From an uncultured Acidimicrobiia bacterium (GTDB taxonomy: Bacteria > Actinomycetota > Acidimicrobiia > Spongiisociales > JAOTWH01), in contig CAYFYE010000008.1 in the NCBI GenBank assembly GCA_964347285.1, forward strand, positions 1-40,823: 40,823 nucleotides of DNA, in the 5' to 3' direction. Under the pieces are notes generated by a model that was not told the origin of the DNA, ran no database searches, and saw only the letters and a program-made list of their open reading frames with translations. Each line of letters begins with the position of its first letter. Position 1 is the stretch's first letter. Made by a program: the position numbers and the translations under genes. This document shows positions 1 to 40,823 of this stretch, one piece after another.

Positions 1-1860
1 CCGGTGCTCATCGGCGAGCCCGGCGTCGGCAAGACCGCCATCGTCGAAGGACTGGCCCAGGGGATCGTGGGCGGCGAGGTTCCCGACACTCTCAAGGGCA
101 AGCAGATCTACACCCTCGACCTGGGGGCCCTGGTGGCCGGTTCCCGCTACCGGGGCGACTTCGAGGAGCGGCTCAAGAAGGTGCTCAAGGAGATCCGGAG
201 CCGAGGCGACATCATCCTGTTCATCGATGAGATTCACACGCTGGTGGGAGCCGGCGCCGCCGAAGGGGCCATCGATGCCGCCAGCATCCTCAAGCCCATG
301 TTGGCCCGCGGCGAGCTGCAGACGATCGGGGCCACGACGCTGGAGGAGTACCGCAAGTACCTGGAAAAGGACTCGGCCCTGGAGCGACGCTTCCAACCCA
401 TCCAGGTGGAGGAGCCGACCGTCGCCGAGACCATCGAGATCCTCACCGGCCTGCGGGACCGGTACGAGTCGCACCACAAGGTCCGCTTCACCGACCAGGC
501 CCTGGTGAGCGCGGCCAACTTCGCCGATCGGTACATCGCCGACCGGTTCCTCCCCGACAAGGCCATCGATCTCATCGACGAGGCGGGCAGCCGGCTGCGC
601 ATCAGGCGCAAGACCATGCCGCCGGAGATCCAGGAGATCGACGGCCGCCTCGAGCAGATGCGCGAAGACAAGGACGAAGCGGTCCAGGCCCAGCAATACG
701 AACGGGCCGCCCAGCTCCGCGACCAGGAGCGCCAGCTCCTCGCCGAGCGGGCGCAACGGGAGCAGGAATTGCTCGGCGCCGAGGCCGATCTGTCGCTGGT
801 CATCGACGAAGAGGAGGTGGCCGAGGTCCTCGCCCAATGGACCGGCATCCCGGTGCACCGCCTCACCGAGGAGGAGACCGCCAAGCTGCTCCGCATGGAA
901 GACGAGCTGCACAAGCGCATCGTCGGCCAGGAGGACGGCATTACCGCAGTCAGCCGGGCCATTCGGCGCACCCGGGCCGGGCTCAAGGATCCCAAGCGGC
1001 CGGCCGGATCGTTCATCTTCCTGGGGCCGTCCGGTGTGGGCAAGACCGAGACCGCCAAGGCCCTCGCCGAGTTCCTCTTCGGCGACGAGGACGCCCTCAT
1101 CCAGCTCGACATGTCGGAGTACATGGAGAAGCACACGGTGAGCCGCTTGGTCGGCTCCCCACCCGGCTACGTCGGCTACGACGAGGGTGGCCAGCTGACC
1201 GAGGCGGTGCGCCGCAAGCCGTTCTCGGTGGTGCTCTTCGACGAGATCGAGAAGGCCCACCCCGACGTCTTCAACACGCTGCTCCAGATCCTCGAAGACG
1301 GCCGCCTCACCGACGCCCAGGGCCGCTCGGTGGACTTCAAGAACACCGTCATCATCATGACCTCCAACCTGGGCACCGCCGATCTCCGCAAGAAGGCGAT
1401 CGGTTTCGCCGAGGAGAGCGACGCCCTCTCGTACGAGAAGATGAAGGAGAAGGTCACCGACGCCCTCAAGCAGCACTTCCGGCCCGAGTTCCTCAACCGC
1501 ATCGACGAGGTGATCGTCTTCCACGAGCTGACGGTCGAAGAGGTCAAGCGCATCGTCGACCTCATGCTCCAGCGGGTCCGGGAGCAGCTGACCTCACAGG
1601 GCCTCGACTTGGCGCTCACCGACGAGGGTAAGGAGCTCTTGGCCACCAAGGGTTACGATCCGCAACTGGGCGCGCGCCCACTACGCCGGGCCATCCAGCG
1701 CATGCTCGAGGATCCGCTCTCCGAGAAGGTCCTGTTCAAGGAGTTCCCGGCCGGGGCGACGGTGCTGGTCGACGTCGATGAAGAAGAGCCCGAGCAGCTG
1801 GGCTTTTCGGCCGTGGAGGCCCCCGATCAGCCGCCGCTGGAGATGGCCGAAGAGGCCTGA
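1..1860 (+). CDS. clpC: ATP-dependent Clp protease ATP-binding subunit ClpC (5'-truncated by window edge)
   Basis: Two Walker A motifs ([16 protein letters not shown]), Walker B LFIDEIH/LFDEIEK, short UVR-like middle domain, GARPLRR; frame is open from base 1. Confidence 0.95.
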
Positions 1861-1989
1861 TCTCAGCCCAATTGGCCTGACAGGTTCTGCCGCCTGGACG
1901 TTTTTTCCGCCTGGTCGTAGGATGGCAGTGTCCCCTTTGGGGTAAACAGCGGAGAGATCATCAACGATCCATGAGGAGGGAATTCTGTC

Positions 1990-3240
1990 ATGACGCGTAA
2001 GAAAGGCGCGCTGGTCGCGCTGATCGCCGTCTTCGCTCTCATCGCGGCCGCCTGCGGCGACACCGCCGAGACGACCACCTCGGCGCCCCCCGAGACGGCG
2101 GCGCCGGCGACGACGGCAGCACCGGAGACGACGGCTCCTCCCGAGACCGAGGCTCCGGAAGAAACGATGGCCGAGGAGACCACCACCACCGAGGCGATGG
2201 CCGAGGAAGTGTTGGCCTGTCAGGTGAGCGACGTGGGGGGCATCGACGACAAGAGCTTCAACGAGACCGCTTGGCGAGGCGCCCTGCAGGCGGAGGAAGA
2301 GCTCGAGGGGGTCACCGCCGAGTTCCTCGAGTCGCAGGCGGCCACCGACTACCGGCCCAACATCGACTCGTTCATCGGCCAGGGCTGTGACCTCATCACG
2401 ACCGTCGGCTTCCTGCTCGCCGACGACACCGGGGCCGCGGCTGCGGACAACCCGGACCAGCTCTTCGCCATCATCGACTTCCCGGTCGGGGACTTCCCGC
2501 CCTGGTGCGTTGGTGAAGTGGATCCGGGAGAGGACGGTGAAGCGGGTACGGCCGACGACACGTGTGGTGGCGATTTCACCACCAACGTGCGCGGCATCAC
2601 GTTCTCGACCGACGAGGCGGCCTTCCTCGCCGGCTACTTGGCGGCGGGGATGACCGACAGCGGGGTCATCGGTACCTTCGGCGGTATCAACATTCCCCCC
2701 GTGACGATCTTCATGAATGGCCTGGTCCGCGGCGTCGACTTCTACAACGCCGAGAAGGGCACGGACGTCACGGTGATCGGCTGGGACGTGGACAGTCAGG
2801 AAGGCTTGTTCACCGGCAACTTCGAGAGCCTCGAAGACGGCCGAGCCTTCGGGCAGAACCTGCTCGACGAGGGCGCCGACATCATGCTGCCGGTGGCCGG
2901 TCCCGTCGGGCTGGGCACGGCGGCCCTCTGCCAGGAGACCGACCTCTGCATCATGATCGGTGTCGACACCGATCAGTTCGTGTCGGCTCCCGAGTTCGGT
3001 CCGGTGTGGCTGACGTCGATCGAGAAGAAGATGGATGTGGCGGTGTTCGACACCATCAGCAACGTGCAGTCGGTGGGCGACATCGGAGATGCGTTCAACG
3101 GCACACTCGAGAACGGCGGAGTGGCCATCTCCCCGTTCCACGACTTCGATGGTGACGTCTCGCAGGAGCTGAAGGACGAGTTGACCCAACTCGAAGCGGA
3201 CATCATCGCCGGTACGGTTTCCGTCACCGGCGAGGCCTAG
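1990..3240 (+). CDS. BMP-family ABC transporter substrate-binding lipoprotein (nucleoside type)
   Basis: SD GAGGAGG upstream, lipobox IAAAC, T/A/P/E-rich linker, GGIDDKSFN, IMLPVAG and IGVDTDQ BMP motifs. Confidence 0.92.
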   Translation: MTRKKGALVALIAVFALIAAACGDTAETTTSAPPETAAPATTAAPETTAPPETEAPEETMAEETTTTEAMAEEVLACQVSDVGGIDDKSFNETAWRGALQAEEELEGVTAEFLESQAATDYRPNIDSFIGQGCDLITTVGFLLADDTGAAAADNPDQLFAIIDFPVGDFPPWCVGEVDPGEDGEAGTADDTCGGDFTTNVRGITFSTDEAAFLAGYLAAGMTDSGVIGTFGGINIPPVTIFMNGLVRGVDFYNAEKGTDVTVIGWDVDSQEGLFTGNFESLEDGRAFGQNLLDEGADIMLPVAGPVGLGTAALCQETDLCIMIGVDTDQFVSAPEFGPVWLTSIEKKMDVAVFDTISNVQSVGDIGDAFNGTLENGGVAISPFHDFDGDVSQELKDELTQLEADIIAGTVSVTGEA

Positions 3241-3256
3241 CCGAGCATAGGCCGAG

Positions 3257-3302
3257 GATGAACACGACCCCCTCCGGGAACCCCGGGGGGGGTCGGTTCG
3301 TC
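3257..3302 (+). terminator. Long GC-rich stem-loop between the BMP and ATPase genes (attenuator/mRNA stabiliser)
   Basis: CGACCCCCTCCGGG (3265-3278) pairs with CCCGGGGGGGGTCG (3282-3295), extended by GATGAAC/GTTCGTC. Confidence 0.6.
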
Positions 3303-3354
3303 TAGGCTGGCCGGAAGTCGCTCCCGGCAGGCACGCCGGAAGGAAGGAAGTTCG

Positions 3355-4863
3355 TTGAGGCTGGAGCTCCGCGGCATCACCAAGCGGTTCCCCGGCGTGC
3401 TCGCCAACGACTCCGTCGACCTCAGCGTGGAGACCGGGGAGATCCTGGGCCTGCTCGGCGAGAACGGGGCCGGCAAGACCACGCTGATGAACATCCTCTA
3501 CGGCCTGTACACCGCCGACTCCGGCGAGATCCTCATCGACGGCCGACCGCAGCGGTTCGACTCACCGGGAGATGCCATCGAGGCCGGCATCGGGATGGTT
3601 CACCAGCACTTCATGCTGGTGCCCGTCTTCACAGTTGCCGAAAACGTGGTGCTTGGGGTGGAGCCCACCGTAGGGGCAGGTGTGCTCGACCTCCGCAAGG
3701 CGCGTAGCGATGTGCGCGAGATCTCCACCCGCCACGGCCTGGCGGTGGATCCGGACGTCGTGATCGAGGATCTTCCGGTCGGCGTGCAGCAGCGGGTGGA
3801 GATCATCAAGGTGCTCTTTCGGGAGGCGCAGTTCCTCGTGTTCGATGAGCCCACTGCGGTGCTCACCCCGCAGGAAGTAGAGGAGTTCTTCGGGATCCTC
3901 CGTTCGCTGCGGGACGCCGGCAAGGCGATCATCTTCATCACCCACAAGCTGAAAGAGACCCTCGAGATCGCCGACCGCATCTCGGTGCTACGCCGGGGGC
4001 GCAATGTGGGTGAAGTGGCCCCCGAGGAGGCCAGCGAGGAGCACCTCGCCGAGATGATGGTGGGCCGGCCGGTGGAGCTGGAAGTGGAGAAGGCCCCGGC
4101 CAGCCCGGGCGAGCCGGTGCTCGAGGTGGAGGATCTCGTCGTTCTCGACGAGCGCAGTCACCGTGCCGTCGACGGCGTGAGCTTCCAGGTGAGCGCCGGC
4201 GAAATCGTCGGCATCGCCGGCGTTCAGGGCAACGGCCAGACCGAACTGGTCGCCGCCCTCACCGGCCTGACCCCGCCCTTGTCCGGCTCGGTGAAGATCT
4301 CCGGGGTCGATGTCACCGGTGCTTCGCCTCGCTTCATCCACAAGCAAAGCGTGGCCCACGTGCCCGAGGACCGCATGCGCAGCGGCCTCGTGCTCAACTT
4401 CACGGTGGCCGAGAACATGGTCCTCGACAATTACCACGATCATCCCTATTCGAAGGGCATCGCCATGGACTGGGGAGAGAGCCGCCGAGCCGCCACCCGT
4501 CTGGTCGAGGAGTACGACGTGCGCACTCCCTCGATCGAGGCACCGATGTCGACCCTGTCCGGCGGCAACCAGCAGAAGGTGATCGTGGCCCGTGAGTTCG
4601 GCCGGGAAGTCAAGCTGGTCGTCGGCTCCCAGCCCACCCGCGGTCTGGACGTCGGCTCGATCGAGTACATCCATGAGCGCATCGTCCAGGAGCGCGACCA
4701 GGGGGCCGCGCTCCTCATCGTCTCCACCGAGCTCGACGAGGTCATGGCGCTCTCGGACCGCATCCTGGTGATGTACCGCGGAAAGATCGTCGCCGAGGTG
4801 CGGCCCGAGGAGACGAGCCCCTCCGAGGTCGGCCTGTTCATGGCAGGGGCTTCGCCCTCGTGA
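3355..4863 (+). CDS. ABC transporter ATP-binding protein (tandem NBD, nucleoside/simple-sugar family)
   Basis: GENGAGKT, LSGGNQQK, QPTRGLDVG; TTG start after a purine-rich SD. Confidence 0.93.
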   Translation: MRLELRGITKRFPGVLANDSVDLSVETGEILGLLGENGAGKTTLMNILYGLYTADSGEILIDGRPQRFDSPGDAIEAGIGMVHQHFMLVPVFTVAENVVLGVEPTVGAGVLDLRKARSDVREISTRHGLAVDPDVVIEDLPVGVQQRVEIIKVLFREAQFLVFDEPTAVLTPQEVEEFFGILRSLRDAGKAIIFITHKLKETLEIADRISVLRRGRNVGEVAPEEASEEHLAEMMVGRPVELEVEKAPASPGEPVLEVEDLVVLDERSHRAVDGVSFQVSAGEIVGIAGVQGNGQTELVAALTGLTPPLSGSVKISGVDVTGASPRFIHKQSVAHVPEDRMRSGLVLNFTVAENMVLDNYHDHPYSKGIAMDWGESRRAATRLVEEYDVRTPSIEAPMSTLSGGNQQKVIVAREFGREVKLVVGSQPTRGLDVGSIEYIHERIVQERDQGAALLIVSTELDEVMALSDRILVMYRGKIVAEVRPEETSPSEVGLFMAGASPS

Positions 4864-6113
4864 GCGACAACACCAACGAGCGCCTCGAGGTAGAGGCCCC
4901 GCCAGAGGAGGGCGTGCCGGGCCCTCCGCCGCGATCGCGATGGTCGCAGTTCTTCGCCGATCTCGTCGGGCTCGAAGTGGACTGGCGGGGGGCGATCGTG
5001 GTGCCGATCCTGGCCACCATCACCGCCCTGCTCGTCGGCGGATTCATCATTCTCGTCACCGACCTCGAGCTCTGGCGAAACTTCGGCACCGAGGCCCTTG
5101 GGGACACGTTCGGCGAGATCGGGGACTCGTACGTCGCCCTGTTCACCGGGTCGGTCGGAGGGCTGAGGGCGATCTCGGAGACCCTGACGGCAGCCGCGCC
5201 GCTGATCCTTGCCGGTCTGGCGGTCGGCATCGGGTTTCGGGCCGGGTTGTTCAACATCGGCGCCGAGGGTCAGATGCTCATCGGAGGTATGGCCGCGGCC
5301 TATGTCGGCTTCACCCTCGACCTGCCGATCGTGATCCACCTACCCCTGGTGCTTCTGGCCGGCATGGTCGGTGGCGCGATCTACGCAGGAATCGCCGGCT
5401 TGCTCCGGGCCAAGACCGGTGCCCACGAGGTCATCACCACGATCATGCTCAACAACATCGCCGGGTTTCTCATCGTCTACCTGCTCAAGACCTCCTTCTT
5501 CCAGGCTCCGGGCCGGGACGACCCGGTATCGCGGACCGTCGAAGTGTCGGGCCGCTTGCCGCGGCTGTTGGGCTTCCTCTCGGACGTCCGACCCGCTTCC
5601 GACATTCGGGTCCACGCCGGGATCATCGTGGCGCTCCTCGCCGCCTGGTTCATCTACTGGCTGCTGTTCCGTTCCACTGTGGGGTTCGAGTTCCGGGCCG
5701 TTGGCTACAACCCCGACGCCGCTCGCTACGCCGGCATGAACGTCACCTGGCTGTACGTGGCGGTGATGGCGGTCGCCGGCGCCATGGCCGGCCTCGCCGG
5801 GGTCTCCCAGATCAGCGGGGTGCTGTACCGCGGCAGCCCGGGCTTCTCCGCAGGCATCGGCTTCGAGGCGATCGCGCTTGCTCTCCTGGGCAGATCGCAC
5901 CCGGCCGGTATCGTTTTGGCAGGGCTGCTCTTCGGGGGGCTGCGGGCCGGGGGGTTGGAGATGCAAGTGGCCACCGAGGTCCCCATCGACCTCATCCTGG
6001 TGATCCAGGCCCTGGTGGTCGTCTTCATCGCCGCTCCGGCCCTGATCCGGGCCATCTACCGGGTGCGCACCGGTGAAGGAGCCGGGCTGCTGACGAAGGG
6101 CTGGGCGGCGTGA
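4860..6113 (+). CDS. ABC transporter permease (nucleoside type)
   Basis: FNIGAEGQ, HEVITTIMLN, NPDAARYAG motifs; multi-TM; GTGA overlap with previous gene. Confidence 0.92.
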   Translation: MSDNTNERLEVEAPPEEGVPGPPPRSRWSQFFADLVGLEVDWRGAIVVPILATITALLVGGFIILVTDLELWRNFGTEALGDTFGEIGDSYVALFTGSVGGLRAISETLTAAAPLILAGLAVGIGFRAGLFNIGAEGQMLIGGMAAAYVGFTLDLPIVIHLPLVLLAGMVGGAIYAGIAGLLRAKTGAHEVITTIMLNNIAGFLIVYLLKTSFFQAPGRDDPVSRTVEVSGRLPRLLGFLSDVRPASDIRVHAGIIVALLAAWFIYWLLFRSTVGFEFRAVGYNPDAARYAGMNVTWLYVAVMAVAGAMAGLAGVSQISGVLYRGSPGFSAGIGFEAIALALLGRSHPAGIVLAGLLFGGLRAGGLEMQVATEVPIDLILVIQALVVVFIAAPALIRAIYRVRTGEGAGLLTKGWAA

Positions 6114-7438
6114 CGGCGGCCACTGCAACGGCCACGACCGAGATCGAGATTCGTACGCCGGCCCAAATCCGGCGAGCTCGCTACCTCGGTATCACCTACT
6201 TGTTGTCGGCAGTCTTCGTGCTCTGGGCCTTCGCCTTGGGCAGTGTGGGGGAGGGAGATGCAACCTTCGGGCTGGCCCGCGCCCAAGATCCGTCCTTCCC
6301 CGATGTCACCTTCAGCGCCTCTTTCATGGGATTCGCCGTCTCGGCAGTCCTCGCCTCGCTGGGCGGGATCCAGTTGGCCCGAGGATTCGGCAAGTGGTCC
6401 AACCTGGTGTTGGCCTTCGGCTTCATTCTCTTCGTGTTTGCCTTCCTGGGATGGGCCACCGCCCAGAGCTCGGTCGGGTCTTTCAGCCTCATCGGAATGC
6501 TGCAAGCGACCATCGTGCGCAGCGTCCCGATAACACTCGGAGCGCTGTCAGGGGTCCTGTGCGAGCGAGTTGCCGTCATCAACATCGCCATCGAGGGAAT
6601 GCTCCTCGGCGGAGCCTTCGTCGCCGTGCTGGTCTCGTCGCTGCTCACCGGTGAGAACGACTTCCAGATCCTCGGTGCGCCGGTGGGCGGCTGGATCGGG
6701 GTGGGCGCCGCCGCCCTCAGCGGGGCCGCCTTGTCGTGGGTGCTGGCGGTGCTATCCATCAAGTACCGCGTCGACCAGATCATCGTCGGCGTGGTCATCA
6801 ACATCTTCGTGCTCGGCCTCACCTCGTTCCTCACCCTCCGGGTCCTCGCCGAGAACCAACACCTCAACAGCGGACCGATCTTCGAGCCGCTCAAGATTCC
6901 GGGCCTGGGCGATATTCCCCTGATCGGCCCGGTTCTCTTCAACCACACGGTCTTCATCTACGCCATGTTCATCCTGGTGGCGAGCCTCACCTTTGGGCTC
7001 TTCCGCACTCGTTGGGGGCTGCGGGCCCGGGCCGTCGGCGAGCACCCGCGGGCCGCCGACACCCTGGGCGTGAACGTATACCGCATGCGTTACTTGAACG
7101 TGCTGATGGGCGGGCTGATGGCCGGGTTCGGGGGGGCCTGGTTCACGCTGGGATCCGTGGGCCGGTTTGACGAAAACATGACCAACGGTCGAGGCTTCAT
7201 CGGCCTGGCAGCGATGATCTTCGGTCGCTGGCACCCGGTGGGGGCAATATCGGCCGGCTTGGTGTTCGGCTTCGCCGACGCCCTCCAGCAGAAGCTGGGC
7301 ATCCTGCAGACTCCGATCCCCTCCGAGTTCCTGGGGATGGCCCCCTTCATCGCCACGATCCTGGTCGTGGCCGGGCTCGTGGGCAGGGCCCGCCCGCCCG
7401 CCGCCGACGGCCAGCCGTATATCAAGGAAGGGGAGTAG
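6110..7438 (+). CDS. ABC transporter permease (nucleoside type)
   Basis: INIAIEGM, GLRARAVGEHPRAADTLG, GRGFIGLAAMIFGRW; GTGA overlap. Confidence 0.92.
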   Translation: MTAATATATTEIEIRTPAQIRRARYLGITYLLSAVFVLWAFALGSVGEGDATFGLARAQDPSFPDVTFSASFMGFAVSAVLASLGGIQLARGFGKWSNLVLAFGFILFVFAFLGWATAQSSVGSFSLIGMLQATIVRSVPITLGALSGVLCERVAVINIAIEGMLLGGAFVAVLVSSLLTGENDFQILGAPVGGWIGVGAAALSGAALSWVLAVLSIKYRVDQIIVGVVINIFVLGLTSFLTLRVLAENQHLNSGPIFEPLKIPGLGDIPLIGPVLFNHTVFIYAMFILVASLTFGLFRTRWGLRARAVGEHPRAADTLGVNVYRMRYLNVLMGGLMAGFGGAWFTLGSVGRFDENMTNGRGFIGLAAMIFGRWHPVGAISAGLVFGFADALQQKLGILQTPIPSEFLGMAPFIATILVVAGLVGRARPPAADGQPYIKEGE

Positions 7439-7519
7439 GCCCGCCTCCGGAACGCCTGGCGACCACGCGTGGGCGCGCCCTCCGCTCCCGTTTCGGGGTA
7501 CAAGCGGCCCGACCCGCTT

Positions 7520-8365
7520 CTAGCCGGCGGCCTCGCTCACCGGGCGGCCGAAGAACTTGACCTCCTGGAGGGCCAGCTCCCGGAAGGGCAGATTGCCCTC
7601 CCACGGCTCGGCGGCGTAGGTGCTGATCACCCTCATGGTGAGCTCGCGGGTCTCGACGCTGGGAACCGTGATGAACTGAGCCTCGGTGGTGTCCTCCAGG
7701 GTCCCCGAGGTGACGGTGGGCAAGTCATCGATCTCGATCTCGTAGTCCCGAATCCGATAGTTGCGGTGAAAGCGTTCCTCCTCGGCCACGTTCTGAACGG
7801 TGATTTGCGTGATCTGCACCGGTTCGGCAAACGTGAACGTGAGAAAGGCCGGTCCCCCGGTCTGCTGGGTATCGTTCCAGGAGTTGGTGGGGTCGGAGTC
7901 GATGAGGGCGGTGGCCGGGAACCCCGGTAGCTCGCTCGAAGCAGTGACGCTGGACACGGTGAGCTCCTCGATGGCCTGAACCGGCAGAGAGGTAGGCGCA
8001 GCCGTGTCGGTGGGGGCGGCCGTATCGGTCCCGGCGTCACCGCCTCGGAACAGGTTGACGAGCAGAGCTACGAGTGCCACGGCCAGGATGACCCCGGCCA
8101 GGACCATCAGCGCCCTGGCGCCGGCGGTCGTGCGCAACATGGGTTCGGGCGCCACCGGCAGCGGGCCCTGGGCGATACGGGCTCCGCACGCCTCGCAGTG
8201 GCGATTGTGGGCCGGGTTGGCCGTGCCGCAGGAGGGGCAGGCCACCATCGGGGCGTCCTCGATCAGTTCTGGAGCTTCGGCTTCGGCGCCTTCGGGCGGC
8301 GCCTCCTCGTCGAGCTCGAATGGCTCGAAAAGGTCGTCGAAGGAGTCGATCTTTTCGTCGTCCAA
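7520..8365 (-). CDS. Zinc-ribbon + single TM + discoidin/F5-8-like (glycan-binding-type) domain protein
   Basis: CPSC...CEAC zinc ribbon, hydrophobic helix, DTAAPT duplicated linker, ASSEL...ALID.DP.NSW discoidin-like motif; TTG start after AGAGGAA. Confidence 0.7.
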   Translation of the reverse strand: MDDEKIDSFDDLFEPFELDEEAPPEGAEAEAPELIEDAPMVACPSCGTANPAHNRHCEACGARIAQGPLPVAPEPMLRTTAGARALMVLAGVILAVALVALLVNLFRGGDAGTDTAAPTDTAAPTSLPVQAIEELTVSSVTASSELPGFPATALIDSDPTNSWNDTQQTGGPAFLTFTFAEPVQITQITVQNVAEEERFHRNYRIRDYEIEIDDLPTVTSGTLEDTTEAQFITVPSVETRELTMRVISTYAAEPWEGNLPFRELALQEVKFFGRPVSEAAG

Positions 8366-8425
8366 GGGCTTCCTCTAATCGGGGCTACGGGCCCCAGTGT
8401 GGCCCTGAGTATTCTGCCACGATCC

Positions 8426-8554
8426 ATGCTGCCTGTCGTAGCGGTGCGGACGGCCCAGGAGTGGACGTGGTCGGGAATCCTGGCTGCCGTCGTACTCGCC
8501 GTCTTCGTGATCGGAGTCGCGGTGTGGGCCATTCGTGTCACACCGCGCCGGTAG
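8426..8554 (+). CDS. Small single-pass membrane protein (42 aa)
   Basis: MLPVVAVRTAQEWTWSGILAAVVLAVFVIGVAVWAIRVTPRR fills the gap before radA; one clear TM helix with basic C-tail; TATTCT -10-like box upstream. Confidence 0.5.
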   Translation: MLPVVAVRTAQEWTWSGILAAVVLAVFVIGVAVWAIRVTPRR

Positions 8555-8567
8555 CGTCACGGCCGGT

Positions 8568-9878
8568 ATGGGATACGGCTGCGACGCGTGTGACTATCGC
8601 AGCGCCCGGTGGCTCGGTTTCTGTCCTCGGTGCGGAGCCCAGCACGGCTTGTCGGAGATCCCTGAGAAGGCTTCCCGGCCGGCGCTTCGACACTCTCTGT
8701 CCGAGGTGCCCGTCGAGGCCGAGTCCCATCGGCCGACGGGGCTGGGCGAATTCGACCGGGTGCTGGGCGGCGGCCTCGTGCCCGGAGTGGCCGTGCTGCT
8801 GGCGGGTGAGCCCGGGGTTGGCAAGTCGACGTTGCTCTTGGGCGTGGCCGGGCAGGTTGCCCGGCACAACCGAGCTGTACTGGTGGCCTCGGGGGAAGAG
8901 TCCGTCGAACAGGTGGGCCTGCGGGCCCGCCGGCTGGGCATCGCCGAGCCAGGTGTCTGCCTGGTTTCGGATCGGGATACCGATGCAGTCCTCTCGGCGG
9001 CCCGCGCGTTGGCCCCGGCGGTCTTGATGGTCGACTCGGTGCAGACTCTGGGGGACGGCAAGGATCCGGCAGGGGCCGGAAGCGTCACCCAGGTGCGTCG
9101 AGCGGCCCAGGCCCTGATCGAATTTGCCAAGGGCACGGCCACTGCGGTGATCGTCGTCGGACACGTCACCAAGGATGGCGGCATTGCCGGCCCCAAGCTG
9201 CTCGAGCACATGGTCGACGTCGTGCTGTATCTGGAGGGCGACCATCAACGGGGATTACGGGTATTACGGTGCTTGAAGAACCGGTTCGGGGTCACCAACC
9301 ACGTCGGACTCTTCGAGCTCGGCGATGAAGGTCTCCGCCCCGTGGTCGATCCATCAAAGGCGCTGGTGGGCGACTGGCGGGGCGATGTGCCGGGCACGGT
9401 GGTATTCCCGGCCGTCGAGGGCAATCGACCCGTCCTCGTCGAGATCCAGGCGCTGGTTTCCGATTCGGTGAGCCCCAATCCCAGGCGCAGTGTCCGAGGA
9501 ATGGAGGCGGCCCGCGTCCATCAACTGCTGGCGGTGCTGGAGCGTCACGGCGGGCTGTCCTTTGCCGGGCGCGACGTCTACGTTGCCGTGGCCGGCGGAC
9601 TCCGGGCCCGGGAGCCGGGCGCCGACCTGCCCACCGCCCTGGCGCTGGCCTCGTCACTCACCTCGGTTCCGCTGGGCCGTACCGCCGCCTGGGGCGAGGT
9701 CGGCCTCACCGGGGAGCTGCGCGGTGTTCCCCACCAGGAGTGGCGAACCGAGGAGGCGAACCGCCTCGGCATCGGATCGGTACTCTCGCCGGACCGGGCC
9801 TGCCCACGCATGGAATCGGCGCTGGAAGCGGCCGGACTGATGGGCGATCGAGCCGGCCTTCGCCGGGAGGCCGTGTAG
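8568..9878 (+). CDS. radA: DNA repair protein RadA/Sms
   Basis: CDAC/CPRC zinc finger, GEPGVGKS, KNRFG motif, Lon-like C-terminal domain; start moved to ATG 8568. Confidence 0.95.
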   Translation: MGYGCDACDYRSARWLGFCPRCGAQHGLSEIPEKASRPALRHSLSEVPVEAESHRPTGLGEFDRVLGGGLVPGVAVLLAGEPGVGKSTLLLGVAGQVARHNRAVLVASGEESVEQVGLRARRLGIAEPGVCLVSDRDTDAVLSAARALAPAVLMVDSVQTLGDGKDPAGAGSVTQVRRAAQALIEFAKGTATAVIVVGHVTKDGGIAGPKLLEHMVDVVLYLEGDHQRGLRVLRCLKNRFGVTNHVGLFELGDEGLRPVVDPSKALVGDWRGDVPGTVVFPAVEGNRPVLVEIQALVSDSVSPNPRRSVRGMEAARVHQLLAVLERHGGLSFAGRDVYVAVAGGLRAREPGADLPTALALASSLTSVPLGRTAAWGEVGLTGELRGVPHQEWRTEEANRLGIGSVLSPDRACPRMESALEAAGLMGDRAGLRREAV

Positions 9879-9893
9879 TAGCCTCGCCGCGGG

Positions 9894-10958
9894 ATGACCG
9901 CGACTTCGTCGAACTACGACTTCAAGATCCTTCGCCAGGTAGCCCCCGGCACCGAGCTACGTGAAGCCATCGAACTCATCATTCGCCAGGACACCGGCGC
10001 CCTCATCGTTCTCGGCGGGGGCGCCCAGATCGACAGCCTGAGCAGCGGCGGCTTTGGGCTGGAGCGGGCCCGGTTCACTCCGCAGCGTCTCGCCGAGTTG
10101 GCCAAGATGGACGGCGCCATCATCCTCGACGGTGAGGCGGAGCACATTCTCAAGGCCAACGTCCAGCTCAACCCGGACCCGGCCATCGAGACCGCCGAGA
10201 CCGGCATGCGCAACCGGACCGCCGAGCGGGTCGCCCTTCAGACCGAGCATCCGGTCATCTCGGTGAGCGAAGGCAGGGAGTCGGCCACCGTGTACACGGT
10301 CAACGGTAGATACGAGCTACAGAGCCCCACCGTGGTGCTCGCCCAGGCCAACCAAAGCGTCCAATCGTTGGAGCGTTTGCGGCGGCGTCTCGAGGAGGCG
10401 GTGGAGCGGCTCAGCCGGGCCGAGGCAACGGGCTCGGTCCAGGTGCACGACGTGATCGCTCCTTTGCAGCGAGCCGCCCTGGTGCGACGGCTCGGCAGGG
10501 ACCTGGACATCTACGCGGTGGAGCTGGGCGACGAGGGCCAGCTCCTTCGATTGCAGATATCGGAGCTGGTGAGCGGGGCCGATCATCTCATCGACCTCGT
10601 GTACCGCGACTACAGCGGCTCCAGGGCCAAGAGACCCGACGCATTGCGGGAGCTGGGGCGTCTTCCCCTCAGCGATCTGGCCGATCTCAATACGGTGGCC
10701 TCGGTCCTCGACCTAGGCTCCCTCGACGCCCACGTCCGCCCTCGGGGCAAGCGGGTCCTCGACGGAGTGCCCCGTCTCCCCGATTCCGTCGAAACGGCGC
10801 TGCTCGACCACTTCGACAGTCTCGAGGCGATGCTGGCGGCCGATGAAGCCGAGCTCGCCAAGGTGGAGGGTGTGGGCCGGGCCCGGGCCCGCCAGCTCCG
10901 TCGCTACTTCGACCGCATGCTCGACCTCACCCACCACCTGGCCATCGAAGAGGACTAA
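9894..10958 (+). CDS. disA: DNA integrity scanning diadenylate cyclase DisA
   Basis: APGT N-terminus, ELAKMDGA motif, C-terminal HhH (VEGVG); follows radA; RHR motif reads RNR. Confidence 0.92.
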   Translation: MTATSSNYDFKILRQVAPGTELREAIELIIRQDTGALIVLGGGAQIDSLSSGGFGLERARFTPQRLAELAKMDGAIILDGEAEHILKANVQLNPDPAIETAETGMRNRTAERVALQTEHPVISVSEGRESATVYTVNGRYELQSPTVVLAQANQSVQSLERLRRRLEEAVERLSRAEATGSVQVHDVIAPLQRAALVRRLGRDLDIYAVELGDEGQLLRLQISELVSGADHLIDLVYRDYSGSRAKRPDALRELGRLPLSDLADLNTVASVLDLGSLDAHVRPRGKRVLDGVPRLPDSVETALLDHFDSLEAMLAADEAELAKVEGVGRARARQLRRYFDRMLDLTHHLAIEED

Positions 10959-11050
10959 AAGACTCCGGTAGTGGGGTCCGGCTGCCGATACCAGGGCCAA
11001 GAGGAGTTGGCGCTCGTCACCGCATCGAGCGCGCCCGTAGGAGGTCAGAC

Positions 11051-12124
11051 GTGATCGTCGAGCTGAGCAGGCTCTTGGTGACGCTCACCACCACGGCCAT
11101 CGGATTCCAGTTAGGCCGGTCGGCAGTGGACTGGTTTCCGGCAATCACGACCGATGGCGACCTGACCACGATCACCGGAGCACTCCTCGGAGCCGGACTC
11201 GGATACGTCGCCGGCGGGGCCCTGGGACGGTGGGTGCGACACGGTCTGGACCGGGCCCCTCAACTCTTCGGCGGGGCTTCCGGGCCGGAACTGTTCGCGG
11301 GAGCCTTCGGGCTGATGGCCGGCCTCGCGGTGGGGGTGGTGGCCGCCATTCCCGTGGTGGTGCTGCTTCCGGCCGTGGCCGGCTGGCCGCTGGGCGCGCT
11401 GCTGGTGATCATCTCTTCCGCTTTCGGGGGCCGCTTGTTTGCGGCCCGCTCTCATGAGCTGCTCACTGCCGTCGGCCTGCGGAGCAGGGATCCGTTGCGA
11501 GCCGCCGCGACCCTGAATGCCGAGGAGGGGGGCACGAAGTACCTGATCGACTCGGCGGCCGCCATCGACGGCAGGATTCTCGAACTGGCACGCAGTGGGC
11601 TGATGGAAGGGGACCTACTGGTACCCGGCTTCGTGCTCGACGAGCTGCAGGGCATTGCCGACAGCAAGGACCGCAGCCGGCGTCGCCGGGGGCGCCGCGG
11701 ACTCGATGTCCTCGACTCGCTGCGCGACGTCTCGACCATCGGGTTCATGGTGCTCGACGATTCGGTGCCCGAGCATTACGAGGTCGATGCCAAGCTGGTG
11801 ACCCTGTCGATCCGTTCCAGGGCGGTGCTGGTGACCACCGACCACAACCTGGCGCGGGCCGCCGAGTTGCGGGGTATCACCGTTCTCAACCCGCACGCCT
11901 TGGGTGAATCGATGCGCCCGACGGTGATGGCCGGGGACGTGGTGAGCTTCGTCGTGGAGCGCGAGGGGTCCGGATCCGGCCAGGGTGTCGGATACCTGGA
12001 AGACGGCACGATGGTGGTTCTGGAAGGCGGCTCCGATCACATCGGCGAGGCGGTGACCGCCGAGGTTTCCAACAGCCTTCGCACCTCGGTGGGGCGACTC
12101 CTGTTCGCTAAGTTGCAGGTGTGA
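11051..12124 (+). CDS. Membrane PIN/TRAM domain protein (YacL-like)
   Basis: N-terminal TMs, IDSAAAIDGR PIN start, RGRRGLD, QGVGYLEDGTMVV TRAM motif; SD AGGAGG. Confidence 0.88.
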   Translation: MIVELSRLLVTLTTTAIGFQLGRSAVDWFPAITTDGDLTTITGALLGAGLGYVAGGALGRWVRHGLDRAPQLFGGASGPELFAGAFGLMAGLAVGVVAAIPVVVLLPAVAGWPLGALLVIISSAFGGRLFAARSHELLTAVGLRSRDPLRAAATLNAEEGGTKYLIDSAAAIDGRILELARSGLMEGDLLVPGFVLDELQGIADSKDRSRRRRGRRGLDVLDSLRDVSTIGFMVLDDSVPEHYEVDAKLVTLSIRSRAVLVTTDHNLARAAELRGITVLNPHALGESMRPTVMAGDVVSFVVEREGSGSGQGVGYLEDGTMVVLEGGSDHIGEAVTAEVSNSLRTSVGRLLFAKLQV

Positions 12125-12729
12125 CGTTCTGGGGCATCGTTGTGGCCGCCGGCCGGGGCCGGCGGTTCGGCACTCCCAAGCACGAAGTCTTCCTTGCCGG
12201 CAAGCCTCTGTGGCTGTGGGGTCGTGACGTGCTGGAGCGGGCCGGGGCCGAGGGGGTGGTTGTCGTTGGTCCGGTTCCCGACGGGGTGCCCGGAGGACCG
12301 AGAAGACGTGATTCGGTGGCCGCCGGCCTCCGCGAAGTACCCGAGGATGTCGAGGTCGTGCTCGTGCACGATGCTGCTCGTCCGCTGGCTTCGGTCGACC
12401 TGACGGCCCGGGTGTTGGCCCGGCTCGCCGAAGGGGATGCCGATGCGGCGGTGCCGGTCGTGGAAGTCACCGATGCCGTGAAGTCGGTCCACGGAGATTG
12501 GGTCGTCGAGGATGTCGACCGGTCGTTGCTCGTGGCCGCCCAGACCCCCCAGGGCTTTCGAGCCGGGGCGCTCCGTCGGGCTCATGCCTCGATCGAGGGC
12601 GATGTGCCCGACGACGCCGCTTTGATCGAGCGCGGCGGGGGAAGGGTGGCGATCGTGCCCGGAGAGCGCACCAACTTCAAGATCACCCACCCCGAGGACC
12701 TCGCGATGGCCGAGGCGCTCGTGCGATGA
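12121..12729 (+). CDS. ispD: 2-C-methyl-D-erythritol 4-phosphate cytidylyltransferase
   Basis: AAGRGRRFG..K, VHDAARP, QTPQGF, KIT.PEDL. Confidence 0.9.
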   Translation: MTFWGIVVAAGRGRRFGTPKHEVFLAGKPLWLWGRDVLERAGAEGVVVVGPVPDGVPGGPRRRDSVAAGLREVPEDVEVVLVHDAARPLASVDLTARVLARLAEGDADAAVPVVEVTDAVKSVHGDWVVEDVDRSLLVAAQTPQGFRAGALRRAHASIEGDVPDDAALIERGGGRVAIVPGERTNFKITHPEDLAMAEALVR

Positions 12730-13208
12730 GGGCCGGTCTGGGCCTCGACGCCCACCGCTTTGCCGATGTCGGACCGCTGGTGCTGGGGGGTGTGGTCGTC
12801 GAGCGCGAGCGGGGGCTGGCGGCCACCTCAGACGGCGATGTGCTGGCGCATGCGGTGGCCGATGCACTGCTGGGGGCGGCAGGACTGGGCGATCTCGGCG
12901 CTCACTTCCCGTCCTCGGATCCGCAATGGCAAGGCGCCGACTCGATGGCGATGCTGCGATCGGTGGTGGAGATGCTGGCCGAGACCCGTTTTGTTCCCGA
13001 GGCCGCCGATGCCACCGTCGTCTCCCAGTCGATACGGATCGCTCCGTATCGCGAACAGATGCGCTCCGCTCTGGCCGGGGTGCTGGGCGTGGCTGTGTCG
13101 CAGGTATCGGTCAAGGGCACCACGACCGACGGGATGGGTTGGATCGGTGCCGACGAGGGCGTGGCCGCCTACGCAGTCGTAACGATCCGGTCCCCGGAGA
13201 CCGGCTAG
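12726..13208 (+). CDS. ispF: 2-C-methyl-D-erythritol 2,4-cyclodiphosphate synthase
   Basis: [26 protein letters not shown]; true start ATG 12726 overlapping the ispD stop. Confidence 0.92.
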
Positions 13209-13969
13209 GAGGTCTCCAGTCGGCCCTCGCTCTGCGGTCCGATTGCGTTTCTGATGACCCTCGGATCGTTGGTGATGACCCCGTGGATTCTGGCGGAGGC
13301 CAGTCGGCGGGCCTCGTCGGCGTCGTCGACAGTCCACGCGATAATCCACACCCCGGCCCTTGCGGCCGCTGCCGCAGCCTCCCGATCGGCTCCCGGAAGG
13401 AGCATTCTGTGGTGGAGGTGGACGGAGCGGTGCCCCGCCGCAGCGGCCGTCGCCACCGCCCCGAATGGTTCTAAGGAATCGACCAGCCACCCGGTGGCGA
13501 TCGACGGTTCGAGCCGGTGGATCCGCTCGATAGTGGCTGGGTTGAACGAGGAGACCAGGGTGCCGGCCGCCCAGCCGCCCTCGGACAGGAGGGCCAGCAA
13601 CTGGCCGGCCACCAGGTCGTCGGGATCCCAGTCTGGGTCGGCCGGAGAGTTCTTGATCTCGGCGTTGACCCACATCCCGGCGCAGGCCTCCAGAGCGGCT
13701 CGGAGCGACGGGATCCAAGGAGCTGCTTCGGCCAGCTCGGCGGCGCCGGCGTCCACTATCGCTCCGAGACCGGGGATTGCTGGATCGTGGTGGACCACCA
13801 GCACGCCGTCGGCAGTGCGACGTACATCGAGCTCGACGGCATCGGCGCCGTGGCCGGCTGCCAGCCGAAAGGCCTCGAGCGTGTTCTCGTGGCGGTGGGC
13901 GGAGGCGCCCCGGTGAGCAATGACGGCCGTGCGTCCGACGCGCATCGTCAGCGGAGCGAGGTGGTTCAC
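13205..13969 (-). CDS. Glycerophosphodiester phosphodiesterase (GDPD family)
   Basis: IAHRGAS, ENT, ELDV, EIK, WTVD, ITNDP motifs; start uncertain (GTG 13969 leaderless or ATG 13945). Confidence 0.88.
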
Positions 13970-14009
13970 CTCCCTGAGGCTATCCGCCCGCTGATACCAT
14001 CGCCGGGCC

Positions 14010-15390
<1,381 letters not shown>

Positions 15391-15416
<26 letters not shown>

Positions 15417-16131
15417 GGTCGAGGGTTATCACGCCGTGGCGGCGGCAGTGGCCGCCGGCCGGGTGTTCGAGCTGGCGGTGGATCGCTCCCGCTCCACCGA
15501 TCCGGATGTAGCGGCGTTGGCGGCGGCAGTCGAGGAGGGCGGAGGGACCGTCCGGGTAGTCGCCGATCTGAGTGCGATGGCCTCCACCGAAGTGCCCCAA
15601 GGGGTGGTGGCCCACGCTCGCCCGATCCCGCTGGCCTCGCTCGAGGAAGCGGCCGCCGCCAGCGATCCACCGGCCCTGATCGTCCTCGATCATCTGGAAG
15701 ATCCCCGTAACGTCGGCGCCATCACCCGCTCGGCCGCGGCCGCCGGAGTTGGGGGCCTGGTGGTCGCTACTCGGCGGGCCGCCCCCCTGTCGCCGGCAGC
15801 GTTCAAGGCGGCGGCCGGTGCTTTCGAGAGCCTCAGCGTCGTCGCCGTCTCGTCGATCGCCGAAGGGCTCGCTCGCCTGGGGGACATGGGGATCTGGCGA
15901 GTGGGCCTAGAGCCGGGTGGCTCGCAATCGCTGTTCGGGCTGGAGCTGCTCACCGAGCCGGTGGCGTTGGTGATCGGGGCGGAGGGCAAGGGTTTGAGTC
16001 GACTGGTAGCGGAGCGTTGTGACGTGCTGGCCGCAGTCCCCCAGACCGGCACCGTCGAGAGCCTCAATGCTTCGGTGGCCGCCGCCCTGGCGATGTATGA
16101 GCTTTCCCGGATGAGGGGCTGGGTAACCTGA
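15391..16131 (+). CDS. rlmB: 23S rRNA (Gm2251) 2'-O-methyltransferase, TrmH/SpoU family
   Basis: DPRNVGAI.R, GAEGKG, ESLNASVA; follows cysS. Confidence 0.88.
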
Positions 16132-16138
16132 CGGGTGC

Positions 16139-16211
16139 GCCGGGTTAGCTCAGTTGGCAGAGCACTTCTCTTGTAAAGAAGATGTCACCGGTTCGATTCC
16201 GGTACCCGGCT
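16139..16211 (+). tRNA. tRNA-Thr (anticodon TGT)
   Basis: GCCGGGT/ACCCGGC acceptor stem, CTTCT-CTTGTAA-AGAAG anticodon arm, GGTTCGATTCC T-arm; CCA not encoded. Confidence 0.95.
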
Positions 16212-16280
16212 CGGGACTGCCCTTGTCCCTCGGGTCGCGAAATCCTTCTCTATTGCGCCTGGGGGCCATACCCTCGGGGC

Positions 16281-16517
16281 ATGCTCACGGAGCGCGACCG
16301 GCGCGTGCTGGAGTTCGAGCAGGCCTGGTGGACTTACCCCGGTCCGAAAGACCAGGCCATCAGGGACTACCTCGGAATGAGCGCCACTCGCTACTACCAG
16401 GTGCTGCGGCGCCTGATCGATGACCCCGAGGCTTTGGCCTTGGATCCGCTCACGATTCGACGGCTACGCCGGCTCCGTGAGGACGCGGCCCGCAAGCGGT
16501 TGGCACGCCTGAGTTAG
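16281..16517 (+). CDS. DUF3263 family protein (small HTH-like)
   Basis: LTERDRRVLEFEQAWW...KDQAIR...SATRYYQ.L..LID pattern typical of actinobacterial DUF3263; start ATG 16281. Confidence 0.85.
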   Translation: MLTERDRRVLEFEQAWWTYPGPKDQAIRDYLGMSATRYYQVLRRLIDDPEALALDPLTIRRLRRLREDAARKRLARLS

Positions 16518-16554
16518 GGCGATCCCGGACCGCCGGACGTACACTGCCCGTCCG

Positions 16555-17772
16555 ATGAGCGATCGACCCCGTCCCCAGTTGTTCGAAACGATCCGCAGGA
16601 TGGGGATCATCAGCTGGAGCATGGTGGGGGCACTGCTCCTCATCGGGATGGTCGTCTGGCTGCTGAGCAAGGTTTCCAACATCATCCCGGCAGTGGTGCT
16701 GGCGGCGGCCATCATCTACATCCTCAATCCGGTGGTGAGCTGGCTCCACGGTTTCCGAGTGCCCCGGCTCCTCGGGTCCCTCCTCGCCTACTTCGCCCTG
16801 GCCGGTGTGATCGCCCTGGCCGTTTGGCTGGCCATCCCACCGATCTCCGACCAAGCCCGAGAGCTGGGAGACGACTTTCCAATGATCTACGACGACCTGG
16901 CTTCCGACGCCGAGGGCTGGGTCGGCAATGTGGGCATCGACGTCGAGGTGCCTCGCTACGACGAGTTGCAGGACTACTTCGGCGACGCCACCAACGAGGG
17001 TGGATTCCTTTCTCTGGAGCGCCTCGGCGACGTCACGCTGACCGTCCTCGAGTTCGTGCTGATCCTGATCCTGGCGCCGGTTATCGCCTTTTACCTGCTC
17101 TACGACCTGCCCAAGCTCAAGGATCAGGTAGTCCTGCTCGTGCCCGACCAACACCGTGGGGAGTTCACCTATGTAACTCGCCAGTTGGGTCGAGCGGTCG
17201 GAGGCTTCCTGCGTGGCCAGCTGCTCGTGGCGCTGATCGTCGGCCTGCTCACCAGCTTCGGCTTTTGGGTCATCGACCTCCAGTTCTGGCTGCTCATCGG
17301 GATGATCGCCGGCTTTCTCAACATCATTCCGTTCGTCGGCCCCTGGGTAGGAGGCGCCCTCGGGGTGCTGGTGGCCCTGGCCACGGCCGATGCCACGACG
17401 GCGCTATGGGCGGCCATCGTGGCCGCCGCGGTTCAGCAGGTCGACAACCACTTCATCAGCCCTACCGTGCTTCGTTTCACAGTCCGCCTCCATCCGGCAA
17501 CGATCATCATCGCGCTGTTGATCGGGGGGACCGTCGGCGGCCTGCTGGGGGTGCTGCTGGCAGTGCCGGTGGTGGCGTCAATCAAGATCGTGGTCGGCCA
17601 CTTCTGGCGGACCCGGGTCCTCGGCCAGTCATGGGAGGAGGCGTCCGAGGCCCTGATCGAGGAGCACCCGACCGGGGAGACCCCGATCGTGCGCCGGCTC
17701 CGCGGCGAGGCCGAGGGTCCCGATGAGCCACGAGGGCCGCCCCCTCAGGCTGTTGCAGGAGGTGAAGAATGA
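16555..17772 (+). CDS. AI-2E family transporter (PerM/YhhT-like)
   Basis: YILNP, GFLRGQ, IPFVGP, LHP...LLAVP motifs; multi-TM. Confidence 0.9.
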   Translation: MSDRPRPQLFETIRRMGIISWSMVGALLLIGMVVWLLSKVSNIIPAVVLAAAIIYILNPVVSWLHGFRVPRLLGSLLAYFALAGVIALAVWLAIPPISDQARELGDDFPMIYDDLASDAEGWVGNVGIDVEVPRYDELQDYFGDATNEGGFLSLERLGDVTLTVLEFVLILILAPVIAFYLLYDLPKLKDQVVLLVPDQHRGEFTYVTRQLGRAVGGFLRGQLLVALIVGLLTSFGFWVIDLQFWLLIGMIAGFLNIIPFVGPWVGGALGVLVALATADATTALWAAIVAAAVQQVDNHFISPTVLRFTVRLHPATIIIALLIGGTVGGLLGVLLAVPVVASIKIVVGHFWRTRVLGQSWEEASEALIEEHPTGETPIVRRLRGEAEGPDEPRGPPPQAVAGGEE

Positions 17773-18479
17773 ATACCGAGGATCTCGCCGCCCGAGACGC
17801 ATACACGAGGGAAGCGGACGGCACCGTGATCGATTTGGCCCCGGAGGGGGTGGTGCTGGACCGCACCGTCTTCTACGCCCGCGGCGGCGGCCAGCCGGGC
17901 GATACCGGGCGCCTGGTGTGGCAAGGAGGCGAGGCACGGATCGTCGACACCTATCGCAAAAGAGGCGCTCACATCCACGAGATCGAAGGGGATCCGCCGC
18001 CGGTGGGCACCGCCGTCCATGGTGTGATCGACTGGGATCGACGCCATACCCTGATGCGTACTCACACCGCCCTTCACGTGCTCAGTGCCATCATCTGGCG
18101 GGACTTCGATGCCAAGGTGACCGGAGGCAACATGGAGCCGGGTACGGCCCGCATGGACTTCGAGCTCGACTCGATCTCGGTCGAGTTCGGGAAACAGGTC
18201 GAGGACGCTCTCAATGCCGAGCTGGACAAGAACCATCCGGTCGAGGTGAAGCTCGTGCCCCGGGCCGAGGCCCTCGCCGACCCCGATCTGATCCGCACCA
18301 AGGTGAATCTTATTCCGGATAGCGTCGACCCGATCCGCGTCATCGACATCGGGGACATCGACCGCCAGGCCGACGGCGGCACCCATGTCGCCAACACCGG
18401 CGAGGTGGGGCCGGTGCGGGTGGTCAGGACCGAGAGCAAGGGCAAGGCCAACAAGCGCATCAAGATCGAGCTGATCTGA
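17769..18479 (+). CDS. Free-standing alanyl-tRNA editing protein AlaX
   Basis: FYARGGGQPGD, MRTHTALH (HxxxH), DGGTH in place of CGGTH. Confidence 0.9.
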   Translation: MNTEDLAARDAYTREADGTVIDLAPEGVVLDRTVFYARGGGQPGDTGRLVWQGGEARIVDTYRKRGAHIHEIEGDPPPVGTAVHGVIDWDRRHTLMRTHTALHVLSAIIWRDFDAKVTGGNMEPGTARMDFELDSISVEFGKQVEDALNAELDKNHPVEVKLVPRAEALADPDLIRTKVNLIPDSVDPIRVIDIGDIDRQADGGTHVANTGEVGPVRVVRTESKGKANKRIKIELI

Positions 18480-18516
18480 CCGCGGCCGGCTGGGAGGATC
18501 GGCTAGGAGCCGGCGC

Positions 18517-20103
18517 TCATACCGACGGCCCCGATTTCAGAACGGCGTCGTCGACGCCCTCGGCGTATTGATAGAAGTTGTCTCGGAACATGGCTGCCAG
18601 CTGGCGGGCCTTGGCGTCGAAGGCGTCGGGGTCGGCCCACGTCTTTTTCGGCGTCAACACCTCTGCGGGGACTCCGGGCACTGCCTCGGGGATCAGCACC
18701 CCGAAGACGGGATCCTCCGAGTACTCGACGTTATCGAGCTCGCCGGCCAGGGCGGCGTTGAGCATGGCCCTGGTGTAAGGGATGCTGATGCGCTCGCCGA
18801 CGCCGAAGGGCCCGCCGGTCCAGCCGGTGTTGAGCATCCACACCCGGGGGCCGAACTGGCGGATCTTCTCTGCCAGCACGTTGGCGTAATAGGAGGGCGG
18901 CAGGGGCAGGAACGGTGCCCCGAAACAGGGTGAGAACGTGGCCTCGGGGTCGACGATGCCCCGCTCGGTTCCCGCCAACTTCGAGGTGTATCCACTGATG
19001 AAGTAGTACATGGCCTGTTCCGTCGAGAGGCGCGAGATCGGAGGGAGCACGCCGAAGGCATCGGCGGACAGGAACACCAGGTTGTTGGGATGCCCGGCCT
19101 GGCCCTCGAGTATCGCGTTGGGGAGATGGGCCAGCGGGTAGGAACAGCGGGTGTTCTCGGTCTTGGAGTCGTCGTCCCACTCGGGACGGCGCGACTCCTC
19201 GTTGATCACGACGTTCTCGAGGATGGTCTCGAATTTGTGAGCCGCCTGGAAGATCAGCGGCTCGTTTTCCTTGCTCAGCCGGATCGTCTTGGCGTACGAC
19301 CCGCCCTCGAAGTTGAAGATGCCGTCGATCCCCCAGCCGATCTCGTCGTCGCCGACCATGCCGCGCTTGGGATCGGTGGCCAGGGTGGTCTTGCCGGTAC
19401 CCGACAATCCGAAGATCACCGCCGAGTCGCCCTCTTCGCCCCTGGTGGCCGAGGCGTGCATGCTGAGCACGCCCTTCTTGGGCATGAGGTAGTTGAGCAC
19501 GGAGAAGACCGACTTCTTCATCTCCCCGGCGTACTTGCTGCCCCCGATGAGCAGGATTCCCTTGGAGAACGAGATGACGATGAACACCTCGCTGCGGGTC
19601 CCGTCGCGGGCCGGATCGGACTTGAAGTTGGGGGCGTGGACGATCGTGAATTCCGGCACGAACGGCTCGATCTCGTCGGGCGTCTGGAAGCGACGGGGGA
19701 GGATGAACATGTTGCGAGCGAACAGGCCGTGCCACGGGCTCTCGGTGATCGACCGCACCGGAATTCGATTGGCCGGGTCGGCGCCCACATAGAGATCCTG
19801 GATGTACAGATCTTGCTCGGAGAGGTACGCCGTCGTGCGTTCGTAGAGGGCGTCGAACACCTCGGGCTCCATGGGATGGTTGACGTCGCCCCACCAGATC
19901 TCCCCCTCGGTGTCCGGTTCGCGAACGACGTACTTGTCCTTGGGGCTCCTTCCGGTGTAGGGGGTGGTGTCCACGACGAGCGGGCCCTGGTGGGCCAGCT
20001 GCCCCAGGCCGGCCTTGAGCGTGTGCTCGTACAGCTCGGGGGTGGGAAGGTCCCAGAAGACCTTTCCCCGGGGACTGATTCCATGTGGCGTGAGATCCCG
20101 CAC
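18517..20103 (-). CDS. pckA: Phosphoenolpyruvate carboxykinase (ATP)
   Basis: [41 protein letters not shown] before GTG. Confidence 0.96.
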
Positions 20104-20121
20104 TTCTACCTCCTCTTCCCG

Positions 20122-21012
20122 TTAGCCCGGGGGCCCTTCCCGGGTGTCCTCGGTCGACGCGTTCGTGTGCTCCGGCCCCTCGAGTGGTTCCCCGGCGGTG
20201 GCTTCGGGCGCCGCCTCGGGAAGCCCGGCGCCGCCGGCAGCGTCTTCGCCGGCCCCGTCGCCTTCTCCCATCGGCCCCGGGGTTTCAGCCGCGTACGAGG
20301 GAGTTCGCCCTCGGACCAACGTTGCCCCAACGATAACGACGGCAACAGCCGCGACGATGATGAGAATCCACGCCCAGGTCGGGAATCCACCGCCGCCACT
20401 GGGATCCGACTCGGCTTCGATCGTGAGTGTGTCGGCTCCGCCGAACAGCGGAACATCCCACTCGAGAGTGCCGTCTTCGAGGACCCGATCGGCGTTGTGA
20501 CGCCGGACGTCACCGGGCATGGCGATCTGGATGTGGAAGGAGAAGAACTCCGAAAAGGCCTCGGGATTGAAGCCTTCCAGACCTGCTGCTCCGAGATCCC
20601 CGAGAACGGCCAGAGAAACCGAGCCCCGCACGACGGCGTCGTTTTCGTCGACTCTGATCTCCACGTCCTCCAGCAGATTGTCGGTCTGATCTGCAAACGC
20701 ATCTTGGGCGGCCGCGATGTCGTCGAATGGAGCGCCGGCCTCGAAGTAGGTGAAGTCGCCTTCGGTGTATACCCGCTGCTGTGCCTCGGGGATATCGCCG
20801 AAGAAGCTGCTGCCCGCTCCGAAGAAAGCCTCCTCCGGGTCCTGGCCGGAAGACCGAATCAGCTCGAGGAACTCGTCGTCCAGGGCGATCTGGGCCACGA
20901 CGTTGCCCGAGCCATCTGCCCGGAGTTCGAGCTTGAGGTTGGCCTGCAGCTCACAGCCGGCACCCATCACGGCCATGAACACAGCCAGCGTGATCACGAG
21001 CCTGGGCCGCAT
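20122..21012 (-). CDS. LppM-like (DUF3153-type) lipoprotein with C-terminal TM anchor
   Basis: Lipobox GAGC, ADGSG, MPGDV..HNAD...LEW motif, TM helix and acidic tail. Confidence 0.7.
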   Translation of the reverse strand: MRPRLVITLAVFMAVMGAGCELQANLKLELRADGSGNVVAQIALDDEFLELIRSSGQDPEEAFFGAGSSFFGDIPEAQQRVYTEGDFTYFEAGAPFDDIAAAQDAFADQTDNLLEDVEIRVDENDAVVRGSVSLAVLGDLGAAGLEGFNPEAFSEFFSFHIQIAMPGDVRRHNADRVLEDGTLEWDVPLFGGADTLTIEAESDPSGGGGFPTWAWILIIVAAVAVVIVGATLVRGRTPSYAAETPGPMGEGDGAGEDAAGGAGLPEAAPEATAGEPLEGPEHTNASTEDTREGPPG

Positions 21013-21084
21013 CCCGAATCCTCGGTCCGTCGGCTCGCACTTTACGCCATCGCCGGGAACGCCGGTCCGCCATAGGCTGGCGGG

Positions 21085-21810
21085 ATGACCGATGAAGGAG
21101 CCGCCCTGCGGCGCGAACTCGTGCGGGCCTACGTCCCGTATGTGGAGGGCCGTCTGGTTGAACTCGGGCTACGACCACCGCCCGGTCTGGCAGAGAGTTT
21201 GGGGGAAGGTCGTCGCTGGCTCGACGAGGCCCTCGGAGAGCTCTTCGAGACGCCCTTCGTCGGACAGGTTCGATCTCCGCTCGAAGTTTTCCAGGAAGCG
21301 ATGCGGTTTCCGACTGAGGTGCTGGCGGGGGCGGTTGTTCCCGCCATCGAGCGTGACCCGGTGGAAGAAGCCGCCCTCCCGGGCGATCGCTATCGACTGG
21401 CCCCGGCCTCGTCCCAGGTACTAGGCGACCGCGCCTGGCGAGCCCATCTGGCCTGGGGTGCCGCCAAGGCCCGGGCTCTTCGGGCCGGGGCGGTCGTGTG
21501 GCTGGGATCGGATCTGATGGATCGTGCGCGAGTGGCGGCGGCGGTCGCCCGGACCGGTCGGCAGCTGGTGGCCGTCGCCGATGCCGACGCCCTTTCGAGC
21601 GCCATCGAAGGGGCAGGGCTGCTACTGGTCGACTTGACCCACCCTGAAGCCGGTACGGCGCTGGAGGCAGCTGCCGAGGCCGGACTGCACCCGGTGGCAT
21701 ACGGGCCCCATGTAGAGGTCGAGCGGCTCGCTTCGGCCCAGGAGCTGGGTGCAGTCGCCATGGCCCGGTCTGCTTTCTTCGGGCGCCTGGAGGATGCGGT
21801 ACGGCCTTAA
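21085..21810 (+). CDS. Hypothetical protein: uncharacterised N-terminal domain + atypical receiver-like C-terminal domain
   Basis: C-terminal DLMDR...LLVDL...AYGPHV...ARS.FF resembles a degenerate CheY fold; leaderless TAGGCT-N6-ATG. Confidence 0.65.
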
Positions 21811-23399
21811 TCGATCGATAGCCAGCGAAACTCGTGACCGTCCAGGAAGAGGCCGGACAGGTCTACCCGCTCCCCGGAGCGGACGTCGAGTGCCTGGGCC
21901 GCCTCCATGTCGAGAGGGCACGCCCGGCCATCTTTGGAGACGTTGGCCAGGACCAGCACCTTCTCATTGGAGTCGGCGCGTAGAAAGGCGAATATCGCCG
22001 GGTCGTCGACGGGGACGACCTCGAAGTCCCCGATGCCGAACACGGGATGGTGGCTTCGCACTGCGAGCAGGTCGCGGATCCAGTTCAGCAGTGATCCCTC
22101 ATCGCCTTGCTGAGTGGCCACGTTCACCTCTGCCGGCCGGTAGCCGTCCGTCGACACCAACGGCAAGAAGAGGTCGGCGGGATCTGCGGCAGAGAAGCCG
22201 GCGGTGGGAGAGTCATCCCACTGCATGGGGGTGCGAACCCCGTCGCGGTCGGGGAGGAGGTAGTTGTCTCCCATGCCGATCTCGTCCCCGTAGTACAGGA
22301 TCGGGCTTCCGGGAAGGGACAACAGCAAGCCGTGAAGGAGCTCGATGGCCGGCCGATGCCCGCCCAACAGGGGAGCGAGCCGGCGCCGGATGCCGAAGTT
22401 GAGCCGCATCCGGCGGTCGGGGGCGTACTCGTCCCACATGTACTGGCGCTCTTCCTCGGTCACCATCTCCAGGGTCAACTCGTCGTGATTGCGCAGGAAG
22501 ATGGCCCACTGGCCACCATCGGGGATCGGCGGGGTGCTGGCCAGAATCGCGGTGAGCTTGTCGACGTCTTGCCGCCGCAGTGACATGAACAGACGGGGCA
22601 TGACCGGGAAGTGGTAGCACATGTGACATTCGTCCCCCTCGCCGAAGTAGGCGACCACGTCCTTGGGAGGCTGGTTGGCCTCGGCCAGCAGCACGGCATC
22701 GGGGAACTCGGCGTCGACGACTGCCCGGATCTCTTTGATCATGTCGTGCGTCTCCGGCAGGTTCTCGCAATTCGTTCCCTCCCTCTCGATGAGGTAGGGA
22801 ATGGCGTCTAGGCGCAGGCCGTCGAAGCCCAGGCCAAGCCAGAACCGGACGATGTCGAGCACCTCGGCCCGTACCTCAGGGTTGTCGAAGTTGAGGTCGG
22901 GCTGGTGGCCGTAGAAGCGGTGCCAGTAGTAGGCCCCCGCCTCTTCATCCCAGCTCCAATTGGAGGACTCGGTGTCGATGAAGATGATGCGGGCGTCGGC
23001 AAATCGCTGGTCGGTCTCGCTCCACACGTACCAGTCCCGCTTGGGGGAACCGGGGTGACGAGCCTCCTGGAACCAGGGGTGGTCGCTGGAGGTGTGGTTG
23101 ACCACCAGGTCGCCGATCACCCGCATGCCTCGGCGGTGCACCTCTTCGACCAAGCGGCGCACATCCTCGAGGGTGCCGAATTCGGGAAGCACTCCTCGGT
23201 AGTCGGAGATGTCGTACCCGCCGTCGCGCAGCGGCGACGGGAAGAAGGGGAGGAGCCACAGGCAATCGACTCCCAGCCACTGGAGGTAGTCGAGCTTCGA
23301 GATGAGCCCGATGAAGTCACCCCGCCCGTCGCCATTGCCGTCCGAGAAGGAGCGGACCGGGACTTCATAGAAGACCGCAGTCCTGTACCAGGGTGTCAC
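21807..23399 (-). CDS. treS: Trehalose synthase / maltose alpha-D-glucosyltransferase (GH13)
   Basis: [13 protein letters not shown] nucleophile, [25 protein letters not shown]. Confidence 0.93.
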
Positions 23400-23437
23400 G
23401 GCGCTTTTTTAGCCGGGCCGAGACCCAGAACGCGGTA

Positions 23438-24346
23438 TCAACCGCCCGCCATGTCGACCGCCACCGCTTCGGCGAGGGGTTCGCGCTCGACGATTCCTCG
23501 CAGGCTCAAGATGAGGATTCCGACGAGCACCACCAGAACCCCAAGCCACTGGATCAACGAAAGCTGCTCGGTGAAGATGAGGTAGGCCCAGATGATTGCC
23601 GCCGCCGGCTGTATCAGGAGGAGGACCGATGTGTCGAGGGCGGGAAGCCTGGGCAGGGCTACTGCGATGAGCAGCCAACCTGCGGTCTGGGCGACGACGG
23701 CCAGGGCCACCAGCCATCCATGGGCCGGCCAGGCGGGGGAGAGGGCCAACTCTCCGAACAGGGCGCCCAACACCAGGCTGCCGAGGACGGCGCCGGCGGT
23801 GGCATCGAGCAGCGGTCCGGACGTGGGAGCGAGGTGGCGACGGTTGGAGGCCCGAAAGACGAGCAGGAAGGTTCCGTAGGCGATCCCGGCCAGCAAACCG
23901 AGCAAGGCCCCCCGCACCGGGTCCGATCCGTAGCTGTCGCTCCTGCCGAGGCCGGAGATCAGGGCCACGCCGGCGAACACCAGGGGGACCACGACGAACG
24001 CGGCCCGGGAAGGGCGCTCCCGGTGCAGTATCCAGGCGGCGATGCCGACGAACACCACCTGGGTGCTGGCAAGGACTGTGGCCAATCCGGCCCCGATCAG
24101 GGCAATCGAATGGTGAAACACGGTCAGGTCGAAGGCGAGCAGGACTCCGGAGGCGAAGGCGAGAAGACGAGCCGGACCGCTGCGTCTATCCCGGCTGCGC
24201 ACGGCCAGCCACGCCAGGCCGAGGAAGGGGAGGGCGTAGAGCACCCGGAACAGCGTGGCCGTGTCGGGACTGACGTCGGCCAACCGTACGAAGATGGCGG
24301 AGAACGAGATGCACAGGACTCCGGCCAGGGCGGTCAGGCGAGTCAT
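23438..24346 (-). CDS. DMT (EamA) family transporter
   Basis: About 10 hydrophobic helices in two EamA-like halves; ISFSAIFVR N-terminus. Confidence 0.88.
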   Translation of the reverse strand: MTRLTALAGVLCISFSAIFVRLADVSPDTATLFRVLYALPFLGLAWLAVRSRDRRSGPARLLAFASGVLLAFDLTVFHHSIALIGAGLATVLASTQVVFVGIAAWILHRERPSRAAFVVVPLVFAGVALISGLGRSDSYGSDPVRGALLGLLAGIAYGTFLLVFRASNRRHLAPTSGPLLDATAGAVLGSLVLGALFGELALSPAWPAHGWLVALAVVAQTAGWLLIAVALPRLPALDTSVLLLIQPAAAIIWAYLIFTEQLSLIQWLGVLVVLVGILILSLRGIVEREPLAEAVAVDMAGG

Positions 24347-24488
24347 TGGCGGATCTGAGCAAGCACGACGGGAGCTTAGGGACCGGGGCGGCGACCGCCG
24401 GACGATCGTGTCGCGTCGCTTTGCTGCCGCGTTCGCCGTCCTGAGCGCCGCTCGATGGTAGGCCTTCCGGGGCTCCGGGTCGCCCGGG

Positions 24489-24561
24489 TGCCCCCGGCAG
24501 GATTCGAACCTGCGACACCCGGTTTAGGAAACCGGTGCTCTATCCCCTGAGCTACGAGGGC
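24489..24561 (-). tRNA. tRNA-Arg (anticodon CCT)
   Basis: Reverse complement GCCCTCG...CCGGT-TTCCTAA-ACCGG...GGTTCGAATCC...CGGGGGCA forms a full cloverleaf. Confidence 0.95.
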
Positions 24562-24659
24562 GCGACCACCGATTCTATGGAGCCGACCCGGCGATGCCGA
24601 TTCTGTTTCGCGGTGGCCGGCTTCGACCGGCTATGAGCCGATCAGAGCGTCCTCGTTTC

Positions 24660-24688
24660 GGAGCCGGCGCGCCTGCGGCGCCGGCTCC
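24660..24688 (-). terminator. Perfect 11-bp hairpin downstream of the small ORF
   Basis: GGAGCCGGCGC (24660-24670) / GCGCCGGCTCC (24678-24688); no clear U-tract. Confidence 0.5.
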
Positions 24689-24709
24689 CTGACCTGATTG
24701 CTGAGCTGA

Positions 24710-24859
24710 TCAAGCCGCTCGGTCGAGCGGCTCGGGCTCTGACTCGGCGGATTGATCGTCGAGGACATCCTCGGGACGATCCGGATCCAGTACCGCCAGC
24801 ACCACCAGCGCCAGGATCGTGACAATCACAAAAAGCTGCGCAGTGTCTAAGAGCCACAT
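24710..24859 (-). CDS. Small membrane protein (49 aa), absent from the ORF track
   Basis: MWLLDTAQLFVIVTILALVVLAVLDPDRPEDVLDDQSAESEPEPLDRAA; SD GAGG 5 nt before ATG; TM helix plus acidic tail; upstream promoter and downstream hairpin. Confidence 0.6.
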   Translation of the reverse strand: MWLLDTAQLFVIVTILALVVLAVLDPDRPEDVLDDQSAESEPEPLDRAA

Positions 24860-24934
24860 ACCGACCTCTTCGATGGGGTCACCACACCCAGCCTGGCAAT
24901 TCTGCTTCCAGAGCCGGGGATTTCCGCATTTCGT

Positions 24935-24962
24935 ACATCGGACCGGTGCTCGTCGGTCTTGA
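24935..24962 (-). promoter_or_regulatory. Sigma-28 (FliA/WhiG)-like promoter for the small ORF
   Basis: Minus strand TCAA-N16-TCCGATGT vs consensus TAAA-N15-GCCGATAA. Confidence 0.4.
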
Positions 24963-25211
24963 CCGGTCCATTCGCTTCGTCACGCCCGAAAGCTATGGAG
25001 CTTCGACCTAAGCAATCGTTAGGAGCGCCATAAGTTCGGTTTTCGGCTGCTCGCCGCCCGCCGGCTCCCCATTTCTACGCACGGTCCCGCCCGGTCCTCC
25101 GCCGACGTTTTTTCGCGCTCTGAGGTACCAGGACTCGGCGGCTGATCCGATCCCGTCGCCCGGGTGAGGAACGGGAACGCCGGCCGCTCGCGCGCCGGGT
25201 AGCGACGTCCT

Positions 25212-25238
25212 TCAGGAAGCCGGTTTTCGGGCCGATGA
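25212..25238 (+). promoter_or_regulatory. Sigma-28 (FliA/WhiG)-like promoter for the sensor kinase
   Basis: TCAG-N15-GCCGATGA. Confidence 0.5.
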
Positions 25239-25320
25239 GCACCTCAAGAGACCCTTTTTGCGTCCAGGAGGCCCGCCTATCAAGCTGCCGGCACCGCCTG
25301 CGCTGCACAAGGAGCGCTTG

Positions 25321-27681
25321 ATGCGCTTCGAACCGCTCCTGGCCCTGATAGCCGCTCTCCAGGGCCTGGTAGTGATGGCCATTGCGGACGGCGGTGTCCT
25401 CCTCTGGGCGGCCATGGCCCTCCTAGGAGGACTGGGCGCCCTGGGGTTGGCCACTCCCGGAAACACCCGGATGGCGATCGTACGGTCGGTGCTCGTGCCG
25501 CTGGCAGTGGCGGCCGCGGCAGCTTCATCGGGAGGGTTTCCGAGTTCGATGACCTTGTGGCTGGTGGTGACCGGCCTCCTGTATCCGGCGGTGCTGGCCC
25601 ACAGGTGGGCCTGGCTCTATCCGGTGTGGGCGTCCCTCGTCTACCTGTCCCTGGCAATCGTGCCCAGCCCGGTGTCCTTCGCCGAAGCCATGGCGCGTGT
25701 GGCCATCCTCGCCATCGGCGGCTATCTGACGTGGGGCCTTGGTTCGTCGACGACGCTTCTAGCCGGCGAACGGGCTCGTGCCGAATCGGAGCTGCGGGCC
25801 GCTCAGGGGCGTTTCCAGGTTGCCTTCGCCAACTCCTCGAGCGGTATGGCGATGATCGAGTTGGGAGGCAGGATCAACCAGGCCAACCAGGCGCTTTCAG
25901 ACTTCTTGGGCACTTCCATGGACGATCTGGAGGGGGCCGATTGGATGCAGTACATCCACCCCGACGATCAAGGCCGCGTCGAAATCCTGACGGAGAAGTT
26001 GAAGAACGCCGACATATGGAGCTTCCAGGAGGAAATCCGATGCCTGCATCCCGGCGGCAGGTTGGTGTGGGGACTGATCGGAGCGGCACTCGTCACCGAT
26101 GAGGAGGGGGATCCGCTCTACCTCTTCGCCCACTTCCAGGACATCACCAGCCGGGTGGCCACCGAGGTCAGCCTGCGCACCAACGAAGAGCACTACCGCA
26201 ACCTCTTCGGCCGCTCGCCGATCCCAATCTGGGAGGCCGACTACACGGAAGTGGGTGAGTGGCTCGAGGGGCTGCGCAGCTCGGGTATCCAGGATCTGCG
26301 GGCTCACCTCAACATGCGTCACGACTTGGTCCGCTACGGTCTCCAACTGATCCGGTTGCGCGATGTGAACGAAGCTGCGCTTGCCCTGGTCGAGGCGAAG
26401 ACCGGCGAGGAGTTCCGCCGGGCTTCACCACTCAATGTTGTCACCGAGGGCACCGTCGATGCCTTCATCGACCAATTCGTGGCGATCTGGAGGGGTCGGG
26501 ATCGGGTGCAGGGCAGCGTCACATCCCGTTCTTTGCGCGGGAAATCCATCGAGGGGATCCTCCATTGGGTGGCACCCGTGCTGGACGGTGAGAGGGGCCT
26601 GGCCAAGGTCGTGCTGGCCTTCGCCGACTTCACCGAGAGCCGTCGGGCCGAAGAGGCCCTGCATCGCATCGAGGAGAGACTCCGGGCCGTGGTCTCGGCG
26701 GCCCCGATCTTCCTGTTTGCCCTCGACCGGCACGGCACGATCACGCTCAGTGAGGGCCAGGCGCTACGCTCCCTCGGTCTGGCCTCCGGTGAGGCGGTGG
26801 GCCGCTCCTCTTTCGAGCTGTTCCGAGATTCGGCGGACATGATCACCTCGGTACGTCGCGCTCTCAACGGTGAATCCTTCACGACCGCCATAGAGGTCCG
26901 CGGGGCCGTCTTCGACGCTCGGTTTGCCCCGATCTGGGATCGGGGACAGGTATCGGGCGTGATCGGCGTTGCCAACGACGTCACCGAGCGCACCAGGGCC
27001 AGCGAGCGGCTCGAGCAACTGGTTCGGTCGAAGGACCAGTTCGTCGCCAGCGTGAGCCACGAACTACGCACTCCCCTCACCGCAGTCGTCGGTTTCGCCC
27101 AGGAACTGCGCGACGGCCTCCAAGAGTTCTCCCGTGAAGAGCTGGATGTGCTGGTCCGCCTCATCGCCGAGCAGTCGATCGAGGTGGCCGACCTCGTCGA
27201 GGATCTGCTGGTGGCGGCCCGGGCCGACGTTGATTCGGTGGCCGTAGCGGCCGAGTCGGTGGAGTTCTGGGAGCAACTGGAGCTGGTGTTGCTCGCCTGG
27301 CCGACCGAACATGCCGATCGAGTGGATCTCGTCGGCGAGCCGACCAAGGTGTACGCCGACCCCATCCGTCTCCGTCAGATCCTCCGCAACCTGCTGTCAA
27401 ATGCCCAGCGCTATGGAGGCGATCGGATCGAGGTCAGGGTCATCGACGAGGGCGACGAGGTGCGGATTCAGGTGCGCGACGACGGCGAAGGTATCCCCCG
27501 GCGCGATCGAGACAAGGTCTTCGAACCCTACTTCCGGGCCCACGAAACCGGCGGCAAGGCTTCCTCGGTGGGCTTGGGGCTCACCGTTTCCCGCCAGCTG
27601 GCCCGTTTGATGGACGGCGAGCTGAGTTATCGCTACGAGGAAGGCTGGAGCATCTTCGAGCTGGCGCTGCCCTCGAACTGA
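25321..27681 (+). CDS. Membrane-bound multi-PAS sensor histidine kinase (orphan)
   Basis: N-terminal TM bundle, three PAS-like segments (IHPDD, DITSR, DVTER), H-box SHELRTPL, N-box NLLSNA, G-boxes DDGEG/GLGL; SD AAGGAG before ATG 25321. Confidence 0.92.
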   Translation: MRFEPLLALIAALQGLVVMAIADGGVLLWAAMALLGGLGALGLATPGNTRMAIVRSVLVPLAVAAAAASSGGFPSSMTLWLVVTGLLYPAVLAHRWAWLYPVWASLVYLSLAIVPSPVSFAEAMARVAILAIGGYLTWGLGSSTTLLAGERARAESELRAAQGRFQVAFANSSSGMAMIELGGRINQANQALSDFLGTSMDDLEGADWMQYIHPDDQGRVEILTEKLKNADIWSFQEEIRCLHPGGRLVWGLIGAALVTDEEGDPLYLFAHFQDITSRVATEVSLRTNEEHYRNLFGRSPIPIWEADYTEVGEWLEGLRSSGIQDLRAHLNMRHDLVRYGLQLIRLRDVNEAALALVEAKTGEEFRRASPLNVVTEGTVDAFIDQFVAIWRGRDRVQGSVTSRSLRGKSIEGILHWVAPVLDGERGLAKVVLAFADFTESRRAEEALHRIEERLRAVVSAAPIFLFALDRHGTITLSEGQALRSLGLASGEAVGRSSFELFRDSADMITSVRRALNGESFTTAIEVRGAVFDARFAPIWDRGQVSGVIGVANDVTERTRASERLEQLVRSKDQFVASVSHELRTPLTAVVGFAQELRDGLQEFSREELDVLVRLIAEQSIEVADLVEDLLVAARADVDSVAVAAESVEFWEQLELVLLAWPTEHADRVDLVGEPTKVYADPIRLRQILRNLLSNAQRYGGDRIEVRVIDEGDEVRIQVRDDGEGIPRRDRDKVFEPYFRAHETGGKASSVGLGLTVSRQLARLMDGELSYRYEEGWSIFELALPSN

Positions 27682-27687
27682 TTCGCC

Positions 27688-30111
27688 TCATCGGTCGTCG
27701 GGGGGTTTCGACCATCGCCGGATATCGACACTTTTTCGCAACCAGTCCCAGCGACCCGGCTCGGCCAGCAATTCGGGGACGTGCTGGGCCCAACCGACGG
27801 CACGGAGGGCGGCATACATCACCGTTCCGGTGATGGCCACGATGCCGATGGCGCTGAGGACGATTGCCGGGCGGGGCAGGTCGAGCTCGAAGAACTCTCT
27901 GCCTCCCGGCGTCGCCAGCACCAACAGGAACAGGCCGGTCATTCCGGAGACGAGCCATTTGCGGGCCGTCGTCAGTGGCCGACTCACGGTCACCAAGGCA
28001 AACAGGCCCACGGCGGCGAGGACCATCGTCGCCGTGGTCCGGGCCTCTACTAGCGAGGCACCTTCAGAGCGGGCCAACTCGTAGGCTGCGAAGGTTGCCG
28101 CGGCCGCTACCGCACCGGTGGGGAGAGCGAAGCGAAGCACACGTCCCACGAATCCCGTCACCGCCCGCCGTACCGACGGCTCCAGGGCCAGCACGAAAGC
28201 GGGGATGCCGATCGTCACGCTGCCGACCAGGGTGAGGTGACGGGGCACGAACGGAAATGGGCGGCCGATGATGCCCACGGCGACGGCCAGGAGGAAGGCG
28301 TAGACCGTCTTGGTGACGAAGAGGTTGGCCACTCGCTCGATGTTGGCAATGACTCTGCGGCCTTCCCCCACCACCGCCGGCAGGGAATCGAATGCCCCGT
28401 CGAGCAGGACGAGCTGGGCCACTGCTCGCGACGCCGAACTTCCCGAGCCCATGGCGATGCCGATGTCGGAGTCCTTCAGGGCCAGCACATCGTTGACCCC
28501 ATCACCGGTCATGGCGACGACGTGTCCCCGATTCTGTAGGGCGGCCACCATCTTCCGCTTTTGGTGTGGGCTGATTCGACCGAACACGGTGTGCGATTCC
28601 AGGGCCTCCGCCAACTCCTGCGGGTCTTCAGGGAGGCTGCCACCGTCGATCGCCCGCTCGGCCCCCGACATGCCGGCCCGTCGGGCGATCGCCGACACGG
28701 TGGCCGGATGGTCGCCGGAGATGACTTTGGCGTGCACTCCCTGATCGGCGAAGTAGCGGAGCGTGTCCGCCACATCGGCGCGAATGCGGTCTCCGAGGAT
28801 CACCAACCCCGCCGTTTGCAGTGGTGTGGGGAGCCGGCCCCCGTCGAGGGCTCGGTTCGTCCAGCCCACCGCCAGCACCCGACGACCGTCGGCCGCTTCC
28901 TTTTCGGCCCGGGCGACCATGTGCGGTGGCACGCCGATGGCATCGGGGGCGCCGAGCACCCAGGTGCCCCTGCCGGGAAAGGACGCGCCACTCCAACGGC
29001 GGACGGAAGAGAACGGCACGAGTTCTCGTGGCTCCCACCCGGGCGGTGCCGGATAGGCCTCGGCGAGGGCGCGCAGGGTGGCATTGGGGGTGGGATCGGC
29101 CGCCGCCAGTGCTCCCAGAGGCTCGACCGGATCCGCTCCGGACTCCGTCGTGATGAGGTCTTCCACCACCAGCCGGCCTTCGGTGAGGGTGCCGGTCTTG
29201 TCGAAGCAGACCACGTCCACCCGGGCTAGCACCTCGATCGCCGGAAGCTCCTGGACCAGTGTCTTGCGGCGACCGAGTCGGACCACACCGACGGCGAAGG
29301 CGATCGACGTGAGCAAGACCAATCCCTGGGGCACCATGCCCACCGCACCGGCCACTGCGCCCCGCAGCCCCTCCTTGACGCTGTCGGTGGCCTCCAGCTG
29401 GCTCCATACCAACAAGGCGACGGTGGGGGGGATCAGCCAGCCGACGATGGCGAGGATGACATCGATGCCGCGCCGGAGTTCTGATTTGACGAGGGTGAAC
29501 TTGCGGGCCTCTTCGGCGAGGGACACGGCGTAGGCATCACGGCCGACCTTGGTGGCCCGAAACAACCCCGATCCGGCCACGACGAAGCTTCCCGACAGGC
29601 AGTTGTCGCCGGGTTGCTTGAGTACCGGATCGGATTCACCGGTGAGCAACGACTCGTTTATCTCGAGCCCCTGTGCGGTGAGCACCTCGCCGTCCACGAC
29701 CACCTGGTCTCCGGGCTCGAGGCGGAGAACGTCGTCGAGCACCACCTCGCCTACTGCCAAATCCATCACCCGGCCCTGCCGCAGCACTCTGGCCCTGGGG
29801 GCGCTCAGCAAAGCCAGGCGGTCGAGGGTCCGCTTGGCCCTCAGCTCCTGGACGATTCCGATCGCGGTGTTGACGACGAGTACGACTGCGAACAAGGCGT
29901 CCTGGATGGGGGCCACCAACACCACCACGATCAACAGGATCGACAGCAAGAGGTTGAAGCGGGTGATGATGTTGGCCCGCAGGATGTCGCCGACGGTGCG
30001 GCTGGGCCCGCTGGGGATGGCGTTGACTTGGCCGCGCTCGATGCGTTGCGCGACCTCTTCGGCGGTGAGCCCGCCGATTCCCTCCTGCGCCAAGACCGTC
30101 TCGCCGGTCAT
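27688..30111 (-). CDS. P-type ATPase, HAD-IC family (CtpE-like)
   Basis: TGES, DKTGT, SGD, GDGVND; TM4 motif reads PQGL. Confidence 0.93.
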   Translation of the reverse strand: MTGETVLAQEGIGGLTAEEVAQRIERGQVNAIPSGPSRTVGDILRANIITRFNLLLSILLIVVVLVAPIQDALFAVVLVVNTAIGIVQELRAKRTLDRLALLSAPRARVLRQGRVMDLAVGEVVLDDVLRLEPGDQVVVDGEVLTAQGLEINESLLTGESDPVLKQPGDNCLSGSFVVAGSGLFRATKVGRDAYAVSLAEEARKFTLVKSELRRGIDVILAIVGWLIPPTVALLVWSQLEATDSVKEGLRGAVAGAVGMVPQGLVLLTSIAFAVGVVRLGRRKTLVQELPAIEVLARVDVVCFDKTGTLTEGRLVVEDLITTESGADPVEPLGALAAADPTPNATLRALAEAYPAPPGWEPRELVPFSSVRRWSGASFPGRGTWVLGAPDAIGVPPHMVARAEKEAADGRRVLAVGWTNRALDGGRLPTPLQTAGLVILGDRIRADVADTLRYFADQGVHAKVISGDHPATVSAIARRAGMSGAERAIDGGSLPEDPQELAEALESHTVFGRISPHQKRKMVAALQNRGHVVAMTGDGVNDVLALKDSDIGIAMGSGSSASRAVAQLVLLDGAFDSLPAVVGEGRRVIANIERVANLFVTKTVYAFLLAVAVGIIGRPFPFVPRHLTLVGSVTIGIPAFVLALEPSVRRAVTGFVGRVLRFALPTGAVAAAATFAAYELARSEGASLVEARTTATMVLAAVGLFALVTVSRPLTTARKWLVSGMTGLFLLVLATPGGREFFELDLPRPAIVLSAIGIVAITGTVMYAALRAVGWAQHVPELLAEPGRWDWLRKSVDIRRWSKPPDDR

Positions 30112-30169
30112 GGCGCCAGGCTACCGGCCGACACCCGCGGCGCATCGAGCGGTCGATAGGCTGGCCGGC

Positions 30170-31021
30170 ATGGAGTTCAGCCCGCTGGGGATCGTCGGAG
30201 CCGGACAGATGGGCGCCGGGATCGCCGAGGTATGCGCCCGGGCCGGCTACGACGTGACCGTCTGCGATGTCGATGAGGCGGCGCTGGCCCGGGGCCGGGG
30301 CGCCGTCGAACGCTCGCTGGCCAAGGCGGTAGAGCGCGGCAAGATCGAAGCCGAGGCGGGTGAGGAGGCGTTGGCTCGCATCGTCGGCACCACCGACCTC
30401 GAGGCGCTGGCCCCAAGCCGGTTGGTGATCGAGGCGGTCACCGAGGATGAAGCGCTCAAGCTGCAGTTGTTTGCGGACTTGAGCCGGCTGGTCGGGGAAG
30501 AGGCCATCCTCGCCTCGAACACTTCCTCTATTCCGATCGTGAGGTTGGCGGGGGCGGCCGTGGGGCCGGGACGGGTCATCGGTCTCCACTTCTTCAACCC
30601 GGCCCCGATCATGCTGCTGGTCGAGATCATTCCATCTCTGCTCACCGACGAGGCCACCGTCGAAGCCGCCGCTCGCTTCGTGAGTGCCATCGGCAAAGAA
30701 GGGGTGCGGGCCCCGGATCGGGCCGGCTTCATCGTCAACGCCATCCTGCTTCCGATGCTGGTGGACGCGGCCAGGATGGTGGACGAGGGTGGCGCCCGTG
30801 CCGAGGATGTCGACAAGGCGCTCACCCTGGGGGCCGGGTGGCCCATGGGCCCACTGGCTCTGGCCGATCTGGTGGGTATCGACACGGTCGTGGCGGTGTG
30901 CGACGTTCTCTATCAGGAGTTCAAGGAGCACCGCTTCGCCGTGCCCCCGTTGCTACGGCGCATGGTTGAGGCGGGACGTCTGGGGCGCAAGGCCGGCCGG
31001 GGCTTCTACAACTACGACTGA
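30170..31021 (+). CDS. 3-hydroxybutyryl-CoA / 3-hydroxyacyl-CoA dehydrogenase
   Basis: GAGQMGAG Rossmann, SNTSS, HFFNP, GFIVN, PMGP, GRKAGRGFY; start ATG 30170. Confidence 0.93.
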   Translation: MEFSPLGIVGAGQMGAGIAEVCARAGYDVTVCDVDEAALARGRGAVERSLAKAVERGKIEAEAGEEALARIVGTTDLEALAPSRLVIEAVTEDEALKLQLFADLSRLVGEEAILASNTSSIPIVRLAGAAVGPGRVIGLHFFNPAPIMLLVEIIPSLLTDEATVEAAARFVSAIGKEGVRAPDRAGFIVNAILLPMLVDAARMVDEGGARAEDVDKALTLGAGWPMGPLALADLVGIDTVVAVCDVLYQEFKEHRFAVPPLLRRMVEAGRLGRKAGRGFYNYD

Positions 31022-31027
31022 GCCCGA

Positions 31028-31447
31028 TCAGTCGGCGGGTCGGGCACCGTTGCTCTCGAGGACCCTGGCCAGGGCGTCCTTCTTCACCAATCCGGACGCT
31101 CTCCAGCGCGGAGTGACGGCGCTCCGGCCCCGGGGAGACTCCGGGCGCCGGCGTTTCCTCGAGGCCTTCTTGGTGGGGGCGCCTCCGAGCACCACGAAGG
31201 TGGGGGTGGCCCTGATCCCGAAAGACTGCACCGCTCCGGGCACGTGAGCGACGTTGACCTTGACGACGTGGGCGGAGTCGCGGTACTCGTCGGCGAGTTC
31301 GTTGACGATCCCATCCATCACCTTGCAAGACGCGCAGCCGAACCGGTAGAAGTCGATCAGGACCGGCCGGCCCGACTCGAGCATGGGGGTCAGCTCGTCG
31401 AGACTGCGCAGGCTGGTCGGCTTGGTCCGCTTGCGTCGTCCGAACAT
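31028..31447 (-). CDS. Thioredoxin-family protein (CASC) with basic insert
   Basis: PVLIDF..FGCASC, VKVNV, IRATPT cis-Pro loop; only the last 139 aa of the 825-aa track ORF; SD GAGG before ATG 31447. Confidence 0.85.
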   Translation of the reverse strand: MFGRRKRTKPTSLRSLDELTPMLESGRPVLIDFYRFGCASCKVMDGIVNELADEYRDSAHVVKVNVAHVPGAVQSFGIRATPTFVVLGGAPTKKASRKRRRPESPRGRSAVTPRWRASGLVKKDALARVLESNGARPAD

Positions 31448-31505
31448 TGCTTCCTCGCGTGGCGATTCAACAACGCAGAGCGCCGGCCGGATGTTCCCGG
31501 CCCGG

Positions 31506-31904
31506 TCACCATGCCCTGACCCGGGTCGGCCGCACCCGCAGGGCGGCCGGGTAGGCCTGCGAGAACCCTTCGGGCCCGCCCCAGCCTCGCTCCATGCGGG
31601 TGCGGTACTTGGCCACGTACTCGGGTACCTCGGCGGCCGAGGGGGCGGGGGGGACCCGTCGAGCCCGGCCCTCGATGGTGACGATGTCGCCGCCGGTGCC
31701 GTTGCCGTCCAAGTTGATGGAAACGAGAGGGTTGGCGTCGATGTTGACGAGTCGCGGGGTGGGGTCGAGGCTGTAAATGAGGAACTCCTCGCCATCCCAC
31801 CAGAACCACACCGGCGACGTCTGTGGCTGGCCGGTCGCCGACACGGTGGTGAGCCACAGCACGATCGTTTCTTCCAGGCGCTCGGAAACAGCCTCGGAGA
31901 ACAT
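31506..31904 (-). CDS. PPOX-class F420-dependent oxidoreductase (pyridoxamine 5'-phosphate oxidase-like)
   Basis: WLTTV...GQPQTSPVWF, NIDANPLVS, C-terminal PTRVRAW; leaderless start at ATG 31904. Confidence 0.85.
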   Translation of the reverse strand: MFSEAVSERLEETIVLWLTTVSATGQPQTSPVWFWWDGEEFLIYSLDPTPRLVNIDANPLVSINLDGNGTGGDIVTIEGRARRVPPAPSAAEVPEYVAKYRTRMERGWGGPEGFSQAYPAALRVRPTRVRAW

Positions 31905-31951
31905 GGGCACAGGCTAGGTCCCGGTAAGCTCTCGCGCCGGAGAGAGGAGCC

Positions 31952-33169
31952 ATGGACCTCGAGCTTCGATCGATCGCGCCGGAGGAGTACGAGGCGTTTC
32001 ACCATGCCCTGGCCATGGCGTTTGGCTTCGAGGTCCGCCGCGAGGACATCGAGCACTGGGCGTCCCACATGGAGTACGACCGAACCGTATGCGCGTTCGA
32101 GGGCGGCGAATTGGTCGGGGCGTCGGCGACGATCTCCCAGCGATTGGCCGTCCCCGGTGCAATCGTGGCGGCCGGAGGCCTTACCGCCGTGGGGGTACTC
32201 CCCAGCCACCGTCGCCGGGGCGTCTTGACCGAAATGATGCGCCGTCACCTGGCGCAGGTGAAAGAGCGCAGCGAGGTGGTGTCGAACCTGTGGGCCGCCG
32301 AATGGCCGATCTACGGCCGGTTCGGCTACGGCCGGGCTACGGTCTCGGCCGACTTCACGATCGAGATCCGGCACGGGCGCTTCGCCGAACCGCTCGCGGC
32401 GGCGGGGCGGGTGCGCATCATCGATCTCGAGGAGGCTCGGAAGTCTCTCCCGGCAATCTTCGCCAAAGCCTTCGGTAGGCCGGGCATGGTGGAACGCACG
32501 ACCGAGACGTGGGAGGCCGAGCACTTCTGGGACCCGGAACACTCCCGGCATGGGTTCACCAGCGCCCGCTTTGCGGTGTACGAGGAGGAGGGCAATGCCC
32601 TGGGCTACGTCGGCTATCGCACCAAGGAGGATTGGGACGGGCGCAATCCGGCCGGCACCACCCGGGTCGACGAGCTGGTCGCCCAAAGTCCCGAGGCATA
32701 CCAGGCCCTCTGGTCGTTCGTGTTCGGGATCGATCTCACCACGTCGGTCCGAGCCAGCGTGCGCCCGATCGACGAGCCGCTGGTGTGGATGCTCGAGGAT
32801 CCCCGCCGGTTGCGGCGCGAACTTCACGACGGCCTGTGGCTCCGACCGGTCGACATCAGCCGGGCATTGTCGGCTCGCCGCTACCGCACCGAAGGCCGAG
32901 TGGTGCTCGAGGTACGCGACGATTTCCTGCCGGAACTGTCGGGGCGCTATCTGCTGGAGGGGAGTCCCGAGGGCGCGGTGTGCACGGCCACCGATCGAGC
33001 GGCCGACCTCCGCCTGGGAACCGGCGAACTCGGGGCCGTCTACCTGGGAGGGGCCTCGGTGGCGGAGCTGGCCCGGGCCGGCCGGATTCGCGGAGACGAG
33101 CAGGCGGTGCGCCGCGGCGATGCCCTGTTCGGTTGGGACGAACCGCCGTGGTGTCCCGATGTCTTCTGA
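31952..33169 (+). CDS. Eis-family GNAT N-acetyltransferase with C-terminal SCP2-like domain
   Basis: VGVLPSHRRRG, WAAEWPIYGRFGYG, LWLR..D...AL.AR.Y, C-terminal F; SD GAGGAG. Confidence 0.9.
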   Translation: MDLELRSIAPEEYEAFHHALAMAFGFEVRREDIEHWASHMEYDRTVCAFEGGELVGASATISQRLAVPGAIVAAGGLTAVGVLPSHRRRGVLTEMMRRHLAQVKERSEVVSNLWAAEWPIYGRFGYGRATVSADFTIEIRHGRFAEPLAAAGRVRIIDLEEARKSLPAIFAKAFGRPGMVERTTETWEAEHFWDPEHSRHGFTSARFAVYEEEGNALGYVGYRTKEDWDGRNPAGTTRVDELVAQSPEAYQALWSFVFGIDLTTSVRASVRPIDEPLVWMLEDPRRLRRELHDGLWLRPVDISRALSARRYRTEGRVVLEVRDDFLPELSGRYLLEGSPEGAVCTATDRAADLRLGTGELGAVYLGGASVAELARAGRIRGDEQAVRRGDALFGWDEPPWCPDVF

Positions 33170-33285
33170 GGCGCCCGATCGGGCGGGTCTGTCGGCGGTG
33201 GGGCCGGGACGATCGGCCCTGGTCCAGTGCGGAGCAGCGCTTAGCCTGACGTCCGAGACCGTCACAGATTCAAGGAGGCCACCTG

Positions 33286-33849
33286 ATGCGCCGCAACCGT
33301 GCTCGTGGATCCCCTGGAGGCAGAGCCCTGCTGGCCCTAGCCCTCCTTCTCCCGACGGCGTGCGGGGGAGGAGACGACGGTTTGGCGGTCGGTGACCCGG
33401 CACCTTCGTTCGAATTGCCCGAGGCGTCGGGAGGCACCGTCGGGCTGGACGGTTATGCCGCCCGGCCCGTTCTTCTGTATTTCCACATGGCGGATGGGTG
33501 ACCACCGTGCATGCAACAGATCGTGGATCTGGAAAACAATCCTGAATTCCAAGCCCTCGGGGTCGAGTTCGTCAGCATCGCCTTCGACCCGCCCGGGGTG
33601 CTGGCCGGGTCGGGCGCCGAGTTCGGCGTCGGGCCGACGCCGCTGCTGACCGATACGGATGAATCGGTCTCGGAGGCTTACGACGTCCTGCAGTGGGCGG
33701 TAGCCAGCGGCGAGCCCGGGCACACGTTCGTGCTCGTCGACGAGGACGGAAAGGTGGCGTGGATCCGCGACTACGGAGTCGTCGAGGAATCCATGTACGT
33801 CGAGCCGCTCGAGCTCGTCGACCAGATTGCCGCCGGCCTGGCGGGGTGA
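33286..33849 (+). CDS. Predicted selenocysteine-containing peroxiredoxin-like (AhpC/TSA redoxin) lipoprotein, 187 aa, Sec at codon 72 (UGA 33499-33501)
   Basis: Two track ORFs are in frame across TGA-CCA-CCG-TGC (U-P-P-C); GDPAPSFEL, PVLLYF, SIAFD, FVLVDEDGKV redoxin motifs span both halves; SD AAGGAGG; lipobox-like PTAC. Confidence 0.8.
33517..33531 (+). promoter_or_regulatory. Candidate bacterial SECIS element
   Basis: CAGATC-GTG-GATCTG perfect hairpin; G(U)-starting loop begins 22 nt after the UGA. Confidence 0.6.
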
Positions 33850-33907
33850 CCGCAATCGCGTTCTGTGCACAGCCGGGAGTCCGGGGCCGTACCCGGCGGC
33901 CGATCGG

Positions 33908-34669
33908 TCACAGTACGACGATCGACAGCAGCCCGAACGCCAGGCAATACACGCCGAAGGCGGTCAGGCCAGTGCGCTGTAACAGGCGCAGCAGCACCGC
34001 GATGGCGGCGTAGCCAGAAGCTGCGGCCACCGCCACTCCCAACCACAGCGAGGCGGTGAGACCGCCCTGGCCGGCCAGCTCGATCCCCTGGCTGAGACCG
34101 GTGCCGAAGATCACCGGGACCGCCATGAGGAAGGACAGCCGAGCCGCTTCCGGCCTGGCCAGACCCCTCCCCAGTCCGGCCACAATCGTGACTCCCGAGC
34201 GTGAGATCCCCGGGACCAGGGCGGTGGCCTGGGCGACACCGACGACGGTGGCATCGGTGGGATTGGCGTCGGCGACCGTTCGCTGCCGGCGCCGGATGAG
34301 TTCGGAGAGCAACAGCACCACACCGGTCACCAGGAGGGCATAGCCGACTCGCGGCGGTTCATCGGACAGCCGGTCGAGGGTCTCCTCCAGGAAGAGCCCG
34401 GCCACGGCGGCGGGGATCGTCGCCAGGATCAGGAGCAATCCGAGCCGGCGGGCCGCCGGGTCGGTGCGAAACCGGGTCAGGCGCGCCAAATCGGTTCGGA
34501 AGTAGACAACCACCGCAGCCAGTGTGCCGAGATGGAGCACGGCCGATGTGGCCAGATCGGGAGGATCGAGCGACAGCAGGGCCGGCACCAGCACCAGGTG
34601 GCCGCTGGAGGAAATAGGAAGGAATTCGGTGAGGCCCTGGACGAGGCCCCATAGTGCTGCGGTCCACAC
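33908..34669 (-). CDS. uppP: Undecaprenyl-diphosphate phosphatase
   Basis: QGLTEFLPISSSGH, PGISRSG, AARLSF. Confidence 0.95.
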   Translation of the reverse strand: MWTAALWGLVQGLTEFLPISSSGHLVLVPALLSLDPPDLATSAVLHLGTLAAVVVYFRTDLARLTRFRTDPAARRLGLLLILATIPAAVAGLFLEETLDRLSDEPPRVGYALLVTGVVLLLSELIRRRQRTVADANPTDATVVGVAQATALVPGISRSGVTIVAGLGRGLARPEAARLSFLMAVPVIFGTGLSQGIELAGQGGLTASLWLGVAVAAASGYAAIAVLLRLLQRTGLTAFGVYCLAFGLLSIVVL

Positions 34670-34681
34670 GGTGGCGGCAGC

Positions 34682-35215
34682 CTAACTGCCGGGTGGGCCG
34701 GCACCGAGCAGGACGATCACTCCGTCCCGGGCCGAGGCGGTGGCCACGCGGGCGGCCAGGTCGCCGGGCACCGCCACCAATCCCGAGGCATCGACGGCCA
34801 ACGGATCCCGGGGGGCGTTGGCGGCGACGATTCCCTCGACCACGGTGCCGGAATCGGTCTCGACCAGCCGCACCGGCGTGCCGATGGGCACCTCTCCGGG
34901 GAGGCGCACCGGGACCGACCACCAGCCGGCCGGGAAGGTCGGGCCGGACGTCACGGTGGAGGGGAGGAGCGGTTCGCCGGCCTGCGAGGCCACCGCCACC
35001 GTGCCCCCGTCGATTTCGGTGTGGGGCAGCAAGCCGGCCGGCACCTTTCGCCAGTCCACCATGTCGTCCGCGAGGGCATCCCCGGCGGCCACGTCCGTCC
35101 GCAGGAAGGGGTGGAGCTCGGTCCGGTCCGGTCGGAGTTCGATCGCCAGGGCCAAAAGCAGCACCGAGGCCGCCGCAGCCCATCGCAGGTAGGGAGGACG
35201 GCGAAACCAGTGCAT
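34682..35215 (-). CDS. SAF-domain protein (Rv0990c-like)
   Basis: N-terminal TM, D..AGD.L and GEPL SAF-like signature; start ATG 35215. Confidence 0.6.
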   Translation of the reverse strand: MHWFRRPPYLRWAAAASVLLLALAIELRPDRTELHPFLRTDVAAGDALADDMVDWRKVPAGLLPHTEIDGGTVAVASQAGEPLLPSTVTSGPTFPAGWWSVPVRLPGEVPIGTPVRLVETDSGTVVEGIVAANAPRDPLAVDASGLVAVPGDLAARVATASARDGVIVLLGAGPPGS

Positions 35216-35269
35216 GGGGGCCACGGTATGGGGGACGGCGGCACGAGGGAAGGGTTCCCTCCTCGGGGG

Positions 35270-35938
35270 TCAAGGCTGCGTGGTGCTCCGTCGGTAGCCG
35301 ATCACGTAGTCCGGTGTTTCGATCCCTGGGGCCAGGCGGGGATCGGGGATGGGTTCCCCGGAGCACAGCCGGAGCGGAATGACCCCGGCCCACACGTCGA
35401 GGTTGTAATCGCCGGCTTCGTCCTCGGGAGGACCGGAGCGGGACTTGATCGAGGCTTCCTCGAGCGGGACCGCCAGCATGAGCGTGGTGCGGAACTCCGA
35501 GTCGCTGGGATGGCGGGCGTCGGCCCAGCGCCCGGGCAGGACCCGTTCGGTGAGTATCTCCATCGAGCGGAGCTTCTCGTCGGGATCGGTGAGGGGAGCG
35601 GCCCGGCCGTAGATGATCACCGAGCGGTAGTTCATCGAGTGGTTGAAGACCGAGCGGGCCAGGACCAGGCCGTCCAACAGCGTGATAGCGATGCACACGT
35701 CAACTCCAGCCGACAGGGTGCGCAACATGGTGCTGGCCGGCGAGCCGTGGAGGAAGAGCCGATCTCCATCCCGGGCGTGGATGGTGGGAATCACCGTAGG
35801 TCCGCCTTCACGCAGGAACCCCACGTGGCAGTAGAGCGCCTCGTCGATGATGGAGTAGGCGGTGGCCCGGTCGTAGCTCGCCCGGTCGTCGTGACGACGA
35901 ACCCGGGTTCGTCCGGTGATCTCGAAGGTTTCGCTCAC
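35270..35938 (-). CDS. Pyridoxamine 5'-phosphate oxidase-like flavin-binding protein (NimA-like)
   Basis: RASYD, CHVGF, LHGS, DGLVLARS.F.HS.NYRS, SIKSR.GPP, WAGV.P; start set at GTG 35938. Confidence 0.88.
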   Translation of the reverse strand: MSETFEITGRTRVRRHDDRASYDRATAYSIIDEALYCHVGFLREGGPTVIPTIHARDGDRLFLHGSPASTMLRTLSAGVDVCIAITLLDGLVLARSVFNHSMNYRSVIIYGRAAPLTDPDEKLRSMEILTERVLPGRWADARHPSDSEFRTTLMLAVPLEEASIKSRSGPPEDEAGDYNLDVWAGVIPLRLCSGEPIPDPRLAPGIETPDYVIGYRRSTTQP

Positions 35939-35954
35939 CGGCGGCCCGACGACC

Positions 35955-36737
35955 TCACCCTTCCCAGTCGGCTCGGGCCGTCGCACAGGGGCATTTCCTC
36001 GGGGTGCGCACCGCCTCCGGGATCAGGGTGCGGAGCACGTCGTGCAGCGTTGCGATTCTCTCCGAGAAGCGCTCGAGCACTTCGGCATGGGTGACCGGAG
36101 CGATCTCTCCCTGCACGCCCACGTCGTAATCGGTGACCACGCCGATGGTGACGTAGCACATCTCCAACTCTCGGGCCAGGGAAGCCTCGGTGGACTGGGT
36201 CATGTTGATCACGTGCCACCCTTGCCCGGCGAAGAACGCGCTTTCGGCACGGGTGGAGAAGCGTGGGCCCTCCACGACCACCACCGTTCCGGTCGGGTGC
36301 ACAGGGATCCCGCTCTGCCGGCACGCGTCGATGGCCAGCTCCCGCAACTCCGGGCAGTAGGGGTCGGCAAACGACAGGTGGCCCACCGGTGACCCTTCGA
36401 CAAAGCTGTTGATGCGCCGGTAGGTGAAGTCGACGAGTTGGTCGCACACGACGAAGTCTCCGGGCGCGAACTCCATGTCGAGGCTGCCCATTGCCGACGG
36501 GCCGATGATGCGCTCGACGCCCAACTCCTGCATTGACCACAGGTTGGCCCGGAAGGGCAGCGAGTGCGGTGGGAACTCGTGGGAGCGGCCGTGCCGTGGA
36601 ATGAAGGCGACCTCGATGTCGCCCACCCGTCCTACGACGGGAGGGGCCGAGGGTTGGCCGTACGGTGTGGCAACGGCGCGCTCCGACCCAGCCTCCACGA
36701 AATCGTAGAAGCCGGTACCGCCGAAGATGCCGATCAC
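35955..36737 (-). CDS. mtnP: S-methyl-5'-thioadenosine phosphorylase
   Basis: GIFGGTG, PRHG, EGPRFSTRAES, NMT, VTDYD. Confidence 0.9.
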   Translation of the reverse strand: MIGIFGGTGFYDFVEAGSERAVATPYGQPSAPPVVGRVGDIEVAFIPRHGRSHEFPPHSLPFRANLWSMQELGVERIIGPSAMGSLDMEFAPGDFVVCDQLVDFTYRRINSFVEGSPVGHLSFADPYCPELRELAIDACRQSGIPVHPTGTVVVVEGPRFSTRAESAFFAGQGWHVINMTQSTEASLARELEMCYVTIGVVTDYDVGVQGEIAPVTHAEVLERFSERIATLHDVLRTLIPEAVRTPRKCPCATARADWEG

Positions 36738-36796
36738 GCTAAGACTCCCGTCTCGACCCGGAGCGGCCGGATGGTAGCCCCTAGACTCGGCCCGGC

Positions 36797-37384
36797 GTGG
36801 AACCGCCGGCTATCGCTGCGTTCATCGTCGGTTACCTCATCGGCAGCCTCGACTTCGGCGTGATCGTGACCCGGCTGGCCGGGATCGACATCTACTCGGT
36901 GGGGAGCGGAAACCCCGGAGCCTCCAATGTGTTGCGCACGGTGGGCAAGGGCGCTGCGGCAGCCACGCTCGCCGGTGACGTGGCCAAGGGTGTGGCGGCG
37001 GCGATGATCGGCGAACTCTGGGTGGGGGAGGCGGCCGGCTTCGCGGCCGGGTTTGCGGCCGTAGCCGGGCACTGCTGGCCGCTGTGGCACGGGTTCAAAG
37101 GGGGAAAGGGGGTGGCCACGGCTGTTGGGGCGGTGCTCTGGCTCGAGCCGTTGCTCGGGCTGGTCCTCATAGTTGGTTGGGCAGCAGTGGTCGCGGTGGG
37201 ACGAATCGCCTCGGTGGCCTCGCTGCTGGTGGCGCTGGTCCTCGTCCCTGCCCTAGCGTTTTTCGGCCATCGAGGGTGGTCGCTCGGCTGGGCGGCGGCG
37301 ATGGCCGTCTTGGTGGTGACTCGACACCACCAAAACATCCGCCGGCTCCTCGCCGGCCGGGAGCGACCGATTCGGCCGGGCTAG
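36797..37384 (+). CDS. plsY: Glycerol-3-phosphate acyltransferase PlsY
   Basis: GYLIGS, GSGNPGASN, FKGGKGVAT, RHHQNIRRL. Confidence 0.95.
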   Translation: MEPPAIAAFIVGYLIGSLDFGVIVTRLAGIDIYSVGSGNPGASNVLRTVGKGAAAATLAGDVAKGVAAAMIGELWVGEAAGFAAGFAAVAGHCWPLWHGFKGGKGVATAVGAVLWLEPLLGLVLIVGWAAVVAVGRIASVASLLVALVLVPALAFFGHRGWSLGWAAAMAVLVVTRHHQNIRRLLAGRERPIRPG

Positions 37385-37411
37385 GCTGGGTTTTCGCGTT
37401 TTTCCGAATAC

Positions 37412-37440
37412 TTGTAAGGCTCAGACCCCATGCCTAACCT
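37412..37440 (+). promoter_or_regulatory. Housekeeping sigma-70-type promoter
   Basis: TTGTAA-N17-TAACCT. Confidence 0.55.
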
Positions 37441-37462
37441 CGCGCCAACAGGAGGAAGCGAC

Positions 37463-37882
37463 ATCGAGATCGTCCTGTTCATCTTGCTGGCAGGTGTTTG
37501 GGCGGCACTTCTGATCCCCTCGTTCATCTCCTCACGGCGAGAAGCGCCGATCAGTTCCACGGAGAGCTTTGCCCGCTCCACGGCTCGCCTGGCCGCGGTT
37601 CGGGCCGCCTCGATCGAGACGGTGGCCAACCGTGAGCGGGTGCGGGCCCGTCGCCGCCGGGTGCTGGTCATGCTTGCGGTGGCAGCGTTGGCGACACTGG
37701 CGGCGGCCATCTGGTCGGGAAGCTGGACGGTGTTGACCATCAACCTCATTGTCGACGCTTCGCTGGCCGCCTACATCGGGCTGCTCCTCCAGGTCAAGGA
37801 GCAAGCCCGGAGGGCGACGCTGGAGGCTCTGCAGGAGGAGACGACGGCCGGCGACACCGAAGTCCGAGTAGTAGCCGGCTAG
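37463..37882 (+). CDS. Short SepX/GlpR-like membrane protein (probable ATC start; alternative ATG 37430)
   Basis: N-terminal TM with W-A-x-x-L-x-P, RARRRR followed by two TMs; synteny with SAF protein, MTAP and tRNA-Ala(CGC); SD AGGAGG 7 nt before ATC. Confidence 0.6.
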   Translation: MEIVLFILLAGVWAALLIPSFISSRREAPISSTESFARSTARLAAVRAASIETVANRERVRARRRRVLVMLAVAALATLAAAIWSGSWTVLTINLIVDASLAAYIGLLLQVKEQARRATLEALQEETTAGDTEVRVVAG

Positions 37883-38511
37883 TGCCGGCTCCCGACCTCG
37901 GTCGTCTCGAAGAAGCGGCCCGCAGCGCCCTCGAAGCGAAGTTCGCCGCTCGTGAAGTGGGCCTGGCTGCGTCGCGCCGCGTGATCCGGGCTTCCGCCAA
38001 CGCCATTCGAGCACTCCATCGCAATGAGTACGACCGGGCCGAGGCCAAGCTGGCCGAGGCCGAGGAGTCGTTGGCCGAGGCGACGTCTGCGCTGGCCGAC
38101 CACACCGACATCCTCCACGCCGGGTTCGTATCCGACGCCGCCAAGGAATTCGCCGAGGCCCGACTCACCGCAGCGCTCTTTGCAGGCACCGCACTTCCCC
38201 TGCCCGAAGAAATCGGCGTCGGCGTCGCTCCCTATCTGAACGGTCTGGGCGAGGCGGTGGGTGAGCTGCGGCGGCGGTTGCTCGACCGGCTTCGATCGGG
38301 GGAGGCGGCGGCCGCCGAAGAGGCATTCGCGTCCATGGAGGCCATCCAAGAGGTCCTCGAGACGATGGATTATCCCGATGCCATGACCGGCGGATTGCGG
38401 CGCACCACCGACGTGGCCCGCAGTCTGATCGAGCGGAGCCGGGCCGATCTCACCACCACCCTGGTGCAGGAGAGGCTGGGCGAGCAGCTGCGGAGGGCCG
38501 GGGGGACCTGA
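37882..38511 (+). CDS. Translin/TRAX (C3PO)-family protein
   Basis: All-helical; RE...SR.VIR.S..AI..LH, KEFAEA and YLNGLGEAVGELRR, LRR..D motifs; 1-nt TAG/GTG overlap with upstream gene. Confidence 0.85.
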   Translation: MPAPDLGRLEEAARSALEAKFAAREVGLAASRRVIRASANAIRALHRNEYDRAEAKLAEAEESLAEATSALADHTDILHAGFVSDAAKEFAEARLTAALFAGTALPLPEEIGVGVAPYLNGLGEAVGELRRRLLDRLRSGEAAAAEEAFASMEAIQEVLETMDYPDAMTGGLRRTTDVARSLIERSRADLTTTLVQERLGEQLRRAGGT

Positions 38512-38542
38512 GGGGCCGCCGCTACACTCGGCCCGTCATCCT

Positions 38543-38616
38543 GGGGGTGTAGCTCAGTCCGGCAGAGCGCTTCCCTCGCACGGAAGAGGCCACGGGTTCA
38601 AATCCCGTCACCTCCA
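38543..38616 (+). tRNA. tRNA-Ala (anticodon CGC)
   Basis: GGGGGTG/CACCTCC acceptor stem with G3:U70, CTTCC-CTCGCAC-GGAAG arm, GGTTCAAATCC; TACACT -10 at 38523. Confidence 0.95.
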
Positions 38617-38621
38617 CGCAT

Positions 38622-38651
38622 AGAAGCCCCTGCTCTCTAGCGGGGTTTTCT
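38622..38651 (+). terminator. Intrinsic terminator after tRNA-Ala
   Basis: CCCTGCT/AGCGGGG stem followed by TTTTCT. Confidence 0.65.
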
Positions 38652-38936
38652 ATGGTCTCGGGAGAGATCGCGACGATCAGCCTTTCGTCAGGAGTCCGCG
38701 AGGAACCCGCGGCAGAGTCGTGCCAGGCCGTGTCAAGCGCGTCGGCGGCGGCTTCGTCAAGGCCATCGAACAAGTGACCGTAGACGTCGAGTGTGGTGCG
38801 GATAGAGGCATGCCCAAGCCGCTCCTTGATGACAGACGGGTGCACGCCTCTGGCGATGAGCAGGGCCGCGTGAGAATGGCGAAGGTCGTGGAAACGGCAC
38901 GGTTCGCCGATCGAGGCTCGCACAGCGGGGAGCCAA
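38640..38936 (-). pseudogene. Tyrosine recombinase (phage/ICE integrase) C-terminal remnant
   Basis: FHDLRH...LGHASIRTTLDVYGH catalytic box II present; no recognisable N-terminal or box I region; abuts tRNA 3' end; boundaries approximate. Confidence 0.8.
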
Positions 38937-39087
38937 GCGGTGGATCTCCGACCAGGCCCCCACATCATCACCCTGCCGGTTCTGCGCTCGTCTAGCTGTC
39001 GTGCTCTCGTCAACGATTGCGCGTCGCCGGATGGTCGTCGTGGGGAGGGATGTCCTCGAAGGACGAGTGCCGGTCGACTGCCAGCGT

Positions 39088-40587
39088 TCACTCGCTGAGT
39101 GTTATCTCCATCACATCACCCATGGTTGGCACCCGCGTGGTGGACCCGTTGATCAGGTCGTGGATCAACAGCTCCGAGCCCTGGAATGCGGAGGCCTGGA
39201 TCGGAGTGACGAGGAAACGGCCGTTGGGAGACCAGTCCAACGCACCAAGCTGCCCTCCTGCAAGGGAGTCGGTGACATGATGACCGGTCACGGCATCCCG
39301 ACTCCCCAGTTCGACGATGTGAATGTTCGATCTGGCTCCCTCTGATTCGGCGCTCAGCGCCAGGCGGGTCCCATCGGGAGACCATGCCAGGTTCTCCAAT
39401 CCGGAAACAGGCACAGCAAGGTCGATCGCGGTCCAGTCATTCGTGAGGTCGAAAATGCGGACCCGTGCGCCCTCCGGACCCGGTGATGGGAGCAGGGCAA
39501 GGTGATCCCCGTCCGGTGACCACGCCGCGTCCCAGAGCGGCTCACCCATTTCGAGTCCGGGGACGGCGTCGCGGCGGCGCCCGTCAGGAGACAGCAGGAA
39601 CGGGCCAGACTCTGCGCCGACCAGATCCGGCTCGGGGACCCAGAGCGTCGTTCCGTCCGGCCCTTCCGCGAGCAACCAGTAACTCTCGACCCGTGCAGTC
39701 TCGGTGCCTTCGTCGTCGAGGAGCACGGTCGTCATGGTCTCGGTCGTCTCATCCCAGATTTCTAACTGGATTCCCGAAGTGAGCCACTCGTTGATGCCAA
39801 CCGACGCATTGTCGTCGAATGTCAGTTCGAGCAGCGCGGCCGGTTGGGCGTCGTTGTCGGAGACGTTGAGCGTGTACAGCGTGATTGGGAACGGGTCGAA
39901 CCCGCGAGCAGATTCCAGCCACGCCAATCGACCCGGTTCGGTGGCGTGCCACGTCGCAAGACTGGCTCGCAGCCCGATCGCTTCCGCTGGCGGGTTCCGA
40001 TCACGCTGGTCGAAAGCAAGCGAGTCGATCTGGTGTGCCCAAGGGACAAGCCAGTCGATCAGGAGGGTCCCATTGTCGGCCAGGCGCGCATACCAGCGGC
40101 CGGAGGCGTCGAGCCCCACCGGCCACCCGTCGAACGGGATGCCCCAGGCTGACTCGTCGCGGGGGAATGACAACAGGGTGTCCGGTGCCGACTCCCAGGC
40201 TCGCCATCGCACAACGTCGATGCGGTCGTGGTACTCCGCGATCATCGTGATCGTGTCGGTGAACCCTGGGACCGCCTCTGCGAGCGGTAAGTTCAACGTC
40301 GCCAGCGGTCTCGAACGATCCAGCGACTCTGCCTCGGTCGTGAGGGTGGACTCAGCGGCCCGAGCGGCACTGGTCGACGTGCTCTCCTCGCTCGTCGTGG
40401 TGCTGATCGCGCCTGCTCGGCGGGTCGCATCCGGTTCACCCCCGGTCGGAGAACCAAGGAGCCATCCGAAGATGAACAACCCCACGGCAGCGACGACCGC
40501 GATCGGTCCCCATCTCCGACCTTGCTCTTCAGAGCCGCGTCGCGACGGACGGAACTCCGGGTCGATCGTTACCTGATCGTCTCCCAT
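39088..40587 (-). CDS. Membrane-anchored TolB/WD40-like beta-propeller protein
   Basis: N-terminal TM, S/T-rich linker, repeated WSPDG/WSPNG blades near the C-terminus. Confidence 0.75.
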   Translation of the reverse strand: MGDDQVTIDPEFRPSRRGSEEQGRRWGPIAVVAAVGLFIFGWLLGSPTGGEPDATRRAGAISTTTSEESTSTSAARAAESTLTTEAESLDRSRPLATLNLPLAEAVPGFTDTITMIAEYHDRIDVVRWRAWESAPDTLLSFPRDESAWGIPFDGWPVGLDASGRWYARLADNGTLLIDWLVPWAHQIDSLAFDQRDRNPPAEAIGLRASLATWHATEPGRLAWLESARGFDPFPITLYTLNVSDNDAQPAALLELTFDDNASVGINEWLTSGIQLEIWDETTETMTTVLLDDEGTETARVESYWLLAEGPDGTTLWVPEPDLVGAESGPFLLSPDGRRRDAVPGLEMGEPLWDAAWSPDGDHLALLPSPGPEGARVRIFDLTNDWTAIDLAVPVSGLENLAWSPDGTRLALSAESEGARSNIHIVELGSRDAVTGHHVTDSLAGGQLGALDWSPNGRFLVTPIQASAFQGSELLIHDLINGSTTRVPTMGDVMEITLSE

Positions 40588-40823
40588 GAATCACCGCCAG
40601 ACTCACCCCGATCTTCCCCCCCCGAGACCCAGCCAGCCAGAGTCCTTCGGCCACAAGCCACAACCGCCGCCCCGGTGATCTTCAATGGGAGCAATCGGGC
40701 TTTCACAACCTCGCCATCTACGTAGGCCATCGAGCGCGCCCGATTGGGCGACCACAGAACAGCCGCCCATTTCGGCACCTCGGCGCTCGTTACGGGGCCC
40801 CAGGCGTCGGATTCCAAATCCGC

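Follow-up and report, generated by a model that had tools for sequence, protein, structure and literature searches.

In the 40,823-nt stretch of DNA analysed here (the window), a gene resembling those of the translin/TRAX nucleases is wedged between a gene for a small membrane protein and a tRNA-Ala gene, which raises the question of whether it encodes a true C3PO-type nuclease and, if so, with which of its two neighbours it belongs. C3PO/TRAX nucleases have been studied in eukaryotes, in connection with RNAi, tRNA fragments and microRNA decay, and in two archaea. The open reading frame list places the gene at 37882..38511 on the forward strand, where it encodes 209 amino acids and starts with GTG, the only in-frame start codon after the preceding stop. 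This GTG has one base in common with the TAG stop codon of the upstream membrane-protein gene at 37430..37882 (+) (GGCTAGTGCC), and the stop codon of the gene lies 31 nt before the 5' end of a tRNA-Ala(CGC), located by ARAGORN at 38543..38617 (+) and scored by the Rfam tRNA model at 70.4 bits. The tight joining to the upstream gene and the distance to the tRNA given in the preliminary description of the locus are both confirmed. The tRNA gene is present in one copy in the assembly, does not encode CCA and is directly followed by a terminator-like hairpin and T-tract at 38628..38655 (+; stem 38628-38645, 7 pairs, tail TTTTCTATGG). An Rfam search of positions 35000-40823 returned nothing besides this tRNA, and a search of the remainder of the window, of which just 2.2 kb lies downstream, revealed no attR-like repeat of its 3' end.

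The 209-aa protein is a genuine bacterial protein of the TRAX/archaeal C3PO type and belongs to the TRAX branch of the translin superfamily, that of the catalytic C3PO subunit. A phmmer comparison aligns its residues 8-202 with TRAX of Archaeoglobus fulgidus (AfTRAX) at an E-value of 3.6e-20 and detects NEQ131 of Nanoarchaeum equitans at 7.5e-6, while a profile built from 75 family representatives (alignment A1; a second alignment, A2, has 14 rows) reaches AfTRAX at 1.6e-45, NEQ131 at 1e-20, human TRAX at 9.3e-14 and fly TRAX at 4e-10. The reading frame is far beyond chance: of 8000 candidates that were scored, 5058 count as homologues (E<=1e-3), and an exhaustive homologue search yields 1520 clusters at 50% identity. 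The AF2 model of the protein (pLDDT 97.6, pTM 0.91) consists of nine helical elements and zero strands, and its top Foldseek matches are the chains of A. fulgidus C3PO (TMt 0.90, rmsd 1.8 Å, 34% identity), followed by those of N. equitans C3PO (TM 0.84-0.86) and by human and fly TRAX chains (0.72-0.76). The proposed TRAX/C3PO-like identity is thus borne out by homology, by the fold and by the acidic residues discussed below. The Pfam Translin model (PF01997) gives the protein 15.3 bits (E 0.02) against a gathering score of 25.9, so that formally there is no Translin match; yet the same model recognises 50 of the 75 representatives at E<=0.01 (best 8.4e-13), and the sub-threshold score therefore reflects the reach of the model rather than a different family.

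The best NCBIfam match, NF011160 (224.9 bits, below the curated cut-off of 291), belongs to the PRK14562 equivalogs, whose description reads 'haloacid dehalogenase superfamily protein', and close relatives carry a haloacid dehalogenase name in NCBI records. HAD enzymes adopt an alpha/beta fold of the Rossmann-like type. The model is all-helical, without a beta strand, and every strong structural match is a C3PO, TRAX or translin chain, which contradicts the label; it looks like a propagated mislabel, and the chance that the protein is a hydrolase of this type is negligible.

Four acidic residues had been proposed as the TRAX tetrad, with Glu in place of the usual Asp at the third position, and this assignment stands. 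The residue numbers are verified as K88-E89-F-A-E92-A and G-L-G-E124-A-V-G-E128-L-R-R. The codons of E89 (38146-38148) and E92 (38155-38157), in the motif KEFAEA, span 38146..38157 (+), and those of E124 (38251-38253) and E128 (38263-38265), in the motif GEAVGELRR, span 38251..38265 (+). All four follow from the alignment with AfTRAX and from conservation in the family. E124 stands opposite an Asp of AfTRAX in the phmmer alignment (the crystallised 3zc0 chain, a mutant, has Ala there), so the remark that Glu replaces Asp is correct. Among the 75 representatives E89 and E92 each recur in 73, position 124 is acidic in all (E in 57, D in 18), and E128, R130, R131, D177 and E184 are each found in every one. 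The third acidic residue is Glu in 69 of the 70 actinobacterial loci obtained by protein search, the 70th locus being broken; the 80 loci of the A2 search are left out of this count, since the A2 pattern itself includes the third-site Glu and they are unusable for counts of Glu versus Asp. Glu at this position is the rule in the bacterial clade. That the Asp type is archaeal is indicated rather than established, because just two of its ten clusters carry names, both of them archaeal. In N. equitans C3PO (NeC3PO) the equivalent residues Glu82, Glu85, Asp117 and Glu121 hold two metal ions (PMC5100593), and catalysis could change or become weaker when Glu takes the place of Asp as a metal ligand.

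It could be argued from this third residue, which differs from that of the characterised enzymes, and from the fold in common with translin (whose chains match at TM 0.66-0.72) that the protein is a non-catalytic, translin-like nucleic-acid-binding protein rather than a TRAX. Such a reading is very unlikely, as the four acidic positions are conserved across the 75 representatives and the family profile reaches TRAX chains at 1e-9 to 1e-45 and translin chains merely at 0.03-0.06.

The closest characterised relative is AfC3PO (PDB 3ZC0, 3ZC1), with which the protein aligns over its full length at 34-35% identity (TM 0.90); the GELRR and IER motifs are common to both, as are three residues of the acidic tetrad. 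The differences lie in the third acidic residue (Glu here, Asp in AfTRAX), in the bacterial host and in the genomic context of a SepX/GlpR-like gene and tRNA-Ala. AfC3PO is a homo-oligomer encoded by a single gene, and here, too, no separate translin partner was found, the TRAX-like protein being the single family match in the genome. A four-copy model supports self-association: it reaches an ipSAE of 0.72 (runs 0.72, 0.75 and 0.71) against 0.00 for the best control, with contacts agreeing to at least 85% and a partner pLDDT of at least 87, although this pass may reflect mere likeness or memory because the AfC3PO structure is already solved. In calibration, the mark for self-association was reached by 20/30 solved homo-pairs and 1/23 single chains. 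NeC3PO (NEQ131; PDB 5JR9, 5JRC, 5JRE) has the same fold, and its tetrad corresponds to E89, E92, E124 and E128 here (PMC5100593 and alignment); it shares merely 22-23% identity, and its third acidic residue is Asp, unlike that of the bacterial protein. Eukaryotic C3PO, a TRAX-translin hetero-octamer (PDB 3PJA, 3AXJ), is more distant: its TRAX chains superimpose with a TM of about 0.8 but are longer, require translin partners and are 15-16% identical to the 209-aa protein, which has no shown counterpart of the eukaryotic roles in RNAi and pre-tRNA fragments. Among bacteria, translin-superfamily proteins were described in Chloroflexi by Gupta, Kale and Kumar 2012 (J Mol Evol; cited in PMC5100593 and PMC5424206), a survey that, as quoted in PMC5100593, named Chloroflexi as the sole bacterial phylum with the superfamily. 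The Chloroflexi proteins belong to one bacterial clade with the 209-aa protein and likewise have Glu as the third acidic residue; in contrast to the survey, the family is found here also in Actinomycetota, with a different conserved neighbourhood. A literature search for translin in actinobacteria found nothing relevant.

The family is in fact common in Actinomycetota, being present in 157/401 sampled genomes. Chloroflexota homologues are 48-59% identical to the 209-aa protein and interleaved with the actinobacterial ones in the tree. The gene looks dispensable: of 41 genomes in the order, 10 yielded no TRAX match, the gene is split in one genome (G014) and it is interrupted by in-frame stops in three more (G015, G021 and G282).

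The upstream gene encodes a 150-aa protein with hydrophobic segments at residues 12-33, 78-96 and 100-122 (approximate limits), a topology that fits the three transmembrane segments in the description of SepX (bioRxiv 10.1101/2021.06.12.448176). NCBIfam SepX_GlpR models match it weakly, at best with an E-value of 9.4e-7 and 28.9 bits, where the cut-off is 160. A homologue of this membrane protein is encoded 5' of the TRAX-like gene in 30/30 loci of the order, immediately so in 29, and in other actinobacterial families weak SepX/GlpR profile matches occur in 22 of 38 upstream reading frames. Weak profile matches, position and topology together suggest that the protein is SepX/GlpR-like, a positional orthologue of the actinobacterial divisome protein. 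PlsY was considered as a further member of a conserved operon and rejected: it is present further upstream in 1/30, 0/40 and 2/80 loci. Since PlsY is not conserved, the conserved unit is the pair of SepX/GlpR-like and TRAX-like genes, and the SepX/GlpR-like gene, not the tRNA, is the tighter partner of the TRAX-like gene.

This pairing invites the idea of a nuclease that works with the SepX/GlpR-like protein, for example by being brought to the septum or membrane, where it would remove nucleic acid during division, or by co-regulation with division. The overlapping stop and start codons, the retention of the pair in 29/30 loci of the order and at least 22/38 other actinobacterial loci, the lack of any wider conserved unit that includes PlsY, and the ability of NeC3PO to cleave also DNA in vitro (PMC5100593) would all be in keeping with such a role. 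Against it, SepX/GlpR-type genes occur without TRAX, the TRAX genes of Chloroflexota occur without SepX/GlpR (they follow thiE, thiL, a gene for an FmdB zinc-ribbon protein and others), and gene order conserved inside one phylum can be a matter of pure inheritance. A division-linked function is hence rather unlikely, and its more specific form, in which the actinobacterial nuclease would be a lineage-specific accessory of SepX/GlpR, made by coupled translation and acting on RNA or DNA at the membrane or septum during division, is slightly less likely still.

The preliminary description had placed the gene in a possible RNA/tRNA-processing module. In such a module the nuclease would act on transcripts of tRNA-Ala(CGC) and might break down their 5' leader, or else the read-through mRNA that RNase P sets free. 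The neighbourhood is indeed conserved within Actinomycetota: tRNA-Ala(CGC) lies 10-368 nt 3' of the TRAX-like gene in 25/30 loci of the order, and of 40 loci from the remaining actinobacterial families 13 have it within 150 nt and 20 within 2 kb. There is no terminator-like site between the TRAX stop codon and the tRNA, so read-through transcripts containing both are possible. Precedents exist as well, in that Neurospora C3PO removes 5' pre-tRNA fragments (cited in PMC5100593) and archaeal TRAX has been linked with SepRS (PMC5424206).

The tRNA gene, however, appears to have a promoter of its own. A scan of 36500-39200 with the sigma-70 consensus returned 0 promoters, but this consensus is too strict for a GC-rich phylum and a comparative analysis of -10 elements was therefore used instead. 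It identifies TACACT at 38523..38528 (+), a -10-like hexamer that ends 14 nt before the 5' end of the tRNA, and a TANNNT hexamer ending 10-20 nt 5' of the tRNA is found in 50 of 59 distinct loci, compared with a mean of 3.0 and a maximum of 8 in 500 shuffles. At five loci (L010, L076, L077, L082 and L083) the tRNA is adjacent but inverted, lying on the opposite strand. These two observations speak against an obligate co-transcription of TRAX and tRNA.

The tRNA and the TRAX-like gene are also found apart from one another. tRNA-Ala occurs within 3 kb of TRAX in 0/51 Chloroflexota and 0/2 Armatimonadota loci, although the proteins encoded there are 48-59% identical to the 209-aa protein. In a second TRAX group from Actinomycetota, comprising 12 rows, the neighbourhood differs and lacks tRNA-Ala; a single member (L045) has a tRNA-Asp 166 nt 3'. 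Conversely, the membrane gene is present in 5/5 relatives that lack TRAX; in two of these the tRNA comes about 100-200 nt after it and in one about 1.2 kb after it, and in the other two no such tRNA was found within 1.4 kb. Five distant TRAX-less genomes have SepX_GlpR_1 matches, three of them exceeding the curated threshold, and in all five the SepX/GlpR reading frame is followed on the same strand, at a distance of 51-122 nt, by tRNA-Ala(CGC). The own -10 box, the absence of the tRNA from Chloroflexota loci and the presence of the same tRNA after SepX/GlpR-type genes without TRAX identify the adjacency as inherited gene order and not as a working partnership with the nuclease. The conservation of the neighbourhood is therefore real but not specific to TRAX, and the processing module, for its part, is left unsupported and improbable.

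The favoured explanation, and a reasonably probable one, is that of a TRAX-type housekeeping nuclease which is paired with a SepX/GlpR-like gene and stands beside an independent tRNA by virtue of an old gene order. By homology, the protein would most likely assemble into a hollow homo-oligomer like AfC3PO or NeC3PO, in which the inward-facing Glu89, Glu92, Glu124 and Glu128 would bind two Mg2+ or Mn2+ ions, and it may cleave short fragments of RNA, possibly also of DNA, as a clean-up nuclease. Its gene would be the second in a two-gene unit with the SepX/GlpR-like divisome gene, the two probably being co-translated, and tRNA-Ala(CGC) would be an independent gene, equipped with a promoter and a terminator of its own. 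The order of sepX/glpR followed by tRNA-Ala(CGC) is likely to be the old actinobacterial one, with the TRAX gene wedged in between.

Annotation pipelines call the members of this family 'translin' or, wrongly, 'haloacid dehalogenase', a label in the public records that is flagged here as wrong. The bacterial proteins carry a clade-wide Glu at a metal ligand, and in Actinomycetota it is a gene of the SepX/GlpR type, not the tRNA, to which their gene is locked. The functional focus thereby moves from the processing of tRNA-Ala toward general RNA clean-up or a link to division; if true, a divisome role of a C3PO-type nuclease would have no counterpart in archaea or eukaryotes.

The TRAX-like gene (37882..38511, + strand) encodes a 209-amino acid protein from a GTG start, which is the sole in-frame start codon downstream of the preceding stop, and is followed after a gap of 31 nt by the tRNA-Ala(CGC) gene (38543..38617, + strand; Rfam 70.4 bits). 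The ORF list, ARAGORN and Rfam confirm both positions as first described, and the acidic residues singled out in the preliminary description, E89/E92 of the KEFAEA motif and E124/E128 of GLGEAVGELRR, are numbered correctly. Its assignment to the TRAX/archaeal C3PO type also holds. In a sequence search of solved structures the protein aligns with Archaeoglobus fulgidus TRAX (AfTRAX, 3zc1) over residues 8-202 (E 3.6e-20) and matches NEQ131 of Nanoarchaeum equitans at E 7.5e-6, and a profile (A1) built from 75 full-length representatives of the family matches AfTRAX (1.6e-45), NEQ131 (1e-20), human TRAX (9.3e-14) and fly TRAX (4e-10), and translin chains at E 0.03-0.06 only. The AlphaFold2 model (pLDDT 97.6, pTM 0.91) is composed entirely of helices, and a chain-level comparison bears out the likeness to A. 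fulgidus C3PO, whose chains are the top Foldseek matches (TM 0.90 on target, rmsd 1.8 Å, 34% identity). The next matches are N. equitans C3PO (NeC3PO) and, within the human and fly complexes, the TRAX chains. The expected match to the Pfam Translin model falls short for the window protein itself, which scores 15.3 bits (E 0.02) against a gathering score of 25.9; since 50 of the 75 representatives match at E<=0.01, this reflects a limit of the model rather than another family. The NCBIfam PRK14562 models give strong but sub-threshold matches (224.9 bits; cut-off 291) and are described in NCBIfam as "haloacid dehalogenase superfamily protein", and homologues are named "translin" by JGI and "haloacid dehalogenase" by NCBI. 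HAD-type enzymes have a Rossmann-like alpha/beta fold, which is incompatible with an all-helical protein, so that the HAD-type hydrolase suggested by these names has a negligible probability; the name in NCBI records and PRK14562 looks like a propagated mislabel. A four-copy model reached an ipSAE of 0.72 (runs 0.72, 0.75 and 0.71; best control 0.00); at least 85% of the contacts were shared, and the partner pLDDT was at least 87. In calibration, 20 of 30 solved homo-pairs reached the ipSAE mark, as did 1 of 23 single chains. This prediction supports self-association, but as solved C3PO structures exist it may only reflect likeness to them.

In NeC3PO, two metal ions are held by Glu82, Glu85, Asp117 and Glu121 (PMC5100593). 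In the solved-structure search these residues align with E89, E92, E124 and E128 of the window protein, and AfTRAX has an Asp opposite E124, where the 3zc0 chain carries an Ala, in agreement with the proposed replacement of the usual Asp by Glu at the third acidic site. Of the 75 representatives, 73 have E89 and 73 have E92, all carry an acidic residue at position 124 (Glu 57, Asp 18), and E128, R130, R131, D177 and E184 are invariant. Beside this conservation, the notion that the protein is a non-catalytic binder appears highly improbable. A protein search yielded 70 actinobacterial loci, of which 69 have Glu at the third acidic site and the 70th is interrupted by a stop; a further 80 pattern-found loci were left out of this count because the search pattern itself included that Glu. 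Two of ten Asp-type clusters have names, both archaeal (Thermoplasmata, Njordarchaeota), and a 222-row FastTree phylogeny groups 17 of the 18 Asp-type rows to one side. Judged from the alignments, Glu at the putative third metal ligand is therefore usual for the bacterial clade rather than a defect.

Bacterial translin-superfamily proteins were attributed in 2012 to Chloroflexi alone (Gupta, Kale, Kumar; quoted in PMC5100593, cited in PMC5424206), and the window protein is a further member of this known kind. A search of the open literature found no paper on the TRAX-like family in Actinobacteria. At E<=1e-3, an exhaustive search returned 1520 clusters formed at 50% identity, and a word-indexed search 5058 homologous proteins among 8000 scored. 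The genome of the window has a single copy; matches occur in 31 of 41 genomes and 24 of 30 genera of the order (including unpublished genomes G011 and G022), and in 157 of 401 genomes and 123 of 254 genera of a phylum sample (a tally with 13 unpublished genomes in it), in which several large families have none (0/33, 0/30, 0/13). Named loci of the clade beyond Actinomycetota comprise 51 from Chloroflexota and two from Armatimonadota. In the 222-row tree the window protein belongs to a well-supported clade in which 42 of the 44 rows are actinobacterial. This clade is nested in the main group of actinobacterial rows (80), and a second such group (12 rows) is placed elsewhere; as supports are modest, no conclusion on transfers is drawn. 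The gene seems dispensable: ten of the 41 genomes of the order lack a match. The copy in genome G014 (C17:72006-72621) is split into two frames, those in G015 (C2:22060-22659) and G021 (C1:984268-984855) contain an in-frame TAG and that in G282 (C127:2599-3168) an in-frame TGA; unless these are sequencing errors, the four copies are possibly decayed. Non-actinobacterial copies are preceded by thiE, thiL, an FmdB-type zinc-ribbon gene, E2 acyltransferase, GAPDH and others. In Dehalococcoidia the gene often lies downstream of thiamine genes; NCBIfam confirms thiE (loci L100, L103, L114) or thiL (L090, L110) at five tested loci, and about 20 further upstream ORFs share, by eye, a ThiE-like C-terminal 'VAIGGI...AVISAV' motif.

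In the window the gene is preceded by a SepX/GlpR-like membrane-protein gene (37430..37882, + strand, 150 aa), whose TAG stop shares one G with the GTG start (sequence GGCTAGTGCC), an overlap at which translation may be coupled. The upstream protein matches SepX/GlpR models weakly (E 9.4e-7, far under cut-off). Its three hydrophobic segments resemble the description of SepX as a protein with three transmembrane segments and a very poorly conserved sequence (bioRxiv 10.1101/2021.06.12.448176; GlpR is named in PMC10522489), and its place before tRNA-Ala(CGC) is that of bona fide SepX/GlpR genes. A homologue lies upstream of TRAX at 30 of 30 loci of the order, immediately so in 29, and PlsY, the next gene upstream in the window, is not conserved across loci, so that the conserved unit consists of the SepX/GlpR-like and TRAX-like genes. 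In other actinobacterial families, 22 of 38 upstream ORFs likewise give weak SepX/GlpR matches. A division-linked role of the nuclease, which this partner might suggest, is considered unlikely.

The adjacency of TRAX and tRNA-Ala(CGC) is real and old. The tRNA lies 10-368 nt downstream at 25 of 30 loci of the order, 24 on the same strand and one inverted (the ARAGORN run of the locus search gave 24), or at 24 of 28 without two loci from unpublished genomes; the exceptions are L003, where only 125 nt are available, L006, L008, L014 and L026. Some 32 further actinobacterial families contributed 40 loci (TRAX 44-58% identity; L067 overlap included); tRNA-Ala(CGC) follows on the same strand at a distance of up to 150 nt in 13 of these and of up to 2 kb in 20. 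The linkage is thus kept in Actinomycetota, but no tRNA-Ala was found within 3 kb at the 51 Chloroflexota, two Armatimonadota and four otherwise-labelled non-actinobacterial loci, the sole tRNA there being a tRNA-Arg 2.8 kb away (L142). Of 59 distinct loci, 50 have a TANNNT hexamer, in the window the -10-like TACACT at 38523-38528, that ends 10-20 nt before the tRNA (500 shuffles gave a mean of 3.0 and at most 8), and the inverted tRNAs, 28-308 nt from TRAX at L010, L076, L077, L082 and L083, each have their own full -35/-10 promoter (TTGACG-spacer-TACAAT). Five genomes of the order without TRAX all retain the membrane-protein gene; tRNA-Ala(CGC) follows it after about 100-200 nt in two of them and after about 1.2 kb in a third, and the remaining two show none within 1.4 kb. 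The NCBIfam model SepX_GlpR_1, whose positive control matched in Corynebacterium glutamicum, detects five of 121 phylum-sample genomes at E<=1e-10, and in three of them the score exceeds the curated cut-off. None of the five has a TRAX match in the 401-genome search. In each, the SepX/GlpR ORF is followed 51-122 nt further on by a same-strand tRNA-Ala(CGC), and the stretch between the two shows no similarity to TRAX (best E 0.35). As this order persists with or without TRAX (L157-L161, L153, L155, window 37430-38617), sepX/glpR followed by tRNA-Ala(CGC) is the ancestral arrangement in Actinomycetota, with the TRAX gene between them. A terminator-like hairpin (38628-38645) lies 3' of the tRNA and no terminator-like site separates the tRNA from TRAX, so that read-through would be possible; the tRNA's own promoter, the inversions, the other phyla and the TRAX-less genomes nevertheless speak against the RNA/tRNA-processing unit proposed at the outset and make a tRNA-directed role very unlikely. 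Beyond the tRNA, a tyrosine recombinase/integrase remnant (38768-38917, - strand, inside ORF 38522..39091) faces its 3' end, and its match to the Pfam Phage_integrase model is confined to the final ~50 positions (121-169 of 172, E 6.1e-10), an arrangement as left by an element once integrated at tRNA-Ala(CGC). Contigs of many relatives stop near this tRNA, which fits strain-variable DNA at that place. A 499-aa protein (39088-40587, - strand) with an N-terminal hydrophobic stretch stands outside assigned families and has weak WD40/PD40/TolB-like beta-propeller matches in its C-terminal half only.

It is reasonably likely that the gene encodes a homo-oligomeric, Mg2+/Mn2+-dependent C3PO-type nuclease. 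The enzyme would degrade short RNA, and possibly DNA, fragments and would be expressed together with the SepX/GlpR-like protein, the tRNA being an independent neighbour. The analyses establish the family, the fold, the conservation of the site, a predicted self-association and the synteny, and from these the oligomer size, metal dependence, substrate and coupled translation are inferred. For the family, the analysis yields a corrected annotation of homologues named "haloacid dehalogenase" and the sepX/glpR-TRAX pairing, and the positional order may help to recognise highly diverged SepX/GlpR orthologues.
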